Source: Betaproteobacteria bacterium
GTDB taxonomy: Bacteria > Pseudomonadota > Gammaproteobacteria > Burkholderiales > Sulfuricellaceae
NCBI GenBank assembly: GCA_021373185.1
Contig: JAJFTF010000005.1
Span: 10,572 to 74,571 of the forward strand
Reading direction: 5' to 3'
Length of the DNA: 64,000 bases
Under the pieces are notes generated by a model. It did no database searches. It saw only the letters and a list, made by a program, of their open reading frames with translations, and was not told where the DNA came from. Of the stretch, positions 1-64,000 are shown in pieces (positions within the stretch are counted from its first letter, which is position 1; the number at the start of each line of letters is the position of its first letter). Made by a program: the position numbers and the translations under genes.

Positions 1-722
1 TCGAGGGCAAGAAGGGGCAACCCCGCTTCAAACCGCCGTTCCCGGCGAGCTTCGGTCTTTACGGCAAGCCGACCACGATCAACAACACCGAGACCCTGGC
101 GTCGATTCCCTATATCGTCAAGCACGGCGGCCAGAAATTCCTCGAGTTGGGCATACCCAACAATGGCGGCACCAAGATTTTCTCGGTGTCCGGTCATGTC
201 AACAATCCCGGCAATTTCGAGATCGGCATGGGCACGCCGTTCAGCGAACTGCTCAAGATGGCCGGCGGAGTGAAGAACGGGCGCAAGCTGAAAGCGGTGA
301 TTCCCGGCGGCTCCTCGGTGCCGGTGGTGCCGGGCGAGATCATGATGGACCTGACCATGGATTACGATTCCATCGCCAAGGCCGGCTCCTACCTGGGCGC
401 CGGTTCGGTGATCGTGATGGACGACACCGTGTGCATGGTGAAGGCGCTGGAGCGTCTGTCCTATTTCTATTTCGAGGAGTCCTGTGGCCAGTGCACACCC
501 TGCCGCGAAGGTACCGGCTGGCTGTATCGCGTCATCCACCGCATCGAGCACGGTCTCGGCAAGCCGGAAGACCTCGACCTGCTCGAATCGGTCGCCGGCA
601 ACATCATGGGTCGCACCATTTGCGCCCTCGGCGATGCGGCGGCGATGCCGGTGCAGGGCATGCTCAAGCATTACCGCAATGAATTCGAATATCACATTCA
701 GCACAAGAAGTGCATGGTTTAA
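1..722 (+). CDS. nuoF: NADH-quinone oxidoreductase subunit F (5'-truncated by window edge)
   Basis: GAGSVIV and ESCGQCTPCREG...C Fe-S motif; directly upstream of nuoG. Confidence 0.97.
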   Translation, partial: EGKKGQPRFKPPFPASFGLYGKPTTINNTETLASIPYIVKHGGQKFLELGIPNNGGTKIFSVSGHVNNPGNFEIGMGTPFSELLKMAGGVKNGRKLKAVIPGGSSVPVVPGEIMMDLTMDYDSIAKAGSYLGAGSVIVMDDTVCMVKALERLSYFYFEESCGQCTPCREGTGWLYRVIHRIEHGLGKPEDLDLLESVAGNIMGRTICALGDAAAMPVQGMLKHYRNEFEYHIQHKKCMV

Positions 723-727
723 ATGAC

Positions 728-3022
728 ATGCTAAACATCGAAATTGACGGCAAGCAGCTAACGGTCGAGCCCGGCACCAGCATCATCGATGCTGCCGATG
801 CGGCGGGCATTTACATCCCGCGTTTCTGCTACCACAAAAAGCTTTCCGTAGCCGCCAATTGCCGGATGTGCCTGGTTCAGGTCGAGAAAGTGCCCAAGCC
901 TTTGCCGGCCTGCGCCACGCTGGTGACCGACGGCATGAAGGTGATGACCCGCTCCGAAATCGCCATCAAGGCGCAGAAGGCGGTGATGGAATTCCTTCTG
1001 ATCAACCATCCGCTCGATTGCCCGATCTGCGATCAGGGTGGCGAATGCGATCTGCAGGATCTGGCGGTGGGCTACGGCACGGGCGCATCGCGCTACACCG
1101 AAGAAAAGCGCGTGGTGTTCAACAAGAACATCGGCCCGCTGATTACCACCGACATGACGCGCTGCATCAACTGCACGCGCTGCGTGCGTTTCGGCCAGGA
1201 AATCGGCGGCATGATGGAGATGGGCCAGACCGGACGCGGCGAGCATGCCGAAATCACCACCTTCGTCGAGCGTTCGATCAATTCCGAGCTGTCCGGCAAT
1301 ATCATCGACCTGTGCCCAGTCGGCGCGCTCACCAGCAAGCCATTCCGCTACAGCGCACGGGCCTGGGAATTGACCGCGCGGCCATCGGTCAGCCCGCATG
1401 ACGGGCTGGGCGCCAATCTCACGGTACAGACCCGCAGCAACCAGGTGATGCGCGTATTGCCGCGCGACAATGAAGACATCAACGAGTGCTGGCTGTCGGA
1501 CAAGGATCGTTTCGCCTATGAGGGTTTGAATTCCGCCGACCGCTTGCAGCACCCGATGATCAAACGCGATGGCGCCTGGCACGAATGCAGTTGGCAGGAA
1601 GCGCTCGATTTCGCCGCTACCCAGCTCAAGCGCATCCGCGACGAGCAGGGCGAAGAACAGATCGCCGCGCTGGCTTCGCCGCATGCCACGCTGGAAGAGC
1701 TTTATTTGCTGCAAAAACTTGTGCGCGGCATCGGCAGCAACAATATCGATCACCGCTTGCGCCAGCCCGATTTCAGTGCCGACGCCGGCTTGCAGGGCGC
1801 GCCCTGGCTGGGGATGAGCATCGCCGATCTGAGCCAGCTCAACAGCGTCCTGGTGGTCGGCAGCACGTTGCGCGCCGATCATCCTTTAATCGCGATGCGC
1901 CTGCGTCAGGCGGCAAAACGCGGTGCGCAGCTCAACCTGATCAATCCGGTCGATGACGATCTGCTGTGCCCGGTCGCCAACAAATCCATCGTCGCGCCCG
2001 ACGCGATGGTGGCTGCACTCGATCAAGTACGGCGCGCCCTGGCAGGTGAATCAGCCGATGTAACTGCACAAGCCATTGCCGCCAGCCTCAAGGGCGGCGA
2101 GCGCAAGGCCGTGCTACTCGGCAACTTGGCACAGCACCATCCGCGCTATGCCGAGTTGCATGCTCTGGCGCAGCAGATCGCCGAGCTGGCCGGCGCTCAA
2201 TTCGGTTTCCTCGGCGAGGCGTCAAATAGTGTCGGCGCTTATCTGGCCGGTGCAGTGCCGAGCGACGGCGGCATGAATGCCGCGCAGATGCTCGACGATC
2301 CGCGCCGCGCCTATATTCTGCTTGGCGTTGAAGCGGAACTGGACAGCTACAATCCAGGCAAAACCCTGGCCGCATTGCAGGCGGCGCAACTGGTGGTTTC
2401 GCTCTGCGCCTACAAGGGCAAGGCGCCGGATTATGCACACGTGCTGCTGCCGGTGGCGCCGTTCACTGAAACCTCCGGCACATTCGTCAATACCGAGGGG
2501 CGTGCGCAAAGCTTCAATGCGGTCGTCAAGCCGCTGGGCGAAGCCCGCCCGGCCTGGAAAGTATTGCGCGTGCTGGGCAACCTGATGGAGCTGGCGGGTT
2601 TCGATTACGATAGTTCGGAGCAAGTGCAGGCCGAAGCGCTGACTGGCGACCTCAGCGCAAAATTGAACAACCGCTTGAAAGCATCGGCCACCGCCACGGC
2701 AGGACTTTCAGTGAACGGCTTGCAGCGCATCGGCGAGGTGTCGGCCTATCACGCCGATGCCATCGTGCGTCGCGCCGCCTCCTTGCAGAAAACTGCGGCT
2801 GCGGCGATTCCGGGTGCATGGATGAACGGCGAAACGCTGGCCAAGGTGGGTGCGACTGAAGGCATGGATATCACCGTCCGCCAGGGAGAAGGGCACGCCG
2901 TCCTCAAGGCGATGCGCGACGACCGTCTGCCTGCGAGTTGCGTGCGGCTGGCTGCGGGGCATCCCGCGACCACCATGCTGGGCGGGTTGATGGATGAAAT
3001 CGTGGTGGAGCGGGCAGGATAA
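728..3022 (+). CDS. nuoG: NADH-quinone oxidoreductase subunit G
   Basis: [39 protein letters not shown] motifs; start placed at ATG 728. Confidence 0.97.
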
Positions 3023-3024
3023 TC

Positions 3025-4062
3025 ATGACTGAAATAATCGCGATTCTTCAGGGATTTTTCGGCTTTGCCTGGCCGTTGATATACAGCATGGCCAAGATTG
3101 TCGCCATCGTCGCGCCGCTGATGCTGGGCGTGGCTTACCTGACCTACGCCGAGCGCAAGATCATCGGCTACATGCAGGTGCGCATCGGCCCCAACCGTGT
3201 CGGCCCCAAGGGCTGGTTGCAGCCGATTGCCGACGCGCTCAAGTTGCTGATGAAAGAAATCCTGATCCCCGCCGGCGCCAACAAGATGATCTTCCTGCTG
3301 GCGCCGGTACTGGCCATCGGCCCGGCATTGGCGGCGTGGGCCGTAGTGCCGTTCTCGCCGGAACTGGTGCTGGCGAACATCGACGCCAGCCTGCTCTACA
3401 TCATGGGGATCACCTCGATGGGCGTGTACGGCATTGTGCTGGCGGGCTGGGCGTCGAACTCGAAATATGCTTTCCTCGGCGGCATGCGCGCTGCGGCCCA
3501 GATCGTTTCCTACGAGATCGCCATGGGCTTTGCCCTGGTCGGCGTGCTGATGGCGGCGCAGAGCCTGAATCTGGTGGAAATCGTCAAGGCCCAGCATGGC
3601 GGCATGTTTAGCTGGTACTGGCTACCGCTGTTCCCGTTGTTCATCGTTTACCTGATCTCCGGGCTGGCGGAAACCAACCGTGCGCCGTTCGACGTGGTCG
3701 AGGGCGAGTCCGAAATCGTCGGCTTCCATGTCGAATATTCCGGCATGGCGTTTGCGATCTTCTTCCTGGCCGAATATGCCAACATGATCCTGGTCGCAAC
3801 CATGACCTCGCTGATGTTCCTGGGCGGCTGGAATCCGCTGTTCGATTTTGCGCCGTTCAACATGGTTCCCGGCTTCTTCTGGCTGATTTCCAAGGTGCTG
3901 TTCGTGCTGTTCCTGTTCCTCTGGTTCCGTGCCACTTTCCCGCGCTATCGCTATGACCAGATCATGCGTCTCGGCTGGAAGGTATTCATCCCCGTAACCC
4001 TGGTGTGGATCGTGGTGGTTGGCGCCGCCATGCAGACCCCCTACGGCTACCTGTTCCATTGA
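3025..4062 (+). CDS. nuoH: NADH-quinone oxidoreductase subunit H
   Basis: [26 protein letters not shown] motifs; hydrophobic; operon order. Confidence 0.97.
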
Positions 4063-4072
4063 GGAAAAGAGC

Positions 4073-4561
4073 GTGAACAAGATCAAAAGCTTTTTTTCGA
4101 CTTTCCTGCTGATCGAGCTGCTCAAGGGCATGGCGCTGACCGGGCGCTACATGTTTGCGCGCAAGATCACCATCCAGTTCCCTGAGGAACGCACGCCGAT
4201 GTCGTCGCGTTTTCGCGGCCTGCACGCACTACGTCGTTATCCCAATGGCGAAGAGCGCTGCATCGCCTGCAAGCTGTGCGAAGCGGTCTGTCCGGCGCTG
4301 GCGATCAACATCGAACTGGCGCAGCGCGATGATGGAACAAGGCGCACTACGCGCTACGACATCGACCTGACCAAGTGCATTTTCTGCGGTTTCTGCGAGG
4401 AAGCCTGCCCGGTGGATGCGATCGTCGAAACCCGGATATTCGATTATCACGGCGAAAAGCGCGGCGATCTCTACTACACCAAGGAAATGCTGCTTGCCGT
4501 GGGCGACAAGAACGAAGCACAGATTGCCCATGACAAGGCGGCGGATGCGAAATACCGTTGA
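4073..4561 (+). CDS. nuoI: NADH-quinone oxidoreductase subunit I
   Basis: Two CxxCxxCxxxCP ferredoxin motifs; GTG start at 4073 after GAGGA. Confidence 0.96.
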
Positions 4562-4607
4562 AATACAGAATTAACCTGCGGCGAAATGATTTTTGTGGAA
4601 TATCTAA

Positions 4608-5210
4608 ATGAACTTTGAATTGCTGGTTTTTTACTTCCTCGCGACGATTCTGCTGTTCGCCGGCCTGCGCGTGGTGACTGCGCGCCATCCGGTGCATGCG
4701 GCGCTATATCTGGTGCTGGCGTTCTTTACCGGCGCGGGGCTGTGGCTGTTGCTGGAGGCCGAGTTTCTGGCGATCACGCTGGTGCTGGTGTATATCGGCG
4801 CGGTGATGGTGCTGTTCCTGTTCGTGGTGATGATGATGAACCTGAACATCGAAAAAATGCGCGACGGATTCTGGTCCAATCTGCCTCTGGCGGCCTTTGT
4901 CGGTATTCTGATGGCAATCGAGATGTCGCTGGTATTGACGGTGGCTGGACGCACCATCGGCTCCGACCCTCATGCCCATGCCGCCGGCTACAGCAATACC
5001 AAGGAGCTGGGCCGCCTGATTTATACCGATTATGTTTATCCGTTCGAACTCGCCGCCGTGATCCTGCTGGTGGCGATTGTCGCCGCCATTGCAATCACGC
5101 TGCGCCGCCGGACTGGCACCAAGCATCAGGATCCGGCATGGCAGGTTCGCGTCAAGCGCGACGACCGCGTGCGCCTGGTGTCGATGCCTGCCGAGAAAGA
5201 AGGGGACTGA
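4608..5210 (+). CDS. nuoJ: NADH-quinone oxidoreductase subunit J
   Basis: [16 protein letters not shown] motif, YVYPFE; operon order. Confidence 0.96.
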
Positions 5211-5211
5211 C

Positions 5212-5517
5212 ATGCCGACATTGACCCATTACCTGATTCTCGGCGCGCTGTTGTTTGCCATCAGCGTGGTCGGCATTTTCCTCAACCGCAAAAACCTGAT
5301 CGTCGTCCTGATGGCGATCGAGCTGATGCTGCTGGCAGTGAACATGAATTTTGTCGCTTTTTCCCATTACTTGCATGACACCGCCGGGCAGGTTTTCGTA
5401 TTTTTCATCCTCACGGTTGCCGCAGCCGAATCGGCCATTGGTCTGGCGATTCTGGTGGCATTGTTCCGCAATATGAATACGGTCAATGTCGCGGAAATGG
5501 ATCATTTGAAAGGGTAA
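5212..5517 (+). CDS. nuoK: NADH-quinone oxidoreductase subunit K
   Basis: [22 protein letters not shown] motifs; ATG at 5212. Confidence 0.96.
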
Positions 5518-5553
5518 GGGTGAGGCGTGTTCCCCTCGCACCTGACATAAATT

Positions 5554-7536
5554 ATGACTGAAATGCAAAATCTCTATCTGCTGGTGCCGCTGGCGCCGCT
5601 AGCCGGCGCGCTGATCGCTGGCCTGTTCGGCTGGCTGATCGGGCGCGCTGCATGCCACTGGGTGACCATTCTCGGCGTGCTGGTCTCCTTCGTTGCGTCC
5701 ATCGCGATCTTTCAGGACGTGCTCGCCGGACACACCTTCAACGGCAGCGTCTACACCTGGCTCACCACCGGAGAAACCCGCTTCGAAGTCGGCTTCCTGA
5801 TCGACCGCCTCACCACTCTGATGATGCTGGTGGTGACCTTCGTTTCACTGATGGTGCACATTTATACTATCGGCTACATGGCCGAAGACCCCGGCTACCA
5901 GCGTTTCTTCAGCTATATTTCGCTGTTCACTTTCTCGATGCTGATGCTGGTGATGTCGAACAATTTCGTTCAGTTGTTCTTCGGCTGGGAAGCGGTGGGC
6001 CTGGTGTCATATCTGCTGATCGGCTTCTGGTATACCCGCCCGACGGCAATTTATGCCAACCTCAAAGCCTTCCTGGTCAACCGCGTCGGCGACTTCGGCT
6101 TCCTGCTGGGCATCGGTCTGGTGCTGGCTTATTTCGGCACGCTGGATTATGCGGCTGTGTTCGCCCAGGCGCCGCAGATGGCGAGCCACACCATCAGCCT
6201 GTTTGAAGGGCAAACCTGGTCGCTGCTGACGGTGATCTGCATCCTGCTGTTCATCGGCGCGATGGGCAAATCGGCCCAGTTCCCGCTGCACGTCTGGCTG
6301 CCCGATTCGATGGAAGGCCCGACGCCGATTTCCGCCCTGATCCACGCCGCCACCATGGTGACCGCCGGTATTTTCATGGTGGCGCGCATGTCGCCGCTGT
6401 TCGAACTGTCCGAAACGGCGCTGTCCGTGGTCATGGTGATCGGCGCGATTACCGCACTGTTCATGGGTTTCCTCGGCGTGATCCAGAACGACATCAAGCG
6501 CGTGGTGGCTTATTCCACCCTGTCCCAGCTCGGCTACATGACGGTGGCGCTGGGCGCCTCGGCCTATTCGGTGGCGATCTTCCACCTGATGACTCACGCT
6601 TTCTTCAAGGCGCTGTTGTTCCTGGCGGCGGGTTCGGTGATCATCGGCATGCACCACGACCAGGACATCCGCAACATGGGCGGCCTGCGCAAGTACATGC
6701 CGATCACCTGGATCACTTCGCTGATCGGTTCGCTGGCGTTGATCGGCACGCCGTTCCTGTCCGGTTTTTACTCCAAGGACAGCATCATCGAGGCGGTCGG
6801 GCTGTCGCATCTGCCCGGTTCCGGTTTCGCTTATTTCGCGGTAGTGACGGGCGTGTTCGTCACTGCGTTCTATTCCTTCCGCATGTATTTCCTGGTGTTC
6901 CACGGCAAGGAACGGTTTTCGCTGCATGCCGCGCACGGTCACGATAGCCATGGCCATGGCGGTGCGCCGCACGAGTCGCCCTGGGTGGTGACCTTCCCGC
7001 TTGTCATGCTGGCAATCCCTTCGGTCGTGATCGGCTACATGGCGATTGAACCGATGTTGTTCGGTAATTATTTCAGTGGCGCGATTTTTGTTTCGGAACA
7101 TCACCACGCCATGGCAGAGCTTGCCAGCGAGTTCCACAGCGCGGCCAGCATGGCACTGCATGCGTTGACCACCTTGCCGTTCTGGCTGGCGCTTGCCGGC
7201 GTGGGATCATCCTGGTTCTTCTACATGAAGCGCCCGGATATTCCCGCGATGATCAAACAGCGTTTCAGCCTGATTTATTCGATCCTCGAACGCAAATACG
7301 GCTTCGATGAATTCAACGACTGGTTTTTTGCCGGCGGCGCACGCCTGGTCGGTCGCTTCCTGTGGAAGGGCGGCGATGTCGCGGTGATCGACGGTTTCTT
7401 CGTCAACGGCACGGCGCGCATGGTGGGGTGGATCTCCTCGCTGGTTCGCCAATTCCAGACCGGTTACATTTTCCATTATGCGTTCGCCATGATCATCGGC
7501 GTGTTCGTACTGATGACGCTGTTCGTGAAGGGATAA
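5554..7536 (+). CDS. nuoL: NADH-quinone oxidoreductase subunit L
   Basis: GKSAQFPLHVWLPDSMEGPTPISALIHAATMV motif. Confidence 0.97.
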   Translation: MTEMQNLYLLVPLAPLAGALIAGLFGWLIGRAACHWVTILGVLVSFVASIAIFQDVLAGHTFNGSVYTWLTTGETRFEVGFLIDRLTTLMMLVVTFVSLMVHIYTIGYMAEDPGYQRFFSYISLFTFSMLMLVMSNNFVQLFFGWEAVGLVSYLLIGFWYTRPTAIYANLKAFLVNRVGDFGFLLGIGLVLAYFGTLDYAAVFAQAPQMASHTISLFEGQTWSLLTVICILLFIGAMGKSAQFPLHVWLPDSMEGPTPISALIHAATMVTAGIFMVARMSPLFELSETALSVVMVIGAITALFMGFLGVIQNDIKRVVAYSTLSQLGYMTVALGASAYSVAIFHLMTHAFFKALLFLAAGSVIIGMHHDQDIRNMGGLRKYMPITWITSLIGSLALIGTPFLSGFYSKDSIIEAVGLSHLPGSGFAYFAVVTGVFVTAFYSFRMYFLVFHGKERFSLHAAHGHDSHGHGGAPHESPWVVTFPLVMLAIPSVVIGYMAIEPMLFGNYFSGAIFVSEHHHAMAELASEFHSAASMALHALTTLPFWLALAGVGSSWFFYMKRPDIPAMIKQRFSLIYSILERKYGFDEFNDWFFAGGARLVGRFLWKGGDVAVIDGFFVNGTARMVGWISSLVRQFQTGYIFHYAFAMIIGVFVLMTLFVKG

Positions 7537-7545
7537 GAACAAGAT

Positions 7546-9027
7546 ATGTTTGCTGGTTCGTCATGGTTGAGTCTGGTTATCTGGGTGCCGATTGCGGCGG
7601 GCGCGGTCGTGCTCGCCACCGGCAGTGATCGCAATGCAGGACTGGCGCGGGTGCTGGCGCTGATCGGCGCACTGGCCGGCTTCGCGGTCAGTCTGCCGCT
7701 ATACACCCAGTTCGATACCTTGCAGGCGGGTATGCAGTTTGTCGAGATCGCCCCCTGGATCGAAACCTTCAAGGTGACCTACCACCTCGGTGTGGATGGT
7801 ATTTCCGTGCTGTTCATCCTGTTGACCAGTTTTACCACGGTGCTGGTGGTGATCGCCGGTTGGAAAGTGATCGAGAAGCGCGTCGCGCAATACATGGCGG
7901 CCTTCCTGTTCATGTCCGGCCTGATGAACGGTGTTTTCGCCGCGCTCGACGCCGTGCTGTTCTACGTGTTCTGGGAAGCGATGCTGATTCCGATGTTCCT
8001 GATCATCGGCGTGTGGGGCGGGCCGAACCGGGTCTATGCGGCGGTCAAGTTCTTCCTCTATACCTTGCTCGGCTCCCTGCTGATGCTGGTGGCGTTCATT
8101 TATCTTTACAGCAAGGTCGGCACTTTCGAGATCCTCGATTTCCACCGCCTGCCGTTGACCATGAACGAGCAGATTTTCATTTTCATCGCCTTCTTCATGG
8201 CGTTTGCGGTCAAGGTACCGATGTGGCCGGTGCACACCTGGCTGCCGGACGCGCACGTCGAAGCGCCCACCGGCGGTTCCGTGGTGCTGGCGGCGATCAT
8301 GCTGAAAATGGGCGCTTACGGCTTCCTGCGTCTGTCGTTGCCGATCACGCCCGACGCGAGCCATGCCCTGTCCGGCGTGATGATTACCCTGTCGCTGATC
8401 GCCGTGGTTTACATCGGCCTGGTTGCGCTGGTGCAGGCCGACATGAAGAAGCTGATCGCCTATTCCTCGATTTCGCACATGGGTTTCGTCACGCTCGGCA
8501 TGTTCATCTTCAACGCATATGGCGTCGAAGGCGCGCTGGTGCAGATGATTTCCCACGGCTTCATTTCCGCTGCGCTGTTCCTCTGCGTCGGCGTGCTGTA
8601 CGACCGCATGCACAGCCGCATGATCGCCGACTACGGCGGGGTGGCGAACCGGATGCCGAAGTTCGCCGCGTTCTTTGTGCTGTTTGCCATGGCCAATTCC
8701 GGCCTGCCGGCGACCAGCGGTTTTGTCGGCGAATTCATGGTGATCATGGGCGCGATCAAGGTCAATTTCTGGTACGCCGTTCTTGCCGCCATCACGCTGA
8801 TTTTCGGCGCGGCCTACACGCTGTGGATGGTCAAGCGCGTGGTGTTCGGCGCAGTGGCCAACGACCATGTCGAGCAGCTTGACGACATCTCGGCGCGCGA
8901 ATTCCTGGTACTCGGATTGCTGGCCGTTGCGGTACTCGCCATGGGCCTGTATCCGCTACCGTTTACCGAGGTGATGCACCATTCGGTGAGCAACCTGCTG
9001 TCGCATGTGGCGCAGAGCAAGCTTTAA
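7546..9027 (+). CDS. nuoM: NADH-quinone oxidoreductase subunit M
   Basis: KVPMWPVHTWLPDAHVEAP motif. Confidence 0.97.
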   Translation: MFAGSSWLSLVIWVPIAAGAVVLATGSDRNAGLARVLALIGALAGFAVSLPLYTQFDTLQAGMQFVEIAPWIETFKVTYHLGVDGISVLFILLTSFTTVLVVIAGWKVIEKRVAQYMAAFLFMSGLMNGVFAALDAVLFYVFWEAMLIPMFLIIGVWGGPNRVYAAVKFFLYTLLGSLLMLVAFIYLYSKVGTFEILDFHRLPLTMNEQIFIFIAFFMAFAVKVPMWPVHTWLPDAHVEAPTGGSVVLAAIMLKMGAYGFLRLSLPITPDASHALSGVMITLSLIAVVYIGLVALVQADMKKLIAYSSISHMGFVTLGMFIFNAYGVEGALVQMISHGFISAALFLCVGVLYDRMHSRMIADYGGVANRMPKFAAFFVLFAMANSGLPATSGFVGEFMVIMGAIKVNFWYAVLAAITLIFGAAYTLWMVKRVVFGAVANDHVEQLDDISAREFLVLGLLAVAVLAMGLYPLPFTEVMHHSVSNLLSHVAQSKL

Positions 9028-9039
9028 GAAAGACCTAGA

Positions 9040-10488
9040 ATGACATTCGTCACCCCCAACCTGATCCCCGCCCTGTCCGAAATCTTCGTGCTGATCATGG
9101 CATCGCTGATTCTGGTGGTGGACGTGTTCCTGTCCAACCGCAACCGTTACATCAGTTACGCCCTGACCCAGTTGACCTTGCTGGGCGCTGCCTGGATTAC
9201 CATCAGCAGCGGCAGCACGGATGTCGTCTACACCTTCAACGGCATGTTCGTCGGCGACGTGATGGCCAATATGCTGAAGATGATGACTTATCTCGCCGTA
9301 TCGGCGATGCTGGTTTATTCCCGCAGCTACATCCAGTTGCGCAACCTGTTCACTGGCGAATTTTTCGTGCTGGTGCTGTTCGCCATGCTGGGCATGATGG
9401 TGATGATCTCCGCCAGCCATTTCCTGACGCTTTATCTCGGTCTCGAACTGCTTTCCCTGAGCCTTTACTCGCTGGTCGCGCTACAGCGCGATTCGGCGCA
9501 GGCTACCGAAGCGGCGATGAAATATTTCGTGCTCGGCGCACTGGCTTCCGGCCTGCTGCTCTACGGCATGTCGATGATCTACGGCGCGACCGGCAGCCTG
9601 GAAATCAGCAAGGTGGCTGCCGCGATTCAGCATGGAGACGGCGGCAGAACCGTGCTGGCGTTCGGCCTGGTGTTCATCGTTGCCGGCCTGGCCTTCAAGC
9701 TGGGCGTGGTGCCGTTTCACATGTGGATACCGGACGTCTACCAAGGCGCGCCAACCGCAGTAACCCTGTTCATCGGTTCCGCGCCGAAAATCGCCGCTTT
9801 CGCCTTCGTCATGCGTTTGCTGGCGGAAGGCCTGAACGGGTTGGTGCACGACTGGCAGGGCATGCTGATAATCATGGCGGTGCTGTCGATGGCCATCGGC
9901 AACCTTGCCGCCATCGCGCAGACCAACATCAAACGCATGCTGGCCTACTCCACCATTTCGCACATGGGCTTTTTGCTGCTCGGTATTCTTTCCGGCACCC
10001 TGAACGGCTACAGCAGCTCGATGTTCTACGTGCTGGCCTACGTGCTGATGAGCCTGGGTTCCTTCGGCATGATCCTGCTGCTGTCGCGCAAGGGATTCGA
10101 GGCGGAAAACCTCGACGATTTCAAGGGGCTGAACCAGCGCAAGCCGTGGTATGCCTTCATGCTGCTGCTGATCATGTTCTCCATGGCCGGCGTACCGCCG
10201 ACCGTGGGCTTCTATGCCAAGCTGTCGGTGCTGCAGGCGGCGCTGTCTGCCGGCTATCTCTGGCTGGTAGTGTTCGCGGTGCTGATGTCGGTGATCGGCG
10301 CGTTCTACTATCTGCGCATCATCAAGCTGATGTACTTCGATGCGCCGCTGGATCAGGCGCCGATTGAATCGCAGCCCGATTCCAGCATGCTGATCAGCCT
10401 GAACGGCATGGCGGTGCTGGCGCTCGGCATCCTGCCGCAACCGTTGATGGCGCTGTGCGCCTATAGTATCCAGAAATCCTTGCTATGA
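9040..10488 (+). CDS. nuoN: NADH-quinone oxidoreductase subunit N
   Basis: [31 protein letters not shown] motifs. Confidence 0.97.
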
Positions 10489-10787
10489 CGCAGGTCTGGA
10501 TCGTCCTGGCACTGGCGTTTGCCGCCGCCAACCTGCCTTTCCTGCTGGAGCGCCGCCTGCTGGTACTGCCTGCTGGCAAGGGCGGCAAAAACGCGGGCTG
10601 GCATCTGCTGGAACTGGTGCTGCTGTACTTCGTCGTCGGCGGAATTGCCTGGCTGGTGGAAAAAAATCTCGGCCCGGTGCAGCGCCAGAACTGGGAGTTC
10701 TATGCCACGACCGGATGCCTGTTCCTGGTGTTCGCTTTCCCCGGCTTCATCTACCGCTTTCTCTGGCGCCACAAGGGCGCCGCCTGA
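10485..10787 (+). CDS. DUF2818-type small membrane protein
   Basis: ANLPF and QNWEFY motifs; usual position after nuoN in betaproteobacteria. Confidence 0.8.
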
Positions 10788-10871
10788 CCCGACTCCTCCC
10801 GCTGTTGTCGTTGGTCGGAAATCCGGGAATGCGTTCTGCTTTGCCTTTCATCAAGCTTGAATCGAGAGATC

Positions 10872-11429
10872 ATGGATGCCCCTGATTTAACCGAAAAACA
10901 ATTGTCCACCCGCAACGTCTTCGATGGCCGCCTGCTGCACGTGCGGGAAGACCAGGTGACGCTGCCCAACGGCAAAACCGCCACGCGCGAATACATCGTC
11001 CATCCCGGTGCGGTGGTGGTGGTTCCTGTGCTGGATGACGGCGATATCCTGATGGTGCGCCAGTTCCGCTACCCGCTGAACCGCGATTTTTACGAGCTGC
11101 CCGCCGGCAAGATCGACTCCGGCGAAGAAACGCTGGTTTGCGGCCAGCGCGAGCTGCTGGAAGAAACCGGTTACGCTGCAGAAACATGGCAGCTTCTGAC
11201 CACGATCCATCCCTGCATCGGCTATTCCGACGAGCGGATATTGATCTACCTCGCACAGGGCTTGAGCGAGCACGGCCACCGTCGCGACGAGGACGAGTTT
11301 CTGGAGAACGTCCGGCTGCCGCTGGCGACCGCCATGGAATGGGTGCGCGACGGCCGCATCAGCGACGTCAAGACCATGGTCGGCCTGTTCTGGGCAGAGA
11401 AAATTATCAAAAATAAGTGGGTGCCGTAG
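10872..11429 (+). CDS. NUDIX hydrolase, ADP-ribose pyrophosphatase-like
   Basis: Nudix box ELPAGKID...RELLEETGY; RQFRYP. Confidence 0.9.
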   Translation: MDAPDLTEKQLSTRNVFDGRLLHVREDQVTLPNGKTATREYIVHPGAVVVVPVLDDGDILMVRQFRYPLNRDFYELPAGKIDSGEETLVCGQRELLEETGYAAETWQLLTTIHPCIGYSDERILIYLAQGLSEHGHRRDEDEFLENVRLPLATAMEWVRDGRISDVKTMVGLFWAEKIIKNKWVP

Positions 11430-11489
11430 AATGTAGATTGCTGGAATGTCAGACCTCGCACGGATCATTCGAGGGGCTCATCGTTTGGT

Positions 11490-11849
11490 ATGAGGAGGGA
11501 TATGGAAAAGTTTCGAGGCGCGTCTCCTTTTGTGGATGTTGATGTAAAGGATATTCCTGGAATTCTCATTCAAGGCCCAGATGGCATTACAACAATTGTC
11601 CTGTGTGTGTTGTTTTTGATAATGGGTCTATTTCCAGTAGTCGTTAGCCAATTAGGGATTTTTTTTCACTTTGAGCTTGCAAAAAACACGTCGTCATACA
11701 TGTTCTTATTGTTTCCGATATTGTTTTTTCTCATTTATATGAGGCTAAGCGGTATTAATACATCCAGAATCGGTGCTTATTTTAATGCACTGATGCTCAT
11801 TGCCGCTGCGTCACTTTTTTTCAATGCATCAATTGTTTGGCGGATTTAA
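11490..11849 (+). CDS. Hypothetical AT-rich membrane protein (about 3 TM)
   Basis: 119-aa ORF with hydrophobic segments, base composition unlike flanking genes; start uncertain. Confidence 0.55.
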   Translation: MRRDMEKFRGASPFVDVDVKDIPGILIQGPDGITTIVLCVLFLIMGLFPVVVSQLGIFFHFELAKNTSSYMFLLFPILFFLIYMRLSGINTSRIGAYFNALMLIAAASLFFNASIVWRI

Positions 11850-11924
11850 AAAACAGCAAGTGCAGGGCACAGTCGTTTACGTCAAATGTGGCAACCGGCA
11901 ATGAGTGTTTCGTTTATTGGTGCC

Positions 11925-11950
11925 CTTGAATTCATGATTTTCATCCCTAT
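11925..11950 (+). promoter_or_regulatory. Sigma-32 (RpoH)-type promoter of htpG
   Basis: CTTGAA-N14-CCCTAT, about 40 bp upstream of htpG ATG; matches CTTGAA-N13-15-CCCCAT consensus. Confidence 0.7.
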
Positions 11951-11989
11951 TCTAGGACAGAGCCATTTTTCAATCGGAGAGATAACAGC

Positions 11990-13900
11990 ATGACCATCGA
12001 AGCACATAAAGAAACGCTGGGTTTCCAGACTGAAGTTAAGCAGTTGCTGAAGCTGATGATCCATTCCTTGTACAGCAACAAGGAAATTTTTCTGCGCGAG
12101 CTGATTTCCAACGCTTCCGACGCCGCCGACAAGTTGCGCTTCGAAGGGCTCGCCGATGACGCCTTGTTTGAGGGCGACCCCAACCTGAAAATCCGCATTT
12201 CCTTCGACAAGGCGGCGCGCACCCTGACCATTTCCGACAACGGCATTGGCATGTCGCGCCAGGAAGTGATTGAGCATATCGGCACCATCGCCAAATCCGG
12301 CACGCGCCAGTTTTTCGATGCCTTGACCGGCGACCAGGCCAAAGACGCCAACCTCATCGGCCAGTTCGGCGTCGGTTTCTACTCCGCTTTTATCGTTGCC
12401 GATAAGGTGACGCTGGTCACGCGCCGCGCAGGCCTCACCGCCGAGCATGGCGTGTGCTGGGAGTCTGCCGGCGAGGGCGAATATACCCTGGAAACCATTG
12501 AGAAAACCGGCCACGGCACCGACGTGACCCTGCACTTGCGCGAAGGCGAGGACGACCTCCTCAGCAGTTGGCGCATCAAGAGCATCATCAAGAAATATTC
12601 GGATCACATCACCCTGCCCATTCTCATGCAGAAAGAAGAATGGGATGCCGAAAAGCAGGAGAGCCGCCTCACCGCAGAAGATGAAACGGTGAACCGTGCC
12701 AGTGCGCTATGGGCCAGGCCGAAGAGCGAGGTGACTGCCGAGGAGTACGAGGAATTCTACAAGCATGTGGCGCATGACTTCGAAGCGCCGCTGGCCTACA
12801 CCCACAGCAAGGTGGAGGGCAAGCAGGAATATACCCAGTTGCTCTACATTCCGGCGCGCGCGCCGTTCGACCTGTGGGACCGCGAGTCGAGCCACGGCAT
12901 CAAGCTGTACGTGCGCCGGGTGTTCATCATGGACGATGCCGAGCAACTGATGCCGCGCTACCTGCGCTTCATTCGCGGCGTGATCGATTCCAACGACTTG
13001 CCGCTCAACGTCTCGCGCGAGATTCTCCAGCACAGCAAGGATATCGACAGCATTCGCGCCGGTTCGGTCAAGAAGGTGCTCGGCCTGCTGGATGAACTTG
13101 CTGAAAATGACAAGGAAAAATTCACCAAATTCTGGGGCGAATTCGGTCGCGCGATGAAGGAAGGCGTCGGCGAAGATGCGGCCAACAAGGAGCGCATCGC
13201 CAAGCTGCTGCGCTTTGCCTCGACCCACGCCGACACCACCGAGCAGAGCGTTTCTTTTGCCGACTATATCGGTCGCATGAAGGAAGGCCAGGACAAGATT
13301 TACTACGTCACCGCCGACAGCTTCTCCGCCGCCAAGAACAGCCCGCATCTGGAAATCTTCCGTAAGAAGGGCATCGAAGTGCTGTTGCTTTCGGATCGGG
13401 TGGATGAGTGGATGCTGTCGCACCTCACCGAGTTCGACGGCAAGCCGTTGCAGTCTGTGGCCAAAGGCGAACTCGACCTCGGCAAGCTGGCCGACGAGTC
13501 CGAAAAGCAGGAGCAGGAAAAGGAAGCCGGCGAATTCAAGGCGCTGCTGGAGCAGGTCAAGGAAGTGCTGGGCGACCAGGTCAAGGAAGTGCGCATCACC
13601 CACCGCCTGACCAATTCCCCCGCCTGCCTGGTGGCCGATGAGCACGACATGGGCGGCAACCTCGCCCGCCTGCTGAAATCAGCCGGTCAGGCCGCGCCGG
13701 AGACCAAGCCGATCCTCGAAATCAACCCGCAGCACCCGATCGTGCAGAAGCTCAAGGCCGAAGCCGGCGGCGAACGCTTCGGCGACTGGAGCCACATCCT
13801 GTTCGACCAAGCGCTGCTGGCCGAAGGCGGGCAACTGGAAGACCCTGCCGCATTCGTGCAGCGGCTTAACGGCTTGCTACTGGCAATGGCGGGAAGTTAG
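11990..13900 (+). CDS. htpG: Chaperone HtpG (Hsp90)
   Basis: [28 protein letters not shown] motifs. Confidence 0.98.
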
Positions 13901-13915
13901 GCTGTTCTGTAACTG

Positions 13916-13947
13916 ATAAACAAGGGCGCTGCGGCGCCCTTGTTTAT
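13916..13947. terminator. Bidirectional intrinsic terminator
   Basis: ATAAACAAGGGCGC-tgcg-GCGCCCTTGTTTAT, 14-bp perfect stem between convergent genes. Confidence 0.8.
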
Positions 13948-13977
13948 TTGGGTGTGTGGTTGGTTTTGAGTCTTGGT

Positions 13978-13995
13978 TGGCTCGCCGGTTTGGAT
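13978..13995. repeat. Left copy of 18-bp perfect inverted repeat flanking the cyclase gene
   Basis: TGGCTCGCCGGTTTGGAT; reverse complement occurs at 15354-15371. Confidence 0.85.
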
Positions 13996-14062
13996 AATTA
14001 TGGGCAATGGATCGAGGTCATTCAAGCGTTTTGACTAGAGCGCCAAGGCAATTACTTAACAA

Positions 14063-15220
14063 TTATTTTTTTGTGGCCTTAACTGGATTGGCTTTGACTG
14101 GATTGGCTTTGACTGGATTGGCTTTGACTGGATTGGCCTTAACTGGATTGGCTTTGACTGGATTGGCCTTAACTGGATTGGCCTTAACTGGATTGGCCTT
14201 AACTGGATTGGCCTTAACTGGATTGGCCTTAACTGGATTGGCTTTAACTGGATTGGCTTTAAGCGCGTCAAATTTGGCCACATAGTGAACTGAGAAGGTT
14301 ATTACACTATCATCTGCCAACTTCTCTTTTTCGATTTCTTTCTTTGTCGCACCTAGATCAAAAATAACGCTAAATCCTTCGGCGTCGTTAGCTAATGTAT
14401 ATGGGGTAACTTCTATAGAACTCGTATGTCCGGGGTTAATCACACTTGCCCATGACATTTTTATTTTGCATTTGTCTTTTGTCAAAGGTTCGGCTGGTAA
14501 AGATATTGTGTAAGACCCTACTACATTTTTCACTTTTAAATATGTAGTTTTGATCTCCGTTTTCTCCCATTTGTACGAATTAAGTGGGTGTTTTGACGAT
14601 TCAGGAATTATTACATCTTTACTACAGAAGATCATGCGTGGCGAATCTTCAGCAATACCTCGAATATAAACACTCTCCGTGCGGAAGAGTTTTCGGATTT
14701 TTTCGGGTATGGCTCCAGCCAAAAATGCCTCGTCAATTACTATACCGCTTGGCTTCGCCAAATCATTTAATCTAGAAGCTAGATTTAATATCTGCCCGGA
14801 GTAATCAATAATTTCCTCGCCCGCAAATAAACAAAATGCTGTTCCGCGGGCAACGCCAAACCCAATTTTTGGTGGCAAAGGGAAGTTAATCATCAAGTCA
14901 TTAGTAAGCATGGCAGGGTAATCTGCAACGGCTTTAAGGCATTTGTTGAGCACTGATTCAGCCACAATAAGCAAATCGGCCTGATTGGATTTATGCTTAA
15001 AAGCCATAATAAGCCCGTCACCAGTGGGCTTAGCAAATACAGCGTCAGTAAAATAATCACTGAGCAATTTCTCATAAAACTTGGATATAAATATCGCCAT
15101 CTCTGGCGCTTCACGTTCAGTACTGAACCCGGAAAAATTACGTATATCACATACGACAATTATTACAAATTCGGAACGCCCTTCCGCATCTCTAAATTTA
15201 TTTATCAAATCATCAAGCAT
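14063..15220 (-). CDS. Class III adenylate/guanylate cyclase-family protein with C-terminal domain and (KANPV)12 tail
   Basis: VCDIRNFS, KPTGDG, GFGVARG, DYSGQILNLASRL motifs; ATG 15220 chosen (TTG 15253 is an alternative). Confidence 0.8.
   Translation of the reverse strand: MLDDLINKFRDAEGRSEFVIIVVCDIRNFSGFSTEREAPEMAIFISKFYEKLLSDYFTDAVFAKPTGDGLIMAFKHKSNQADLLIVAESVLNKCLKAVADYPAMLTNDLMINFPLPPKIGFGVARGTAFCLFAGEEIIDYSGQILNLASRLNDLAKPSGIVIDEAFLAGAIPEKIRKLFRTESVYIRGIAEDSPRMIFCSKDVIIPESSKHPLNSYKWEKTEIKTTYLKVKNVVGSYTISLPAEPLTKDKCKIKMSWASVINPGHTSSIEVTPYTLANDAEGFSVIFDLGATKKEIEKEKLADDSVITFSVHYVAKFDALKANPVKANPVKANPVKANPVKANPVKANPVKANPVKANPVKANPVKANPVKANPVKANPVKATKK
14081..14260 (-). repeat. 15-bp coding tandem repeat x12 (KANPV)
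   Basis: Unit AAR GCC AAT CCA GTY; 12 units counted by eye. Confidence 0.95.
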
Positions 15221-15353
15221 GTCGACCCTCTTAATTTGTGCATCCCCATTCAAGTAACACGAGGGGCTACGAATTCATGGAATAGATTGTAGGCGCAATT
15301 CGCTAATAACGATATGGCACATGCATTTTAATGACCTGCTGCCTAGTTTTCGA

Positions 15354-15371
15354 ATCCAAACCGGCGAGCCA
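15354..15371. repeat. Right copy of 18-bp inverted repeat
   Basis: ATCCAAACCGGCGAGCCA. Confidence 0.85.
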
Positions 15372-15400
15372 GAAATCAGCCGCGCAGTACAAATGCTGGC

Positions 15401-15940
15401 CTATTCCCGATGTGGAGAGATATCGCCGGTGTGCAGGCCGAAATCGCCGCTGCGCCGATCCTTGAAGTAGTGCTGCAAGGTTTTGCGGACGCTGGCAAAG
15501 GCCAGGTCGTTCCAGGGCAGGCTTTCTTCGCTGAATAGTTCCACTTCCAGGCTTTCGCTGCCGGGCGTGAAGTTGAGGTCGAGCAGGCGGCTGCGGTAGA
15601 ACATGTGCACCTGGCTGATGTGCGGCAGGTTGTAGAGGGTGTACAGGGCGATGATTTCAACGCGGGCGTTGGCTTCTTCCGCTGTTTCACGTATCGCGCC
15701 ATGGGCGGTAGTCTCGTGGTTTTCCATGAAACCGGCGGGGAGTGTCCACAGGCCGTGGCGCGGCTCGATGGCGCGGCGGCACAGCAGTATCTTGTCTTCC
15801 CACTCCGGGATCGCGCCCACCACGATCTTGGGGTTTTCATAGTGGACGGTGCCGCAAGCATCGCAGACATAGCGCGGCAAGTGATCTCCGGGCTGGGCTT
15901 TCAGTTCGACTTTCGCGCCGCAATGGCTGCAATAATTCAT
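15401..15940 (-). CDS. NUDIX hydrolase with N-terminal zinc ribbon
   Basis: CSHCG...CDACG; LPAGFMENHET...RETAEEA Nudix box. Confidence 0.9.
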   Translation of the reverse strand: MNYCSHCGAKVELKAQPGDHLPRYVCDACGTVHYENPKIVVGAIPEWEDKILLCRRAIEPRHGLWTLPAGFMENHETTAHGAIRETAEEANARVEIIALYTLYNLPHISQVHMFYRSRLLDLNFTPGSESLEVELFSEESLPWNDLAFASVRKTLQHYFKDRRSGDFGLHTGDISPHRE

Positions 15941-16344
15941 CTGGGAACGTTACCAAAAATAGCGGTAAATGGGTAGCGGCAGGCGCTTTGCAACTTCATG
16001 CACATTTGCAGTGGATAACTTTGTTGAAAACTTGTATGAATAGCGCTTAAGTGCATTGCCAGTAAGGAAAATAGTTAGCAAGGTTAAAAATTGTGCTAAA
16101 AAATTATTCAATAAAAACATATGGATAGTTAAATACACACTGGCATCATGGAGTTAGCGGCCAATGTATAACCATCCTCTCCAAAATGTGCATTAATTGC
16201 CACATACAGGCATGTCCTCATCATGGTTAATGCCCTAATCGGTAAGCATTTTATAGATGCGGGTAAATTTATTCCAATTGGGGCCGATATAAATAGACGA
16301 CCTGCCAAAATCAGGAAAACCATGTTGTCTGGGCGTTATTACAA

Positions 16345-16962
16345 TTGAAAAATAAAATTTTTACGATTCTCGCGTTTCCCGGCGATCTTCCCGGTCAGTT
16401 TGCACTGACGGCGGCATTGCTGTGTTTTTCGCTTGGCGCGGAGTCTGCTGCGTGGTCAACCGTGGCGACCAGCGAGAAAATGCGCATCGAGATCGATATG
16501 ACCAGTTTTATGCGTCAGGGCGGCATTGTGACGGCCTGGGACAGGGAGGTTTATTCTGCCGCCGAGCAGGCGAGACCGGGTGATTTCTACTTCAAATCGT
16601 CAAAGTCGCTGGTTCGCTATGGGTGCGATTCCCGCCTTGCGGAGCTGGTGATGAAGGTTTATTACGCCGAGGATGGCAGCGAGATCAAGGTTGTCACTGC
16701 CGAAAACTATGGCAGGCCGAATTATGTCATTCCCGATACCGAGGGCGAGCGGAAATTCGAGTTTGTCTGCAACTACAAGAAGGTCGAGAAAGAAAAACCG
16801 ATTGTCGTTGCCAAGAAGAAAGTGAAATCGAAAGAGCCCGACAAGGCCGAGGCCGAAAAAGCCGCAGCAGCAAAGGCGGCTGAAGAAAAAGCCAAAATGG
16901 CCAAGCCGCCACTTACGGGCAGGGCGATTCCCCGGTATCTTCCTTACCGCAAAACGAATTAA
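16345..16962 (+). CDS. Exported protein, surface-adhesin-E-like domain plus Lys/Ala-rich tail
   Basis: Signal-like N-terminus, WD...YxC...YYxEDG pattern; family call from memory; start uncertain. Confidence 0.55.
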   Translation: MKNKIFTILAFPGDLPGQFALTAALLCFSLGAESAAWSTVATSEKMRIEIDMTSFMRQGGIVTAWDREVYSAAEQARPGDFYFKSSKSLVRYGCDSRLAELVMKVYYAEDGSEIKVVTAENYGRPNYVIPDTEGERKFEFVCNYKKVEKEKPIVVAKKKVKSKEPDKAEAEKAAAAKAAEEKAKMAKPPLTGRAIPRYLPYRKTN

Positions 16963-17786
16963 CTCCGGTTTGCGGCAGAGGGCGCGCAGTCTTGCGGCAG
17001 CAAGGCCGTTGTTTTCCCTGTGGCATAGTAGGCCGCCAGTCCTATCCATTCCCTGATTGCCATCGCCATTCCGCCAAGATGGCCTGCCAGGTTGAGGTCG
17101 ATGTGCAGAAGGTTGCCGGGCCGCGTGTGGTGATCCACCGGATAGGGGATCACCGGCCATTCCGCCTGGCAGAAGATGCCGGCTGAACGCGGCATGTGGA
17201 AAGCCGAAGTAATCAAAATCCAGTTTTGTCCCGGAGCGGGTTTGACCAGCGCCTTGCTCAGTACCGCGTTTTCAAAAGTGTTTCTGGCCTCGCGCTCGAA
17301 AACGATGCGCGAGACGTCCAGCCCCATTTGTGCGGACAGCCTTTTGGCTACATCCGCCCCTTTGCTTGCCTGGTTCACCATGCTGCTGCTGCCGCCGGTG
17401 AATACCAGTTGCGCTTTCGGGTATTGCCTTGCCAGTGCCTGGAACGCCAGCAGGCGCTCCGCACCGTCGCCCAGCTCAACCTGATTCCATGCGGCGGAAA
17501 GGTCGGCATCCTCGGCGCCGCTCAACACGATGATTCCGTCGATTTTCTGTGGCAAGGCGGGGTTGGCGGGAAACCTTTTTTCCAGCGGATAGAGCATCCA
17601 TTCGCCAACGGGGAAGAGCGCCACGATCAGCATGGCGATGGCGACAAAACCCAGCAAGCGTTTTGCCATCCGGTTTTTTCCGCGCCATAGCAGCAGCCAG
17701 ACAACAAGAACCAGGATCAGCAGCAGGCTGTCCGGGGCGATGACCAGCCACGCCAGCTTGGATAGCCAGAAGAAAACCGAATTCAT
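16959..17786 (-). CDS. YdcF/ElyC-like DUF218 protein
   Basis: IIVLSG, VFTGG, ARNTFENA, LITSAFHMPRS motifs. Confidence 0.9.
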   Translation of the reverse strand: MNSVFFWLSKLAWLVIAPDSLLLILVLVVWLLLWRGKNRMAKRLLGFVAIAMLIVALFPVGEWMLYPLEKRFPANPALPQKIDGIIVLSGAEDADLSAAWNQVELGDGAERLLAFQALARQYPKAQLVFTGGSSSMVNQASKGADVAKRLSAQMGLDVSRIVFEREARNTFENAVLSKALVKPAPGQNWILITSAFHMPRSAGIFCQAEWPVIPYPVDHHTRPGNLLHIDLNLAGHLGGMAMAIREWIGLAAYYATGKTTALLPQDCAPSAANRS

Positions 17787-17789
17787 TCT

Positions 17790-18317
17790 TCAGCGTTCCA
17801 GCGGGTGGCTGAATCCGTCATGCGGCGATCCTGCCTCCCGGTACAGGGTGTGGTTGGTTTTCAGGCGGTTCTCAAGAAATTCCTCGTCTCCCGGCTTGAA
17901 CCTGAGAAATTGCAGGCCGATCCGAAACGCGTTTTTCGAAAGTATGGTGTAAACCATGCGGCCCTTGATTTCGAGGATTCTTTTGGTTTGTTTGGCGTTG
18001 AGTGGCGGAACCATCAGGAACAAAGTCACAGTGCCTTTGTGAAAGATGTTGCGGTCGCAGTAGATGCTGATGCCGCCCATGGAAATGTCGTTGCCCTTGC
18101 CGTAAAAGGTGTCCTTGCCTTTGTCGTTTTCGAACACGATGGCCATGCGCCACCTGACCAGATAACGCTCTTGCTGGCGCATGCTGGCATGAGACTCGGG
18201 AGGTTCATCAGGTTTGAGGATGGGGCGGGCATCGGCTTCATTGCACACCTCCTTGGTCAGGATTTCCAGTGCATCAAAGCGTTCTTCGACGAATCCGTTA
18301 TTGCTGGTTTGATTCAT
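17790..18317 (-). CDS. PilZ-domain protein
   Basis: RQQERY (RxxxR) and DISMGG (DxSxGG) motifs; GLQF end. Confidence 0.85.
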   Translation of the reverse strand: MNQTSNNGFVEERFDALEILTKEVCNEADARPILKPDEPPESHASMRQQERYLVRWRMAIVFENDKGKDTFYGKGNDISMGGISIYCDRNIFHKGTVTLFLMVPPLNAKQTKRILEIKGRMVYTILSKNAFRIGLQFLRFKPGDEEFLENRLKTNHTLYREAGSPHDGFSHPLER

Positions 18318-18384
18318 GGTGCAGGATTCTCAGGGGTGGGGCCGATATTGTCGGCGATTTACTTTGGCAAGGCGTTGAAATAAA

Positions 18385-18460
18385 TGGTGCCCCAGAGACG
18401 AATCGAACGTCCGACCTACCCCTTAGGAGGGGGTCGCTCTATCCACTGAGCTACTGGGGC
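18385..18460 (-). tRNA. tRNA-Arg (CCT)
   Basis: Full cloverleaf: GCCCCAG acceptor, ACCCC-CTCCTAA-GGGGT anticodon arm, TTCGATT T-loop, encoded CCA. Confidence 0.97.
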
Positions 18461-18595
18461 GATGCGGCATTTTACACGGGTTGGCTCCGGCTTGGGAGTG
18501 TCGGGCGATCCAGGCGCCTGTTCACGGGAATTTTTGCCGGTATTGTCCTATGCTTAGAGAAGATAAACACTAGTGGCGCCAGACGAAGCAGGCCA

Positions 18596-21124
18596 ATGGA
18601 AACGCCCTCAGGACACCCGTTTTTAAGACATCTTCCCGAAGAAATCGCAGGGTTGGCCGATCTCAGCCTTGATCTGGTCTGGACTTGGAGCCATGCGGCA
18701 GACCTTTTGTGGAAAGAGATGGCGCCCGCAGTCTGGGCGCAAACCCGCAATCCGTGGCTGATCCTGCAGAGCATTTCGCAAAAACATCTGGAGCAGTTGG
18801 CCAAGGACAGGAAATTTCGCGCCAGGATCGGGCAATTGATGCAGGCGCGGCACGATTATTCTTCGGCGCAAACCTGGTTTGGCAGCGTACACCCGGATAG
18901 CGATGTACTGGTCGCCTATTTCAGCATGGAATATGGCTTGGCGGAAGCGCTGCCGCTTTATTCCGGCGGATTGGGCGTGCTCGCCGGCGATCACCTGAAA
19001 ACCGCCAGCGATCTGGGCGTGCCGCTGGTTGCGGTGGGGCTTTTGTATCAGGAAGGCTATTTTCGCCAGATGCTCGATGCCCGTGGCCGGCAGCTTGAAA
19101 TCTATCCCTACAACATGCCCGCCAACATGCCGATCACTCCGGTGCGCGATGCCGATGGCGGCTGGCTCGGCGTGCCGATTGAACTGCCGGGGCGGACGCT
19201 GATTTTGCGTGCCTGGCAGGCGCAGGTGGGAAGGGTGAACCTGTACCTGCTGGACAGCAACGATCCGATGAACAGCCCCGCCGACCGCGGCATCACCGGC
19301 AAGCTGTATGGCGGCGGCGTGGAGATGCGTCTGGTGCAGGAGATCGTGCTCGGCGTCGGCGGCTGGCGGGTTCTCGGCGCGCTTGGCCTGCGCCCGGATG
19401 TCTGCCACCTCAACGAGGGTCACGCTGCCCTGGTGACGCTTGAACGGGCGCGGCAATTCATGCAGGACAATAATATCGATTTCCGGGAGGCGCTCTGGGC
19501 AACCCGCGCCGGCAACATATTTACCACTCACACTCCGGTTGCCGCTGCCTTCGATACTTTCCCGCTGGCCTTGCTGGCTGAGTATGGCGCGACGCATTAC
19601 GCCACGCAAATGGGCATTTCGCCGCAGGAACTGCTGGCCTTGGGCCGAAAGCATGCCGAAGCCGACGGCGAGTCGTTCAACATGGCTTATCTGGCCGCGC
19701 GCACCTGTGGCATGATCAACGGCGTGAGCCAACTGCACGGCACCGTCAGCCGCCGTATTTTTCAGGAGTTGTATCCGGGTTGGCCGCAGCGCGAGGTGCC
19801 CGTCGGCTATGTCACCAACGGCGTGCATGTTTCCTCATGGGATTCGTCCTGGGCGGACAAGATATGGACCGGCACCTGCGGCAAGGATCGCTGGCTGGGC
19901 ATGCCGGAAAAACTGTCATGCGCCATTCAGGCGTTGAGCGATGAGGCATTGTGGACCTTTCGCGCCGAGGAGCGGAGTGACCTGGTGCATTACGCGCGCC
20001 ACCGGCTGGCGCGCCAGCTCGGCCAGCGCGGCGAGGGCGCGGAAGCCATCGCGCAGGCCGGCGATATTCTGGACCCGAACGTACTCACGCTCGGCTTCGC
20101 CCGGCGTTTTACCGAATACAAACGGCCCAACCTGCTGCTGCACGATGCCGAGCGGCTGGCGCGCCTGCTCGCCGATCAGGTACGCCCGGTGCAGTTGATC
20201 GTCGCCGGCAAGGCCCATCCCCTGGACGAAACCGGCAAGCGGTTTATTCAAGCGTGGACGGAATTCTCGCGCCGCCCGGTGGTTCGTGCGCATGTGGTGT
20301 TTCTGGAAGATTACGACATGCATCTTGCGCAGGAGATGGTGCAAGGCGTGGATGTGTGGATCAATACCCCGCGCCGGCCATGGGAAGCCAGCGGCACCTC
20401 CGGTATGAAAGTGCTGGTCAATGGCGGCCTTAACCTTTCCGAACTGGACGGCTGGTGGGCCGAAGCCTACTCGCCGGAGGTCGGCTGGGCGCTGGGCGAT
20501 GGCATGGAACATGCCGAACCGGAATGGGACGATGAAGAAGCCGAACAGCTTTATCGCCTGCTGGAGCAGGAAATCGTGCCGATGTTTTATCGCCGCGATG
20601 CGCAGGGCATTCCGCGCGAGTGGACGGCGCGCATGCGCGCCAGCATGTCCCGGCTTGCGCCGCAGTTCAGCAGCAACCGCATGCTGCAGGATTATGTGCG
20701 TGACGCCTATCTTCCTGCGGCTGCAGCATACCGGCGGCGCAGTGCAGGCGGCGGCAGCCTGGCAAAAGATCTGGCCGCCTGGGAATTCAGCGTCAAGCGG
20801 CATTGGCACGAAATCCATCTGTCGAACATGGAAGTGCAGCCACGACCCGGCGGGTGGTTCTTTACGCTGCAGGTCTATCTGGGGGAGATCCCACCGGAAT
20901 TTGTGCGGGTGCAAATGTATGCCGATTCGCCGGACGATGATGCGGTGGCGGTGCAGGAAATGGAATGCCAGGCGGATATACCGGGTTCAATTCGTGGCTA
21001 CATCTACCGATGTTTTATCGCTACCGAGCGGCCTGTCGTCGATTTTACGCCACGGGTCATCGCCTGGCATCGGGAGGCCCGCATTCCGTCCGAGGTCAAT
21101 CTCATTCACTGGTTTTCAGATTGA
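18596..21124 (+). CDS. glgP: Alpha-glucan (glycogen) phosphorylase
   Basis: YSGGLGVLAGD, HLNEGH, FARRFTEYKR, EASGTSGMK PLP motif; ORF track start overlaps the tRNA, so ATG 18596 chosen. Confidence 0.95.
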   Translation: METPSGHPFLRHLPEEIAGLADLSLDLVWTWSHAADLLWKEMAPAVWAQTRNPWLILQSISQKHLEQLAKDRKFRARIGQLMQARHDYSSAQTWFGSVHPDSDVLVAYFSMEYGLAEALPLYSGGLGVLAGDHLKTASDLGVPLVAVGLLYQEGYFRQMLDARGRQLEIYPYNMPANMPITPVRDADGGWLGVPIELPGRTLILRAWQAQVGRVNLYLLDSNDPMNSPADRGITGKLYGGGVEMRLVQEIVLGVGGWRVLGALGLRPDVCHLNEGHAALVTLERARQFMQDNNIDFREALWATRAGNIFTTHTPVAAAFDTFPLALLAEYGATHYATQMGISPQELLALGRKHAEADGESFNMAYLAARTCGMINGVSQLHGTVSRRIFQELYPGWPQREVPVGYVTNGVHVSSWDSSWADKIWTGTCGKDRWLGMPEKLSCAIQALSDEALWTFRAEERSDLVHYARHRLARQLGQRGEGAEAIAQAGDILDPNVLTLGFARRFTEYKRPNLLLHDAERLARLLADQVRPVQLIVAGKAHPLDETGKRFIQAWTEFSRRPVVRAHVVFLEDYDMHLAQEMVQGVDVWINTPRRPWEASGTSGMKVLVNGGLNLSELDGWWAEAYSPEVGWALGDGMEHAEPEWDDEEAEQLYRLLEQEIVPMFYRRDAQGIPREWTARMRASMSRLAPQFSSNRMLQDYVRDAYLPAAAAYRRRSAGGGSLAKDLAAWEFSVKRHWHEIHLSNMEVQPRPGGWFFTLQVYLGEIPPEFVRVQMYADSPDDDAVAVQEMECQADIPGSIRGYIYRCFIATERPVVDFTPRVIAWHREARIPSEVNLIHWFSD

Positions 21125-21178
21125 CCTTAACCATTGCGATGACGGAGTGAGATAGCCGTTTTGCGCTAAAATTACCGG

Positions 21179-22030
21179 ATGAAAAAAGACGATTGCGGCA
21201 GCCCGTTTGCGCCGGGACGAAAAGGATATATCCGGTTCTGCGATATTCCGTCCGAACTGATCGCGCTTCTCAATCATGGAAAAATCGAAACGGCGACCCT
21301 GACCGAGCAGGCCTCGATGGATTTCGCCATTGTGCTGCGAGAGGCATTGCGCGACTGGTCGGGCGATACGGCAGCGCTGGCACGCGAGGTAGCGGGGCAG
21401 GATTTTTCCCGGCAGGGGCTGGTGAAGCGCATGGAACTGGCCGGCAGGGCGTTGGGCGAGAGCGGCGCATTCGGCAATGCGCCGGCGTTGCAACAGCTAA
21501 CCGCGCACCCGGTCGATACGGTGCGGGGATTTGCCTGCTTTGCCATTGCCCTGCATCCGGGGCTGGAATTCGCGGAAAAATTCACGGCGATCAGGCCGCT
21601 GGCCGCCGACCGCCATTTTGGCGTGCGCGAATGGGCGTGGCTGGCGTTGCGACCGGCTGTCGCCGCTGCCCCGCTCGATGCCATCGCCCTGCTGAACGGC
21701 TGGGTGTCGGAAGCGGACGCCAACCTGCGCCGTTTCGCGGTGGAGATTACGCGGCCACGCGGGGTGTGGGCGAAGCACATTCCGTTGCTGCAGGCGGAGC
21801 CTTGGCGCGGCCTGCCGTTGCTTGAGCCGTGCCGCCGCGATGCAGCGCGTTATGTTCAGGATTCCGTGGCCAACTGGCTGAACGACGCCGCCAGGAGCCA
21901 ACCGGACTGGGTCGAAGCATTGTGCCGGGAGTGGTTCGGCGATAATTCCGATGACAAGGCATGTCGTTATATTTCACGGCGGGCGCAGCGTAATTTAAAC
22001 TTAACAAAAGGCAGTTCAGCCACGGATTGA
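21179..22030 (+). CDS. DNA alkylation repair protein (AlkD-like HEAT repeat)
   Basis: HFGVREWAW, RRFAVEITRPRGVW, YVQDSVANWLND motifs. Confidence 0.8.
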   Translation: MKKDDCGSPFAPGRKGYIRFCDIPSELIALLNHGKIETATLTEQASMDFAIVLREALRDWSGDTAALAREVAGQDFSRQGLVKRMELAGRALGESGAFGNAPALQQLTAHPVDTVRGFACFAIALHPGLEFAEKFTAIRPLAADRHFGVREWAWLALRPAVAAAPLDAIALLNGWVSEADANLRRFAVEITRPRGVWAKHIPLLQAEPWRGLPLLEPCRRDAARYVQDSVANWLNDAARSQPDWVEALCREWFGDNSDDKACRYISRRAQRNLNLTKGSSATD

Positions 22031-22166
22031 CACAGATGTACACGGATTATCAATGGATGGGCCTTCTCGTTGTAATCGCTTTTCAGGCGAGCAGAAAACC
22101 TTTGGCAACACCATTTGTTTTATCTGTGTGAATCCGTGTACATCTGTGGATAAAAGCAGTTTTTAA
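22006..22166. repeat. CCACGGAT/ATCTGTGG inverted-repeat element (short form)
   Basis: Left arm gccacggattgacacagatgtacacggatt and right arm aatccgtgtacatctgtggataaaagc share an 18-bp exact inverted match. Confidence 0.85.
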
Positions 22167-22264
22167 AACAGGCCGGACAAGCGATAGCAAAACGGTAGCC
22201 CGGCGCGCTGTGATAAAATTACGCATTGGGTTGTTCCGCTGGAATTTTTTGGGGAGTTTGAAAC

Positions 22265-22660
22265 ATGGCCGCTTTTACGACTGACGAAACTGCAAAGATC
22301 AAGCAAGCTCTGGAGCAGCGTCAACGGCAGCTCATCGAGGAAATCCGCGATGAGCTGGCTAGTTCTGGAGAGCAGCACTACATCGATCTGGCGGGCCGCG
22401 TGACCGATCTGGCCGATGAATCGGTGGCGGATCTGATCGCCGACATGGATGCGGCAATGGTTGACCGGCAGGTTATCGAAGTGCGGGAAATCGAGGCGGC
22501 ATCCGCTCGTCTCGCTGCCGGCGATTTCGGTTCCTGCGTCGATTGCGGCGCTGATATTCCGCTGGCGCGCCTGCTGGCGTACCCGACCGCCGTGCGCTGC
22601 ACGGCATGCCAGGCCGTGCACGAAAAAACCTATGCTCACGCAGGCAACCCATCGCTTTAG
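22265..22660 (+). CDS. TraR/DksA-family C4 zinc-finger protein
   Basis: CVDCG...IPLARL...CTAC; coiled coil with DLAD. Confidence 0.9.
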   Translation: MAAFTTDETAKIKQALEQRQRQLIEEIRDELASSGEQHYIDLAGRVTDLADESVADLIADMDAAMVDRQVIEVREIEAASARLAAGDFGSCVDCGADIPLARLLAYPTAVRCTACQAVHEKTYAHAGNPSL

Positions 22661-22722
22661 AAAGCAGTTTATCCACGGGTACACGGGTTATCAAAAAATT
22701 GTGTCAAGCACGTAGGCCACCC

Positions 22723-22904
22723 TGGTGCGATTCAAACTGATGTGAAATGCAGCATGTAGGTTGGGTTGAGCAGCCTTATCGCGAAACCCAACAAACCTAA
22801 ACAACAAAACCGGCTCTTGAAGTTTGAGTTTATTGGGTTTCGCAAAAAACCGCTCAACCCAACCTACATGTTTGTTTTACGTCACATCAGTTTGAATCGC
22901 ACCC
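22723..22904. mobile_element. MITE-like element (about 180 bp) with 22-bp perfect TIR and 8-bp flanking direct repeat
   Basis: GGTGCGATTCAAACTGATGTGA (22724-22745) inverted at 22882-22903; GGCCACCC at 22715-22722 and 22905-22912. Confidence 0.8.
22753..22870. repeat. GTAG-type REP doublet (REPIN-like)
   Basis: CATGTAGGTTGGGTTGAGC...GCGAAACCCAAC and inverted TTGGGTTTCGC...GCTCAACCCAACCTACATG. Confidence 0.85.
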
Positions 22905-23043
22905 GGCCACCCCTTAAGCCGGTAGGTGGATGGCTTATGAGCAGCGATTTGTTTTATCGGTGTCAATCCGTGCCATCCGTGGCTAAAGGCTTTTTTAAAT
23001 TTATTCACCAGGCGATTTCGCCGCGTTTCGGTTCTATTTCATT

Positions 23044-24936
23044 ATGCCTGTCGTTACCCTGGATAAAGTTTCCCTCGCCTATGGCCACCATCCCTTGCTG
23101 GATCATGCCGATTTGCAGCTCGACCCCGGCGAACGGGTCGGATTGATCGGGCGCAACGGCGGCGGCAAGTCGAGCCTGCTCAAGATCATCGCCGGCGTGG
23201 CGCACCCCGATGACGGCAAAGTGTGGCGCGCGCCGGGGATTAATCTGGCCTATGTGCCGCAGGAGCCGCAACTCGACCCCGATCATACGGTATTCGAAGC
23301 GGTGGCCGAAGGGCTGGTCGGCTTGAGCCAGTTGTTGATCGATTACCATGCGGTTTCCCACGCGCTCGGCGAAGAGGGTGCGGACGTCGATGCGTTGCTG
23401 GAGCGCATGCAGCACTTGCAGGGCGAACTGGAAGCGCGCGACGGCTGGCGTCAGCAAAGCCGCATCGATGCGGTGATGACCCGCCTTGCCTTGCCTGAAG
23501 ACGCGCTGGTTTCGTCGCTTTCCGGCGGTTGGAAAAAGCGCGTGGCGCTGGCTCGTGCGCTGGTTGCCGAGCCCGATGTGCTGGTGCTGGACGAGCCCAC
23601 CAACCATCTCGATCTCGCCGCCATCGAATGGCTGGAAGAGCTGCTCAAATCTTTTGTCGGCGGCGTCTTGTTCGTCACCCACGACCGGCGCTTTCTCGAC
23701 AATGTCGCCACGCGGATTGTCGAACTGGATCGCGGGCAACTGGCCAGTTTCCCCGGCAACTTCTCCGCCTTCCAGCGCCGGAAGCAGGAGATGCTCGAAG
23801 CTGAAGAAGTCTTTAACGCAAAATTCGACAAGGTTCTGGCCCAGGAAGAGGTGTGGATTCGCCAGGGCATCAAGGCTCGCCGCACCCGCAACGAAGGCCG
23901 TGTGCGGCGGCTGGAGCAGTTGCGGCGCGAACATACGGCACGCATCAACCAGACCGGCAAGGCCCGCCTCGCGCTAGATGCGGGAGATCGCTCCGGCAAG
24001 CTGGTGGCAGAACTGGAGCATGTTTCCAAGTCTTTCGGCGACAAGCCCATCATCCGGGATTTTTCCACGCGCATCATGCGCGGCGACCGCATCGGCCTGA
24101 TCGGGCCGAACGGCGCGGGCAAGACTACCCTGCTCAAGCTGATACTGGGCGAGTTGCAGCCCGATTCCGGCACGGTGAAGAGTGGCACCAAACTCGCCGT
24201 CGCCTATTTCGACCAGATGCGCGAGCAGCTCGACGAGGAGGCGACGCTGATCGACACGATCAGCCAGGGCAACGACTTCATCGAAATCGGCGAGGTGAAA
24301 AAACACGTCATCAGCTACCTCGGCGATTTTCTCTTTCCGCCGCAGCGCGCGCGCGCCAAGGTGTCGTCCCTCAGCGGAGGCGAGCGCAACCGCCTGTTGC
24401 TGGCGCGCCTGTTCACCCGTCCTGCAAACGTGCTGGTGCTGGACGAGCCGACCAACGACCTCGACATCGAAACGCTGGAGCTGCTCGAAGAGCTGCTGCT
24501 GGAATATTCCGGCACTTTGTTCCTGGTCAGCCATGACCGGACATTCCTCGACAATGTGGTGACCTCGACCATCGCTTTCGAAGGCGATGGCCACCTGGCC
24601 GAATATGCCGGCGGCTATGAAGACTGGCTGCGCTGCCGCCCGCGCCCCACAGGCGAAACCGCGAAACCGGCTGCAGTTGTCGTTGCGCCGAAACCAGAGG
24701 CCAAGCCGGTGGCAAAAGCCAAGCTTTCCTTCAAGGAAATTCGCGAACTGGAGGCGTTACCCAAGCAAATCGAGGTGCTGGAGCAGGAGCAGCAGGCCAT
24801 CGGTGAAAAGCTGGCGGACGGTGAACTTTACCGCGCCGATCCCGGCGAGGTAAAGCGCCTGCAGGCGCGCAATACCGAGATCGAGGAAACGCTGCTGAAG
24901 GTAATGGCGCGCTGGGAAGAACTCGAAGGAAAGTAG
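23044..24936 (+). CDS. uup: ABC-F family ATPase Uup
   Basis: Two Walker A motifs (GRNGGGKS, GPNGAGKT), RRTRNEGR linker, C-terminal coiled coil. Confidence 0.93.
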   Translation: MPVVTLDKVSLAYGHHPLLDHADLQLDPGERVGLIGRNGGGKSSLLKIIAGVAHPDDGKVWRAPGINLAYVPQEPQLDPDHTVFEAVAEGLVGLSQLLIDYHAVSHALGEEGADVDALLERMQHLQGELEARDGWRQQSRIDAVMTRLALPEDALVSSLSGGWKKRVALARALVAEPDVLVLDEPTNHLDLAAIEWLEELLKSFVGGVLFVTHDRRFLDNVATRIVELDRGQLASFPGNFSAFQRRKQEMLEAEEVFNAKFDKVLAQEEVWIRQGIKARRTRNEGRVRRLEQLRREHTARINQTGKARLALDAGDRSGKLVAELEHVSKSFGDKPIIRDFSTRIMRGDRIGLIGPNGAGKTTLLKLILGELQPDSGTVKSGTKLAVAYFDQMREQLDEEATLIDTISQGNDFIEIGEVKKHVISYLGDFLFPPQRARAKVSSLSGGERNRLLLARLFTRPANVLVLDEPTNDLDIETLELLEELLLEYSGTLFLVSHDRTFLDNVVTSTIAFEGDGHLAEYAGGYEDWLRCRPRPTGETAKPAAVVVAPKPEAKPVAKAKLSFKEIRELEALPKQIEVLEQEQQAIGEKLADGELYRADPGEVKRLQARNTEIEETLLKVMARWEELEGK

Positions 24937-25011
24937 CGCTTGATATATCTCATTGCGGATAATGAGTGAAATGTTGTCTTATTGGCGCATCGTTTTTGCG
25001 ACTGACTATCT

Positions 25012-26259
25012 GTGATCAAGAACCTGTTTTTTCTGCTGCTGGTTTTTCCCCTGACCGCAACGGCAGCTTTCCCCTCGTTCCAGGCGCTGATCGACGCTAC
25101 GCCTGCCGGCGGTACCTTGCGCCCGAAACCGGGCACCTATGCCGGGCCGGCAACGATCTCGCGCCAGATCGCCATTGATGGCGGCGGCAAGGTGACGGTG
25201 GATGGCGGCGGCATCGGCTCGGTGCTGCTCATCGACAGCAGCAGAGTGGTGGTGCGGGGGTTGCGCCTGACCAATTCGGGGGAATCCCACGACCGCATGG
25301 ATAGCGGCATTACGCTGACCGGCAACGAAAATCGGATCGAGGACAACGTGGTCGAAGGTACGTTGTTCGGCATCAGTCTGAAACGGGCCAACCACAATGT
25401 TTTGCGGCGCAACCGCATTCGCTCCAAACCGGCAGAACTGGCGATGCGCGGTGAGAGCATCCGTCTCTGGTACAGCATGGATAACCTGATCGAGGGCAAC
25501 GATATCGATCAGGCGCGCGATCTCGTGATGATGAATTCGCCGCGCAATCGTATCGTCGGCAATGTCATTCGCAACAGCCGTTACGGCATCCACCTGTTTT
25601 TTTCGCCGGATAGCGTGCTGGAAGGCAACTCGCTCTACCATACCGCCACCGGTATCATCGTGCTGAACTCAGACCGGGTGATGGTGCGGCGTAACCTGAT
25701 CTTTCATTCGCTGGGCGTGAGCGGCGCGGGGCTGGCCTTCAAGATGAGTGCGGAGGACGTGGCGGATGGCAATGAAATCGTCCATTGCGCCGTCGGCATC
25801 CTCGCGGATTCGCCGGTCGAAGCGGCGGGAAAGACCCTGTTGCGCGGCAACCGGATCGCCCATAATGCCGTCGGCATACGGTTCTACGGCGAGCGCGGCG
25901 GCCATGCCCTGTATGGCAACAGCTTCGAGAACAACCTGATCCATGTCGCCATGTTCGGCAGCGGCGATGCGCTCGCCAACGATTTCCGCGGCAATTACTG
26001 GGACGATTATCAGGGTTTCGACCGCAATCACGACGGCATCGGCGATATCCCGCATGAGCTTTATGCCTACACAGACCGGATCTGGATGGAAATTCCCATG
26101 GCGCGTTTTTTCCGCAACTCTCCCGCGTTGGAACTGCTGGATTTTCTTGAGCGGTTGGCGCCATTCTCCGCGCCAGACCTGGTTCTGCGAGATGCTGCGC
26201 CGGTATTCAACAAGCCGGCATGGCGGCTGAATACATCTGGGAAAACCGCGATTCAATAG
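25012..26259 (+). CDS. nosD: NosD-family periplasmic parallel beta-helix protein
   Basis: Signal peptide, repeated GN/RN beta-helix coils, GNYWDDY.G.D...DGIGDIP motif. Confidence 0.8.
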   Translation: MIKNLFFLLLVFPLTATAAFPSFQALIDATPAGGTLRPKPGTYAGPATISRQIAIDGGGKVTVDGGGIGSVLLIDSSRVVVRGLRLTNSGESHDRMDSGITLTGNENRIEDNVVEGTLFGISLKRANHNVLRRNRIRSKPAELAMRGESIRLWYSMDNLIEGNDIDQARDLVMMNSPRNRIVGNVIRNSRYGIHLFFSPDSVLEGNSLYHTATGIIVLNSDRVMVRRNLIFHSLGVSGAGLAFKMSAEDVADGNEIVHCAVGILADSPVEAAGKTLLRGNRIAHNAVGIRFYGERGGHALYGNSFENNLIHVAMFGSGDALANDFRGNYWDDYQGFDRNHDGIGDIPHELYAYTDRIWMEIPMARFFRNSPALELLDFLERLAPFSAPDLVLRDAAPVFNKPAWRLNTSGKTAIQ

Positions 26260-26271
26260 CGTTTTTCAGGC

Positions 26272-26484
26272 TTATCGTTTCCGCAACGGATCAAGCAGCG
26301 GCGACAAGCCGTTGTGATCCATCTCCTGCATCAGCGCCAATAGCCGACCGATTTCCCCATCCGGGAAACCGGTGCGGGCAAACCAGTTAAGGTATTGTCC
26401 CGGCAGGTCGGCAATCAGGCGGCCCTTGTATTTGCCATAAGGCATGACAAGAGTAACCAGGCGTTCCAAATCTTCAGGATTCAA
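26272..26484 (-). CDS. DUF3820-family small protein
   Basis: MPYGKYKGRLIADLP..YL.WF motif. Confidence 0.85.
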   Translation of the reverse strand: MNPEDLERLVTLVMPYGKYKGRLIADLPGQYLNWFARTGFPDGEIGRLLALMQEMDHNGLSPLLDPLRKR

Positions 26485-26496
26485 GTTGGTTGCGCT

Positions 26497-27612
26497 TCAA
26501 GATCCAATCATCTGCCGCACCACCGAATTGAACGGCGCGATCCATTCTTCGGCAAACTGATTGTCGCAGGCGTTGACCTCGGCAATGGCGCGCAGCATGG
26601 AGCGGCCCTGGCCGCGGTGGGCATGTTTCAGCATCACCGCTTCGAAGGCATCCACCATGGCCAGGATCTTGGCGCCGGCGCAGATCTGGTCGGACATCAG
26701 TCTATTCGGGTAACCGGCGCCATCGGGTGTTTCATGGTGTTGCGCCACCATTTCTGCAGCCGCTTTCCAGTTTGGCATGCGTTCCAGCAGACCTGCACCG
26801 AAGTCGGGGTGGGCGCGCAGGGCCGTCATGTCGCTCTCGCTGATTTTCCCCGATCTGGTCAGCCAGATCGATTCTGGCAGCAGCGTCATGCCGATGTCGT
26901 GCATGTAGATGGCTGCTTCCAGTTGTACCGGATCGACCGGTTTGCCGGCAGCCAGATTGGTCGCCAGGGCGAGGCGCAGCATGCGGATGGTGCGACCGCG
27001 GAAATGAGGGGAGCGACTTTCAAGCTGTTGCGCCAGCGAACGGAAAAAGCGCAGGTCAGCGGCGATTTTATTTTCGGCGCGGGGAATCGCGGAATGCTCC
27101 ACCTTGCCAGTCGGGGAGGTGGCCGCACCAATGGCCGGGCGGAAGCTGGTGACCGATTCGATGATATCGCCGATCATGCCATCCATCTGGTCTTGCCCCA
27201 CCTTGCTCAGTCTTTCCAGACCCTCCACCAGTTTGATGAGTTGCAGGTGAGCGAGCGACTTTCCCACGCCCAGCGTTTCCACGGCGAGTTCCAGGCGGTC
27301 AATTGTCAGCAGGATCATTTCGCCGAGCAGTTCGGTAAAGGCCAGCTCGCCGGAGCGTACCCGTCCCAGCAGGGTTTCGAGCGGGTGGCAGATGGTTACG
27401 CCCATCTCGACCTTGCACAGGGAAGCATCCCCCTTGAGGTTGTGCAGGGTGCGAAACAGGTTGGACATGATCTCCGGGTCGGCGGGCGACTCTTTTAACC
27501 GGGCTACATCCTGCTCGATCTTGGGAGCGAGATCCTTGAGGTCGTCCTGGTATTCCTCGAACGATTCGCGATCTTCGATTTTTGGCTGGGTCAGCGCTTG
27601 CAGGTTTGCCAT
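26497..27612 (-). CDS. Hpt domain fused to HD-GYP phosphodiesterase
   Basis: LFRTLHNLKG (Hpt His); MHDIG and HHETPDGAGYP (HD-GYP). Confidence 0.85.
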   Translation of the reverse strand: MANLQALTQPKIEDRESFEEYQDDLKDLAPKIEQDVARLKESPADPEIMSNLFRTLHNLKGDASLCKVEMGVTICHPLETLLGRVRSGELAFTELLGEMILLTIDRLELAVETLGVGKSLAHLQLIKLVEGLERLSKVGQDQMDGMIGDIIESVTSFRPAIGAATSPTGKVEHSAIPRAENKIAADLRFFRSLAQQLESRSPHFRGRTIRMLRLALATNLAAGKPVDPVQLEAAIYMHDIGMTLLPESIWLTRSGKISESDMTALRAHPDFGAGLLERMPNWKAAAEMVAQHHETPDGAGYPNRLMSDQICAGAKILAMVDAFEAVMLKHAHRGQGRSMLRAIAEVNACDNQFAEEWIAPFNSVVRQMIGS

Positions 27613-27715
27613 TCGGTATCCCCTCGTTGTCGGGCAGGTTTATTGATTTCAGATAGTATCGGCGCTTAATGACTGTGGCAATAGCCGTAACTTGAATGGA
27701 CGTTTGCCAATGGCG

Positions 27716-27743
27716 AAAAAAAACCCGGCATGCCGGGTTTTTT
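27716..27743 (-). terminator. Intrinsic terminator after cold-shock gene
   Basis: A8-CCCGGCATGCCGGG-T6. Confidence 0.85.
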
Positions 27744-27760
27744 CTGGTTCGCCGTGAAGC

Positions 27761-27964
27761 TTAACCTGCCTGGATGTTCGAGGCTTGTTTGCCTTTAGGT
27801 CCTGCAGTTACGTCGAAAGTCACGCGCTGGTTTTCCTGCAGCGTCTTGAAGCCGCCAGCCTGGATCGCCGAGAAGTGCGCGAACAAATCTTCGCTGCCAT
27901 CATCAGGGGTAATGAATCCAAAGCCTTTAGCATCGTTAAACCATTTTACAATTCCAGTTGCCAT
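27761..27964 (-). CDS. cspA: Cold-shock protein (CspA family)
   Basis: [24 protein letters not shown] motifs; paralog name uncertain. Confidence 0.95.
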
Positions 27965-28349
27965 TGTGTTTTTCCTAAACTCAAAAAATTATTTGGGCGA
28001 GAATGCCCGTGTCTATCGAATCAAGAAAAAACAGGAACTATTTGATCGTATCGCAATTAAAAGCTTGAATTCTTTAGAGCACGAGCAAGTCTACAGTATT
28101 TCTGAGCAAGACAGGGCGAAGTTTCGAGTAAAAGTATTCTTTATTCGTACAAGGGCGCAATTTATTCTGCATGATTTCCGGTTAATGAGTCGGCCATTAA
28201 ATAGATTGAAATGGCCGCTCTATCGTAGGCTGGTGGTGAGCAAAGCGAACCCCAGCATGTTCGCGGTTACCAAACGCTGGGGTTCGTGCCTCACCACCAG
28301 CCTACAAAAATATTTAATGGTCGACTCAATAATGGCTGGCCCTGCTGGG

Positions 28350-30329
28350 TTACAGCTTGAATGTCGCAATCGCGCGCCGCAAGGCGGCCAAGGCATCTTT
28401 GCCCGTTTGCCCTCCATAGCGCAACGCAACATAGCGGGCGGTGATGTCGGCTATGCCCGGCGCTGATTGTGGTTTGATTCGGGCAGCGCGTGCGGCGAAA
28501 TCCTGCGCACCCTCATGCGCGGCGCGCACGATGCCTGCCCTGGCCAGCTTGCGGCAAAATTTCAGGTACAGGCGTTGTGCTGCGTCGGTGTCGCGCACAT
28601 AGACGCGGCGCAGCATGTGCAGGGCGTACAGCCCGACCAGCAGCGCGATCCATTCCATTATGCCGATTGCCATGTTCTGCCAGGTGACGAATTCCATTCC
28701 CATGTGGGTCAGGAAGGCGAATTGCCGCTCCGTGTCATACCCCAGCACCCACTGGTTCCACTGGTTGGTCATCAGGTCGAGATTGGCGCGCAGGCCGAGC
28801 AGCCACGACCATTGCGTGCGCGCCATGAACGGCAGCACGGTGCTGTCCGCCAGGCCGCTATTCAGGATGGCGGCGGCGAGGCCGTTCTGCACGCGCAGCG
28901 GCGCAATGGTGGCGGTGGGATCGATGCGCACCCAGCCGCGCTCGCGCAGCCACACTTCGGCCCAGGCATGGGCATCGGACTGGCGCACGATGTAGTAATT
29001 GCCGAGCCGATTGTATTCACCGCCCTGGTAGCCGGTTACCACGCGGGCGGGAATGCCTGCCGCACGCATCAGGAACACGAAACTGGAGGCGTAGTGTTCG
29101 CAGAAACCCTTGCGGGAATCGAACAGGAAGTCGTCCACCGAGTGCGCTCCCAGCAGCGGAGGTCTCAGCGTGTAGAAAAATTCCTCGCGGTTGAAATATT
29201 TGAGGGCTGCCTGCAACACGGCTTCATCGTCATGCAGGCTGGCGCGCCATTCTGCGGCGAGTTGCCGGGTGCGGGGATTCCGTCCGGGTGGAAGCCGCAA
29301 TGCACGTTGCAGCTCGCGCGGCTCTTCTTCGGCATTGGCGCGGTAGCCCAACTGCGAGTGCGCAGTGTAGCGCAGGCGCGAGGTGACCGCGGTTCTTTGC
29401 TGGAACTGGAAGTCGTTGCCCAGCATGGCCGGGATAGAAAGCCGCGTCGGCATTTCCAGCGCAAACAGCCAGGTTTTGTTGTGCGGCTCCAGCGTCACGG
29501 TGTAATCGACCGGTTTGTCCAGATTATCCAGTTGCGGCTGTTTGGCCCGAGTTGTCCAGCCTTGCGTCCAGGTGCGACCGTCGAACTCCTGCAGTACCGG
29601 GCCGCGCCAGTACATTTGCGTGTGCGGCGGCGCTGCGCCGTTGAACGTGACGCGGAATGCCACTGCATCGGACAGCGAAAGCTGGCTCAGGCTGCCGGGA
29701 GACATCTTGTCGTCCAGCCCGCTGCGGCCATATGCGTCCTGCGGCAGCCCCCACAATGGCCCCGGTACGCGCGGGAACAGGACAAACAGCACCAGCATCA
29801 GCGGGATTGCCTGAAGCAGCAGCATGACCGCGATGCGCAGGCGTGGGCGCAGGGCCGGCGCACCGGGTTGCAGTTGCAACCATGTCGTCACGATGGCCAG
29901 CAGCGTGACGAGCATGAACAGCGCGGTGACGATGCTTTGCGAATAAAGAAAATTGGTGATGACGATGAAGCAGGCAAGGTAAATTGCCACGAATGCATCG
30001 CGCCGGGTGCGCAGTTCCAGCAGCTTGAGCGCGGCAAGCAGGATCAGCAGGGATACGCCGACATCGCGTCCGAAGAAAGTATGGAAGCCGACCAGAATGC
30101 CGCCGATGCTGCCCAGCGTGACAATGAGCAGCAGCCAGCGCGGCGGCAGCGTGGCGCTACGGTAGGACAGGTAGGCGCGCCACCCCAGCAGCGTGGCGCA
30201 CAGCAGGCTGACCCATGGCGGCAAGTGGGCGACATGGGGGGCGCTGACCAGCAGGATGCAGGCGAGCAAGCCATAAATGAGGCGGACGTCATTCACCTGC
30301 GGCGGGATTTTTTTCGCGAACAGCCTCAT
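28350..30329 (-). CDS. tgpA: DUF3488 plus transglutaminase protein (TgpA-like)
   Basis: TM N-terminus; GFCEHYASS...HAWAEV...DPT Cys-His-Asp triad. Confidence 0.9.
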   Translation of the reverse strand: MRLFAKKIPPQVNDVRLIYGLLACILLVSAPHVAHLPPWVSLLCATLLGWRAYLSYRSATLPPRWLLLIVTLGSIGGILVGFHTFFGRDVGVSLLILLAALKLLELRTRRDAFVAIYLACFIVITNFLYSQSIVTALFMLVTLLAIVTTWLQLQPGAPALRPRLRIAVMLLLQAIPLMLVLFVLFPRVPGPLWGLPQDAYGRSGLDDKMSPGSLSQLSLSDAVAFRVTFNGAAPPHTQMYWRGPVLQEFDGRTWTQGWTTRAKQPQLDNLDKPVDYTVTLEPHNKTWLFALEMPTRLSIPAMLGNDFQFQQRTAVTSRLRYTAHSQLGYRANAEEEPRELQRALRLPPGRNPRTRQLAAEWRASLHDDEAVLQAALKYFNREEFFYTLRPPLLGAHSVDDFLFDSRKGFCEHYASSFVFLMRAAGIPARVVTGYQGGEYNRLGNYYIVRQSDAHAWAEVWLRERGWVRIDPTATIAPLRVQNGLAAAILNSGLADSTVLPFMARTQWSWLLGLRANLDLMTNQWNQWVLGYDTERQFAFLTHMGMEFVTWQNMAIGIMEWIALLVGLYALHMLRRVYVRDTDAAQRLYLKFCRKLARAGIVRAAHEGAQDFAARAARIKPQSAPGIADITARYVALRYGGQTGKDALAALRRAIATFKL

Positions 30330-31285
30330 GAATTTCGCTCACTCGACCCGAACAGCGCCAGCGCACGCAAGCACTCGGCGCGGTGTGCTGCGCCGTGTTG
30401 CGGCGGTAGTTCGATAGCGGGCAGGCGCAGGCCATAAGGCAGTTTTTGCGCGTCGGCATCCAGCACCCACCGCGCCAGGATCTCCAGTTTGCGCTCGGCA
30501 TGCACGGCGGGCAGCAGCGACCAGTCCAGCCAAAGCTCCTGTCCCTGCGGCGTGCTGAATTGCTTGACCTGCAAGCCCTGTTCGCGCGCCAGCGCTTTCC
30601 AGGCGATACGCGGCATGGCATCGCCGGCGACATAATTGCGCAGCCCGGAAAAATCTTCGTCGCCCGTCATGTTGAATGCACCCAGGCCGCTTTGTGTCAG
30701 GCTGGCGGGCAATGGCTGCGGCGCGGCAGGCTTGGGATAGACCAGGCAACGCACATCGAATTGCAGGTATGACCAGGCATGGAACAGGCCGAGCGGGTAT
30801 TCGGTAAACAGGGTCAGCCGCCCGCTGCTCAGCCAGCCGCGTTGAGGTGCCGGCAGCGGCAGCCGGACTTCGCTGGTGTGTTGCGCGGCAACGCCGAAGG
30901 TGACGCAATGCCTGCTATCGTCACGCAGGTTGAGGCTGAAGCGCGGCAGGGTGCTGGCGTTGTGGAAGTGAAACACGAACTGCGCCATGTCTCCGGCGAA
31001 CACAGAATCGACCCGGCCCGCGCTTATTTCCAGTTGCGCCATGTCGCGGAAGGCATGCAGCATGGTCATCAGGGCGGCGGTGCCGAGCAGGAAGGTGAGC
31101 ACGTAGCCCAGGCTCAGGTTGTAGTTGACGTCGCCCAGCAGCATCACCAGCAGCAGGACGGCAAAGCCGAAACCCTGGCGGGTGGGCAGGATGAAGATGC
31201 GGCGCTGGTTGAGCGTGACCGCGCCGCTGTCGATTTTTGGCCGGAACAGCCAAGTGCGGAATCGTTGTTTGAGTGCGGTCAGCAC
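30326..31285 (-). CDS. DUF58 protein
   Basis: DFSGLRNYVAGD...IAWKALAR motif; moxR-DUF58-TGase operon. Confidence 0.9.
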   Translation of the reverse strand: MLTALKQRFRTWLFRPKIDSGAVTLNQRRIFILPTRQGFGFAVLLLVMLLGDVNYNLSLGYVLTFLLGTAALMTMLHAFRDMAQLEISAGRVDSVFAGDMAQFVFHFHNASTLPRFSLNLRDDSRHCVTFGVAAQHTSEVRLPLPAPQRGWLSSGRLTLFTEYPLGLFHAWSYLQFDVRCLVYPKPAAPQPLPASLTQSGLGAFNMTGDEDFSGLRNYVAGDAMPRIAWKALAREQGLQVKQFSTPQGQELWLDWSLLPAVHAERKLEILARWVLDADAQKLPYGLRLPAIELPPQHGAAHRAECLRALALFGSSERNS

Positions 31286-31304
31286 GGGCGTGGGGTCTGT
31301 GCCT

Positions 31305-32222
31305 TCAGGGGATCGGCACGGCCTCGATCAGCGCTCTGGCAAGCTTGTCGCCATCCGATGCCTGCACATCCTGCACGCCTTGCAGGCGGTGGCTGGCGAC
31401 GCCCGGCAATACCGCCTGCACGTCTTCCGGCATCACCGCATTGCGTTCGTCCAGCAGCGCCCAGGCGCGCGCGGCGGCGATCAGCGACAGCCCAGCACGC
31501 GGCGACAGACCATGCACAAAGCGCGCCGATTCGCGGGTGTGGCGCAGGATGGCTTGCACGTAATCGAGCAGGGCGGGGGAAACGAAGACTTGTTTCACTT
31601 GCTGTTGCAGCGCCAGCAGTTCTGCGGCCTCCATCTGCGGCGCGAGGCCGGAGATGATCTCGCGCCGCTCCACGCCGGAGAGCAGGCCGCGCTCCGCCTG
31701 CGCATCCGGGTAGCCGAGCTGGATGCGCATCAGGAAGCGGTCGAGCTGCGATTCCGGCAGTGAAAAAGTGCCGATATGGTAAGTCGGGTTCTGCGTGGCG
31801 ATAACGAAGAATGGCGTCGGCAGCGGGCGCGTGACGCCCTCGATGGTCACCTGCTGCTCCTCCATCGCCTCCAGCAGCGCGCTTTGCGTTTTCGGTGTGG
31901 CGCGGTTGATCTCATCGGCCAGCACCATTTGCGCGAAGATCGGCCCGGCGTGGAACTTGAATTCGCCGCTGTCGCGCTGGTACACCGACACGCCGAGAAT
32001 GTCGGCGGGCAGCATGTCGCTGGTGAACTGGATGCGCTGGAACTGCAAGCCGAGCGAGCGAGCCAACCCATGTGCCAGTGTCGTCTTGCCGACACCCGGC
32101 AGATCCTCGATCAGCAAATGGCCGCGCGCCAGCAGGCAGGCCAGTGCCAGCCTGATCTGGTGCGGCTTGCCGAGGATGACCTGCTCGGCCTGGCGAATGA
32201 CGTTGCGCAGTGAATTGCTCAT
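31305..32222 (-). CDS. moxR: MoxR-family AAA+ ATPase
   Basis: EDLPGVGKT, ADEINRA, ATQNP, LPESQLDRF. Confidence 0.95.
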   Translation of the reverse strand: MSNSLRNVIRQAEQVILGKPHQIRLALACLLARGHLLIEDLPGVGKTTLAHGLARSLGLQFQRIQFTSDMLPADILGVSVYQRDSGEFKFHAGPIFAQMVLADEINRATPKTQSALLEAMEEQQVTIEGVTRPLPTPFFVIATQNPTYHIGTFSLPESQLDRFLMRIQLGYPDAQAERGLLSGVERREIISGLAPQMEAAELLALQQQVKQVFVSPALLDYVQAILRHTRESARFVHGLSPRAGLSLIAAARAWALLDERNAVMPEDVQAVLPGVASHRLQGVQDVQASDGDKLARALIEAVPIP

Positions 32223-32274
32223 GGTGATGGCCTGTGAATTGGTTTTATGGAAAACAGTTTAGCCACGGATCAAT
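32186..32274. repeat. Copy A of about 90-bp direct repeat (moxR leader plus first 12 codons)
   Basis: Aligns to 32755-32845 with about 7 differences. Confidence 0.9.
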
Positions 32275-32704
32275 GCGCGTACACCAGCTTGAGAATTGGT
32301 CTTCGACCGGCAACATGCAACCGAATAAAAATTTTCCGCCCGTTTAACACCTTGTGTCCCCAAGAAAAATAATTGGCGTCGGTGAAATGTAGCGTATGAG
32401 TGGCATACGGTTCCAGCCGACGGTCACCAGAATCAAAGTCTGCGCTTCCAAAGGACTCGAAACTTTTTAGCGGCCAACGACCGGAACAATAGAGAAGTTC
32501 CCAGTACGTGAGAATGAGCGGGCGATTTGAAAGGTTACGGATAAAAATTTCATTGCCAACGCTTTCACTACCCGTGAAGTTGTAGCTGACGTCAACGCGA
32601 AAGCGATCTCGCCAGAGTTCAAGGAGCTTGACGATTGCAAGCAGCGTGGAGAGACCCGCACCCCACCAAGCAATTAGTGTCGATCCAGATTCAGCAGCAC
32701 ACAT
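32270..32704 (-). CDS. Hypothetical protein (about 144 aa, one N-terminal TM)
   Basis: AT-richer ORF; ATG 32704 preferred; the longer in-frame extension runs through the duplicated moxR start. Confidence 0.6.
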   Translation of the reverse strand: MCAAESGSTLIAWWGAGLSTLLAIVKLLELWRDRFRVDVSYNFTGSESVGNEIFIRNLSNRPLILTYWELLYCSGRWPLKSFESFGSADFDSGDRRLEPYATHTLHFTDANYFSWGHKVLNGRKIFIRLHVAGRRPILKLVYAH

Positions 32705-32725
32705 ATGATGACGCCCCATCAAAGC

Positions 32726-32750
32726 ATCAAAGGGGCCTGGCCCCTTTGAT
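32726..32750. repeat. 25-nt palindrome ATCAAAGGGGCC-T-GGCCCCTTTGAT
   Basis: Perfect 12-bp arms; sister motif at 32840-32864. Confidence 0.85.
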
Positions 32751-32754
32751 TGTA

Positions 32755-32845
32755 CGGCCTGGCGGATGACGTTGCGTAGTGAATCGCTCATGGTGATGGC
32801 CTGTGAATTGGTCTTATATAGAAAACAGTTTAGCCATGGATCAAT
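32755..32845. repeat. Copy B of moxR 5' duplication (encodes MSDSLRNVIRQA)
   Basis: See copy A. Confidence 0.9.
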
Positions 32846-32864
32846 CGAGTCTGACCCCATTGAT
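32840..32864. repeat. 25-nt imperfect palindrome ATCAATCGAGTC-T-GACCCCATTGAT
   Basis: Same length and architecture as 32726-32750. Confidence 0.7.
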
Positions 32865-32904
32865 TCATTCGTATGTTGATGATGATCTGAGATTCAGGAT
32901 GCGT

Positions 32905-32946
32905 ATTCATAAGGCGCCCAGCGTCCGGTGGAATGATGGGTTATGC
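32905..32946 (-). mobile_element. Truncated attC site (left arm) at end of PIN cassette
   Basis: GCATAAC (contains the TAA stop)-CCATC-ATTCCACC-GGACGCTG; right arm and GTTRRRY not recognisable. Confidence 0.65.
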
Positions 32947-33759
32947 ATCGGATTTCGTAAGGTCTTCGAAGTCCGCAAGAATTTCCGCTAACAGCTTTTC
33001 CTCTTCCTCTTCCATTTCCTTCGTGACGGCAGCATGGACAATCTTTAGGCCTGCCGATAGCTTGTCGGTAAGGATTATTTTTCTCTTCTTGCTTACGCGC
33101 TCGCTGAATTCTTGTTTGAGCCAGTCATTCAGGTAGGATTTGCCATCGTAGGTCGCTCCGTAATCTGTGTCCCGAGTGACTATTACGACGTGCTTTCCGC
33201 TGTCAGCCGAGCATTTAACAATCCACTCCCAGTTCACTGCATCACCAATGGATGTGTCGGCCTGCTTTCTTGGCGGATAGCCAAGTGTGAAGCGCTTTCT
33301 GGCTAAGTTTCTTACCGAAATGCGCTCCTTCTTTGAACGAGAAAGGTTGAATGGTGAATCGTTTTTGAAGATGCGCTGTAGAGTTTGATACACAGGGTCA
33401 TGATGCGTTGGGTTACTGAGAACAGCTTGAATTTTTTCGTTGACCTTTTTGTGTTGCGCAATAAGTTCCTTCTTCTTCTTTTCGATCATCTTCGTTGCTT
33501 GGAGGTCGGCAACGAGTGCGGGAACTGTAAGCTTTCCCCAGTCCGGGGCAGTGAAGTTGTTCAGTGACTCAACAATGACACGTTGGCGGTTTTTCTTGTA
33601 CTCCATCTCGATTTGGGAGCCAACGATCAGCCGATCCTTGCAGGCTTCCAACTGCTCAAGATATTTGGTGCTGATGTCAGTCTTCCTGATTCGGTAGAAA
33701 TCTAAGAGGACATTGGTATCAACAAAGAGAAGTGTATCGAGCACCGCTTCAACAGCCAT
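32941..33759 (-). CDS. PIN-domain protein (PIN_8/DUF4935-like), integron-cassette-type gene
   Basis: FVDTNVLLDFY, IGDAVNWEW, VTRDTDY acidic PIN motifs. Confidence 0.8.
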   Translation of the reverse strand: MAVEAVLDTLLFVDTNVLLDFYRIRKTDISTKYLEQLEACKDRLIVGSQIEMEYKKNRQRVIVESLNNFTAPDWGKLTVPALVADLQATKMIEKKKKELIAQHKKVNEKIQAVLSNPTHHDPVYQTLQRIFKNDSPFNLSRSKKERISVRNLARKRFTLGYPPRKQADTSIGDAVNWEWIVKCSADSGKHVVIVTRDTDYGATYDGKSYLNDWLKQEFSERVSKKRKIILTDKLSAGLKIVHAAVTKEMEEEEEKLLAEILADFEDLTKSDA

Positions 33760-33776
33760 TGGTGTCTCCTAGAGAT

Positions 33777-33845
33777 GCATAATGTTAAGTTGAGGGGCTG
33801 ACGCGGGCTGCTTCGCGGCAGTCCAGCTCGAACGTTAGGTTAACC
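33777..33845 (-). mobile_element. Degenerate attC recombination site (69 bp)
   Basis: Minus strand GGTTAAC-CTAAC-GTTCGAGC...CCTCAAC-TTAAC-ATTATGC with extra C and A on the 5' arm; followed by AGGAG RBS and ATG. Confidence 0.7.
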
Positions 33846-33859
33846 TGAGAAAAGTCGTT

Positions 33860-33909
33860 CATTGATAATCCGTGTGCATCGGTGTTAATCCGTGGATAAA
33901 AGCGGTTTT
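33860..33909. repeat. Right-type ATCCGTG repeat arm
   Basis: cattgataatccgtgtgcatcggtgttaatccgtgga matches the reverse complement of 22019-22055 at 33/37 positions by eye. Confidence 0.85.
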
Positions 33910-33951
33910 TCAATTTATTCAGTATAGGCGCATGACGCAGTATCGAATGGG

Positions 33952-34878
33952 CTAGAAATTTGCCGCTTCAGCCTCTAGGTAAGCCCGGCTGATATCGCTG
34001 CCGATGTTCTCCTCATATCCCTTGAGCTTTTTCCACTCGGCGAGGTTCAGGGTGTTGCGCACTTCACTGTCGTTCAGGCCTTTCTTGTAGCCCGATTCCA
34101 CGCCGGCATAGAAATCGGCGATGAGCTTGTGCAGCTTGGCGACATCCGCCTGATTCATCAGCGGCCCGTGCCCCGGTATGATGGCCACGGTATCGAATTT
34201 CTGCACCTGTTCCAGCGCGGCGATCCAGTTTCTGACGTAGCCGTCGCGCATCACCGGCACGGTGGTGTTGACCAGTATGTCGCCGCCGATCAGCACCTTG
34301 TCGTCCGGCAGATAGACCATCATGTCGCCCGCCGTGTGCGAGCCGCGCGGTACCCACAGCAGCATCTTCACGCCTTGCAGGCTACGGTCGTTGCGGCTTT
34401 CTTCCTTGAACGTGACGGTGGCCGGCATCGGGTGGGTATTGGGGAATTTCCGCCCAATCATGTTCTCCATCAACTGCACCCACTCGTCGCCGGTTTTCTC
34501 CACCCATATTCTGCATTGCTCCGAGCTCAATATCACCGCGCCAGGAAACGCCACGTTGCCGAGGATGTGGTCGCCGTGGTGGTGGGTGTTGATGATGTGG
34601 GTAACGGGTTTGGGGGTGATTTTCGCAATCGTTCTGGCGATGTTCTTGCCGACTTCATCGGTTGCGCCGGTATCCACCAGAATCACTCCCTTGTCGCCGA
34701 TGATTACGGTGCTGTTCACCATGTAGCCCTGGTTATGGCTGCTGGGTTGTCCCATCGGCCCGAGCAGGGCATAAACGCGAGCGTTGATCTTCACCACCTT
34801 GGGCTCGGGCATTTTGGTTTTTGCCCAGGCGCCGGAGGCGAGAAGCAAAACAAACAGGGTAAGAATGATTCGCTTCAT
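33952..34878 (-). CDS. Periplasmic MBL-fold metallo-hydrolase (SoxH-like)
   Basis: Signal peptide MKRIILTLF; THHHGDH, GSHTAGD, IPGHG motifs; ATG 34878. Confidence 0.85.
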   Translation of the reverse strand: MKRIILTLFVLLLASGAWAKTKMPEPKVVKINARVYALLGPMGQPSSHNQGYMVNSTVIIGDKGVILVDTGATDEVGKNIARTIAKITPKPVTHIINTHHHGDHILGNVAFPGAVILSSEQCRIWVEKTGDEWVQLMENMIGRKFPNTHPMPATVTFKEESRNDRSLQGVKMLLWVPRGSHTAGDMMVYLPDDKVLIGGDILVNTTVPVMRDGYVRNWIAALEQVQKFDTVAIIPGHGPLMNQADVAKLHKLIADFYAGVESGYKKGLNDSEVRNTLNLAEWKKLKGYEENIGSDISRAYLEAEAANF

Positions 34879-34898
34879 GCTGCCTCCGTGCGGGTGAT

Positions 34899-35876
34899 TC
34901 AGGAAATGGCTTGGTAATACAGGTTCTGCGGGTGATTGGCCTGGGCGAAGAAGAACCAGCGCTCGGCCAGCAATCCCGCATATTGCACCAGAAAAGCGGC
35001 GGACAGCAACACCGTTACCGAGGTGGAAAGCCCGCCGGCCAGCAGCAGCAAGGGCAGCACGAACACTGTGATGAGGAAGACCCATTTGACCGAGCGTAGC
35101 AGGATTTTGCTCTTGCCGTGGAAGAATTCCCGCGTGTTGAACGAGCCGCCCATGAAGCCTTGCGCTTGCTGCACGATTTTATTGTGGCGCACGCCGATGG
35201 CCGATTGCAGGGTGGATTTCGGCTTCAGCTTGCAGTTTCTCATCAGCGATGCGACGCGCGTCACCATCGCCAGCAGCGTGATGATGATCGCCCACTTGCC
35301 GTAAAAACCCATCAGCTCGGGCGCGGCATAGACCGAATAGGCCGTCGCCAAGGTAAAGCCGGAGGCGCTGCCGAGCAGCAGGTAGTTGATTACCGTAAGC
35401 GGGCTATGCCACTCCTGCAAAAATTTCAGGCAGGCGTAAATCATCGCCGTGCAGACAAACAAGACGAAGCACAGCACCGTGCCGAGCGCGCCGAACACCA
35501 TGGTTGCGCTCAGGGTCAGCGTGCCAATCGTCACCAGCGGCTGGTTCCAGTCCAGCCAGTGGGCTGCGCCATAGAGCAGAACCATGCCCATGAAGGCGGG
35601 TAGGGCGAGCACCTCGCGCGACAGCCAGGAGGTGCGCCATTTGGCTGCCGAGCGCCAGGCCCGTTCGGGATGGCCGAGATGGAAAAATGAAGCGATCAGC
35701 CCGGCAATCAGCAACGACAAGGCGATCAGGCTGCCGCCCAGATAAAATCCTTTGCTCGCCTGCTCCGACAGCAAATGGAAGAATGCGTACACTTGGCCGG
35801 TATAGAGCGCCAGGAAAAGCCCCTGACCGGTGCCGATCAGGGTGGTGAGAAAAATTACTGAAAACGCGGGATGCAT
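34899..35876 (-). CDS. soeC: DmsC-family membrane anchor, SoeC-like
   Basis: MHPAFSVIF, HLGHPERAW...SWLSRE, AERWFFFAQANHPQNLYYQ. Confidence 0.85.
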   Translation of the reverse strand: MHPAFSVIFLTTLIGTGQGLFLALYTGQVYAFFHLLSEQASKGFYLGGSLIALSLLIAGLIASFFHLGHPERAWRSAAKWRTSWLSREVLALPAFMGMVLLYGAAHWLDWNQPLVTIGTLTLSATMVFGALGTVLCFVLFVCTAMIYACLKFLQEWHSPLTVINYLLLGSASGFTLATAYSVYAAPELMGFYGKWAIIITLLAMVTRVASLMRNCKLKPKSTLQSAIGVRHNKIVQQAQGFMGGSFNTREFFHGKSKILLRSVKWVFLITVFVLPLLLLAGGLSTSVTVLLSAAFLVQYAGLLAERWFFFAQANHPQNLYYQAIS

Positions 35877-35911
35877 TAATAACTCCATTTCTCGTTAATA
35901 GAGATGATTTT

Positions 35912-35967
35912 GTAGGAGCGGCCTTGGCCGCGATATTGGCGGTTATCGCGGCCAAGGCCGCTCCTAC
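35912..35967. repeat. GTAG-type REP doublet
   Basis: GTAGGAGCGGCCTTGGCCGCGATA-N8-TATCGCGGCCAAGGCCGCTCCTAC, perfect 24-bp inverted repeat. Confidence 0.9.
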
Positions 35968-35979
35968 GCGATACCATAA

Positions 35980-36711
35980 TTACCAAGAGGTTACGTCGTC
36001 CAGAGACGGTTCGCTCTTGCCCGGCTGCGGTAGCTGACGTTCTTTCTTGAGCGGATTGTCGGCGCGCGACAGCTCGTCGGCATGAATCTTGATCCGGGTC
36101 TTGCGCCGTGGCAGATAGTGGCTGGCCGGCTTGGTCGCCCACTCCGGCATTAGCTGGTAGCCGCCATTCTCGCGGATCGCGGCGGAGACCACCGATTCTG
36201 GGTCGTGGACGTCGCCGAACAGGCGCGCGCTGGTCGGGCAGGCCAGCACGCATGCCGGTTTTCGCTCGGCTTCCGGCAGATTCTGGTCGTAGATGCGGTC
36301 AACGCACAGCGTGCATTTTTTCATCACCTTCTGGTGCTCGTCGATTTCGCGCGCGCCATAGGGGCAGGCCCAGGAGCAATATTTGCAGCCGATGCACTTG
36401 TCGTAGTCCACCAGCACGATGCCGTCTTCCTTGCGCTTGTAGGAAGCGCCGGTCGGGCATACCGGCACGCATGGCGGATCTTCGCAGTGCAGGCAGGATT
36501 TGGGGAAATGCAGGGTCTCGGTGTTGGGGAAAGCGCCTATTTCGTAGGTCTGCACCCGGTTGAAAAAAGTGCCGGTCGGGTCGGCGCCATAGGGGCGGTC
36601 GTCGGACATCGAACCCGCCTGGCCCGAGGTGTTCCACTCCTTGCAACTGGTGACGCAGGCGTGGCAACCCACGCAAACATTGAGGTCGATGACCAGTGCG
36701 AGTTGGGTCAT
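35980..36711 (-). CDS. soeB: 4Fe-4S dicluster subunit, SoeB-like
   Basis: CVGCHAC, CLHCEDPPCVPVCP, CIGCKYCSWACP, CTLC. Confidence 0.88.
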   Translation of the reverse strand: MTQLALVIDLNVCVGCHACVTSCKEWNTSGQAGSMSDDRPYGADPTGTFFNRVQTYEIGAFPNTETLHFPKSCLHCEDPPCVPVCPTGASYKRKEDGIVLVDYDKCIGCKYCSWACPYGAREIDEHQKVMKKCTLCVDRIYDQNLPEAERKPACVLACPTSARLFGDVHDPESVVSAAIRENGGYQLMPEWATKPASHYLPRRKTRIKIHADELSRADNPLKKERQLPQPGKSEPSLDDVTSW

Positions 36712-39602
36712 TTCCATTTCCCCTTTCCGGCAAAGTAGGCCTGCCAGGCGGGGCGAACCTTGCGCGTTCCCGGCGCGGAGGGCACCGCGGTAAATTGCGG
36801 CGAGGTCTGTTCGGGTTCTCCCGCATCCGCCTTGTAGATTCTCACCTTGACGTCATACCAGGCCGCCTGGCCGGTCACCGGGTCGGAGTTGGACAGGTGC
36901 GCGCCGTCGCGGTTGGCGGGCAGCTCTTCGGAAATCAGGTGGTTCAGCAAAAAGCCTTTTTCCGATTCGTTCGCTTCCGGCGCCAGGTTCCATGCGCCCT
37001 TTGATTTGCCGATGGCGTTCCATGTCCATACCGTGCCCGGCTCCACCGCCTCGGAGTGGCGGCACATGCAGCGCACCTTGCCGTGCATCGATTCCACCCA
37101 GATCCAGTCGTTGTCGGCGATGCCTTGCGCCTGCGCGGTCTGCGGATTGACGAACAAATAGTTGTGGGCGTGAATCTGGCGCAGCCAGGCGTTCTGCGAA
37201 TCCCACGAGTGATACATCGCCATCGGCCGCTGAGTCACGGCGTTGAGCGGATATCTGGCGTTGTCGCTGAGTTGCGCTTCGAGCGGCTCATGGTAGAACG
37301 GCAGCGGGTCGAAATAAGTGTCGACGCGCTGTCTGAGCCGATCCGGCGGCTGGCGGCCATCGCTTTTGCCCTGCGCGGCCAGGCGGAACTTCTGCAGCAC
37401 TTCCGAATAGATGTGGATGTTGATCGGCTCGGCGTAGCGCGTCAGGCGGTGGCGCTGCGCCCATTCCAGGTAGCCTTGGTTCCAGTTGCGCATGTACTGG
37501 TAGGAGCGCGGCAGATGGTAGTGGTAAACGCAGTTGTTCTTGGCGTACATTTCCCACTGGCGCGGGTTGGGCTCGCCGCGCATGAATTTCTCGCCGCCCT
37601 TGCCGCGCCAGCCGGCGAGAAAGCCGATGCCGGAGCCCGGCTCGGTTTCATAGTTGATGATGAAATCGGGGTAGTCGCGGTACTTGCGCGAGCCGTCCTG
37701 ATTGACGAATACCGGCAGCTTGAGGCGCGAGCCCAGCTCGATCAGCACTTCCTGGAACGGCTTGCACTCGCCGGTCGGCGGCAGCACCGGAATGCGCACC
37801 GAATCCACCGGGCCGTCGAATTCCGAGATCGGCCGGTCGAGCATCGACATCACGTCGTGGCGTTCGAGATAGGTGGTGTCCGGCAGCACCAGATCGGCGA
37901 AGGCGGTCATCTCGGACTGGAAGGCGTCGCACACGATCAGGAAGGGAATCTTGTACTCGCCGTCCTCGCGCTTGTCCTTCAGCATGTCGCGCACCTGCAC
38001 CGTGTTCATCGCCGAGTTCCACGCCATGTTCGCCATGAAAATGAGCATGGTGTCGATCGGGTAGGGGTCGCCGCGCCAGGCGTTGGTGATGGCGTTGTGC
38101 ATCAGGCCGTGAACGGCAAGCGGATATTCCCAGGAAAAGGCCTTGTCGAGCCGCACCGGTTCGCCTTTTTCGTCGACGAACAGGTCGTCCGGGTCGGCGG
38201 GCCAGCCCAGCGCCATGCCGCCCAGCGGCGTATTGGCTTGCACGCCTTCCGGCCCTTTCGGCGTTTTGGCGCAGGGCGGAATCGGGCGCGGGAACGGCGC
38301 CTTGTGGCGGAAGCCACCGGGGCGGTCGATGGTGCCGAGCAGGCTCATCAGGATCGACATGGCGCGGATGGTGTGAAAGCCGTTGGAGTGCGCCGCCATG
38401 CCGCGCATGGCATGAAACGCCACCGGGTTGCCGGTGACGGTTTCGTGCTCCTTGCCCCAGGCGTCCGTCCAGGCAATCGGCAGCTCGATCTTCTGGTCGC
38501 GCGCGGTGATGCCCATCTCGTGGGCGAGGCGGCGGATGGTGGCGGCGGAAATGCCGGTAATCCCCTCCGCCCATTCCGGCGTGTAATCCTTGACCCGCTC
38601 CTGCAATAACTGGAATGAAGGCTTTACCGGGGTGCCGTCCTTGAGATTGAATTCACCGAGCAGGAACGGGTCGGCGCCTGCGGCATGGGTGACCACCGGC
38701 TTGTTGGTGTTGCGATCCCACCACAGCTTGTTCTGCGGGTCGAAGCAGCCCTCTTCTTCCGGCACTTCGGTGCGCACGAACATGCCGTATTCGCTGCTGT
38801 TTTCGTCGAGATTCACCAGCTCGGCGGAGTTCGAATACTGCACCAGGAAATCGCGGTCGTAGAGGCCGAGGCGGATGATCTCGTGGATCAGCGCCAGCAG
38901 CAGCGCGCCATCGGTGCCGGGGCGGATCGGCAGCCACTCGTCGGCGATGGCCGAATAGCCGGTGCGCACCGGGTTGATCGAGACGAAGCGTCCGCCGTTG
39001 CGCTTGAACTTGGACAGCGCGATTTTCATCGGGTTGGAATGGTGATCTTCGGCGGTGCCGATCATCACGAACAGCTTGGCGCGCTCCAGATCGGGGCCGC
39101 CGAATTCCCAGAATGAGCCGCCGATGGTGTAGATCATGCCGGCGGCCATGTTCACCGAGCAAAAGCCGCCGTGGGCGGCGTAATTGGGCGTGCCGAACTG
39201 CTTGGCAAAAAGGCCGGTCAGCGCCTGCATCTGGTCGCGGCCAGTGAACAGCGCGAATTTCTTCGGGTCGGTGGCGCGAATCCTGGCGAGCCGCTCGGTG
39301 ATCAGCGTGAACGCCTCCTCCCAGGAAATCGGCTCGAATTCGCCTGCGCCCCGCTCTGAGCCGGGCTTGCGGCGCAATGGCCGGGTCAGGCGCGCCGGGG
39401 AATACTGCTTCATGATGCCGGAGGAACCCTTGGCGCAGATCACGCCCTGATTCAATGGATGCTCAGGATTGCCCTCGATGTAGCGCACCTCGCCGTTCTT
39501 CACCGTGACGCGAATGCCGCAGCGGCAGGCGCACATGTAGCAGGTGGTGTTCTTGACCTCGATGCGATCCTGAGTGGTGGCAGTGCTGGCCGAAGTTTGC
39601 AT
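36708..39602 (-). CDS. soeA: Molybdopterin oxidoreductase, SoeA-like (sulfite:quinone oxidoreductase)
   Basis: TTCYMCACRCG...ICAKG Fe-S motif, HGGFCSVN, no Tat signal; ATG 39602. Confidence 0.85.
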   Translation of the reverse strand: MQTSASTATTQDRIEVKNTTCYMCACRCGIRVTVKNGEVRYIEGNPEHPLNQGVICAKGSSGIMKQYSPARLTRPLRRKPGSERGAGEFEPISWEEAFTLITERLARIRATDPKKFALFTGRDQMQALTGLFAKQFGTPNYAAHGGFCSVNMAAGMIYTIGGSFWEFGGPDLERAKLFVMIGTAEDHHSNPMKIALSKFKRNGGRFVSINPVRTGYSAIADEWLPIRPGTDGALLLALIHEIIRLGLYDRDFLVQYSNSAELVNLDENSSEYGMFVRTEVPEEEGCFDPQNKLWWDRNTNKPVVTHAAGADPFLLGEFNLKDGTPVKPSFQLLQERVKDYTPEWAEGITGISAATIRRLAHEMGITARDQKIELPIAWTDAWGKEHETVTGNPVAFHAMRGMAAHSNGFHTIRAMSILMSLLGTIDRPGGFRHKAPFPRPIPPCAKTPKGPEGVQANTPLGGMALGWPADPDDLFVDEKGEPVRLDKAFSWEYPLAVHGLMHNAITNAWRGDPYPIDTMLIFMANMAWNSAMNTVQVRDMLKDKREDGEYKIPFLIVCDAFQSEMTAFADLVLPDTTYLERHDVMSMLDRPISEFDGPVDSVRIPVLPPTGECKPFQEVLIELGSRLKLPVFVNQDGSRKYRDYPDFIINYETEPGSGIGFLAGWRGKGGEKFMRGEPNPRQWEMYAKNNCVYHYHLPRSYQYMRNWNQGYLEWAQRHRLTRYAEPINIHIYSEVLQKFRLAAQGKSDGRQPPDRLRQRVDTYFDPLPFYHEPLEAQLSDNARYPLNAVTQRPMAMYHSWDSQNAWLRQIHAHNYLFVNPQTAQAQGIADNDWIWVESMHGKVRCMCRHSEAVEPGTVWTWNAIGKSKGAWNLAPEANESEKGFLLNHLISEELPANRDGAHLSNSDPVTGQAAWYDVKVRIYKADAGEPEQTSPQFTAVPSAPGTRKVRPAWQAYFAGKGKWK

Positions 39603-39777
39603 GACTTTGATCCCGATTAAGCAGAAGCGCCGCGCCAACAGCGTGCGGCCTTGCAAGAAATGGTAAGCCTTGATTTTACCGAATATTAGCAGTTTCGCAT
39701 CTTTACAATTTTTATGTGGACATTAAGAATTTGGATAAAGTCTAGATTAAAGCCTGTGTCAACGGCAAATTGCCAGT

Positions 39778-39805
39778 GCCCGAAGCCCGAAGCCCGAAGC
39801 CCGAA
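39778..39805 (+). repeat. Heptamer tandem repeat (GCCCGAA)4
   Basis: Read directly. Confidence 0.9.
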
Positions 39806-39993
39806 GGATGCAGGGAGCGGGACAAATTGGAGGTCAGGTTCGGAGTGGATAACAGCTACAGCACTCCAGCCGCCACAATCAAAAATAATCCATATTGTTT
39901 TTGTCGGGTATTATGCTATACATAAACCGTATGGATTCAATCCATTCATGAGTAGATCGGGTATTCAATCTAATTTCCTGACAGGAGACGGAC

Positions 39994-40224
39994 ATGACTG
40001 ACCAAATCCAAATTCTCGTAGACCGGGACGTTTACAATCAACTGATGCTGCTGATGGTGCCGCCCGTCAGCGATGCCAACGCGGTCATCAGGGAGCTGTT
40101 GTTTCAGGAGGGGCATGTTAGCCGGGGGGCTGTTGCTTTAGGGGCCTCGGAACGGCATTTCACTTATGAGCAGGAACTGGAGCGCTCCGCTCAAGGCGTT
40201 TACGAGTGCGGAGGGGGCACTTAA
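39994..40224 (+). CDS. Small hypothetical protein, possible ribbon-helix-helix fold
   Basis: GGAG RBS; IQILVDRDVYNQL...DANAVIRELL pattern. Confidence 0.6.
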   Translation: MTDQIQILVDRDVYNQLMLLMVPPVSDANAVIRELLFQEGHVSRGAVALGASERHFTYEQELERSAQGVYECGGGT

Positions 40225-40305
40225 AGCCCGCCGGAACTTGTCAGGTTGGCGCTGTTTCAGGGCAACCAACGCCGAGGCTGATCGACCGATGGATTGGATA
40301 TCTGC

Positions 40306-40704
40306 TTACACATGAGGAAAACTCGGGTTATGCGCGACTTCCCAGAGGAATCCGTCGGGGTCTGTGAAATATCCCGAGTAACCTCCCCAGTCTGTAGGTT
40401 GTCCCGGTTTCGTGACTTTTGCCCCGTAGGCCGCAACGCGCACAAGTAAAGCATCTACCTCCGCCGGGGAGCGCACGTTATGCGCCAGTGCAAAACCAGG
40501 AAAACCGGACCCCTCTGCCGAAAGGCCTGCGTCAGCGGCCAGGCTCTCCCGCGACCAAAGAGCGAGCCATGTTTTCCCCAGCTCGAAGAACGTGACGGTC
40601 GGCGGTGTCTCAAGCCGTGGTAACCCAAGGCATTCCTCGTAGAATCGTGTGGCCCTGTCAAGATCGGATACGCCGAGGGTGATAAGACTAATGCGAGGTT
40701 CCAT
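40306..40704 (-). CDS. VOC/glyoxalase-family protein
   Basis: RISLITLGVSDL, WGGYSGYFTDPDGFLWEVAHNP. Confidence 0.9.
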   Translation of the reverse strand: MEPRISLITLGVSDLDRATRFYEECLGLPRLETPPTVTFFELGKTWLALWSRESLAADAGLSAEGSGFPGFALAHNVRSPAEVDALLVRVAAYGAKVTKPGQPTDWGGYSGYFTDPDGFLWEVAHNPSFPHV

Positions 40705-40744
40705 GGTGAAATCCTTGAGATGCCTAAGTTGGTGAATAACGCGA

Positions 40745-41644
40745 TCAAACGCCCAGCAAATAAGCCACCCCACCCACGGCTGACAAACAGGTCAGCAGGT
40801 GGAACCAGCCCCACAGCACATATTTTCTTGCCAGGCGTTGTTCCGACAGGTTGGAGAGCAGGAACAGCCTGCCGTCTTTCGGCTTGCGCATCAGGTGCGT
40901 GCCGTCTTGCAGGCGAATTTCGCCATGCTGTCTGGCGACTTCGCGTTTGGCCTGGAGTACGGCGAGTTCCCATTCGCGCGGGTCGATCTCGCCGTCTTTA
41001 TTGAGATCGAAGCGTTCGTGCAGTTGCGTCTTGTCGCGCTTCCATTCGGTCAGCAGGGCGTTGAGGTCTTCCTTGAAATTGAGGCTGCTGTTGGCGCCGC
41101 CCAGTGTGGTGAATTCGCCGATGGCGTAGAGGGTGTCGAGCGGCGACAGCAGGTATTCGGTATAGCGGTAGTCGCCTTTGTTCCAGACTTGTTTATGGCT
41201 GGTGATGATTTCGGCATGATCCGGGTCGATGAAGCATTGCCCGCTGCCGTCGTCGATCAGGATGGTGTCGTCGCTCACTCCCTGGTCAACGATTTCGTAG
41301 CCTTTTTCGCTGTCTTTCTTATGCTCGATGACGTAGCGGTACCACACGCAGGGCAGCAGGGTGAGCTTGCTCAGCAGCGGGCTTTCCGGCGCTGATTTGG
41401 CATGGCCGGTGAATTCGACATAGCCCTGGGCGGCAGAGGCGATGCGCGAGGTGGGGGTGTCGAGGATCAGGCGGCTGCGGCGGGTGTTGCCCATCCAGGC
41501 AAAGAAGCCGATGAGGCCCATCAGGCCGAGAGACGCGAGCCAAGCTTCGGGTGTGCCGATTCGTGCGCCGACCGCCAGCATCAGCAGGTGCCCGCCCGAG
41601 GTGAGCAGGTTGGCGTAGTGCTGCTTCAACCCATCGAGCATCAA
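40745..41644 (-). CDS. GIDE-domain membrane protein with EF-hand-like loop
   Basis: DTPTSRIASAAQGYVE, DDGSGQC motifs; DLNKDGEIDPRE; follows lemA. Confidence 0.7.
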   Translation of the reverse strand: MMLDGLKQHYANLLTSGGHLLMLAVGARIGTPEAWLASLGLMGLIGFFAWMGNTRRSRLILDTPTSRIASAAQGYVEFTGHAKSAPESPLLSKLTLLPCVWYRYVIEHKKDSEKGYEIVDQGVSDDTILIDDGSGQCFIDPDHAEIITSHKQVWNKGDYRYTEYLLSPLDTLYAIGEFTTLGGANSSLNFKEDLNALLTEWKRDKTQLHERFDLNKDGEIDPREWELAVLQAKREVARQHGEIRLQDGTHLMRKPKDGRLFLLSNLSEQRLARKYVLWGWFHLLTCLSAVGGVAYLLGV

Positions 41645-41657
41645 AGCGCTTGTCGCG

Positions 41658-42227
41658 TTAGCTGTTGAACAGTTGCTTGACGTTGACGTCGGCGAGTTCC
41701 GCGCTGTCGAATTCGAGCAGGTCGGCGGGCTGGAAATTGAACATGCGCGCGACCATCATGTCCGGGAATTGCTCGATGCGCACGTTGTTGAGGTTGACGC
41801 TGTCATTGTAGAACTCGCGCCGGTCGGCAATGGCGTTTTCCAGGCCGGTGATGCGCCCCTGCAAGTGCTGGAAGTTTTCGTTGGCCTTGAGTTCGGGGTA
41901 GGCCTCGGCCACCGCGAACAGGTTGCCGAGCAGTCCGCGCAATGCGCCTTCCGCAGCGCCCAGCGCGCCCATGTTCTGGCTTGCGCTGGCAGTGGCGACC
42001 TGGGTGCGCGCCTTCATGACTTTTTCCAGGGTTTCCTGCTCGAATTTCATGTACTGCTTGCAGGTTTCCACCAGTTTGGGCAGCTCGTCGTGGCGCTGCT
42101 TGAGCAGCACGTCGATATTGGCCCAGGCCTTGGCGACGTTGTGCTTGAGGTTGACCAGGCCGTTGTAGAGCATGATGAAATAAATCACGGCGATGACCAG
42201 AATGGCAATCAGGACGAGAGAACTCAT
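41658..42227 (-). CDS. lemA: LemA-family protein
   Basis: AWANIDVLLKQRHD, EAYPELKAN, RREFYNDSV. Confidence 0.93.
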   Translation of the reverse strand: MSSLVLIAILVIAVIYFIMLYNGLVNLKHNVAKAWANIDVLLKQRHDELPKLVETCKQYMKFEQETLEKVMKARTQVATASASQNMGALGAAEGALRGLLGNLFAVAEAYPELKANENFQHLQGRITGLENAIADRREFYNDSVNLNNVRIEQFPDMMVARMFNFQPADLLEFDSAELADVNVKQLFNS

Positions 42228-42345
42228 GGCGGTGCCTCTTTAATGGGAAATTGGTTTCCGGCCATTCTGCCGAAGTTCGCTTCACTTCGCCAGTTTCGCT
42301 GCTATATTTAGAAGCGATGCAGCTTAAATAATAGGGGAAACGAAA

Positions 42346-43395
<1,050 letters not shown>

Positions 43396-43411
43396 GCCCT
43401 CAAAATTATTG

Positions 43412-43546
43412 AACCGCAAAGGCGCCAAGGCGCAAAGACCAAAATGAAAACAGAGTGTTGGCGGTGTCGTTCATATCGGTTTTTGGACGTGCTGTCGTGG
43501 GCCGGTATCCCGTTGGGTTTTTTTGCGCCTTGGCGTCTTTGCGGTT
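43412..43546. repeat. 25-bp inverted repeat with about 85-bp spacer (CGCAAAG-type)
   Basis: AACCGCAAAGGCGCCAAGGCGCAAA / TTTGCGCCTTGGCGTCTTTGCGGTT, 1 mismatch. Confidence 0.85.
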
Positions 43547-43602
43547 AGACGTCCCGTTTCAGAATAACGGGGCGGGTCAGTGGACTTCGGGATGCTATCG
43601 TA

Positions 43603-44415
43603 TTAACCCGCAGCCAGTCCGATCACTTCATTGAACGGCTTGCCCGGATACTGGAAGCCGACGGGGCCGTCTGGCTGGGCGTGGACGAACTGGTGCACGA
43701 ACGGGTCGGCGGAGTTGATCATTTCCGCCGCCGCACCTTCGGCCACGACCACGCCGTCGTGGACGAAGTACACGTAATCGACCACCTTCAGGGATTCCGA
43801 CACGTCGTACGTCACCACAATCGAAGTGATGCCGAGCGCATCGTTCAGGCGGCGGATCAGGTTGGCGATGGTGTTGAGCGAGATCGGGTCGAGGCCGGCA
43901 AATGGTTCGTCGTAGATGATCAGCATCGGGTCGAGGGCGGTTGCGCGAGCCAATGCCACGCGTCGTTCCATACCGCCCGACAGTTCACTCGGCATCAGGT
44001 TGTGGGCGCCGCGCAAGCCGACTGCATGCAGCTTCATCAGCACCAGATCGCGGATCATGTCTTCCGACAGGTTGGTATGTTCGCGCATCGGGAAAGCCAT
44101 ATTCTCGAAAACCGACAAATCCCCGAATAGTCCGCTCACCTGGAACATCATGCCCATTTTGCGGCGCATTGCGTACAAGGCATCGTTGTCGAGCTCATGG
44201 ACTACCTGCCCGGCGACCTTGACGCTGCCGCGCGACGGGCTGAGCTGCCCGCCGACATGGCGCAGCAGCGTGGATTTGCCGCAGCCGCTGACGCCGAGAA
44301 TAGCCACGATCTTGCCGCGCGGAATATTGAGATTGATGCCCTTGAGCACCGGTCGGTCGCCATATGAGAAATGGAGGTCGCTGATCTCGACCAGATTTTC
44401 CGTGGGTTGTGCCAA
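43603..44415 (-). CDS. mlaF: MlaF/Ttg2A-like ABC ATP-binding protein
   Basis: GVSGCGKS, ELSGGMERR, YDEPFAGLDP; TTG start 44415 after GGAG. Confidence 0.85.
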   Translation of the reverse strand: MAQPTENLVEISDLHFSYGDRPVLKGINLNIPRGKIVAILGVSGCGKSTLLRHVGGQLSPSRGSVKVAGQVVHELDNDALYAMRRKMGMMFQVSGLFGDLSVFENMAFPMREHTNLSEDMIRDLVLMKLHAVGLRGAHNLMPSELSGGMERRVALARATALDPMLIIYDEPFAGLDPISLNTIANLIRRLNDALGITSIVVTYDVSESLKVVDYVYFVHDGVVVAEGAAAEMINSADPFVHQFVHAQPDGPVGFQYPGKPFNEVIGLAAG

Positions 44416-44584
44416 AGCTTTCGCTCCCTGTTGATCTACGCTGTTGCCCGGATGTGCCGCCGGGATATTGCTGGATATTTTATCCCATATCCGTAAACAG
44501 GTGGGCATGTCCGTTTGTGCGGCAGTGAGCAGGCCGAATTAATTCAAATCCGCATCCCGTTGTCGGCCATTAAATAACATATGG

Positions 44585-44598
44585 TTGACATATGTCAG
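44585..44598. promoter_or_regulatory. Possible FNR/CRP-family site
   Basis: TTGAC-ATAT-GTCAG in divergent intergenic region. Confidence 0.35.
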
Positions 44599-44691
44599 TC
44601 ATATAAAATGGCGGTCTGATAAAATTGCATATTTCATGAATGGCCGGTGCGTATCAGGGCCATGATTAATCACACATGCAGGAAGATAGCC

Positions 44692-44919
44692 ATGCCTAAA
44701 CCCGCCACAGCCAGTGACCCCGCACTTAATTTTACCGGCATTGCCTTGGTCACCCTTTGCACCATGACGCTTTCCTTTGCCCTTCTATCCTGGTGGTTGG
44801 GAGGGGATGATTACATGGATAGCATCTATGGGCGCCATGCCATTCCCATTCTTCTTCTGGGTATTGCTGCCGGAGTGGCGATCAAACGCTTTTATTCGCG
44901 CAGAGTGCAAGTCGATTGA
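44692..44919 (+). CDS. Small two-TM hypothetical protein
   Basis: Two hydrophobic helices; followed by hairpin 44927-44960; start uncertain (44647 is an alternative). Confidence 0.5.
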   Translation: MPKPATASDPALNFTGIALVTLCTMTLSFALLSWWLGGDDYMDSIYGRHAIPILLLGIAAGVAIKRFYSRRVQVD

Positions 44920-45139
44920 TGGCGGCGCCGAGGTGCCGGGAATAGACTCGGCATCTCGGCAAGATGGTGTTTCTGGGCGCTGAATGGAGCTCCAGCACAG
45001 TGCATTGTTGGACGCGGGTTCGGTTCCCGCCAAGCCGCTTTTTCAGTCAGGCCGCCATCACCCTGTTAGCCATCCGGTACAAATCAATATCCAATCAGTT
45101 CGACGCCTGCATTTACGCGAAAGTCGTTTCCCCGCTATA

Positions 45140-45640
45140 TTATTTTCCGCTATTCCAGCGCGCGAACCAATCGGTCAACGCGCGGATTTCGCCAAGGCCG
45201 GCTAGCCGCTGATCAATGGCATCGTGATTGCCCCACACCACGTCGATCAAGGCGCCATCGGCTACGCGGGATTCGATGTCGTGGCAATAAAGCCCCAGGT
45301 CGCGCTGCACGTAGAAGCCGTAGGTGCGGCACGCCACCGGGCGCTGGGCATAGACAGGGCAGGCGCCGGTAGAGGTATCCAGCAGCGGGCAAATGATGGG
45401 CGGTGACTGCCGATTGTTCAAGACGGCCATGTTCCTGCGGATTTCTTCGAGACGTTCCGGTGCCAGGTCTGCCAAACCCTCCCGCAACAAATTCCATTCT
45501 GCCGCCGTCAATTGCGGCACATCGGCGAGCCGCCGACAACAATTGTCGCAACCCTTCCCGCACAGCCAGTCGGGGCGATCCTCCCGGATGGTTTGTACGC
45601 GCGCATCGATATTGACATGGAGTTGAACCAGCGTGGTCAT
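45140..45640 (-). CDS. YkgJ-family cysteine-cluster protein
   Basis: CGKGCDNCC, CPLLD...CPVY..RPVACRTYG. Confidence 0.85.
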   Translation of the reverse strand: MTTLVQLHVNIDARVQTIREDRPDWLCGKGCDNCCRRLADVPQLTAAEWNLLREGLADLAPERLEEIRRNMAVLNNRQSPPIICPLLDTSTGACPVYAQRPVACRTYGFYVQRDLGLYCHDIESRVADGALIDVVWGNHDAIDQRLAGLGEIRALTDWFARWNSGK

Positions 45641-45678
45641 GTTTTCACTCAAATCGCCCCCTTCATCTGCGGGCGGTT

Positions 45679-48183
45679 TTATTCAATTCTGCGCTCATCG
45701 CCAGTGCTTGCGGATTCCTCCTGTCCACGCGGCAAATGAACGTAGAAGCGGCTACCTTGGTCTTCCCCGGCAGATTCCGCCGTGATATGTCCACCGTGAT
45801 GCTCGGCGATCTTGCGGCATAGCGCCAGCCCGATGCCGGTGCCCTCGTAGGCTGCTTGTGTTTGCAGGCGCTGAAATACCTGGAACAGCCGGTGAATCTG
45901 GTCAGGGAGAATGCCGACGCCGTTGTCGGCGACACTCAGACGCCATTCCTTGTCGATTGTTTCGCTGCGCACGATGATTTCCGGCTTGCGCCCGGCAACG
46001 CGGTATTTGACCGCATTGCCGATCAGGTTCTGGATCAGCCGCATCATTTCGTCACGGCTGACGAAAACACGAGGCCAGTCCCCGGTGACTTTTATTTCGG
46101 CCTGCGCTTCGGCGATGGCCGGTTGCAGGAACCGCAATGCCTCGTCGAGCAGCGCACGGCTCTCGACCCATTCCGGCGGTTCGCCCTTGCGGCCCACCCG
46201 CGAGTATTCGAGCAGCGCCAGCAGCATCTTGTCGAGGCGCTGTGCGCCGTCGATGGCGAAGTTGAAGAATTCGCGCTTGTCGCCGTCGAGTTGCCCGGCA
46301 AGCCGCTTTTCGAGCAGTTGCAGGTAGCTGGAGATCATGCGCAATGGCTGGCGCATGTCGTGCGAGATGGCGTAGCTGAACTGCTCCAGTTCGGCGTTGG
46401 AACGCTTGAGTTCCTGCATCACCAGTTTGCGCTCGGTGATATCGAGCGCCACACCGCGCAGCCCGATGATGGCGCCGCTGGCATCGCGCATTGCTTCCCC
46501 GCGCGCCAGCATCCAGCCTTTGCTGTCGCCTGTCTTAATCATTTCGAGTTCGAGTTCGTAGGGAATTCCCGTTTCCCGTGTATTTCGCACCGCTTCATTC
46601 AATTTATCCCAGCTTTTGGGAGTGAACAGCTTTTGGTGCACGGGGTAATCTGGCGGCAGCATATCGGGGGGTAAACCAAACATGCGGTAAAGTTCCTCCG
46701 ACCAGGTGACCTGGTTGGTCGCGACATCCAGGCGCCAGCTACCCATGTGAGCGATTCGCTGCGCTTCCTGCAGTTCCTCGGTGGTTCGCCGCAACGCCGC
46801 CTCCGCCTGCTTGCGCTCGGTGATATCCACGTCCATGCAGGCAAAGCCGAGCCGTTCGTCCTCCATGGGGATGGCGAAAATGGTGGATAGCGTCCAGCAC
46901 ACGCGACCATTCCGGGTGTGGATTTCCACTTCATAGGGGCCGTAGGGTTCGCCGCTCTCCCGAATCCGGCCAAGAACCCGAAGGAATTCGGCGGTCTCCC
47001 CGGGGTTAAAGATAAGGGTATCGAGGGTTTTACCGATCGCTTCCTCGGCCCGCCAGCCAAACAGCCTTTCGGAGGCGGGATTCCAGTAGGTTACCCGGCC
47101 ATCGGCGTCATACCACTGGATGGCGACGTTGGGCGTATGGTCGAGGTTGGCCCGGAGCTGGGCTTCGCTGCGGGCAAGTTTGCGCTCGGCTTCTTTACGC
47201 TCTGCAATCTGTTTGCGGAGTGTGCGATTCCAAATGAGGATGCCGGAAATGGCGACCAGAACGATGAAAAGCACGCCCCCTGCAACGGCCCAAAATCGCC
47301 AGTCAGAGAGAATGCTCTGGCTGGAAGCATTAATCCAGCGTTTGTGAATTTCCTGCCGCTCGGCATTGGTGACCGCACCAAGCCCTTTTTGGAGGACGCT
47401 GAGCAACACGGGTTCGTCTATGGGAACGCCCATCGAAAGCCGGATATCAAAAGCCGTTTCGCCCGCCACACGGAGATTGGTGATGCCTTTCTGCGTGATT
47501 AAGTAGGACGCTGTCGCAAGATCGATGACCGCAGCATCGGAACGCCCGAAAGAAACGCTCAATAGCGCCGAGAGGTCGTCAGGAACCAAATCAGGCGCAT
47601 ATCCGAGATTTTTATTTGTGAGACTTTCCGTAACGGCATAACTTTTTACCAGAGAAACTCTCAGCCCGGACAGGTTTTCCTCCCGCATCTGGCCGGAACG
47701 ATCCTTTCTCGTGACAATGACATTCGGTACGGAAATGAAAGGCTCCGTGAAAGCAAGGAAAGTAGATCGCTGTGGGGTCTTTGTGACGGCGTTGACGATG
47801 TGTACTTCCCCGCTGCGTACCTTCTTGAAGATATCGTCCAGAGAAGAAAACCGTTCCTGCTTGAAGTGGACGCCAAGCTTTGATTCAAGCAGGAGAATGT
47901 AATCGTGGGCAAGGCCTGTGGGTTGATCTTTTGAGTCAAGGAATACGAATGGCGCATAACCGGTCTCAACAGCAAGGACGATGCGTGATTGGTTATTTGT
48001 GAGCCAGAGGCGCTCTTCGGGAGTCAATATTTCTTCGGCGCTACTGCTGCTACAGGCAAAGCCCGTAAAGAAAATGCTCAGGAGTGCATAGATCAGGGCG
48101 AAACAACGTATTTTACTAACCTTACCGACCATTGGCAGTGGAGTGGTCGTCACCGTTTTCCGGTTGTCTGGCATGGCGTTCAC
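45679..48183 (-). CDS. Sensor histidine kinase (periplasmic PBP domain, TM, 2 PAS, HisKA, HATPase)
   Basis: ISHDMRQPLR H-box, NLIGNAVKY, DNGVGI, GTGIGL; start uncertain. Confidence 0.9.
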   Translation of the reverse strand: MNAMPDNRKTVTTTPLPMVGKVSKIRCFALIYALLSIFFTGFACSSSSAEEILTPEERLWLTNNQSRIVLAVETGYAPFVFLDSKDQPTGLAHDYILLLESKLGVHFKQERFSSLDDIFKKVRSGEVHIVNAVTKTPQRSTFLAFTEPFISVPNVIVTRKDRSGQMREENLSGLRVSLVKSYAVTESLTNKNLGYAPDLVPDDLSALLSVSFGRSDAAVIDLATASYLITQKGITNLRVAGETAFDIRLSMGVPIDEPVLLSVLQKGLGAVTNAERQEIHKRWINASSQSILSDWRFWAVAGGVLFIVLVAISGILIWNRTLRKQIAERKEAERKLARSEAQLRANLDHTPNVAIQWYDADGRVTYWNPASERLFGWRAEEAIGKTLDTLIFNPGETAEFLRVLGRIRESGEPYGPYEVEIHTRNGRVCWTLSTIFAIPMEDERLGFACMDVDITERKQAEAALRRTTEELQEAQRIAHMGSWRLDVATNQVTWSEELYRMFGLPPDMLPPDYPVHQKLFTPKSWDKLNEAVRNTRETGIPYELELEMIKTGDSKGWMLARGEAMRDASGAIIGLRGVALDITERKLVMQELKRSNAELEQFSYAISHDMRQPLRMISSYLQLLEKRLAGQLDGDKREFFNFAIDGAQRLDKMLLALLEYSRVGRKGEPPEWVESRALLDEALRFLQPAIAEAQAEIKVTGDWPRVFVSRDEMMRLIQNLIGNAVKYRVAGRKPEIIVRSETIDKEWRLSVADNGVGILPDQIHRLFQVFQRLQTQAAYEGTGIGLALCRKIAEHHGGHITAESAGEDQGSRFYVHLPRGQEESASTGDERRIE

Positions 48184-48437
48184 GAGGATTCAAAGGTCAG
48201 AGTAATAATGAATACAGTATAGCTTTTCCGACTGTATTTTACCTTTGTTTGAGTGACAATTTCTGGCACTTCTCCGGTTAAAATCATGAATTCAACGTGT
48301 CTCGACCATCCGTAATTGGCCAGTTACAATCAGGAACTGGAATGGCAGATTGCCGAACTTTTTGCGGTGAATTTTCAAGTCAAGTTGCGCCAGTTTCGCG
48401 AATTTAACGGATTGGGTTTCGCCTGATCGGGGGAGCG

Positions 48438-49622
48438 ATGTATAGAAACCATGTGATTCATTATTCACGTCTACTCGCCGTAGTGAGTATTTTTCTCGCA
48501 GGAATGGTTGCCCCCTCTGCCTTTGCGCAGGAAGACGAAAAAACATCCTGGCAATTCAATGGCGCAATCCGCGGGAATTATCAATATTTGGACTATGCGC
48601 CAAGCCGTAAGGGCGTATTTGAGTTCGATACGCTTATTGGCAAGGTTGCTTACGACGATGGGTCGATAATCGGATCGGGACAGATACGTTATTACAGATA
48701 CTCCAAACGAATGACAGGCGGTACGGATTCAGGCGAGATGGTGTTTCTGCAACATCTTTGGATGGGATATCGTTTTGTGGACAAGAGCGAACTGACTGTA
48801 GGGCTAAGTTCACAACCTTTTGGCCTTTACCCTTATGCCGGAAATAATCTCCTGGAATCCATGGCGTATTGGGCCGGGTACGAAGACACTCAAAGCCTTG
48901 GCCTCAAGTATTCGCGCAAAGATGGCGCGTTGGAAACACAGTTGGCCATTTATCCGAGTGATGGCGGCTACGGCTGGGCGTCAGTCTCGAGTGGCAACTC
49001 GCTGGAAAGGGAATCGGCACGGTATAGCTATCACGCCGTTAATGGCAACCAGGAGAGCAATACTGCTGTCGCCCGAGTTGCTTATGACATTCAGCACGGC
49101 AAGGATAGAACGTCGGAGATCGGGCTTTCCTATCTCAATGGCAGGATCGATAGCACGATCAATCAGGGTGGCAGCAGGGACGCGATGGCAGCCCACTATG
49201 CGGGCTCATTTGGCAAGCTGGGGGTTAGGCTGCAAGCCATGCAATATAACTATCGGCTCAGTGGTTCGCCGACGACGATATTAATTGGTTCCTATGGTTA
49301 CTCCAATGAACTCGCCACCAAGGGAAACATCTATATTGCCAACGTCAGCTACGCACTTGATGGCAGCATTGGCGCTCTCGGCGGCTTCACTGTTTACAAC
49401 GATTACAGCGTACTAAACAAGAGTGCAGCCGGTCTTGTTGATTCTTCCCAGAATGTTACCGGTGTCTCGGCTACCGCCGGAAAATTGCGTGTCTATGTTG
49501 ATTACATGCAAGGCAAAAATTCGACATTTATGTCCCCCAGAGGCTATACCGGGTTAGGCACGGGCGCAGAAACCAATAATACGGGCAAACGCCTCAATAT
49601 AAACGTCGGTTATTACTTCTAG
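48438..49622 (+). CDS. Putative outer-membrane beta-barrel/porin
   Basis: Signal peptide, Tyr/Gly-rich alternating strands, C-terminal VGYYF. Confidence 0.7.
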   Translation: MYRNHVIHYSRLLAVVSIFLAGMVAPSAFAQEDEKTSWQFNGAIRGNYQYLDYAPSRKGVFEFDTLIGKVAYDDGSIIGSGQIRYYRYSKRMTGGTDSGEMVFLQHLWMGYRFVDKSELTVGLSSQPFGLYPYAGNNLLESMAYWAGYEDTQSLGLKYSRKDGALETQLAIYPSDGGYGWASVSSGNSLERESARYSYHAVNGNQESNTAVARVAYDIQHGKDRTSEIGLSYLNGRIDSTINQGGSRDAMAAHYAGSFGKLGVRLQAMQYNYRLSGSPTTILIGSYGYSNELATKGNIYIANVSYALDGSIGALGGFTVYNDYSVLNKSAAGLVDSSQNVTGVSATAGKLRVYVDYMQGKNSTFMSPRGYTGLGTGAETNNTGKRLNINVGYYF

Positions 49623-49637
49623 CTTTGCGACGTATTT

Positions 49638-50645
49638 TCAAATATCTGCCGCCAGCGTTCGCGCTCGCAACTGCCCGCAGCCGCCTTCCACATCCTGCCC
49701 CGCAGAGTGGCGCAACGTGGTGATGATGCCTTGCTGGTGCAAGCTGCGCGCTATTTCGGCCATCCGTTCCCAACCGGGGCGCTTGTAGTCGAAGCCGTCA
49801 ACGCTGTTGTAGGGGATCATGTTCATGATTGCGTATTTGCCGGCCAGCAGGCGTGCAATCCCTTCCAGTTCTGCATTCGTGTCATTGATCCCTTCAAGCA
49901 GGGTCCACTGGTACTGAATTGGGTAGCCGGTGCTGCGGGCATAGACTTCGCCCAGTTCGACCAGTTTATCCGGTGTGATGTCCGGTGCCTTGGGGAGCAG
50001 ATTCCGGCGCAGGGCGGCGTCGGTGGTATGCAGGGAGATGGCCAGGGCAGGCTTCACCGTGGCCTGTGACAGCCGCTCGAACACGCGCCGATCGCCGACG
50101 GTGGAAAAGACCAGGTTTTTGTGGCCGATGCCGCCCTCTGTGCCGAGCAGGTCAATGGCCTCCAGCACATTGTCCAGATTGTGAGCCGGTTCTCCCATGC
50201 CCATGAACACGACCTTCTTCACTGCCCGGCGGCTGCGGGCCAGAATCACCTGAGCGACGATTTCGGCGCTGCCCAGGTGGCGCAGTAAACCGTTGCGGCC
50301 AGTCATACAGAATACGCAGCCTACGGCACAGCCGACTTGGGTAGAGACGCACAGCCCCTCTCGGGGCAACAGCACGCTTTCCACCGTCTGGCCATCCATC
50401 AGCTCTACCAGCAACCGGATCGAGCCATCTTCACCGGTGTGCTCGGAATGCAGACGCGCCAACCCCTGCAAATCGGCGGTGAGGCCGGGTATGGCATCAC
50501 GCAAGGCCAAGGGCAGGAAGTTCTCGGCGCGCCGTTTTTTGGTGCCCAGGGGCAGACCCTGAGCCCAGGATCGTAGCACGCGCCCCTCATGGCACGGCGC
50601 AGCGCCTAGGTCGCGCAGACGTTGTCGGATATGTTGGATACGCAT
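49638..50645 (-). CDS. RlmN/Cfr-family radical SAM RNA methyltransferase (short paralog)
   Basis: CVSTQVGCAVGCVFC, MGMGEP, GCGQL. Confidence 0.9.
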   Translation of the reverse strand: MRIQHIRQRLRDLGAAPCHEGRVLRSWAQGLPLGTKKRRAENFLPLALRDAIPGLTADLQGLARLHSEHTGEDGSIRLLVELMDGQTVESVLLPREGLCVSTQVGCAVGCVFCMTGRNGLLRHLGSAEIVAQVILARSRRAVKKVVFMGMGEPAHNLDNVLEAIDLLGTEGGIGHKNLVFSTVGDRRVFERLSQATVKPALAISLHTTDAALRRNLLPKAPDITPDKLVELGEVYARSTGYPIQYQWTLLEGINDTNAELEGIARLLAGKYAIMNMIPYNSVDGFDYKRPGWERMAEIARSLHQQGIITTLRHSAGQDVEGGCGQLRARTLAADI

Positions 50646-50720
50646 GGATGCCGCTGGTTGAGTTCCTTAGAATTTGCTTAACCACTCCAGAGATGGAAGC
50701 CCCGTTAACAGCCAGAAAAC

Positions 50721-50759
50721 AAAAAAACCGCGCCTGTGTTGCCACGCAGCGCGGTTTTT
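50721..50759 (-). terminator. ssrA terminator
   Basis: AAAAACCGCGC...GCGCGGTTTTTTT on minus strand. Confidence 0.8.
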
Positions 50760-50792
50760 ATTGTAACATATTGATTTATAACGATATTTTAT

Positions 50793-51165
50793 TGGTGGAG
50801 GCGGGGGGAATCGAACCCCCGTCCGCAAGCCCTCTACAGGCAGTTCTACATACTTAGTCCGATTATTTGATTTCGCCCGAACCACGCCAACCGAACAGGC
50901 TGGATTCACGCTAGTTGCCTTAAGTTTAGTATCGGTTCAAGCAACCCGGACCGACACGAGTCTCTGTGAATGACTCTGCTCTTTCCACCTTGCGGCTTCA
51001 AGCCGGCCCAGAGACCAACCGGTGCAGAGTCTAACCGTCAATTAAGCGGCTAGAGCGTAGTTTTCGTCGTTTGCGACTAGTTTTTTTCAGATGGATTTAC
51101 GAGGTAACTGAGCCTCGGTATGCCCTACACTGCTTTGCAACCCACGTCGAAACCGGGTCGCCCCC
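50793..51165 (-). ncRNA. ssrA: tmRNA
   Basis: 5' GGGGGCGACCCGGTTTCGAC, tag ORF ANDENYALAA*, 3' GGTTCGATTCCCCCCGCCTCCACCA with G3.U pair. Confidence 0.98.
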
Positions 51166-51235
51166 ATGCGTACACTAAGACGAACCCTGCAAGCAAAAGT
51201 TCAATCTACTTGCGAATACTAGCAGGATTGGGTTG

Positions 51236-51880
51236 TTAGAGGTAGCCGAGAATTTCGGCAGGGTGCTGGATGCTGGCATCGGCGCCCCAGGTTTCGGGGC
51301 GGTCTGCCGCGCCGAGATAGCCGTAGGCGGCGAGGATCGCAGGCATGTCTGCGGCGTGGGCGGCTTCGATGTCGCGCTCGGCATCGCCGATATACAGGCA
51401 GGATTGCGGTGCGACGCCGATCTCGCGGGCGGCGGCGAGGAGCGGTTCGGGGTGGGGCTTGGGGTGGGGGCAGGTGTCGCCGCTGATGATGCTGGCGGCG
51501 CGGTTGATCAGACCGAGCTGTTCCATCAGCGGGTTGGTGAAGCGTGCCGGTTTGTTGGTGACGACGCCCCAGGCGATGCCCTTGTCTTCGAGTTCGTCCA
51601 GCAGTTCGGCCATGCCTGGGAAGAGGGTGGTGTGCAGGCACAGATTGGCGGTGTAGAGCGCCAGATATTCCTCGCGCATGGGTGCGAAGCGCGCGTCTTG
51701 CGGCGTCAGGCCGAAACCGATGTCGAACAGGCCGACAGTGCCATGCGAGGCGTAAGGGCGGATGATTTCCTGCGCCAGCGACGGCAGGCCGTGGCGTTCG
51801 CGTTGCAGGTTGAGGGCGTGGCCAAGGTCGGGCGCGGTATCGGCCAGCGTCCCGTCGAGATCGAACAGAACCGCTTTCAT
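51236..51880 (-). CDS. gph: HAD-family phosphoglycolate phosphatase-like
   Basis: [25 protein letters not shown]; ATG 51880. Confidence 0.88.
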
Positions 51881-52584
51881 TCCGGTCGGCAATGGATCAG
51901 GTAGTTGACGCTGGTGTCGCTGACGAGAGAGTAGGTTTTGCTGAAGGGGTTGTAGTTCATGCCGGTAATGCCGGCGACGTTCAGGCCGGCAGTGCGGCAG
52001 AAGGCGCCGAGTTCGGATGGCTTGAGGAATTTGGCGTAGTCGTGGGTGCCGCGTGGCAGCAGGTTGAGCAGGTATTCCGCACCGATCACCGCAAACAGGA
52101 AGGATTTCGGGTTGCGGTTGAGGGTGGAGAAGAAGACGTGGCCGCCCGGCTTGACCATCTCGGCGCATGCCCGTACCACGCTGGCCGGTTCCGGCACGTG
52201 CTCGAGCATTTCCATGCAGGTAATGATGTCGTAATGCTGCGGCTGTTGTTTTGCCAGCTCTTCCACGGCGATCAGGCGGTAGTCTACTTTCTGGCCGCTC
52301 TCCAGCAGGTGCAGCTTGGCGACTTTGAGGGCTTTCTCGCCGAGGTCGATGCCGGTGACCTGTGCGCCGCGCGCAGCCATGCTTTCGGCCAGGATGCCGC
52401 CGCCGCAGCCGACGTCGAGCACGGTTTTGCCGATGAGACCGGCAGCCTGATCGACATAGTCGAGGCGCAACGGGTTGATTTCATGCAGCGGCTTGAATTC
52501 ACTGTTGGGATCCCACCAGCGGTGAGCGAGCTGGGCGAATTTGTCCAGTTCCTGCTGATCTGCGTTCAATGTGGATTTGTTCAT
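51877..52584 (-). CDS. ubiG: Ubiquinone biosynthesis O-methyltransferase
   Basis: WWD...[22 protein letters not shown]. Confidence 0.96.
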
Positions 52585-53912
52585 CTTGATCTGCTGATTT
52601 TTTCGTGCCAGAAGGCGGTTCTGGCGTTGAGTTCGCGGATATCGAGCGTGGTCAGTCGCCGCTCGTCGAGCACCAGCTTGCCGTTAACCCAGACATGGCT
52701 GACGTTTTCCCTGCCTGCGGCGTACACCAGATGCGAGGCGACATCATAGCATGGCTGGGTTTCCGGGGCGGACAAATCGACCGCAGTGATGTCCGCCGCC
52801 TTGCCGATGGCGAGCGATCCGGTTATGCGGTCGATCCCCAGTGCGCGGGCGGCATGGATGGTGGCCATGGCGAGCGCCTGATGAGCCGGCAGGGCGCCGG
52901 CGTGGCGGCTCTGGCCCTTGGCGAGCAGGGCGGCCAGGCGCATTTCGGTGAAGATGTCGAGCCGGTTGTTGCTCGCCGCGCTATCGGTGCCGAGGCCGAT
53001 ATTGATGTTTTTCTCGAGTTTTTCAAATACCGGGCCGATGCCGCTGGCGAGCTTGAGGTTGGAACTCGGGCAGTGGGCGACATGGCAGCCGTGTTCGGCC
53101 AGCAGGCTGATTTCCTCGGCGTTGACCTGCACCATATGCGCCCCGATCAAGTTGGGGGCAAGCAGGCCGAGACGGCGCAGGCGTTCCAGCGGGCGCATCT
53201 GGAATTGTTTGAGGCTTTCGTCTATTTCGTCGCGAGTTTCGTGCAGGTGAATATGGATCGGCAGGTCAAGCTGCTCGGCATAGGTCAGAACCTTGGCGAA
53301 AGTCTTGTCGCTGACGGTGTAAGGCGCGTGGGGGGCGAGCGTGAAGCTGAGCAGCGGTTCGCCGCGCAGGTCGTCGCGCACGGTCAGTCCTTTGCTGAGG
53401 TAGTCGTCGGCATCGGCGGCGTAGGCGGTGGGGAAATCGACCACGATCAGGCCGATGGCGGCGCGCATGCCGGCGGTGAGGGCGGCTTGCGCGGCGGCGG
53501 CGGGGTAAAAATACATATCGTTGAAGCAGGTCACGCCGCCCCTGAACATTTCCGCACAGGCCAGCAGCGTGCCGTCGCGCACGAATTCCGGCGAGACGAA
53601 TTTTGCCTCGGCAGGCCAGATGTGGTTGTTGAGCCAGTCCATCAGCGGCAGGTCGTCAGCCAAGCCGCGCATCAGGGTCATGGCGGCATGGGTGTGGAGG
53701 TTGATCAGGCCGGGAATGAGGACGTGATCGTCAAGCTGCAGGTGCCGGCTGGCGGTGTATTTGGCATGGGCATCGGCGGTCGGCAGGATGTCGCGGATCA
53801 CGCCGTCGGCAATGGCGATGGAATGCCGATCCAGGGTTTGCCGGGACGGTTCGATCGGGATGATCCAGCGGGCGTCGATCAGGGTGTCGATTTGGAGATT
53901 TTCGGTTTGCAT
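52581..53912 (-). CDS. mtaD: TRZ/ATZ-family amidohydrolase (MTA/SAH deaminase-like)
   Basis: [34 protein letters not shown]. Confidence 0.85.
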
Positions 53913-53930
53913 CGCAGGAATTTAGCCGAT

Positions 53931-53956
53931 AAAAAAGCCCCGCACAAGGCGGGGCT
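53931..53956 (-). terminator. ompA terminator
   Basis: AGCCCCGC-loop-GCGGGGCTTTTTT on minus strand. Confidence 0.8.
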
Positions 53957-53982
53957 GATTTTTTCGCGCCCGAAGGCCGAAA

Positions 53983-54666
53983 TTATTTCTTGGTCGGAAC
54001 CTGAATTTCCGGCTCGACGGTAACGCGGCGATCGGGTTGCAGGCACTCGATCAGCTTCTTGGTTTTCTTCGTGCCTTTGCACTTTTTGGCGGTATCGGCA
54101 TCAGGATTGGGTTCGGCTTCGCCCTTGCCTACAGTCTTGACGCGGTCTGCAGCGATGCCTTTGCTGACCAGATAAGTCTTGACTGCCGCAGCACGGCGCT
54201 CGGACAGCTTCTGGTTGTATTTGGCATTGCCGATGCGGTCGGCATGGCCGGTGACCAGCAGCAACTCTACTTCAGGATGAGCCTTCATGCCTTCGACAAC
54301 CTTGTCGTCCAGCACTTTTTTGCCTTCCGGGCGGACAATGGCCTTGTCGAAAGCGAACAGGGTTTCGGCCTTGAACTGAGCCTTGACTGCAGGCTTATCG
54401 GGGCCGGCATCGGGAACTGCTGCGGTTTTCGCGTCTTTCGATGCATTGGCCTTTGCCAAATCAGGATCGCATGCAGCGGTTGCCATGGCCGGGGTCCAGT
54501 AGCCGGTGCGCCAGCACTGATTGTAATTGTTCTTGACCACGTTGCCGCGAGTGTCGACCAAGTAGCCGGCGTTGGCTACATCGTGTGCAAAAGCCACGCC
54601 GGCAGCAGAGATTCCGGCTGCCAGAATAATGCCTAAAGTGAACTGTTTCACCAGGTTTTTTTTCAT
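53983..54666 (-). CDS. ompA: OmpA-family protein
   Basis: CWRTGYW, GHADRIG...YNQKLSERRA, PDRRV. Confidence 0.92.
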   Translation of the reverse strand: MKKNLVKQFTLGIILAAGISAAGVAFAHDVANAGYLVDTRGNVVKNNYNQCWRTGYWTPAMATAACDPDLAKANASKDAKTAAVPDAGPDKPAVKAQFKAETLFAFDKAIVRPEGKKVLDDKVVEGMKAHPEVELLLVTGHADRIGNAKYNQKLSERRAAAVKTYLVSKGIAADRVKTVGKGEAEPNPDADTAKKCKGTKKTKKLIECLQPDRRVTVEPEIQVPTKK

Positions 54667-54900
54667 TTTTGATTCTCCTATTTGGTATTGATAGATCCCA
54701 AGCTGTTCAGGTGCGATCTCAAGGTGCTTTCAGCATGCGCACTTAACATTTACTTTTATATCATATACCAATAATTAAAAAAGTGACAGAAAATCAATGT
54801 TTATGCGGAGTGGCTTGGTAAGTGGCAACATGCTAAAATTGAAAACATTTTGTTTCCACAGTTCAATACAATTCAGGTCAAGTAGAATCTTATAGCCCAT

Positions 54901-57459
54901 ATGGAAATATTCGCCAGAGAAACGCTCCCGGTCAGTCTCGAAGAAGAAATGCGCCGCTCCTATCTCGATTACGCCATGAGCGTGATCGTTGGTCGTGCGT
55001 TGCCCGATGTGCGCGACGGCCTCAAGCCGGTGCACCGGCGTGCGCTGTTTGCCATGCACGAACTGTCCAACGACTGGAACAAGGCCTACAAGAAGTCGGC
55101 GCGTATCGTCGGCGACGTGATCGGTAAATATCACCCCCACGGCGACACTGCGGTGTACGACACCATCGTCCGCATGGCGCAGGATTTCAGCTTGCGCTAT
55201 CCGCTGGTGGATGGCCAAGGCAACTTCGGCTCGGTCGATGGCGACAACGCCGCTGCAATGCGATACACCGAGATCCGCATGGCGCGGATCGCCCACGAAT
55301 TGCTTGCCGACCTCGAAAAGGAAACGGTCGATTTCGGCCCGAACTACGACGGTTCGGAGCACGAACCGCTGGTGCTGCCGTCGAAGATCCCCAATCTGTT
55401 GATCAACGGCAGTTCGGGCATCGCCGTGGGCATGGCAACCAACATTCCGCCGCACAACCTGAACGAAATCTCGGACGCCTGCCTGTTGTTGCTGGAGAAT
55501 CCGGACACCGATATCGAGGATTTGATCGAGATCGTGCCGGCCCCCGATTTCCCCACCGCCGGGATTATTTACGGCACGGTCGGGGTCAAGGAAGGCTACC
55601 GCACCGGTCGTGGTCGGGTAGTGATGCGCGCCCGCGTGCATTTCGAGGATATCGACAAGGTGGGCGGGCGTCAGGCGATCATCGTCGACGAGCTGCCCTA
55701 CCAGGTGAACAAGGCCAATTTGCTGATCAAGATCGGCGAACTGGTGCGCGAGAAGAAGCTCGAAGGCATTTCCGACTTGCGCGACGAGTCGGACAAGTCC
55801 GGCATGCGCATGGTGATCGAGTTGAAGCGCGGCGAAGTGCCGGAAGTGGTGCTCAACAACCTGTACAAGCAGACGCAGATGCAGGATACCTTCGGCATGA
55901 ACATGGTGGCGATTCTGGATGGCCGGCCTCGCCTGTTCAATCTGAAGCAGATGCTTGAAGCCTTCCTGCGCCACCGGCGCGAGGTGGTGACACGGCGCAC
56001 CGTGTTCGACCTGCGCAAGGCGCGCGAACGCGGCCATATTCTGGAAGGCCTGGCCGTAGCCCTGTCCAATGTGGATGAGGTGATTGCCCTGATCAAGGCG
56101 GCGCCGACGCCGTCTGCCGCCAAACTGGGGCTGATGGAGAAAGTATGGCGCTCGCCGCTGGTGGAGGAAATGCTGGCGCGGACTGCCGCCGATGCTTCTC
56201 GCCCTGAGGGTCTGGCGCTCGAATTCGGTTTTTCCGACCAGGGTTATCGCCTTTCCGACGCCCAGACGCAGGCGATTCTTGAGCTGCGTTTGCAACGTTT
56301 GACCGGTCTGGAACAGGACAAGATCGTGTCCGAATATCGGGAGGTGATGGAAAAGATCGTCGATCTGCTCGATATTCTTGCCAAACCTCAACGCATTACC
56401 GAAATCATCGTGCTGGAGTTGACCGCGATCAAGGCGCAGTTCGGCGACAAGCGCCGTAGCGAGATCGTCGTTCATGCCCAGGATTTGAGCATGGAAGATC
56501 TGATCACGCCGCAGGACATGGTCGTGACCCTGTCGCACAGCGGCTATATCAAATCCCAGCCGCTGGAAGATTACAGCGCCCAGAAGCGCGGCGGGCGCGG
56601 CAAGCAGGCGACGGCGATGAAGGAAGAAGATTTCATCGAGAAACTGTTCATCGCCAACACCCACGACTATATCCTGTGCTTCTCCAACCGCGGCCAGGTC
56701 TACTGGATCAAGGTTTATGAAGTGCCGCAAGGCAGCCGGGGTTCGCGCGGCAAGCCGATCATCAACATGCTGCAACTGGAGGAAGGCGAGAAGATCAACG
56801 CCATCCTGCCGGTCAAGGAATTCGACGACGGTCATTTCATTTTCATGGCGACCGCCAGCGGCATCGTCAAGAAAACCCCGCTGTCCGACTTCTCGCGTCC
56901 GATGAAGCGCGGCATTATCGCCATCAACCTCGACGACGACGACTATCTGATCGGCGTGGACATCACCGACGGCAAGCACGACGTCATGTTGTTCACCGAC
57001 GGCGGCAAGGCGGTGCGCTTCGATGAGGAAAACGTGCGCGCGACCGGTCGTGTTTCGCGTGGCGTGATGGGCGTGCGGCTGGGCAAGGGGCAGAAAGTGA
57101 TTTCCCTGCTGGTGGCGGAGAACGAGACCCAGTCGGTGCTCACTGCTACCGAAAACGGCTACGGCAAGCGCACCTCGATTACCGAATACACCCGCCATGG
57201 CCGCGGCACCCAAGGCATGATGGCGATCCAGACTTCGGAACGCAACGGCAAAGTGGTGTCGGCGACGCTGGTGAATACTGAAGATCAAATCATGCTAATC
57301 ACCACTGGTGGCGTGCTGATCCGCACTCGCGTCAGCGAAATCCGCGAGATGGGTCGTGCCACCCAGGGCGTGACGCTGATCAATCTCGACAAGGGCGAGA
57401 AACTGGTGGGCCTGGAAAAAGTCGTTGGATCGGAAGCGGAAGAAGACGGAGAAGAGTGA
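54901..57459 (+). CDS. gyrA: DNA gyrase subunit A
   Basis: HPHGD (QRDR with Thr), AAMRY, QKRGGRG GyrA box. Confidence 0.98.
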
Positions 57460-57488
57460 TTCCGACCGCTGTTTAGAGTAAAACATCG

Positions 57489-57524
57489 CCACGAATGACG
57501 CGAATTTGTTCGTGTCATTCGTGG
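57489..57524. repeat. Hairpin CCACGAATGACGCGAA-tttg-TTCGTGTCATTCGTGG
   Basis: 16-bp arms, 1 mismatch; resembles a compact ATTCGTG variant of the ATCCGTG repeats. Confidence 0.75.
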
Positions 57525-57552
57525 TTAATATTTTTTAGCTTAATGTTCAATT

Positions 57553-58635
57553 ATGGAACGAATCTACAATTTTAGCGCAGGCCCGGCCGCATTGCCGGAG
57601 GAAGTGCTGGAGCAGGCGCGCGACGAAATGCTCAACTGGCAAGGCTGCGGCATGTCGGTGATGGAGATGAGCCATCGCGGCAAGGAATTCATGGCCATCG
57701 CCGCCGAGGCCGAAGCCGACCTGCGCGAGCTGATGGCGATTCCCGCCAACTACAAGGTGCTGTTCCTGCAGGGCGGCGCATCCAGCCAGTTCGCCATGGT
57801 GCCGATGAACCTGCTGCGCGGCAAAAAGACCGTCGATATCGTCAATACCGGGGTGTGGTCGCAGAAGGCCATCGAGGAAGCGGAGAAATTCTGCCAGGTC
57901 AATGTTGCCGCCAGCTCGGAAGACGCTAAATTCAGCTATGCCCCGACCCAGGACAAATGGCGTCTGAGCAAGGATGCCGCTTACGTTCATTACACCCCGA
58001 ACGAAACCATCGGCGGCGTGGAGTTCCACTGGCTGCCCGAGACCGGCGATGTGCCGCTGGTCGCCGACATGTCCTCGAACATCCTGTCCGGCCCGCTCGA
58101 CGTCTCCCGTTTCGGCCTGATCTATGCCGGGGCGCAGAAGAACATCGGCCCGGCCGGCTTGTGCATCGTGATCGTGCGCGAAGACCTGATCGGCCAGACG
58201 CTGCCGGGAACGCCGACCATGTTCGACTACCGGATTCACGCCGACAACGATTCGATGTACAACACGCCGCCCACCTATTCGCTGTATATCGCCGGACTGG
58301 TGTTCAAATGGCTGAAACGCCTTGGCGGCTTGGCGGAAATGGACAAGCGCAACAATGCCAAGGCTGCGTTGCTTTATAGCTATCTTGACAGCGGCGATTT
58401 TTACCATTGCCCGGTGGCAGAAGACAGCCGGTCGCGCATGAATGTGCCGTTTACCCTGAAGAATGCGGCGCTGGACGAGGAATTCCTCAAGCAGTCCAAA
58501 GCGCGCGGCTTGGCGCAGTTGAAGGGCCATCGACTGCTCGGCGGCATGCGCGCCTCGATCTACAACCCGATGCCGCTGGCAGGGGTGCAGGCTCTGGTGG
58601 ATTTCATGCGCGAATTCGAGCAGAAACATGGCTGA
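57553..58635 (+). CDS. serC: Phosphoserine aminotransferase
   Basis: NFSAGPA, NETIGG, AGAQKNIGP, GGMRASIYN. Confidence 0.97.
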   Translation: MERIYNFSAGPAALPEEVLEQARDEMLNWQGCGMSVMEMSHRGKEFMAIAAEAEADLRELMAIPANYKVLFLQGGASSQFAMVPMNLLRGKKTVDIVNTGVWSQKAIEEAEKFCQVNVAASSEDAKFSYAPTQDKWRLSKDAAYVHYTPNETIGGVEFHWLPETGDVPLVADMSSNILSGPLDVSRFGLIYAGAQKNIGPAGLCIVIVREDLIGQTLPGTPTMFDYRIHADNDSMYNTPPTYSLYIAGLVFKWLKRLGGLAEMDKRNNAKAALLYSYLDSGDFYHCPVAEDSRSRMNVPFTLKNAALDEEFLKQSKARGLAQLKGHRLLGGMRASIYNPMPLAGVQALVDFMREFEQKHG

Positions 58636-59692
58636 CGAACTGCAGAAGCACCGTGCCAGCATCGACGCCATCGACGACGAGGTATTGAAGCTCGTCAATC
58701 GTCGCGCCGAACACGCCCAGGCGATCGGCGCCCTGAAAAACGGCGTGGTGTTCCGCCCCGAGCGCGAGGCGCAGGTGTTGCGCCGGATCAAGGAAAATAA
58801 CCCCGGCCCGCTTTCCGGCGAAACCGTGGCGCGCCTGTTCCGCGAAATCATGTCGGCCTGCCTGGCGCTGGAAAAGCCGCTGTCGGTGGCTTTTCTCGGG
58901 CCGCAAGGCACCTTCAGCCAAGCGGCGGCGGTCAAGCATTTCGGCCATGCCGCCAATACCCAGTCGTGCGCTTCTATCGACGAGGTGTTCCGTGCCGTGG
59001 AAGCGGGCAATGCGGATTACGGCGTGGTGCCGGTCGAAAATTCCACCGGCGGGGCGGTGGGCACCACGCTGGACCTGCTGCTGGCCACGCCGCTCAAGGT
59101 TTGCGGCGAAGTCGATCTGCGTGTGCACCAGTTTCTGCTGCGCAAAGCGGGTGCGCCGGGCAAGCCGCTGAAAGTCTATTCCCACGCCCAATCCTTTGCC
59201 CAATGCCACGAATGGCTGAACCAGAATCTGCCGGGAGTGGAGCGCATCGTCACGGTGAGCAATACCGAGGCGGCTCGCCTTGCGGCGGAAGATGAAATGG
59301 CTGCCGCAATCGCCGGGGAAATGGCAGCGGAACATTATGGCTTGGAACAACTGGCACAGAATATCGAGGACAAACCGAACAACACCACCCGTTTTCTGGT
59401 GATTGCCACTCACGATGCCGCTCCGTCCGGCAAGGATAAAACCTCTCTTGTCCTGGCCGCGAAGAACAGCCCCGGCGCAGTGTATGAGCTGCTCGCACCG
59501 CTGGCGCGGCATGGTGTCAGCATGAGCAAGCTCGAATCCCGTCCTTCGCGCACCGGCCTGTGGGAATACGTCTTTTTTGTCGACGTGGAAGGGCACCGCG
59601 AGGATGCGCAGGTCGTTCCGGCGCTGTCCGAACTGGCCGACAAGGCGGCATTCCTTAAAATTCTGGGTTCTTACCCTATCGCTGTTCTTTAA
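58628..59692 (+). CDS. pheA: Chorismate mutase/prephenate dehydratase (P-protein)
   Basis: CM N-terminus, LGPQGTFS, PVENST, NTTRF, LESRPS ACT domain. Confidence 0.97.
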   Translation: MADELQKHRASIDAIDDEVLKLVNRRAEHAQAIGALKNGVVFRPEREAQVLRRIKENNPGPLSGETVARLFREIMSACLALEKPLSVAFLGPQGTFSQAAAVKHFGHAANTQSCASIDEVFRAVEAGNADYGVVPVENSTGGAVGTTLDLLLATPLKVCGEVDLRVHQFLLRKAGAPGKPLKVYSHAQSFAQCHEWLNQNLPGVERIVTVSNTEAARLAAEDEMAAAIAGEMAAEHYGLEQLAQNIEDKPNNTTRFLVIATHDAAPSGKDKTSLVLAAKNSPGAVYELLAPLARHGVSMSKLESRPSRTGLWEYVFFVDVEGHREDAQVVPALSELADKAAFLKILGSYPIAVL

Positions 59693-59720
59693 AAAAGAGA
59701 AGTAACGAGCCAAACCGATC

Positions 59721-60299
59721 ATGGACAAGAAAAATTTCCCCGCAATGAAATCGAGCGCCGTTAATCCCGACCTGAACTGGAGCCAGGTGCGGGAGACCAT
59801 CCTGATGCTGGGTGTGTCGATCGGCCAGATCGACGCGGTGATGCGCGATGGCGACGAGTCGGTCGGCGTGCTGACGAATTCCTTTACCACCATGACCAGC
59901 GCCGTGGCCGATATCGGCGAGGCTGCCCGCGGTTTGCCGGATGACGAGGCGACACGATCGGTGCGCGAAACCATCGAAAGCAAATGCGGGTTTGTTTCCG
60001 GGCAGATGCAGCACGCGATCATGGCGTTCCAGTTTTATGACCGCATGGTGCAGCGTCTCGACCATGTCTGCCGCAGCATTGATGCGCTGGCCGATTTGAT
60101 CGCGGACAGCCGCCGCTTGTACAGCCCTGCCGAATGGGTTGCGATCCAGGATAAAATTCGCTCGAAATACACCATGGAGTCAGAACGCATCATGTTCGAC
60201 GCCATTCTCGACGGTGCGAGCATCCACGATGCGCTCGAACTATCGCGGAGCTGGGCGGATGCGGAGCGCGGCAAGGGCGATGAAATCGAACTGTTCTGA
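59721..60299 (+). CDS. Hypothetical coiled-coil protein with CheZ-like QFxDxxxQ motif
   Basis: AIMAFQFYDRMVQRLDHV; C-terminal DEIELF. Confidence 0.7.
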   Translation: MDKKNFPAMKSSAVNPDLNWSQVRETILMLGVSIGQIDAVMRDGDESVGVLTNSFTTMTSAVADIGEAARGLPDDEATRSVRETIESKCGFVSGQMQHAIMAFQFYDRMVQRLDHVCRSIDALADLIADSRRLYSPAEWVAIQDKIRSKYTMESERIMFDAILDGASIHDALELSRSWADAERGKGDEIELF

Positions 60300-60317
60300 C
60301 CGCACGCTGCGCCAATA

Positions 60318-61448
60318 ATGAACTCTCAAGCAACGATTATGGATAATTGTGATTTCGCGCCGTCCCATGTGCGCGGCATAGCTCCCTATCAGCCCGGCAA
60401 GCCGATTGCCGAGCTGGCGCGGGAAATGGATTTGCTGGAATGCGATATCGTCAAGCTGGCTTCCAACGAAAACCCGCTTGGTGCCAGCCCGCGTGCGCTG
60501 GCCGCCATCGAGAACGTGCTGATGGAAGTTGCGCGTTACCCGGACGGCAGCGGATTTATGCTTAAAACCGCGCTGGCGCAGAAGCACGGCGTAGAGATGA
60601 ACCAGATCGTGCTGGGCAACGGCTCCAACGATGTGCTGGAACTGGTGGCGCGCGCCTTCCTGACGCCGCAGAGTTCTGCGGTGTTCAGCCAGTATGCATT
60701 TGCGGTTTATCCGCTGGCTATTCAGGCTATCGGCGCGCGTGGCATCGAGGCGCCAGCCAGGCATTTCGGCCATGACCCAGAGGCGCTGCTGGCGGCGATT
60801 GCTGCAGATACTCGTATCCTGTTCATCGCCAATCCCAATAATCCGACCGGCACGCTGCTCGAACCGGATCGTCTGCTGGCCTTGATCGAACGCATTCCGG
60901 CCCATGTGCTGGTGGTGTTGGACGAGGCCTATACCGAATACCTGCCGGATGCGCTCAGGAGCGATAGCGTCGGCTGGCTCAAGCGCTTCCCGAATCTGAT
61001 CGTCACGCGCACCTTTTCCAAGGCCTATGGCCTGGCCGGTTTGCGCGTCGGTTATGCGCTGGCCAGCCCGCAGGTGGCGGACATGATGAACCGGGTGCGT
61101 CAGCCTTTCAATGTCAACGCTTTCGCTCAGGCGGCGGCGGTGGCGGCGATGGAGGATGTCGCTTTCCTCGACGAGTGCCTGGCGATCAACCGCGCGGGCA
61201 TGGCGCAACTGACGGCAGGCTTCGAGCGTCTCGGTCTTGAATATATTCCTTCGCACGGAAATTTCGTCGCGGTGCGCCTGGGGGACGCCGCCACGGTTAA
61301 TCGCAGTCTGCTGGCGCAGGGCGTGATCGTGCGGCCTATCGCCAATTACGGCATGCCGGAGCACTTGCGGGTGAGCGTCGGACTGGAAGGCGAAAACAAC
61401 GTATTTTTACAAGCCCTGGAACGGGCTCTTGAGGAGTTGGAAAAATGA
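60318..61448 (+). CDS. hisC: Histidinol-phosphate/aromatic aminotransferase
   Basis: KLASNENP, NPNNPTG, DEAY, RTFSKAYGLAGLRVGY. Confidence 0.95.
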   Translation: MNSQATIMDNCDFAPSHVRGIAPYQPGKPIAELAREMDLLECDIVKLASNENPLGASPRALAAIENVLMEVARYPDGSGFMLKTALAQKHGVEMNQIVLGNGSNDVLELVARAFLTPQSSAVFSQYAFAVYPLAIQAIGARGIEAPARHFGHDPEALLAAIAADTRILFIANPNNPTGTLLEPDRLLALIERIPAHVLVVLDEAYTEYLPDALRSDSVGWLKRFPNLIVTRTFSKAYGLAGLRVGYALASPQVADMMNRVRQPFNVNAFAQAAAVAAMEDVAFLDECLAINRAGMAQLTAGFERLGLEYIPSHGNFVAVRLGDAATVNRSLLAQGVIVRPIANYGMPEHLRVSVGLEGENNVFLQALERALEELEK

Positions 61449-62461
61449 TTATCGTCATGAGCAGCGGCGCTACCGAACAGCAGATCGACAACGTCGTTAA
61501 AAAAATCAAGGAAGCCGGGCTGGACGCAAATATTTCTCGCGGCACCGAGCGCACGGTAATCGGCGCAATCGGCGACGAGCGCAAGCTGGAAGCGGAATAC
61601 TTCGAAGCGCTTCCCGGCGTCGAGCAGGCGATGCACGTGGTCAAGCCTTACAAGATCGTCGGGCGGGAATGGCACAAGCAGGACAGCGTGATCGACATCA
61701 AGGGCATCCCGCTCGGCGGCAAGCAGATTCAGATTATCGCCGGGCCCTGTTCGGTGGAGACGCCGGAGCAGATGGCCCTGGCGGCGCAGGAGGTGCATGC
61801 GGCGGGCTGTCGCCTGATGCGCGGCGGCGCCTTCAAGCCGCGTACCAGCCCCTACGCCTTTCAGGGGCATGGCGTGGAAGGTCTGGCGATGTTCCGCACG
61901 GCAGCCGAGAAATACAACCTGCCCATCGTCACCGAGCTGATGGATGCGCGGCAACTCGATACCTTTCTCGAATACGATGTCGATGTCATCCAGATCGGTA
62001 CGCGCAACATGCAGAATTTCGACCTGCTCAAGGAAGTCGGGCGAACCAACAAGCCGGTGATTCTCAAGCGCGGCATGTCGGCGACCATTTCCGAATGGCT
62101 GATGTCGGCGGAATATATCGCCGCCGGCGGCAACCACAACATCATTTTCTGCGAGCGCGGCATCCGCTCTTTCGAGACCTATTACCGCAACGTGCTGGAC
62201 GTCACCGCGATTCCAGTGCTGAAAAAAGAAACCCACCTGCCGGTGATTGTCGATCCTTCCCACGCGGGCGGCAAGGCGTGGATGGTGCCGGCGCTTTCGC
62301 GTGCGGCGCTCGCTGCCGGCGCGGACGGCCTGCTGGTCGAGATGCACCCCAATCCCTGCGAAGCATGGTGCGACGCGGATCAGGCGCTGAACGCGAAAGA
62401 ACTCAAGGAACTGATGGGCTCGTTGAGCCTGATAGCGCAGGCGGTAGGCCGCGAGATTTAA
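61445..62461 (+). CDS. aroF: DAHP synthase type I-beta with N-terminal regulatory domain
   Basis: IAGPCSVE, GGAFKPRTSPY, CERGIR, DPSH, CDADQ. Confidence 0.92.
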   Translation: MIIVMSSGATEQQIDNVVKKIKEAGLDANISRGTERTVIGAIGDERKLEAEYFEALPGVEQAMHVVKPYKIVGREWHKQDSVIDIKGIPLGGKQIQIIAGPCSVETPEQMALAAQEVHAAGCRLMRGGAFKPRTSPYAFQGHGVEGLAMFRTAAEKYNLPIVTELMDARQLDTFLEYDVDVIQIGTRNMQNFDLLKEVGRTNKPVILKRGMSATISEWLMSAEYIAAGGNHNIIFCERGIRSFETYYRNVLDVTAIPVLKKETHLPVIVDPSHAGGKAWMVPALSRAALAAGADGLLVEMHPNPCEAWCDADQALNAKELKELMGSLSLIAQAVGREI

Positions 62462-62470
62462 GCCTGCCCT

Positions 62471-63511
62471 ATGGCTGACATCGAACACGAAGCTCTGCTG
62501 GAGTCGGTTGCCGATATTACCGAGCAGCGCGATCTGGAGTCGCTCGAGGTCAGTTTGGTGAAAGCCATCCAGGAATTTGTTCCGGCTATTGAGATCAAGT
62601 TTTATAAGGTGCACGACCAGGAAGTGTTGCTGGTCGTGAAGGCGGATGAACATGGGCTGGAGTCTGGCGGTGGGTTAATTAAATCGTCGGATGGCATTCT
62701 GTCTTTGCAGAGTAGCGCAGAATTCATGGATTGCCTGGAAAAGCAGGCGATGGTGGCCTATGAAACCGGGGGGATGAACAGGTTGATCTATCCAATCATG
62801 CTCGAAGAGCATGCAGTGGGTATTTTGTCCCTGCTTTGCGCAAAGAACTGCGATTGCGACCAGAGGCTCATTGCCGGTTTGCTGCGGATTCACCAGAACC
62901 TCCTTTCCATCATCAACGAAAGCGAACACGACAAACTGACCGGCTTGCTCAACCGCAAGACGTTCGACGACAAAATCAGCAAAATCCTGCAAGACAATGC
63001 CACTCGGGAAGCTGAAGAAATCAAGCCGTCCGTTGAGCATCGGAGCGAGCAGAAAGAAAATACTTCCAACTGGCTGGCGCTGCTGGATATCGATCATTTC
63101 AAACGCATCAACGACACCTTCGGGCATTTGTACGGCGACGAAGTATTGCTGCTGTTTTCAAGGATCATGAAGAAGAATTTTCGCAGCAGGGATTTGCTGT
63201 TTCGTTATGGCGGCGAGGAATTCATCGTGGTTCTTCCTGCGGAAAGAATCGGCGGTGCGTGGGCCGCTCTGGAACGATTCAGGGAGGCGGTCGAATGTTT
63301 TCGATTCCCGCAGGTCGGCGAAGTGACGGTCAGCGTTGGTTTCGTCGATATGGGCAATCAGGTGATTCCCGCTACCCTGGTGGGTCACGCCGACCAGGCT
63401 TTGTATTTTGCCAAACAAAATGGCCGCAATCGGGTTTGTTTGTATGATTTCCTGATTATTACCGGCGAGCTTGGCAAGGAAGCTGCCGGCAGCGATGTCG
63501 AGCTTTTTTAG
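62471..63511 (+). CDS. Diguanylate cyclase (GAF-like N-terminus plus GGDEF domain)
   Basis: [30 protein letters not shown]; C-terminal SDVELF. Confidence 0.92.
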
Positions 63512-63533
63512 GTAAGTACAAGAGAGTGTTGCG

Positions 63534-64000
63534 ATGATCGAAAAACTGGCCATTATCGGTGTCGGACTTATCGGCGGATCGTTTGCCATGGCTTTGCGCG
63601 AAGCCGGCATGGTGCGCGAAATTATCGGGGTCGGGCGCTCTGCCGCTAATTTGCAGGAAGCGCTGAAATGCGGGGCTATCGACCGGATTGCTCCCAATGC
63701 GGCGGTTGCCGTTCAGGATGCGGAATTGGTCATGCTGGCGGTTCCGGTTGGGCAGATGGCTGCCGTGATGCAGGAGATTGCGCCCCATCTTGCCGCGCAT
63801 ACGGTGGTGACCGATGCCGGCAGCACCAAGGGCGATGTAGTGGCGCTGGCGCGGCGACATCTGCCGCAACACCTGGCCGGTTTTGTGCCGGGCCACCCGA
63901 TTGCGGGCGCGGAAAAAAGCGGTGTCGGCGCGGCGAATGCCGGCTTGTTTCGCAACCGTCAGGCGGTGTTAACGCCGTTGCCGGAAACCGCCGCAACGGC
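63534..64000 (+). CDS. tyrA: Prephenate dehydrogenase (3'-truncated by window edge)
   Basis: MIEKLAIIGVGLIGGS Rossmann motif, TDAGSTK, GHPIAGAE; absent from ORF track because it has no stop in the window. Confidence 0.93.
   Translation, partial: MIEKLAIIGVGLIGGSFAMALREAGMVREIIGVGRSAANLQEALKCGAIDRIAPNAAVAVQDAELVMLAVPVGQMAAVMQEIAPHLAAHTVVTDAGSTKGDVVALARRHLPQHLAGFVPGHPIAGAEKSGVGAANAGLFRNRQAVLTPLPETAAT

Follow-up and report, generated by a model that had tools for sequence, protein, structure and literature searches.

A 1,394-bp insert that carries a nucleotide cyclase gene between perfect 18-bp inverted repeats is probably an orphan cargo cassette, lacking a recombinase, of a widespread family of betaproteobacterial serine-recombinase/Rep_trans elements, with inverted attachment cores as its crossover points. 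By its sequence, the repeat is a pair of attachment cores resembling the 3' end of tRNA-Asn rather than a pair of transposase-binding ends. In our explanation, complete elements occupy tRNA-Asn or tRNA-Arg genes at their 3' ends. Of such an element, the copy in the window, the 64,000-nucleotide stretch of DNA analysed here, would retain the hairpin-bearing leader, the cargo and attR and nothing else, and would additionally hold a second, inverted tRNA-Asn-like core at its promoter end. The inverted cores would act, or would once have acted, as crossover points at which the cassette is flipped or swapped. We found no published description of this serine-recombinase element family.

The insert and its tRNA-Asn-like arms

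The insert lies between htpG and a NUDIX gene. As the original prediction stated, its ends form a perfect 18-bp inverted repeat: TGGCTCGCCGGTTTGGAT occupies 13978-13995, and 15354-15371 is its exact reverse complement. On the cargo (minus) strand, arm 1 (13978..13995) is the terminal 18-mer ATCCAAACCGGCGAGCCA, a copy of the attachment core at the 3' end of the cassette. Arm 2 (15354..15371, plus strand) is the identical 18-mer at the promoter end, with its CCA end facing outward. Chance would produce about 9e-5 perfect 18-bp inverted pairs per 3.5-kb stretch. Scanning 3.5 kb turned up no further perfect inverted pairs except two of 12 nt and the htpG terminator, whose stem is 14 nt long. That terminator hairpin (13916..13947, plus strand, 14-bp perfect stem) lies outside the insert. 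G014, the closest relative, keeps this hairpin, and just downstream of it the two genomes part.

The description of the segment as an AT-rich unit holding one gene also held up: its GC content is 41.2% against 58.5% on either side, and the cyclase gene is its only gene. The segment contains no transposase ORF, and no target-site duplication is shared by the flank ending in GAGTCTTGGT and the flank beginning with GAAATCAGCC, both as predicted. An empty allele had been suggested as a check. At least 12 congeners join htpG and the NUDIX gene by a spacer of only 70-215 bp, and the segment is therefore an insertion.

The arms resemble the last 18 nt of tRNA-Asn and match the 3' end of the genome's own tRNA-Asn at 13 of 18 positions. 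In about 30 related cassettes the arm-1 position reads RTCC....YGGYGMRCCA. Inward of arm 2, the resemblance to tRNA-Asn is carried further by a T-loop/T-stem-like stretch, CCTAGTTTTCGA (15342..15353, plus strand), which in other copies is CTGGTTCGA, identical to tRNA-Asn. The window cassette has a P box (described below) and the 18-mer at its 3' end, and the 18-mer and the T-loop-like stretch at its 5' end. The 2.77-Mb assembly contains two exact copies of the 18-mer, both of them arms of this insert. Allowing up to two mismatches adds one match, at C41:44052, where a second cassette of the family ends. The genome has the core TGGCTCGCCG followed by the arm sequence at these two cassettes and nowhere else.

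We ruled out a tRNA gene or other structured RNA at the cassette ends, since ARAGORN found no tRNA gene there in nine related loci and Rfam gave no match at E values up to 1 in ten loci. The only tRNA-type genes that ARAGORN found in the window, a tRNA-Arg and a tmRNA, are both unrelated to the insert. We also considered a direct-repeat box common to the 5' and 3' modules and rejected it; the 5' box is better taken as the T-rich tail of a palindrome or terminator upstream.

A family of cassettes and complete elements

The insert holds a conserved leader with a hairpin, CCCCGTGTTACTTGAACGGGG, and a conserved 3' box, CCAGTGCCCAGATTT (the P box). The hairpin motif is present in more than 119 species-representative betaproteobacterial genomes. 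Elsewhere in the genus, sequences 80-86% identical to the leader and left end surround cargo of unrelated kinds, namely SIR2-STAND, a Septu-like ATPase with HNH, HigB/XRE-like genes, and YciI with GST. The window leader upstream of the hairpin (15267..15341, minus strand) is 80-84% identical over about 60 nt to leaders with other cargo. A -10-like box, TACAAT, lies at 15286-15291 on the cargo strand, and the leader presumably acts as a promoter. The first ORFs 3' of the hairpin loci encode 68 unrelated proteins, rich in GmrSD, TIR, TIR-NLR, dCTPase, HEC-05/06, NsnA and HicA. Across betaproteobacterial species, the framed cargo is very diverse and consists mostly of anti-phage genes.

In the window, the hairpin (15244..15266, minus strand) reads CCCCTCGTGTTACTTGAATGGGG against a consensus of CCCCCCGTGTTACTTGAACGGGG. 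It folds with -2.5 kcal/mol (z-score 0.23), compared with -7.8 kcal/mol in a complete element. The P box (13996..14010, minus strand), the putative recombinase-arm part of attR, reads CCATTGCCCATAATT on the cargo strand and matches the conserved CCAGTGCCCAGATTT at 11 of 15 consensus positions. Both motifs are decaying.

No fewer than nine loci have a tRNA-Asn or tRNA-Arg gene at a distance of 3.57-3.94 kb upstream of the hairpin, and the interval encodes a 538-aa protein with Resolvase, Recombinase and Zn_ribbon_recom domains together with a 355-aa protein. The 538-aa protein, a large serine recombinase, adjoins tRNA-Asn or tRNA-Arg in relatives and ends in codons that are antisense to the tRNA end. 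Of the 355-aa protein, 9 of 13 members match Rep_trans. Searching by its sequence against the PDB and PHROGs gave nothing useful, whereas comparison of folds matched its model to RepSTK1 (4cij; E = 5e-12). These data identify it, at the level of a predicted structure, as a Rep_trans-type rolling-circle initiator or relaxase. The invariant hairpin is probably the Rep nick site or origin, and its degraded window copy is a candidate for the same role.

Complete elements, of which Azonexus hydrophilus ZS02 and Polaromonas eurypsychrophila provide examples, run in the order serine recombinase, Rep_trans protein, small ORF, divergent leader with the invariant hairpin, variable cargo and attR. An ORF of 130 aa may encode a directionality factor. 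Their attL consists of the tRNA, about 9 nt and an inverted P box, and their attR of the P box and the 18-mer. The type of 18-mer agrees with the tRNA that is occupied at three complete elements (L089, L081 and L111) and at two tRNA-adjacent cassettes (L077 and L143), with L118 as an exception. A Rep or recombinase gene adjoins the hairpin in at least 20 of 119 loci, and canonical tRNA-adjacent copies without a recombinase also exist, for example L068 and L143.

The genome under study gave no tblastn match to the recombinase or to Rep, which indicates that the cassette cannot move by itself. Among 40 species of the same taxonomic family we found no complete element, only Rep homologues of 25-27% identity in unrelated tRNA islands that lack the hairpin. 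Mobilisation in trans within this lineage is therefore conjecture.

The cyclase cargo

The longest ORF of the insert spans 14063..15253 on the minus strand. Its likely start is the ATG at 15220, giving a gene at 14063..15220 that encodes 385 aa. In the protein, a cyclase domain (residues ~1-190) is followed by a beta-rich and so far uncharacterised C-terminal domain (~200-318) and then by a disordered (ANPVK)13 tail, which is encoded by a tandem array of about 13 units of 15 nt (14074..14263, minus strand). The tail is modelled with pLDDT below 50 and is absent or much shorter in all 25 aligned homologues.

The motifs reported for the protein, CDIR, KPTGD and NLASR, are present, and all fall on family-invariant columns. 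The two metal-binding Asp residues, D25 (CDIR) and D68 (GDG), are invariant in 26 family members and align with CyaC. The Asn..Arg pair proposed earlier, N146 and R150 (NLASR), is likewise invariant, as is R125. The suggestion of ATP-type base selection also stands, with an invariant Lys/Asp pair formed by K64 and D139, the latter seven residues ahead of the Asn. We take the catalytic and specificity roles of these residues to be those established for CyaC. The family profile matches CyaC with E = 3e-3. When the AlphaFold model of the cyclase (pLDDT 82) was compared with the PDB by Foldseek, CyaC, CyaB and Cya2 were among the top matches, with E = 7e-10 for CyaC (1wc1) and target-normalised TM-scores of 0.65-0.75 for the top hits; the Pycsar cUMP synthase ranked 36th. 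The window protein misses the gathering score of PF00211 (12.6 bits against a cut-off of 21.9), and 6 of 26 homologues match this family at E up to 0.01, the best at 7e-5, which places them in a divergent clade. From sequence and predicted fold, we assign the cargo to the class III cyclases, and its substrate is probably ATP. Like CyaC of Spirulina platensis and PycC (7r65), the protein has the cyclase fold and all six canonical catalytic and specificity positions. Unlike them, it shares less than 20% identity with either and has an additional beta-rich C-terminal domain of about 120 aa and a repeat tail.

As predicted, no Pycsar-type effector is adjacent: the cassette holds one gene, and the homologues are solitary too. 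Two features set the cyclase apart from Pycsar: it has no partner effector gene, and its Lys/Asp pair speaks for ATP rather than for the pyrimidines that Pycsar uses. PADLOC, its PycC models included, gave no match at E values up to 1, and no cyclase homologue is among the 68 first ORFs of the hairpin loci. One homologous cyclase cassette lies 255 nt downstream of a tRNA-Arg gene. The anti-phage role raised by the original prediction is plausible because sister cassettes carry known defence genes. Judged by the company that the cassette keeps, the cargo is most likely a single-gene defence or signalling module. With its uncharacterised C-terminal domain, this solitary cyclase may represent a new, minimal type of defence or signalling by cyclic nucleotides.

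Inverted arms, alternative explanations and known systems

Simple integration by a serine recombinase yields directly oriented cores, and the inverted arms therefore count against our explanation, as do the degraded hairpin and P box of the window copy and the lack of a complete element among the 40 species of the taxonomic family. Directly oriented cores at the canonical target would be expected of such an element; the window copy has inverted cores and lies at htpG/NUDIX, and its location away from any tRNA gene counts against assigning it to the element family. We tried three routes to the present arrangement and rejected each. Plain integration by a serine recombinase, which would leave a direct repeat of 2 bp at the outer boundaries, is contradicted by flanking dinucleotides that differ. 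A split palindromic target, TGGCTCSCCG-N20-110-CGGSGAGCCA, matches none of the 40 genomes of the taxonomic family. Deletion from a complete element is contradicted by the polarity of the 5' arm, which is opposite to attL, so that a single deletion cannot yield the window cassette.

An inverted 5' arm is present in just 8 of 119 related loci. In the four other complete copies, the arm pairs judged by eye are imperfect, with inverted matches at 4-6 mismatches. The 18/18 identity in the window would be accounted for by a recent exchange between the arms. At the htpG/NUDIX site, G000 and G014 carry cassettes in opposite orientations with the same flank/18-mer junction, and the same is seen at a second site, where G017 is opposite to G009 and G016. 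Either orientation thus occurs against the same flank in related species, which suggests that the arms permit flipping or exchange, and we infer that the inverted cores act, or once acted, as crossover points at which the cassette is flipped or swapped. These flips are deduced across species with different cargo and could instead reflect separate insertion events, or homologous recombination that replaced the entire locus. The inserted DNA at the second site includes the 18-mer and about 8 outer bases. Apparent empty alleles there were rejected as such; they hold another insert of about 1.4 kb, so the precise insertion junction cannot be defined at that site.

We weighed our explanation against four others. 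An inert relic is unlikely: an old integration would have decayed, a chance rearrangement would have made the inverted arm and a single recent gene conversion its identity, with no recombination system acting and with the differences between species due to homologous recombination in the flanking core genes. The absence of a recombinase or Rep from the genome agrees with such a relic, as do the degraded hairpin and P box, a G014 site that holds a different gene with one arm only, and a second site that resembles a replacement hot spot, with unrelated occupants and a common flank boundary. However, several families of Betaproteobacteria show the two-arm build, with 83-116 nt separating the 5' arm from the hairpin, around different cargo, which makes independent accidents unlikely, and opposite orientations at an identical flank/18-mer junction are seen at two separate loci. 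Those same orientation variants, together with the identical inverted sites and the putative internal promoter, might fit a programmed invertible segment in which the arms are sites of a dedicated invertase and flipping alters read-through into htpG or antisense transcription of the NUDIX gene. We regard this as extremely unlikely, as no invertase gene lies inside or beside the cassette and the orientation variants differ in cargo, a pattern that exchange fits better than switching. Moreover, gene and promoter turn together, so the gene's own expression would not switch.

The two remaining explanations assign the arms to another recombination enzyme. The original prediction proposed a non-autonomous element mobilised in trans by an IS, that is, a MITE or mobile insertion cassette with a passenger gene, on whose 18-bp ends a DDE transposase acts. 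The perfect repeat (18/18), the 5'-TG...CA-3' termini, the missing internal transposase and the existence of five units of like build at different loci and in different taxa all speak for this proposal. It nevertheless did not survive the comparison and is now highly improbable. Target-site duplications are found in none of the five complete copies (the window copy and four others), and the related loci examined contain no transposase and no IS with these ends. A genome-wide search with the 18-mer and a 10-nt core returned only the two cassettes, tRNA-Asn and one partial tRNA-Asn, a result on which we rejected an IS or MITE origin; beyond the insert itself, the 18-mer core occurs in the genome only at the second cassette. 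The arms of other copies are imperfect, and the arms, which resemble tRNA-Asn, form a continuum with the attachment sites of the serine recombinase. Most family members lack the inverted arm. The closest cyclase homologues occupy cassettes of this same kind that lack an inverted 5' arm, a finding that had been named beforehand as one that would refute the transposon. A tyrosine integrase, the P4-type integrase on contig C53 of this genome or a relative, might instead recognise the tRNA-Asn-like cores and move or invert the cassette as an islet of its island. Tyrosine recombinases readily invert DNA lying between inverted sites. On C53, a flank is followed by an inverted partial tRNA-Asn (49 nt), a promoter-like stretch and the integrase (Arm-DNA-bind_3, Phage_integrase), the same polarity as the 5' arm and promoter of the cassette, and a short stretch after the tRNA piece, TCCATTAG, is common to both. 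Similarity past the tRNA piece is weak, however, 5 of the arm's 18 positions depart from the real tRNA-Asn core, and the 3' end of the cassette is clearly an attR of the serine-recombinase family, P box included. None of these cassettes was seen within tyrosine-integrase islands, and we consider this explanation very unlikely.

A broader form of the orphan-cassette explanation is possible, though we put it forward as doubtful. Carriers roughly 6 kb long that encode a large serine recombinase and Rep_trans would dock at tRNA-Asn or tRNA-Arg and deliver mostly anti-phage cassettes, each with its own promoter, into an undescribed gene-cassette economy in which the cassettes outlive the carrier. 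The surviving recombinase-less units would keep the cis sites, namely the hairpin origin and the attachment core, and the subclass with inverted cores would flip or swap at hot spots other than tRNA genes. Swapping of inverted-core cassettes in either orientation can be likened to recombinase-mediated cassette exchange. The window cargo would then be a new single-gene, cAMP-based anti-phage module, a cyclase fused to a sensor or effector domain. If true, this would be a widespread route by which Betaproteobacteria acquire, keep and shuffle defence genes, in hosts that include iron oxidisers, nitrifiers and denitrifiers important in groundwater and wastewater. As easy handles on variable cargo, the conserved hairpin and 3' box can be used to mine new defence genes. 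The family would also contribute serine recombinases that target tRNA genes and have a self-overlapping attachment site, which makes them interesting for genome-engineering toolkits, and the inverted-arm cassettes pose a concrete mechanistic puzzle accessible at the bench.

Several known systems resemble the cassette in part. Mobile insertion cassettes and MITEs, such as MIC231 of Bacillus cereus, carry passenger genes between inverted repeats with no transposase inside; their ends match a resident IS, they have target duplications and they are usually multi-copy. The window cassette shares the passenger gene between inverted repeats and the missing transposase, but it has neither a partner IS nor a target duplication and is not multi-copy. 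Integron cassettes are likewise small, mostly one-gene units with diverse cargo that includes defence genes, bounded by conserved recombination sequences. The present cassettes differ from these in their putative own promoter and in being tied to a serine recombinase, not IntI, and inspection of the aligned cassette ends revealed no attC with R''/R' boxes (GTTRRRY / RYYYAAC).

In Firmicutes, small, helper-dependent elements combine a serine recombinase with a Rep_trans (MOB_T-type) relaxase that acts on a cis hairpin-type origin; as far as these accounts go, they occur in streptococci and staphylococci, often in the oriT of ICEs or in protein-coding genes (PMC5704250, PMC7563843). The betaproteobacterial family has the same pairing of serine recombinase and Rep_trans protein, here outside Firmicutes, and differs in its tRNA-mimicking attachment site and conserved cargo leader, neither of which figures in those accounts as far as they go. 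Tycheposons are small integrative elements that occupy tRNA genes and combine an inward-facing integrase with two modules, a small one for replication and one for cargo, and successive insertions leave degenerate integrase-less remnants and partial tRNAs; 910 of 937 elements have a lineage-specific tyrosine recombinase, and their replication genes encode a polymerase, primase or helicase (bioRxiv 10.1101/2020.12.28.424599). Compared with Tycheposons as described, and by concept only, the present family is set apart by its Rep_trans protein, conserved hairpin leader and inverted-arm cassettes.

In SCC/SCCmec, the large serine recombinases target a conserved gene, rlmH, and insert at its 3' end. 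Many units (psi-SCC, SCC-like) have cargo and no recombinase, with short attachment repeats bounding the units and inverted repeats at the extremities. Insertion rebuilds the target site, and units therefore stack up. Defence cassettes in SCC are mobilised in tandem by CcrAB/CcrC (PMC11470126). The betaproteobacterial family is like SCC in its large serine recombinase, its 3'-end target and its recombinase-less cargo units, defence genes included. It differs in hosts (Betaproteobacteria) and target (tRNA-Asn or tRNA-Arg, not rlmH), in encoding Rep_trans and an invariant hairpin, and in a recombinase whose C-terminus is coded across the attachment site; the window copy differs further in lying away from a tRNA gene, between inverted rather than direct cores.

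An insertion between htpG and a NUDIX gene

A repeat search confirmed that the 18-mer TGGCTCGCCGGTTTGGAT at 13978-13995 recurs as its exact reverse complement at 15354-15371. By chance, 3.5 kb would be expected to contain about 9e-5 perfect inverted pairs of 18 bp. A search of the 2.77-Mb assembly for the 18-mer, which the original prediction had proposed together with a search for an empty htpG-NUDIX allele, found no exact copies beyond these two. The GC content of the enclosed 1,394 bp is 41.2%, compared with 58.5% on either side. An ORF scan of this segment found one cargo gene on the minus strand (longest ORF 14063..15253; likely start ATG at 15220, giving 385 aa) and no transposase ORF, and there is no target-site duplication at the segment's ends. 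The description of an AT-rich, one-gene unit between perfect inverted repeats, lacking both features, thus stands.

On one side the segment adjoins the htpG terminator (13916-13947); on the other it meets a convergent gene for a zinc-ribbon NUDIX protein at its stop codon. The allele is empty in 12 or more further genomes from the genus: the ends of htpG and NUDIX are 70-215 bp apart, and these short spacers hold only the common terminator, plus REP-like palindromes in some. By comparison of these alleles, the window segment is an insertion at htpG/NUDIX. The closest relative, G014, has flanks that are 88-94% identical and carries a different insert of ~1.3 kb at the same place, encoding an HTH-HATPase-DUF4325 protein; there too, an 18-mer-like motif adjoins NUDIX.

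Long REP-like palindromes, such as TGTAGGAGCGACCTCCAGGTCGCGAT...ATCGCGACCTGGAGGTCGCTCCTACA, occur in congeners at loci L006, L008, L012, L014 and L019, where the spacer has nothing else in it. Beyond the NUDIX gene, window positions 15950-16962 hold a 38% GC intergenic stretch and then a 205-aa protein, which matches Surface-adhesin protein E (PF16747, E=8e-11).

The cyclase cargo

The cargo protein scored 12.6 bits against Pfam Guanylate_cyc, under the threshold of 21.9, and gave no match in PADLOC and no meaningful match in NCBIfam. Its family has at least 273 members, mostly of 316-333 aa, many from Gallionellaceae-type metagenomes. D25, K64, D68, R125, D139, N146 and R150 are invariant in a 26-member alignment, a set that covers the class III cyclase residues: two metal-binding Asp, a Lys/Asp pair of ATP type and an Asn/Arg pair. 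The family profile retrieved Spirulina CyaC at E=3e-3, and PF00211 was matched by 6/26 members. When the AlphaFold model (pLDDT 82) was compared with known structures, CyaC ranked first (E=7e-10, target-normalised TM-score 0.65-0.75), followed by CyaB, Cya2 and many other cyclases, with the Pycsar cUMP synthase at rank 36. Residues and modelled fold uphold the original prediction of a class III cyclase with an ATP-type Lys/Asp pair.

The model shows a confident beta-rich domain at residues of about 200-318, to which no match was found. The protein ends in ~65 residues of disordered (ANPVK)13 tail. Coding for this tail is a tandem array on the minus strand (14074-14263), made up of about 13 repeats of 15 nt that come in two variants. 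The tail is missing or much shorter in 25 aligned homologues. Since the array is in frame, its length could vary without breaking the cyclase gene. Homologues of the cyclase are solitary genes in varied contexts, often with toxin-antitoxin pairs alongside. We infer a role in defence for the cyclase cargo.

A cassette family with tRNA-like ends

The left end of the segment (13974-14023) and the stretch upstream of the gene (15239-15305) recur in relatives at 80-86% identity. Every recurrence has the same order on the cargo strand: leader, hairpin, variable gene(s), CCAGTGCCCAGATTT (the P box) and an 18-mer ending in CCA. The window's own genome, G000, has a second such cassette (C41:44052-46730; locus L016 2053-4730), whose cargo is an 810-aa SIR2-STAND protein; the cassette is truncated on its promoter side, where it adjoins a GNAT-toxin-like gene pair. 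Other cargo in the genus comprises a Septu-like ATPase with an HNH nuclease, three-gene HigB/XRE-like sets, YciI with GST, small membrane proteins and an ankyrin protein. One copy is cargo-less (L062 3087-3330, G017 contig C81), with 166 nt from 18-mer/P box to hairpin and no ORF between. A recombinase is absent from all cassettes compared in the genus.

More than 119 species-representative genomes contain the hairpin core CCCGTGTTACTTGRACGG, among them those of Gallionellaceae, Nitrosomonas, Nitrotoga, Thiobacillus, Rhodocyclaceae, Polaromonas and Ferrovum. Among the matches listed, a conserved promoter-like stretch always precedes the core, and the first ORFs downstream encode 68 unrelated proteins in which known defence families are abundant (GmrSD, TIR, TIR-NLR, dCTPase, HEC-05/06, NsnA, PD-T4-2, SoFic and HicA).

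At least nine loci have a co-oriented tRNA-Asn or tRNA-Arg gene 3.57-3.94 kb upstream of the hairpin, and about 15 others have a tRNA gene (Arg, Asn or Met) at a distance of 110-500 nt on that side. The 3.7-kb interval encodes proteins of 538, 355 and 130 aa. The 538-aa protein is a large serine recombinase whose last 13 codons, WLPDLGSNQGPTD, are antisense to the 3' half of tRNA-Asn (e.g. L118 1900-3516, L082 6338-7954), so that integration or excision would alter the C-terminal tail of the enzyme. Nine of 13 members of the 355-aa protein's family match Rep_trans; the R-x-Y-x-K motif of this protein is invariant, and its modelled structure (pLDDT 87) matches those of the rolling-circle initiators RepSTK1 (4cij, E=5e-12) and RepDE. 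The 130-aa ORF of these complete elements gave no match. Rep or the recombinase flanks the hairpin in at least 20 of 119 listed loci. Because its stem and loop are invariant and it lies beside the rep operon, the hairpin is a putative Rep nick site or origin; we take its loop, ACTTGA, to resemble the CTTG/ATA nick sites of phiX174 and pC194 type. In many members (L126, L137, L140, L118, L069, L081), a near-perfect, GC-rich palindrome of 50-60 nt lies 60-130 nt upstream of the hairpin, at the position taken in two-armed cassettes by the inverted tRNA piece.

In complete elements, attL consists of the tRNA (...TTCGA + 18-mer), about 9 nt and an inverted P box, and attR of a P box, an 18-mer that is identical with or resembles the tRNA's last 18 nt, and host flank. 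This anatomy implies an attP of two inverted P boxes around a 27-28 bp core copying the tRNA end, which would be a typical serine-integrase dyad, with the tRNA rebuilt on integration. The 18-mers come in Asn (...GGSGAGCCA) and Arg (ATCTCTTCGGGCGCACCA) flavours, which agree with the occupied tRNA in complete elements L089, L081 and L111 and tRNA-adjacent cassettes L077 and L143; L118 is an exception. Cassettes without a recombinase also occur directly behind tRNA genes, and one, 255 nt after a tRNA-Arg gene, carries a homologue of the window cyclase. The promoter-end arm in relatives, ...CTGGTTCGAGTCCAGGTCGGCGAGCCA, equals the tRNA-Asn(GUU) T-arm, acceptor strand and CCA with one change, and the window 18-mer matches G000's own tRNA-Asn end at 13/18 positions. 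Neither ARAGORN nor Rfam found an RNA gene at these cassette ends. Elsewhere in G000 (C53:3999-5456, L188), an inverted 49-nt partial tRNA-Asn, from anticodon stem to CCA, precedes a P4-type tyrosine integrase (Arm-DNA-bind_3 + Phage_integrase), a separate tRNA-Asn island.

The orphan cassette and its inverted arms

Besides its cargo, the window copy has an attR-type 3' end (18-mer 13978-13995; P box 13996-14010, 11/15 consensus positions) and a leader and hairpin (15244-15266) in which two substitutions weaken the stem. The fold, at -2.5 kcal/mol, is no better than that of shuffled sequence, compared with -7.8 kcal/mol for a complete element. An inverted tRNA-like piece (15342-15371) is extra at the promoter end. 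Homologues of the recombinase, Rep and the small ORF are all missing from G000, and no complete element was found among 40 species of the host's family, making this cassette an orphan. On our best reading, it belongs to a family of serine-recombinase/Rep_trans elements. This reading replaces the transposon mobilised in trans of the original prediction, since the ends recur around other cargo as tRNA-like attachment ends and none of the five complete two-armed units has target duplications.

These units (1.4-2.5 kb) come from Gallionellaceae, a Nitrosomonadales bin and a Burkholderiaceae bin, with 83-116 nt from 5' arm to hairpin. An inverted 5' arm is found at only 8/119 listed hairpin loci, never with Arg-type ends among these. 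Arm pairs of other two-armed units are imperfect, which makes the window's 18/18 identity exceptional. Its 5' arm bears the 3'-type variant GGTTTGGAT, suggesting that sequence has passed from one arm to the other. Simple serine-recombinase integration predicts directly oriented cores, and the inverted polarity cannot result from a single deletion from a complete element.

Two between-species site comparisons suggest that the arms act as crossover points. At htpG/NUDIX, the promoter end adjoins NUDIX in G000; a reverse-complemented 18-mer and P box are there in G014. At a second site, a left flank common to G017, G009 and G016 (80-84% identical) runs into the 18-mer; it meets the promoter end in G017 and the 3' end with an inverted leader in G009 and G016, and the cargo differs. 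Cassettes may thus have been flipped, or exchanged in either orientation, at the arms. The same orientation differences between species could also reflect independent insertions or whole-locus replacement. In four other species of the genus (G013, G015, G002 and G011; loci L196, L198, L201 and L202) the second site, which elsewhere is filled by two-armed cassettes, holds an unrelated occupant of ~1.4 kb, starting TACACAGCGAGGGGCCTTTCC, with an identical flank boundary. The 18-mer and about 8 outer bases are part of the inserted DNA, and the second site is a replacement hot spot.

In a literature check that was not exhaustive, we found no published description of this betaproteobacterial element family. 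Its build resembles that of staphylococcal SCC islands, which include cassettes that lack a recombinase (PMC11470126), and, compared by concept, that of tycheposons (bioRxiv 10.1101/2020.12.28.424599). It also resembles the build of integrative mobilisable elements in Firmicutes whose relaxases are of the Rep_trans type (PMC5704250, PMC7563843).

Follow-up and report, generated by a model that had tools for sequence, protein, structure and literature searches.

Seven inverted arms at three loci of a Sulfuricellaceae contig: probable gene-less copies of a GxxExxY-associated repeat family

The 64-kb window (the whole stretch of DNA analysed) was scanned with an arm profile model made from full-length arms in the window and at Sulfuricella loci. 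Exactly seven arms were recovered, at the positions given in a preliminary description of this DNA, and the next match had an E value of 0.21. Four arms are part of the model (E 6e-16 to 5e-12), and three lie outside it. The features of the three loci are as follows.

22003-22058, plus strand: left arm of locus 1, in the model; AAAAGGCAGTTCAG, then CCACGGAT tg ACACAGAT gt ACACGGAT, then TATCAATG (profile E 6e-16)
22059-22111: loop of locus 1, weakly conserved among Sulfuricellaceae-type copies
22112-22169, minus strand: right arm of locus 1, in the model; three units, then GGATAAAAGCAGTTTTT (profile E 1e-12)
22655-22686, plus strand: degenerate left arm of locus 2 (L2), outside the model; CCACGGGT ACACGGGT TATCAA (profile E 2e-4)
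22723-22904: nested MITE of another family, 182 bp, with ends GGTGCGATTCAAACTGATGTGA
22949-23000, minus strand: right arm of locus 2, in the model; three units, one of them 1 nt short, then GGCTAAAGGCTTTTTT (profile E 5e-12)
32186-32275: copy A of a 90-nt direct duplication, comprising arm L3 and the start of moxR (37 nt, with 28 nt of upstream sequence)
32244-32271, plus strand: short arm L3 of locus 3, outside the model; AAAACAGTTTAGCCACGGATCAATG, one unit (profile E 5e-5)
32270-32710, minus strand: cargo ORF 1, 146 aa, low GC, with a hydrophobic N-terminal stretch as read from the sequence
32815-32841, plus strand: short arm L4 of locus 3, outside the model; AAAACAGTTTAGCCATGGATCAAT, within copy B of the duplication (profile E 5e-3)
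32941-33759, minus strand: gene for a PIN_12/PIN_8 domain protein of 272 aa, from a domain search
33859-33913, minus strand: full arm R3 of locus 3, in the model; three units (profile E 5e-15)

The arms are built from an 8-bp unit, (C/A)CAC(N)GAT, repeated with a 10-bp period. Four of the seven contain three units of the form CAC(N)G(A/G)T at a spacing of 9-11 bp, and about 0.08 arrays of at least two units are expected per window (0.075 in base shuffles). At least two tandem 8-bp units C(A/G)C-N-(A/G)(A/G)-N, with a period of about 10 bp, are organized in inverted arms, which form direct pairs at loci 1 and 2 and belong to one element split in its loop at locus 3. The recurring arm sequence is CCACGGAT, and the sub-repeats ACACGGAT and ATCCGTGT noticed earlier are indeed found in the arms, together with the variants ACACAGAT and ACACCGAT. 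The three short left arms have been reduced by deletion, with two units, 8 bp apart, left in L2 and one each in L3 and L4; unit loss in the window copies corresponds to clean 20-nt slippage. The lengths first reported for the enclosed DNA also agree with ours: 74 nt separate the arrays at locus 1, locus 2 encloses about 340 bp in total, and locus 3 has 1.06 or 1.63 kb.

At locus 1, which folds well (z -3.6), the two arms show perfect 18-bp pairing with a shift of one unit (22031-22048 with 22131-22148), and the loop shares about 75% identity with its ortholog in an 89% relative. The ORF at 21179-22030 has its final 10 codons and TGA stop inside the left arm, and its ortholog in the 89% relative is 8 aa shorter, with the stop just ahead of the arm. 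The earlier observation that an arm supplies the end of this gene therefore stands, whereas its designation as alkD-like is unverified, a weak HEAT_2 match being the only one obtained.

Locus 2 has an orthologous left arm in L130-L132. The MITE nested in its loop is flanked by an 8-bp direct repeat, GGCCACCC, at 22715-22722 and 22905-22912, and contains a REP-like inner palindrome (22753-22771 and 22852-22870). It is missing from the orthologous element of the 89% relative and has a depth of about 5x in metagenome run X1. With its own ends and 8-bp target duplication, this insert must have been moved by its own mechanism; it is a classical MITE, unlike the arm family, and is an independent and unrelated later arrival in the loop.

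The organization of locus 3 is more intricate. Arm L3, read on the minus strand, represents a right end with the final loop bases (GCGCATTG), and the inner end of R3 with the next 25 nt or so (to about 33835) matches the family consensus for left end and loop start; R3 on the minus strand is therefore the left end of one loop-split element. The loop of this element has received foreign DNA of low GC content (0.41-0.51 in the stretch with the PIN gene versus 0.62-0.69 in the flanks). The PIN protein matches one PHROG of unknown function, and cargo ORF 1 gave no family match in domain, PADLOC and PHROGs searches. A strong hairpin (32726-32750; folding z -3.4) lies upstream of cargo ORF 1, and a mechanically called 196-aa ORF at 32270-32860 consists of this ORF fused to the duplicated start of moxR. 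Copy B of the duplication, at 32755-32845, is about 94% identical to copy A; the duplication is suggestive of an unequal recombination event in which two variants of the locus took part. Metagenome run X5 yielded an ambiguous joint, 32793 to 33951. Homologs of moxR proved unsuitable as comparators for this locus, the protein being 93% identical even in Gallionellaceae and the upstream region non-syntenic, and no orthologous empty site was obtained for locus 3.

Occupancy differs between relatives at the other two loci: loci 1 and 2 are filled in the 89% relative and empty in the 70-83% relatives, and for this reason the arms cannot be regarded as fixed hairpins of terminator type. A contig of metagenome X15 joins window positions 22000 to 22173 and 22650 to 23007. 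Arm depth is 5-8x that of single-copy DNA in metagenome X1 and above 20x in X15, and metagenome contigs break off at the arms. Since the lineage parted from that of the 89% relative the elements have remained stable, so that they are not visibly mobile now, and the window copies look inactive. An HD-GYP gene was also tried as a synteny anchor and was rejected, since its neighbourhood is not conserved.

In a sequence search the triple-unit arm was found in at least 120 genome stretches from more than 15 phyla, including Verrucomicrobiota, Planctomycetota, Acidobacteriota, Cyanobacteria, Bacteroidota, alpha-, beta- and gamma-proteobacteria, Spirochaetes, Chloroflexota, Nitrospirota and others. 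Arms usually occur as an inverted pair with a loop of 4-162 nt (64 of 75 pairs from other genomes). Seven of the 75 pairs, with arms 375-521 nt apart, enclose a gene for a protein of about 125 aa that belongs to the GxxExxY family (TIGR04256, E 4e-42, and PF13366) of PD-(D/E)XK nucleases and has the conserved nuclease motif residues E34, D73, an acidic residue at 83 and K85. GxxExxY proteins (PF13366) form a large family of unknown function, present in bacteria, archaea and viruses (PMC3424549). It was the sole ORF cluster to adjoin arms at multiple loci (seven), and no other cargo family recurred in the 75 pairs from other genomes. Copies are intergenic (31 between tandem, 14 between convergent and 6 between divergent genes, with 5 inside ORFs), and those without a gene far outnumber those with one. 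A linked GxxExxY gene was present in only 7 of the approximately 120 arm-bearing genome stretches listed and in none of 110 arm-bearing stretches from viral contigs, which indicates that the arms persist well without a linked gene. Among 85 strict hairpins, direct-repeat lengths equalled those in permuted flanks, giving no sign of a target-site duplication.

The same association was seen from the protein side. When 76 GxxExxY genes were fetched independently of the arms, 51 were found to have inverted arrays on both sides and 16 on one side, compared to 0 of 85 control positions, shifted from the genes, with arrays on both sides. The link to GxxExxY mentioned in the preliminary description is thereby confirmed. 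Identity of the GxxExxY proteins is 59% within groups sharing a unit core and 50% between groups, a gap reached in 0 of 1000 permutations; the unit core follows the GxxExxY lineage, not the host phylum, and this covariation could be mere co-inheritance. In a Sulfuricella MAG, AGCCACGGATTAACACGGATGTACACAGAT arms of the same subtype as those of the window flank a GxxExxY gene (L102), and gene-less hairpins of that MAG (L092) have near-identical arms. In S. denitrificans this subtype is missing from the loci seen. The window itself has no GxxExxY ORF in any frame, as had been stated before. Its copies are for this reason regarded as orphan derivatives, comparable to the 64 short-loop pairs elsewhere. 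Each of four metagenomes that contain the window organism or a close relative also has such a complete element, at similar depth and with about 91% identity to L102.

We consider it probable that the window contains three old copies of a family associated with GxxExxY, non-autonomous, MITE-like and without a gene, and that the seven arms are their terminal inverted repeats. Such a family would be defined by arms with two to four 8-bp units at a spacing of one DNA helical turn, and its complete form would have a single gene for the GxxExxY PD-(D/E)XK nuclease of about 125 aa between the arms. The phased units are putative binding sites for a GxxExxY oligomer, and the nuclease may act on the arms in their paired state, with a hairpin or cruciform as the probable substrate since loop length is not constrained. 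Encoded by a copy at another place in the genome, it could then move or maintain gene-less copies in trans; for the copies in the window, the one observation that points to such mobilization is the co-occurrence in metagenomes. The other DNA would have arrived in the loops later, as an unrelated MITE at locus 2 and as foreign low-GC DNA at locus 3. The homology of the full element to the hairpin copies is confined to the arms, and the hairpin loops are accordingly not internal-deletion remnants of the GxxExxY gene. We know of no way in which a nuclease of about 125 aa could insert DNA on its own.

One alternative is that an arm pair serves as a landing pad or vehicle, which captures and carries varied small cargo, for example when breaks made in the loop by the nuclease are repaired with foreign DNA. 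At two of the three window loci foreign DNA lies exactly in the loop, the two diverged copies of right end plus moxR start at locus 3 suggest past strains with different loop inserts, and the GxxExxY gene itself is always between arms. However, GxxExxY alone recurs among the pairs from other genomes, most of which hold a short loop only; the apparent pairs 2-3 kb apart that were examined (e.g. L071) turned out to be two separate hairpins; the locus 2 insert came with a mechanism of its own; and in no case seen had arms and a cargo other than GxxExxY been copied to a second site. We therefore regard this alternative as unlikely, and of the original proposal of a dispersed palindromic family acting as landing pad or vehicle, we retain the dispersed, multicopy and palindromic nature of the family and not its role as a general carrier.

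It is equally improbable, in our judgement, that the arms are primarily structures used by the host, either RNA hairpins that stabilize, process or end transcripts or phased sites for a host protein, with GxxExxY genes as secondary tenants. The copies are tightly placed between genes, mostly after gene ends, and the element of locus 2 occupies the place of a different hairpin 3' of dksA in the 79% relative. Locus 1 folds well, Sulfuricellaceae-subtype arms lie between an A run and a T run, and arm-like sequence was present in metatranscriptome contigs (a sediment run, with pieces from other organisms); metatranscriptomes from the study that produced the window gave no coverage of the locus. 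Some arms have a DnaA-box sequence as their outermost unit, e.g. TGTGGATAA at 22143-22151. Against a host function, presence varies among related genomes, and orthologous arms diverge about as fast as the flanking intergenic DNA and lose whole units. No arm coincides with an intrinsic terminator (a short G+C-rich stem with a T tract), and terminator and promoter consensus sequences are not found beyond chance. The polarity of the A and T runs is not conserved across phyla, and the change of unit core with GxxExxY lineage is likewise contrary to a host-determined structure. Rfam 15 has no family for the window, at gathering scores, or for 16 loci with canonical hairpins; at E values up to 10 the region gave only spurious plant miRNA matches, on the nested REP-like palindrome.

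The remaining alternative, that the locus 3 cargo consists of two integron gene cassettes (an attC cluster without integrase) adjoining solo arms, would fit the small, low-GC, accessory-type genes and the RYYYAAC- and GTTRRRY-like boxes that flank a GC-rich centre at 33782-33846, to judge by eye from the sequence, but it is very hard to credit, and the earlier term "integron-type cassette" is abandoned, because this segment folds no better than shuffles (z -0.46; +0.47 for the region 3' of the PIN gene), no integrase was found among the scanned window ORFs (best 25 of 55 families in one scan), and the two ends of the cargo fall where the loop of a single split element begins and ends.

No defined IS, REP or Rfam family was matched, in line with the preliminary description, and searches of PDB by sequence, PADLOC and PHROGs gave no match for the arms or GxxExxY. 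In a literature search no published description of the arm family or of a repeat element linked to GxxExxY was found. Several known systems are nevertheless similar in part. REP/BIME sequences and their RAYT genes (REPtrons) are likewise dispersed, intergenic, multicopy palindromes with one small gene of nuclease type flanked by inverted copies; in both systems gene-less copies far exceed the gene and target duplication is absent. As is well established, RAYT is a Y1 HUH transposase of the IS200/IS605 type, and REPs are species-specific single imperfect palindromes of 20-40 nt with a GTAG head. In contrast, the arm family has the PD-(D/E)XK protein of about 125 aa, 8-bp units at a 10-bp period, no GTAG head and a sequence common to many phyla. 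No transposase family was found among the ORFs of the window in the scan mentioned above (again the best 25 of 55 families).

Bacterial MITEs such as Correia/NEMIS, ERIC and RUP are also non-coding, multicopy and intergenic with terminal inverted repeats; copies of the arm family measure 150-170 bp and, like MITEs, differ in occupancy between relatives. MITEs of the DDE type make a target duplication, whereas the arm family has none and no DDE-bearing parent IS was found; its parent-like form has a PD-(D/E)XK gene, and the arms are all that it has in common with the hairpin copies. The ends of Mu, Tn7 and IS21 are known to have several direct short sites each, inverted between the ends, as in the arms, although these elements use large DDE transposases and generate duplications of 5 bp or similar, compared to a minimal nuclease and no duplication seen here. 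Finally, the ORF of 23S rRNA intervening sequences (IVS; "four helix bundle protein", TIGR02436) forms small single-ORF units between inverted repeats, with numerous copies across diverse phyla and long stems, which are possible substrates of RNase III. It belongs to a different protein family, none of the arms encountered here was seen in an rRNA gene, and to our knowledge the two share no sequence.

More tentatively, and with less confidence than for the origin of the window copies, we suggest that GxxExxY genes and phased arms together constitute an undescribed class of selfish elements, distributed over many bacterial phyla. The minimal nuclease would recognize the hairpin or cruciform of its own arms and spread or home into gene-less hairpins without target duplication, and foreign DNA might occasionally be captured at breaks that it makes in the loop, for which loci 2 and 3 would be examples.

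For the annotation of this window, the analysis gives three orphan copies, a nested MITE and a small islet of foreign DNA with a PIN gene. The GxxExxY family gains a concrete and testable partner, a conserved inverted array of helically phased 8-bp units found on the flanks of most GxxExxY genes. If the nuclease acts on the arms, this would account for common intergenic repeats that break metagenome assemblies (such repeats also give rise to spurious ORFs), and it would represent a second nuclease-plus-palindrome system beside REP/RAYT, with a different fold.

The window was read directly at 21800-23300 and 32100-34100 for arm layout, and a full-arm profile search recovered exactly seven arms in 64 kb (next match E 0.21), all at the positions given in the preliminary description. 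The outer part of the arms is A-rich (AAAA-GCAG-TT-YAK) and each arm holds up to three units of 8 bp at 10-bp spacing (CCACGGAT nn ACAC(N)GAT nn ACACGGAT), the innermost motif being TATCAATG in left ends and CATTTGTTTTATC (plus-strand reading) in right ends. Three units are present in four arms; base-shuffled sequence is expected to give 0.075 arrays with at least two units per window. Deletion has shortened three of the left arms, to two units in L2 and to one each in L3 and L4, and the left arm of locus 1 differs from the orthologous arm of a relative by a clean 20-nt indel, equal to two units. The arms and other features of the window are as follows.

18385-18460 (-): tRNA-Arg(CCT), ordinary
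22003-22058 (+) and 22112-22169 (-): arms of locus 1
22655-22686 (+; L2) and 22949-23000 (-): arms of locus 2
22143-22151, also 33891-33899 and 22670-22678: DnaA-box-like sites in arms
22666-22694 (-) and 33840-33869 (+): outward promoter-like matches at arms
27715-28110 (-): cspA thermoregulator leader upstream of a cold-shock gene, ordinary
32186-32275 and 32755-32845: copies of a 90-nt duplication, locus 3
32244-32271 (+; L3), 32815-32841 (+; L4) and 33859-33913 (-; R3): arms of locus 3
50793-51165 (-): tmRNA with tag ANDENYALAA, ordinary

The sole perfect 18-bp pairing between the locus 1 arms joins 22031-22048 with 22131-22148, one unit out of register, a shift that slippage among tandem units would produce. 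In some arms the outermost unit and its flank read TGTGGATAA, a DnaA box that is perfect or one base off, and the cross-phylum consensus TTAACCACA has one mismatch to it; this likeness may be coincidence. The left-type inner motif ATTATCAA (TTGATAAT when read outward) gives promoter-like, outward-facing matches at two arms, a count no higher than the shuffle expectation.

Clustering of all arm-adjacent ORFs gave a single multi-locus family, TIGR04256 'GxxExxY protein' (PF13366, PDDEXK_3; E down to 4e-42), and at all seven of its loci the gene is positioned exactly between the arms. Conversely, when metagenomes were scanned with these seven proteins as an alignment, arms being ignored in the choice, 80 loci were obtained. 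Among the 76 GxxExxY genes with sufficient flank for the array test, inverted unit arrays were found on both sides in 51 and on one side only in 16, compared with both-side arrays at 0 of 85 control positions shifted by 950 nt; several of the nine genes scored 'none' show other unit variants. The evidence is thus reciprocal, and the link between such repeats and GxxExxY genes that the preliminary description had offered as unverified is therefore correct. Unit cores vary by locus (CACGAAT, CACAGAT/CACGGAT, CGCAGAT, CACAGAC, CGCAGAC, CACGGAG and others) and follow the protein lineage: protein identity is 59% within unit-core groups vs. 50% between them, a gap equalled in 0 of 1000 permutations. 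The proteins keep the E...D...(E/D)xK signature of PD-(D/E)XK nucleases, and a survey of that group (PMC3424549) gives PF13366 as 'function unknown'. The complete form of the arm element carries a GxxExxY nuclease gene.

A scan of species-representative genomes (596 Gb) with CCACRGATNNACACNGATNNACACRGAT found at least 120 matching stretches, with more than 15 phyla among the matches listed, judged from record titles; by our arithmetic about one chance match is expected in 596 Gb. The cross-genome consensus is A(A/G)CCAC(A/G)GAT nn ACAC(N)GAT nn ACAC(A/G)GAT. A loop of 4-162 nt separates 64 of 75 plus/minus arm pairs and 375-521 nt separate seven, the remaining few being doubtful. The hairpins are intergenic and crowded against gene ends, with tandem (31), convergent (14) or divergent (6) gene neighbours in the 51 classifiable cases and five others within a mechanical ORF. 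In most cases the inverted repeat extends two bases outward of CCAC, no target-site duplication above chance was detected at arm hairpins, and Rfam has no family for the arms of the window or of 16 canonical loci. The triple-unit arm was also seen in 110 stretches of virus-classified IMG/VR contigs (L224-L333; 988 kb), none of which encodes a GxxExxY protein.

The best named homologs of the window genes belong to Sulfuricella and Sulfuricellaceae, and the extended outer motif AAAAAGCAGTTCAGCCACGGAT also occurs at three loci of Sulfuricella MAGs (L036, L092 and L116). The MAG that contains L092 also contains L102, where arms with the same unit pattern but a divergent outer part flank a GxxExxY gene. 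Complete hairpins of the Sulfuricellaceae subtype are 150-165 bp long, including a loop of about 70 nt that is weakly conserved, and their homology with the L102 element ends at the arms. As the preliminary description had stated, no GxxExxY ORF is present in the 64 kb. A full-length element about 91% identical to L102 was found in 4 of 4 metagenomes holding the window organism or a close relative; its depth is close to that of the window organism (in X1, the source metagenome, 9.9 vs. 7-8.6), which agrees with a possible copy of the GxxExxY element elsewhere in the genome. In X1 the arms are covered about 5-8 times as deeply as the GxxExxY gene and the single-copy flanks. The window copies are orphans of the Sulfuricellaceae subtype, and otherwise the window carries housekeeping content (nuo operon, htpG, gyrA, a tmRNA and others).

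Around loci 1 and 2 the order of the HEAT-repeat, dksA-like and ABC-F genes is conserved, and occupancy was compared among relatives graded by identity of the DksA-like protein (for the contig of metagenome run X15, by nucleotide identity).

Occupancy of loci 1 and 2 in relatives
89% relative (L130-L132): locus 1 filled; locus 2 filled, without the nested MITE
About 83% relative (X15 contig): locus 1 empty, 22000 joined to 22173 with 4 nt between; locus 2 empty, 22650 joined to 23007 with 61 nt between
79% relative (L133): locus 1 not comparable; locus 2 empty, with an unrelated 60-nt hairpin instead
70-73% relatives (including S. denitrificans skB26): locus 1 empty, 96-nt spacer; locus 2 gene order differs

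The arms are thus not the fixed terminator-like hairpins that the preliminary description had allowed for. By parsimony, both insertions would have occurred in the lineage shared by the window organism and the 89% relative, before the two separated. Since that split, arms and flanking intergenic DNA have changed at about the same rate (about 85% identity for the right arm, about 88% overall), and no constraint on the arms is visible; that the arms serve the host as an RNA or DNA structure appears improbable. The corresponding site upstream of the ABC-F gene carries a palindrome of CGCAGAGG units in another Sulfuricella and a REP-like palindrome (GTAGGAGCGACC...GGTCGCTCCTAC) in S. denitrificans skB26; palindromic elements seem to accumulate at this intergenic position. 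These two palindromes lie at:

L136, 12040-12180
L134, 12095-12165

The region upstream of the HEAT-repeat gene holds an islet of an integrase, HigB/HTH genes and a primase-like gene in a 73% relative (L135-L137, 1297-8800), and glycogen-phosphorylase-like and other genes in the window.

The MITE plus REP noted earlier inside the locus 2 arms is a MITE of 182 bp (22723-22904) that belongs to a separate family and is nested in the element loop, with 22-bp ends and a REP-like inner palindrome (CATGTAGGTTGGGTTGAGC...GCTCAACCCAACCTACATG). It is flanked by an 8-bp target duplication, GGCCACCC (22715-22722 and 22905-22912), and the locus 2 element of the relative has only one GGTCACCC at this site. 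Its depth in X1 is about 5 times single-copy; weak matches to Rfam plant miRNA families were spurious. In minus-strand orientation the locus 3 arm R3 forms a three-unit left end together with about 25 nt from the beginning of the loop, and L3 and L4 form one-unit right ends after the loop end (GCGCATTG in L3); locus 3 is therefore a single element interrupted within its loop. No orthologous empty counterpart of this locus was recovered. The inserted DNA (GC 0.41-0.51 vs. 0.62-0.69 in the flanks) holds a PIN_12 gene and a 146-aa ORF without family match. The 90-nt direct duplication, about 94% identical, comprises the right end with its short arm, 28 nt of 5' leader and the first 37 nt of moxR, and yields a chimeric 196-aa ORF (32270-32860). 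On the simplest account it probably arose by unequal or illegitimate recombination between two locus variants with different loop inserts. That the arm pair is itself a device for capturing such cargo is unlikely. The locus 3 cargo is very unlikely to be the integron cassettes once suggested, since shuffles fold as well as its attC-like stretch and no integrase or transposase was found among the scanned window ORFs.

The preliminary observation is confirmed and its interpretation partly supported. Beyond what was observed directly (anatomy, reciprocal association, covariation, orphan excess, occupancy differences and absence of a target duplication), we propose that a GxxExxY oligomer would bind the helically phased units. 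The freedom in loop length (4-160 nt) would make a hairpin or cruciform a likelier form for recognition of the arm pair than a duplex palindrome of fixed spacing. By analogy with REP/RAYT, the nuclease may mobilise or maintain gene-less copies in trans. In a possible, hypothetical homing variant the gene would place a copy of itself in hairpins that lack it, with the arms serving as homology; if true, this would explain both the constant position of the gene between arms and the lack of duplication.

REP/BIME with RAYT is the closest known system, and the arm/GxxExxY elements share single features with MITEs and with transposon ends bearing multiple phased binding sites; tested for membership, they depart from each of the three on at least one point. 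We found no published description, Rfam family, solved structure or defence-system model for the arms or their association with GxxExxY, and database curators may have noticed the repeats informally. The window copies are orphan members of a seemingly undescribed variant of the nuclease-plus-palindrome theme.

Follow-up and report, generated by a model that had tools for sequence, protein, structure and literature searches.

REP hairpins and hairpin-ended insertion sequences are among the closest described precedents for the locus analysed here. REPs of the GTAG and CGTC classes have been defined (PMC3733652), and the enzyme TnpA-REP cuts beside REP hairpins, leaving a covalent 5' link that can be resolved by any attacking 3'-OH (PMC8266576). 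REPs are also known join points of tandem duplications, according to the citation of Shyamala et al. (1990) in PMC11708052. The insertion sequence ISDra2 inserts 3' of TTGAT (PMC2806898, PMC8612924).

We analysed a 570-bp module next to moxR in a stretch of 64,000 nucleotides (the window) from a Gallionellaceae bacterium, whose 2.77-Mb draft genome of 55 contigs is probably a MAG. The module proved to be a rearrangement scar, composed of known element types, at the moxR-proximal edge of an integron cassette remnant. It is not a new mobile element. As to its origin, we infer either a join or template switch linked to REPs or the import of DNA through recombination. The features of the locus are as follows.

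31305..32222 (-): moxR, an intact gene for an AAA_3 MoxR ATPase of 305 aa (Pfam AAA_3 2.9e-62, plus AAA_lid_2)
32186..32274 (-): copy A, the functional moxR leader (52 nt) with 12 codons and 1 nt (37 coding nt), from pairwise alignment and blastn
32270..32704 (-): cargo, a 144-aa integron-cassette ORF without an attC, its stop overlapping ATTGAT, from homologues and cassette alignment
32705..32717 (-): cassette 5' end, (T)GGGGCGTCATCAT compared with G/TTGGGCGTCAYCAT in homologues, from alignment with four homologous cassettes
32718..32754 (-): mini REP unit, comprising TAC, AATCAAAGGGGCCAGGCCCCTTTGAT (pal1, 32726-32750) and the tail GCTTTGAT, with half-matches to Y1 gene ends
32755..32845 (-): copy B, the orphan duplicate of the moxR leader and 12 codons (MSDSLRNVIRQA), with the cargo in frame, from alignment and blastn
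32840..32864 (-): pal2, a REP-type imperfect palindrome, multi-copy in relatives
32865..32900 (-): spacer of 36 nt, AT-rich and unique, with no other copy in the genome
32901..32946 (-): attC1, the degenerate attC of the PIN_12 cassette, with R'' GCATAAC and both L boxes and the R' core missing (own attC covariance model, 12.5 bits, E=0.45)
32941..33759 (-): PIN_12 nuclease cassette ORF, 272 aa, the cassette running from TTATGC to GCATAAC (Pfam PIN_12 1.8e-25)
33777..33845 (-): attC0, a complete attC with the R' core G changed to A (ACATTATGC; attC model 39.6 bits, E=2.3e-7)
33846..33917 (-): the other arm of the ATCCGTG doublet, adjoining the MBL-fold gene at the left edge of the low-GC island (about 50 genome blastn matches, GC profile)

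The initial annotation had described a duplication of the moxR leader, and this held: with moxR itself intact, the leader and first 12 codons are present as two diverged direct copies of about 90 nt, 570 bp apart. Copies A and B differ by six substitutions and one 2-nt indel. A genome-wide blastn search gave 91.2% identity over 91 nt (E=7e-29) and no third copy of the leader. The previously listed coding differences were likewise confirmed by alignment: AAT/GAT (N/D) and the two silent changes CTG/CTA and ATT/ATC (copy A/copy B). The N-terminus of MoxR, MSNSL, agrees with that of relatives; the D3 residue of copy B is absent from 120 listed moxR relatives, and its ATCCATG deviates from the ATCCGTG repeat consensus. 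When the differences were polarised against relatives, derived states fell mostly in copy B, a pattern that fits decay of an orphan copy and an imported allele equally well. The ATT of copy A is unlike both relatives and copy B. Copy A opens with 21 nt that belong to an ATCCGTG repeat arm, being its final heptad and tail, and ATCCGTGGCTAAACTGTTTTC occurs at 28 genome sites at ≤4 mismatches.

The cargo that separates the two copies has 206 homologues, mostly of 144 aa (best 86% identity). All of those looked up lie in attC-punctuated arrays, in which 10-15 small ORFs run in one direction, separated by attC spacers of 60-90 nt; toxin-antitoxin cassettes are among them. Nucleotide homology to four homologous cassettes extends from the G/TT boundary to the stop codon and not beyond. 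Its onset is within 1-2 nt of the canonical G/TT crossover point, and the boundary conforms to G/TTRRRY with the second T changed to G ((T)GGGGCGTCA, compared with G/TTGGGCGTCA in relatives). Neither the attC model nor the cassette alignment found an attC of the cargo's own (R''-L''-L'-R') downstream of the ORF, and blastn and tblastn found no second cargo copy in the genome. The cargo is what is left of a cassette and can no longer be mobilised as one. It had no match in Pfam or NCBIfam. Its predicted fold has an N-terminal TM helix and an Ig-like beta-sandwich (AlphaFold pLDDT 88.6), and a PDB structure search returned generic Ig-like folds only, none of them informative; the 144-aa product is a predicted membrane-anchored beta-sandwich protein.

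A possible moxR-cargo fusion had also been noted. The reading frame is indeed open, as ORF 32270-32860(-) runs from the ATG of copy B (32791) into the cargo with MSDSLRNVIRQA in frame, but the proposed fusion start precedes the conserved start of the cargo family by 29 codons. At the other end of the cargo, an ATCAAT half-site (32269-32274) overlaps the stop codon TGA (32270-32272). Rather than an element terminus, it is a microhomology of 4-6 nt, ATTGAT, via which this second cassette abuts the moxR leader at the cargo stop. ATTGAT also adjoins some ATCCGTG repeat arms, and 7 of 120 cargo homologues end in His.

The remnant as a whole is 1.6 kb of low GC, made up of an attC, the PIN_12 cassette, a degenerate attC and the cargo, and is enclosed by a single native ATCCGTG repeat doublet, from the MBL-fold gene to moxR, all on the same strand. 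GC falls from 0.64 to 0.48 across the island. The attC0 site is 93.7% identical over 63 nt to a canonical attC elsewhere in the genome (C11:18646-18708), and the 5' half of attC1 is identical to attC sites of relatives. In the 64-kb window the attC model gave only three matches at E≤10, the best two being attC0 and attC1 and the third not credible. The ORFs listed near the island include no recognisable intI; the one intI in the genome above the family cut-off is on contig C44 (TIGR02249, 490 bits), with a cassette array. A search of Rfam found no known RNA in 32000-34100. With the core G of attC0 mutated, the cassette cluster is probably frozen.

Both annotated 25-nt palindromes, pal1 (ATCAAAGGGGCCAGGCCCCTTTGAT, 32726-32750) and pal2 (ATCAATGGGGTCAGACTCGATTGAT, 32840-32864), are present, and they are the sole sites in the window that match the degenerate palindrome pattern proposed with them (4 strand-wise matches compared with 0.00 expected from 100 shuffles). 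As a single strand, pal1 folds with an energy of -11.8 kcal/mol (z -3.2); the fold of pal2 is weak (-4.4 kcal/mol, z -0.8). The 17-nt left half of pal1 is identical to the left-end motif of a Y1 transposase gene on C44, and its right half, with a TTTGAT-type tail, resembles the right end of that gene and the copies on C13 and in the related genome G005. In relatives pal2 yields matches of 24-30 nt at 88-100% identity, many at 100%: an 851-nt query gave 9 matches in G019 and 17 in G024, nearly all of them at pal2. A near-copy of pal2 lies within an attC loop (C41:102891), and attC sites are interrupted by REPs at C41, in G024 and in G018. Since there are only about 10 such palindromes in the 2.77 Mb of this genome, the bracketing of copy B by pal1 and pal2, exact to the nucleotide, is not due to chance. 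Across about 30 REP copies from this genome and relatives, the 5' flanks share no cleavage or target sequence; CCGAC/TAC was rejected as such a motif, these flanks being merely A-rich. The palindromes were also rejected as attC sites, as neither matches the attC model. A terminator scan gave no support for pal1 as an intrinsic terminator; its core, AAAGGGGCC-N-GGCCCCTTT, recurs as a terminator-like hairpin in unrelated phyla.

A resemblance of the palindromes to motifs near Y1-HUH transposases had been suggested, and this link is borne out in the same genome and in relatives. The genome's own integron ends with the C44 Y1 gene (RAYT/IS200-like), which is flanked by AAAGGGGCCAGGCTC in inverted orientation. 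Its homologues in G015 and G005 (88-92% identical, with 3-7 matches to the gene) are flanked by AAAGGGGCCAGGCTC likewise, and pal2 flanks Y1 homologues in G019:C33 and G024:C99. The C44 gene codes for a putative transposase of 236 aa with HVH as its HUH motif. It scores 53.5 bits against Pfam Y1_Tnp (cut-off 23), 63.5 bits against NCBIfam REP_Tyr_transpos (RAYT), under the cut-off of 80, and 17 bits against NCBIfam transpos_IS200, under the cut-off of 55 and so outside the IS200 model. The combination of a high-copy REP with a single-copy, vertically inherited RAYT was not found, and the Y1 gene behaves like an insertion sequence (compare the RAYT groups in PMC5581495). On this sequence evidence we class the palindromes as REP-type repeats of a Y1 transposase-linked family.

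Related palindromes lie at further truncation and duplication joints, in keeping with the junction role first proposed for them. At the Y1 gene on C44 the arrangement is [REP-leader-codons 1-94]GA[REP-leader-full gene], a duplication of 329 nt at 98% identity in which, as at moxR, a 5' gene fragment meets a REP and the full gene follows. A transposase gene in G005:C57 is broken off at about codon 113 and abuts TAA-AATCAAAGGGGCC. In G024:C88 there is a 232-nt tandem repeat, each unit of which ends with pal2.

The moxR upstream region was aligned across relatives, as the initial annotation had recommended. Among metagenome stretches encoding moxR (best 80 of 519, ≤93% aa identity), and likewise in 40 related genomes, the leaders could not be aligned, the upstream genes differed and there was no empty site. 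The exact leader pattern had no match in metagenome contigs. The 120 closest MoxR proteins listed are ≤93% identical, and one of them (P0130) has the same N-terminus, while exact look-ups of the moxR, PIN_12 and MBL proteins returned the same haplotype only. Metagenome moxR loci, 40 related genomes and the 120 closest proteins thus yielded no empty-site, donor or intermediate allele.

What gave rise to the scar? The best explanation overall, to which we give an even chance, is that a REP-linked join or template switch duplicated the moxR leader during replication. The ancestral order would have been pal2-leader-moxR. During replication, the strand carrying the copied leader and 12 codons would have been joined to the 5' edge of pal1, ahead of the cargo cassette, either by Y1 cleavage and strand transfer or by hairpin-provoked template switching. 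It would then have rejoined the chromosome at the ATTGAT of the right arm of pal2, and the leader and 12 codons would have been copied a second time. Copy A would have been kept by selection as the start of moxR, and copy B would have been left to decay. As a side effect, the promoterless cargo now stands behind, and in frame with, a second moxR leader and start codon. Alternatively, the hairpin of pal1 may stop read-through into the cassette. A duplication in situ would be old, since the copies differ by ~7%; the C44 duplicate differs by only ~2%. As no empty-site, donor or intermediate allele was recovered, this order of events is a reconstruction only, and REPs inserted after the rearrangement would look identical to REPs involved in it. 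The weak fold of pal2, the lack of a common sequence in the 5' flanks of the REPs, the presence of pal1's core in unrelated phyla and the Y1 scores under both NCBIfam cut-offs also count against this explanation. A classical unequal crossover between two REPs was rejected, because it requires a REP inside an intact moxR.

A broader proposal, which we consider improbable, is that a RAYT-like Y1 family of Gallionellaceae works in this way in sedentary integron arrays: REP-edge cleavage and nascent-strand transfer would strand cassettes, duplicate a host 5' control region and plug the cassette into the host leader and start, leaving the host gene intact. In that reading, REP hairpins would act on single-stranded hairpins at cassette borders, and the in-frame moxR-cargo arrangement is an example.

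Of the alternatives, import survives best, and we judge it unlikely without dismissing it. A related strain's fragment, in which pal1 and the cargo were already fused to a leader and 12 codons, would have entered by a single crossover of Campbell type within the 90-nt homology, or by homology-facilitated illegitimate recombination. The resident 5' end would then be copy B and the donor's copy A, with the REPs marking the fragment end only. A divergence of 7% between copies is readily an allelic difference, the composition of the island is foreign, the ATT of copy A sets it apart from relatives as well as from copy B, and a single crossover with a 570-bp circle predicts exactly such a structure. 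However, a circle of 570 bp is very small, and the donor would need an ATTGAT/CC junction upstream of the same truncated heptad, which implies several prior events. No donor was present in the 519 moxR-encoding metagenome stretches (best 80 kept) or the 120 closest protein relatives. Import also leaves unexplained why the fragment should end at a REP edge (compare C44 and G005:C57).

Less probable again is simple slippage during replication, or a tandem duplication, with later deletion at microhomologies. The REPs would then be late, non-causal arrivals in a permissive non-coding scar. The 4-6-nt microhomology at the cargo-leader junction suits such a process, as does the habit of this REP family of landing in many intergenic sites and attC loops. 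Two independent late insertions would, however, have been needed exactly at both ends of copy B, and joints at a REP edge are also found at C44 and G005:C57, within coding sequence.

The first reading of the locus, a 570-bp mobile mini-element with palindromic termini that transposed into moxR at codon 12-13 carrying a replacement 5' end, has a slim chance of being right. Transposition of hairpin-ended single strands with no duplication of the target is indeed known from the Y1/IS200-like family, TTGAT precedes three of the four joints here, and flanking moxR sequence could be captured by aberrant right-end cleavage. Against this, the 570-bp repeat period contains pal1 only, pal2 lying outside it, so the module is not an element with two palindromic ends. 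Its right 'end' amounts to a half-site of 6 nt, for which the stop region of the cassette and the ATTGAT next to some ATCCGTG arms offer another explanation. The REP flanks show no common target, and the cargo has the history of an integron cassette, its boundary being of canonical IntI type. A discrete element should recur at other loci with different flanks; the genome holds no second module or cargo, and no such unit was seen in 40 relatives.

An assembly artefact, such as a collapsed or chimeric repeat in a draft of 55 contigs, is unlikely to the point of being negligible, because the copies differ at 7 positions and the structure is identical in three or four separate public assemblies, namely a GenBank MAG contig (GCA_039683015.1) and independently assembled Logan contigs of three runs. 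The whole locus is 100% identical in the MAG contig and in the contigs of SRR15035646 and SRR15035648, and that of SRR15035647 is identical through the module.

The main result is a correction of annotation: the public 173/196-aa 'fusion' ORF is a 144-aa cassette protein behind a moxR pseudo-start. The locus illustrates the fixation of integron cassettes outside integrons, and it brings three hairpin-based systems together within 1.7 kb: a native heptad repeat doublet, attC sites and Y1 transposase REPs. HUH enzymes could create small segmental duplications if REP edges are active joints, and promoterless genes would be connected to host expression signals in the same way.

Among known systems, the remnant resembles a CALIN in its small, promoterless, co-oriented ORFs, its TTRRRY...RYYYAAC boundaries, its one complete and one degenerate attC, the presence of IntI elsewhere in the genome and the homologues in large sedentary cassette arrays. 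It differs in that the moxR-proximal cassette has no attC and is fused to the host leader, and in that a host-gene 5' fragment and REPs lie between its two cassettes.

The repeats resemble those of the REP/REPIN-RAYT systems (E. coli TnpA-REP, Pseudomonas groups) as 25-nt imperfect palindromes conserved across genera, which occur singly, as inverted doublets, as nested partial copies and as inverted flanks of a Y1-HUH gene. In contrast to those systems, they have no GTAG/CGTC tag, their feet are ATCAA...TTGAT preceded by (R)A, and they are few in number, with ~10 in this genome and at least 9-17 in relatives. Some relatives carry several copies of the Y1 gene, which lies within cassette arrays, and its protein falls under the NCBIfam RAYT cut-off.

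With IS200/IS605 elements and PATEs (ISDra2, IS608) the locus shares a Y1 transposase with an HUH motif, hairpin ends and no target duplication, as well as TTGAT at joints and a 34-nt pal1 unit that resembles a left end fused to a right end. Here, however, TTGAT lies in the hairpin stem rather than in a flanking target, there is no tnpB, and the 570-bp module gives no evidence of movement of its own. Compared with REP-mediated tandem duplications (Shyamala, Schneider and Ames 1990, as cited in the later paper), a host segment is likewise duplicated with a REP at the join, but a foreign cassette separates the copies, only 91 nt are duplicated and there is no hybrid REP x REP join. The likeness to homology-facilitated illegitimate recombination is that homology is present on one side and the joint opposite is illegitimate.

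The module at 32186-32864 is the scar of known kinds of element rather than the new mobile mini-element proposed in the initial annotation. Its parts are a stranded integron cassette, REPs (short palindromic repeats) of a RAYT/IS200-like Y1 transposase family and a small segmental duplication. All genes of the module region are carried by the minus strand, along which the parts are ordered as follows.

Parts of the module region along the minus strand
35085 to 33952, minus: MBL-fold gene
33917-33846, minus: native ATCCGTG repeat, one arm
33845-33777, minus: attC0
33759 to 32941, minus: PIN_12 ORF
32946-32901, minus: attC1
32900-32865, minus: 36 unique nt
32864-32840, minus: palindrome pal2
32845-32755, minus: copy B of the moxR leader (orphan duplicate)
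32754-32752, minus: TAC
32750-32726, plus A at 32751, minus: palindrome pal1
32725-32718, minus: pal1 tail GCTTTGAT
32704 to 32270, minus: cargo ORF
32274-32186, minus: copy A of the leader (working moxR start)
down to 31305, minus: remainder of moxR

The surroundings of the cargo are a stranded cassette remnant. GC content falls from ~0.64 to ~0.48 between 32230 and 34000. An attC covariance model, built from 21 attC sites of related arrays and this genome, gave attC0 as its best match in the 64-kb window (39.6 bits, E=2.3e-7) and attC1, which has lost its R' core, as the second best (12.5 bits, E=0.45); the only other match there scored 7.5 bits (E=6.7). attC0 and a canonical attC from contig C11 of this genome share 93.7% identity, the attC0 core being ACATTATGC in place of ACGTTATGC. 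The PIN_12 cassette begins at TTATGC and closes with the complementary GCATAAC. Contig C44 encodes a bona fide integron integrase (TIGR02249, 490 bits; cut-off 265), adjoined by a cassette array. This complete integron (C44:26800-32265, outside the window) comprises intI (31213-32265), about six cassettes and then a RAYT-like Y1 gene. Canonical attC sites at C11:10312-10379 and 18646-18708 mark either a further cassette cluster or a continuation of the C44 array. In a metagenomic relative (L162; moxR 91% identical), moxR and the DUF58 gene are separated by an additional 165-aa ORF; insertions into the moxR operon thus recur among relatives.

The cargo gene comes from an integron cassette. A 149-aa query beginning MGRHH had 206 homologues, the closest 86% identical; since most of those listed are 144 aa long with ~97% query coverage, the family start is MCAAESG, with its ATG at 32704. 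In every longer contig looked up, the homologue was one of a series of small ORFs all pointing the same way, with toxin-antitoxin cassettes among them and 60-90-nt spacer sites (RYYYAAC...GTTRRRY) in between; these are integron cassette arrays. By nucleotide alignment, cassette homology starts at (T)GGGGCGTCATCAT-ATG (G/TTGGGCGTCAYCAT-ATG in relatives), no more than 1-2 nt from the IntI crossover point, and stops at the stop codon. The relatives' attC begins 1-2 nt past the stop; that of the cargo is absent entirely, with the moxR leader in its place. The structure, predicted with confidence (pLDDT 88.6), has an N-terminal transmembrane helix and an Ig-like beta-sandwich, and structural matches to this model were generic folds only.

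The moxR leader opens with 21 nt, ATCCGTGGCTAAACTGTTTTC, that are the last heptad and tail of the repeat most common in this genome. The arm of that repeat consists of three ATCCGTG heptads ending GGCTAAACTGTTTTT, and arms usually form inverted doublets around variable centres of 30-90 nt. There are 28 sites genome-wide, those in the window lying at 33846-33917, 32251-32274, 32822-32845 and about 22027, 22680 and 22975. The opposite doublet arm (33917-33846) adjoins the MBL gene. The entire low-GC island is therefore enclosed by a single ancestral doublet, whose arms lie at the MBL gene and the moxR leader. The two leader copies are cut at the same point, ATTG/ATCC, and truncation thus predates duplication.

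pal1 and pal2 are REP-type repeats of the Y1 transposase family. The degenerate palindrome pattern of the initial annotation matched only these two sites in the window (4 strand-wise matches; 0.00 expected); the hairpin formed by pal1 is strong, that of pal2 weak. The C44 array ends distally in the gene for a 236-aa protein that has a Pfam Y1_Tnp domain (53.5 bits) and scores under the NCBIfam cut-offs for RAYT (63.5 bits) and IS200 (17 bits). The motifs AATCAAAGGGGCCAGGCTCGATT and GAGCCTGGCCCCTTTTATTG stand in inverted orientation on the two sides of this gene. pal1 combines the left half (17 nt) of AATCAAAGGGGCCAGGCTCGATT with a right half of the GAGCCTGGCCCCTTTTATTG type, and its TTTGAT-repeat tail resembles those at the right end of the Y1 gene, at C13:10276 and in the related genome G005. 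Homologues in G015 and G005 (88-92% identity) have the same flanks as the C44 gene. pal2 is matched in several genera of the family over 24-30 nt at 88-100% identity, many at 100%, as single sites, inverted pairs and nested partial copies; an 851-nt query had 9 matches in G019 and 17 in G024, nearly all at pal2. One homologue (G019:C33) is bracketed by pal2 and another (G024:C99) is adjoined by one copy. The link to Y1-HUH transposases suggested in the initial annotation is confirmed by these data. Homologues with GGGGYCAGRC palindromes lie between attC sites (model E of 1e-13 to 5e-4) at L134/L156 (G015:C3), L135 and L154 (G005) and L147 (G019:C33), and the family is therefore resident in the cassette arrays of several Gallionellaceae. 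G015 has three tandem copies (1108-nt repeats, 99.9% identity).

The core AAAGGGGCCWGGCCCCTTTGAT was also seen downstream of genes in unrelated phyla, where it forms a hairpin resembling a terminator (L164-L167), so the pal1 core alone is not diagnostic for the family; it forms a small cluster in one betaproteobacterial MAG. Separately, a perfect 24-nt inverted pair, GTAGGAGCGGCCTTGGCCGCGATA and TATCGCGGCCAAGGCCGCTCCTAC, 8 nt apart between DmsC-like and 4Fe-4S genes (35912-35967), makes up a REP doublet that carries a GTAG tag and belongs to another family.

The duplication claimed at the outset was borne out, and the interpretation placed on it is supported in part. Copies A and B, which start 569-571 nt apart, are 91% identical over 91 nt (6 substitutions and one 2-nt indel), and no third copy was found in the 2.77-Mb genome. 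moxR is intact, with an ancestral-type N-terminus. Four joints connect the parts.

Joints of the module (slash, join)
J1, ...CGATTGAT/CC, then leader B: native junction of REP and leader
J2, ...CAGGCCG/TAC/AATCAAAGG: moxR codon 13 base 1 joined 3 nt before pal1
J3, ...GCTTTGA/TGGGGCGTC: REP tail meets canonical cassette start
J4, ...GCGCATTGAT/CC, then leader A: stop region of the cassette meets the leader

J4 falls within a 4-6-nt ATTGAT microhomology to the pal2 right arm, and the CAT-TGA there may be native to the cassette, since 7/120 cargo homologues end in His. Two palindromes bound copy B to the nucleotide, and there are only about ten of this type in the genome, which implies a causal link. 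In the reading we prefer, to which we give an even chance, the ancestral arrangement was pal2-leader-moxR. A nascent strand, copied through codon 12, would have joined the 5' edge of the REP unit before the cargo, then returned to the template at the pal2 ATTGAT, so that the leader and 12 codons were copied again. Biochemical precedent comes from TnpA-REP, which cuts next to REP hairpins and whose 5'-phosphotyrosine bond is released by whichever 3'-OH attacks it (PMC8266576); tandem duplications classically join at REPs (Shyamala et al. 1990, as cited in PMC11708052).

The main weakness of this reading is the 7% divergence of the copies, which requires an old event or an imported allele. It therefore raises the principal rival, in which a related strain supplied a cargo-leader*-12-codon fragment that integrated by a Campbell-type or homology-facilitated event; we consider this rather unlikely. 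In copy B, ATCCATG departs from the repeat consensus, D3 replaces the N of relatives and CTA replaces CTG, all derived states; copy A has a single derived state (ATT for ATC). This fits a decaying orphan copy B under REP joining and import alike. An assembly artefact is very unlikely, because the locus is matched base for base by a GenBank MAG contig and Logan contigs of three runs (SRR15035646-48). One Logan contig (L161, SRR15035647) matches the window perfectly across the module and then diverges inside moxR, with 11 mismatches in its last 64 nt (window 32015-31952), probably because the assembly graph crossed into a co-occurring strain or species related to this one.

Palindromes recur at comparable joints elsewhere, as the insertion-junction idea had anticipated. 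The C44 Y1 gene has the structure [REP-leader-codons 1-94]-GA-[REP-leader-full gene], a 329-nt tandem repeat (98% identity, 331-nt period). At G005:C57 a Y1 gene ends near codon 113, abutting TAA-AATCAAAGGGGCC, and at G024:C88:6900-7800 (L033) pal2 closes each unit of a 232-nt, 95.6% identical tandem direct repeat. REP-like GGGGTCAG units interrupt attC sites at C41:102891 and in G024 and G018. The C41 locus (102870-102960) is another stranded cassette, in which a GNAT-type gene is followed by an attC whose loop holds the pal2 copy ATCAATAGGGTCAGACTCGATTGAT and whose 5' half is near-identical to one attC of the C44 array.

As a consequence of the arrangement, the promoterless cargo lies in frame behind a second moxR leader and ATG, 12 + 17 codons upstream. 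Of the in-frame fusion proposed initially, the open reading frame from the copy B ATG stands; the 196-aa ORF that runs through copy B is not the conserved protein, and the gene calls of public assemblies list a product of 173 or 196 aa. That the 17 linker codons are in frame and stop-free is suggestive at most, with a roughly estimated chance of 0.1-0.15. Neither a sigma-70-like promoter nor a terminator was predicted at the leader or pal1, and an Rfam search of the module region gave no match.

The part deserving further attention is the integron-resident Y1/REP family, which recurs at attC sites and duplication joints. The TTGAT target of ISDra2 (PMC2806898) offers a lead only; here TTGAT lies within the stem and the REP flanks share no common target. 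Unlike classical REPs, this family lacks the GTAG or CGTC tag and is present in few copies; its Y1 gene is multi-copy in some genomes and lies inside cassette arrays, beside attC-model matches, in at least four.
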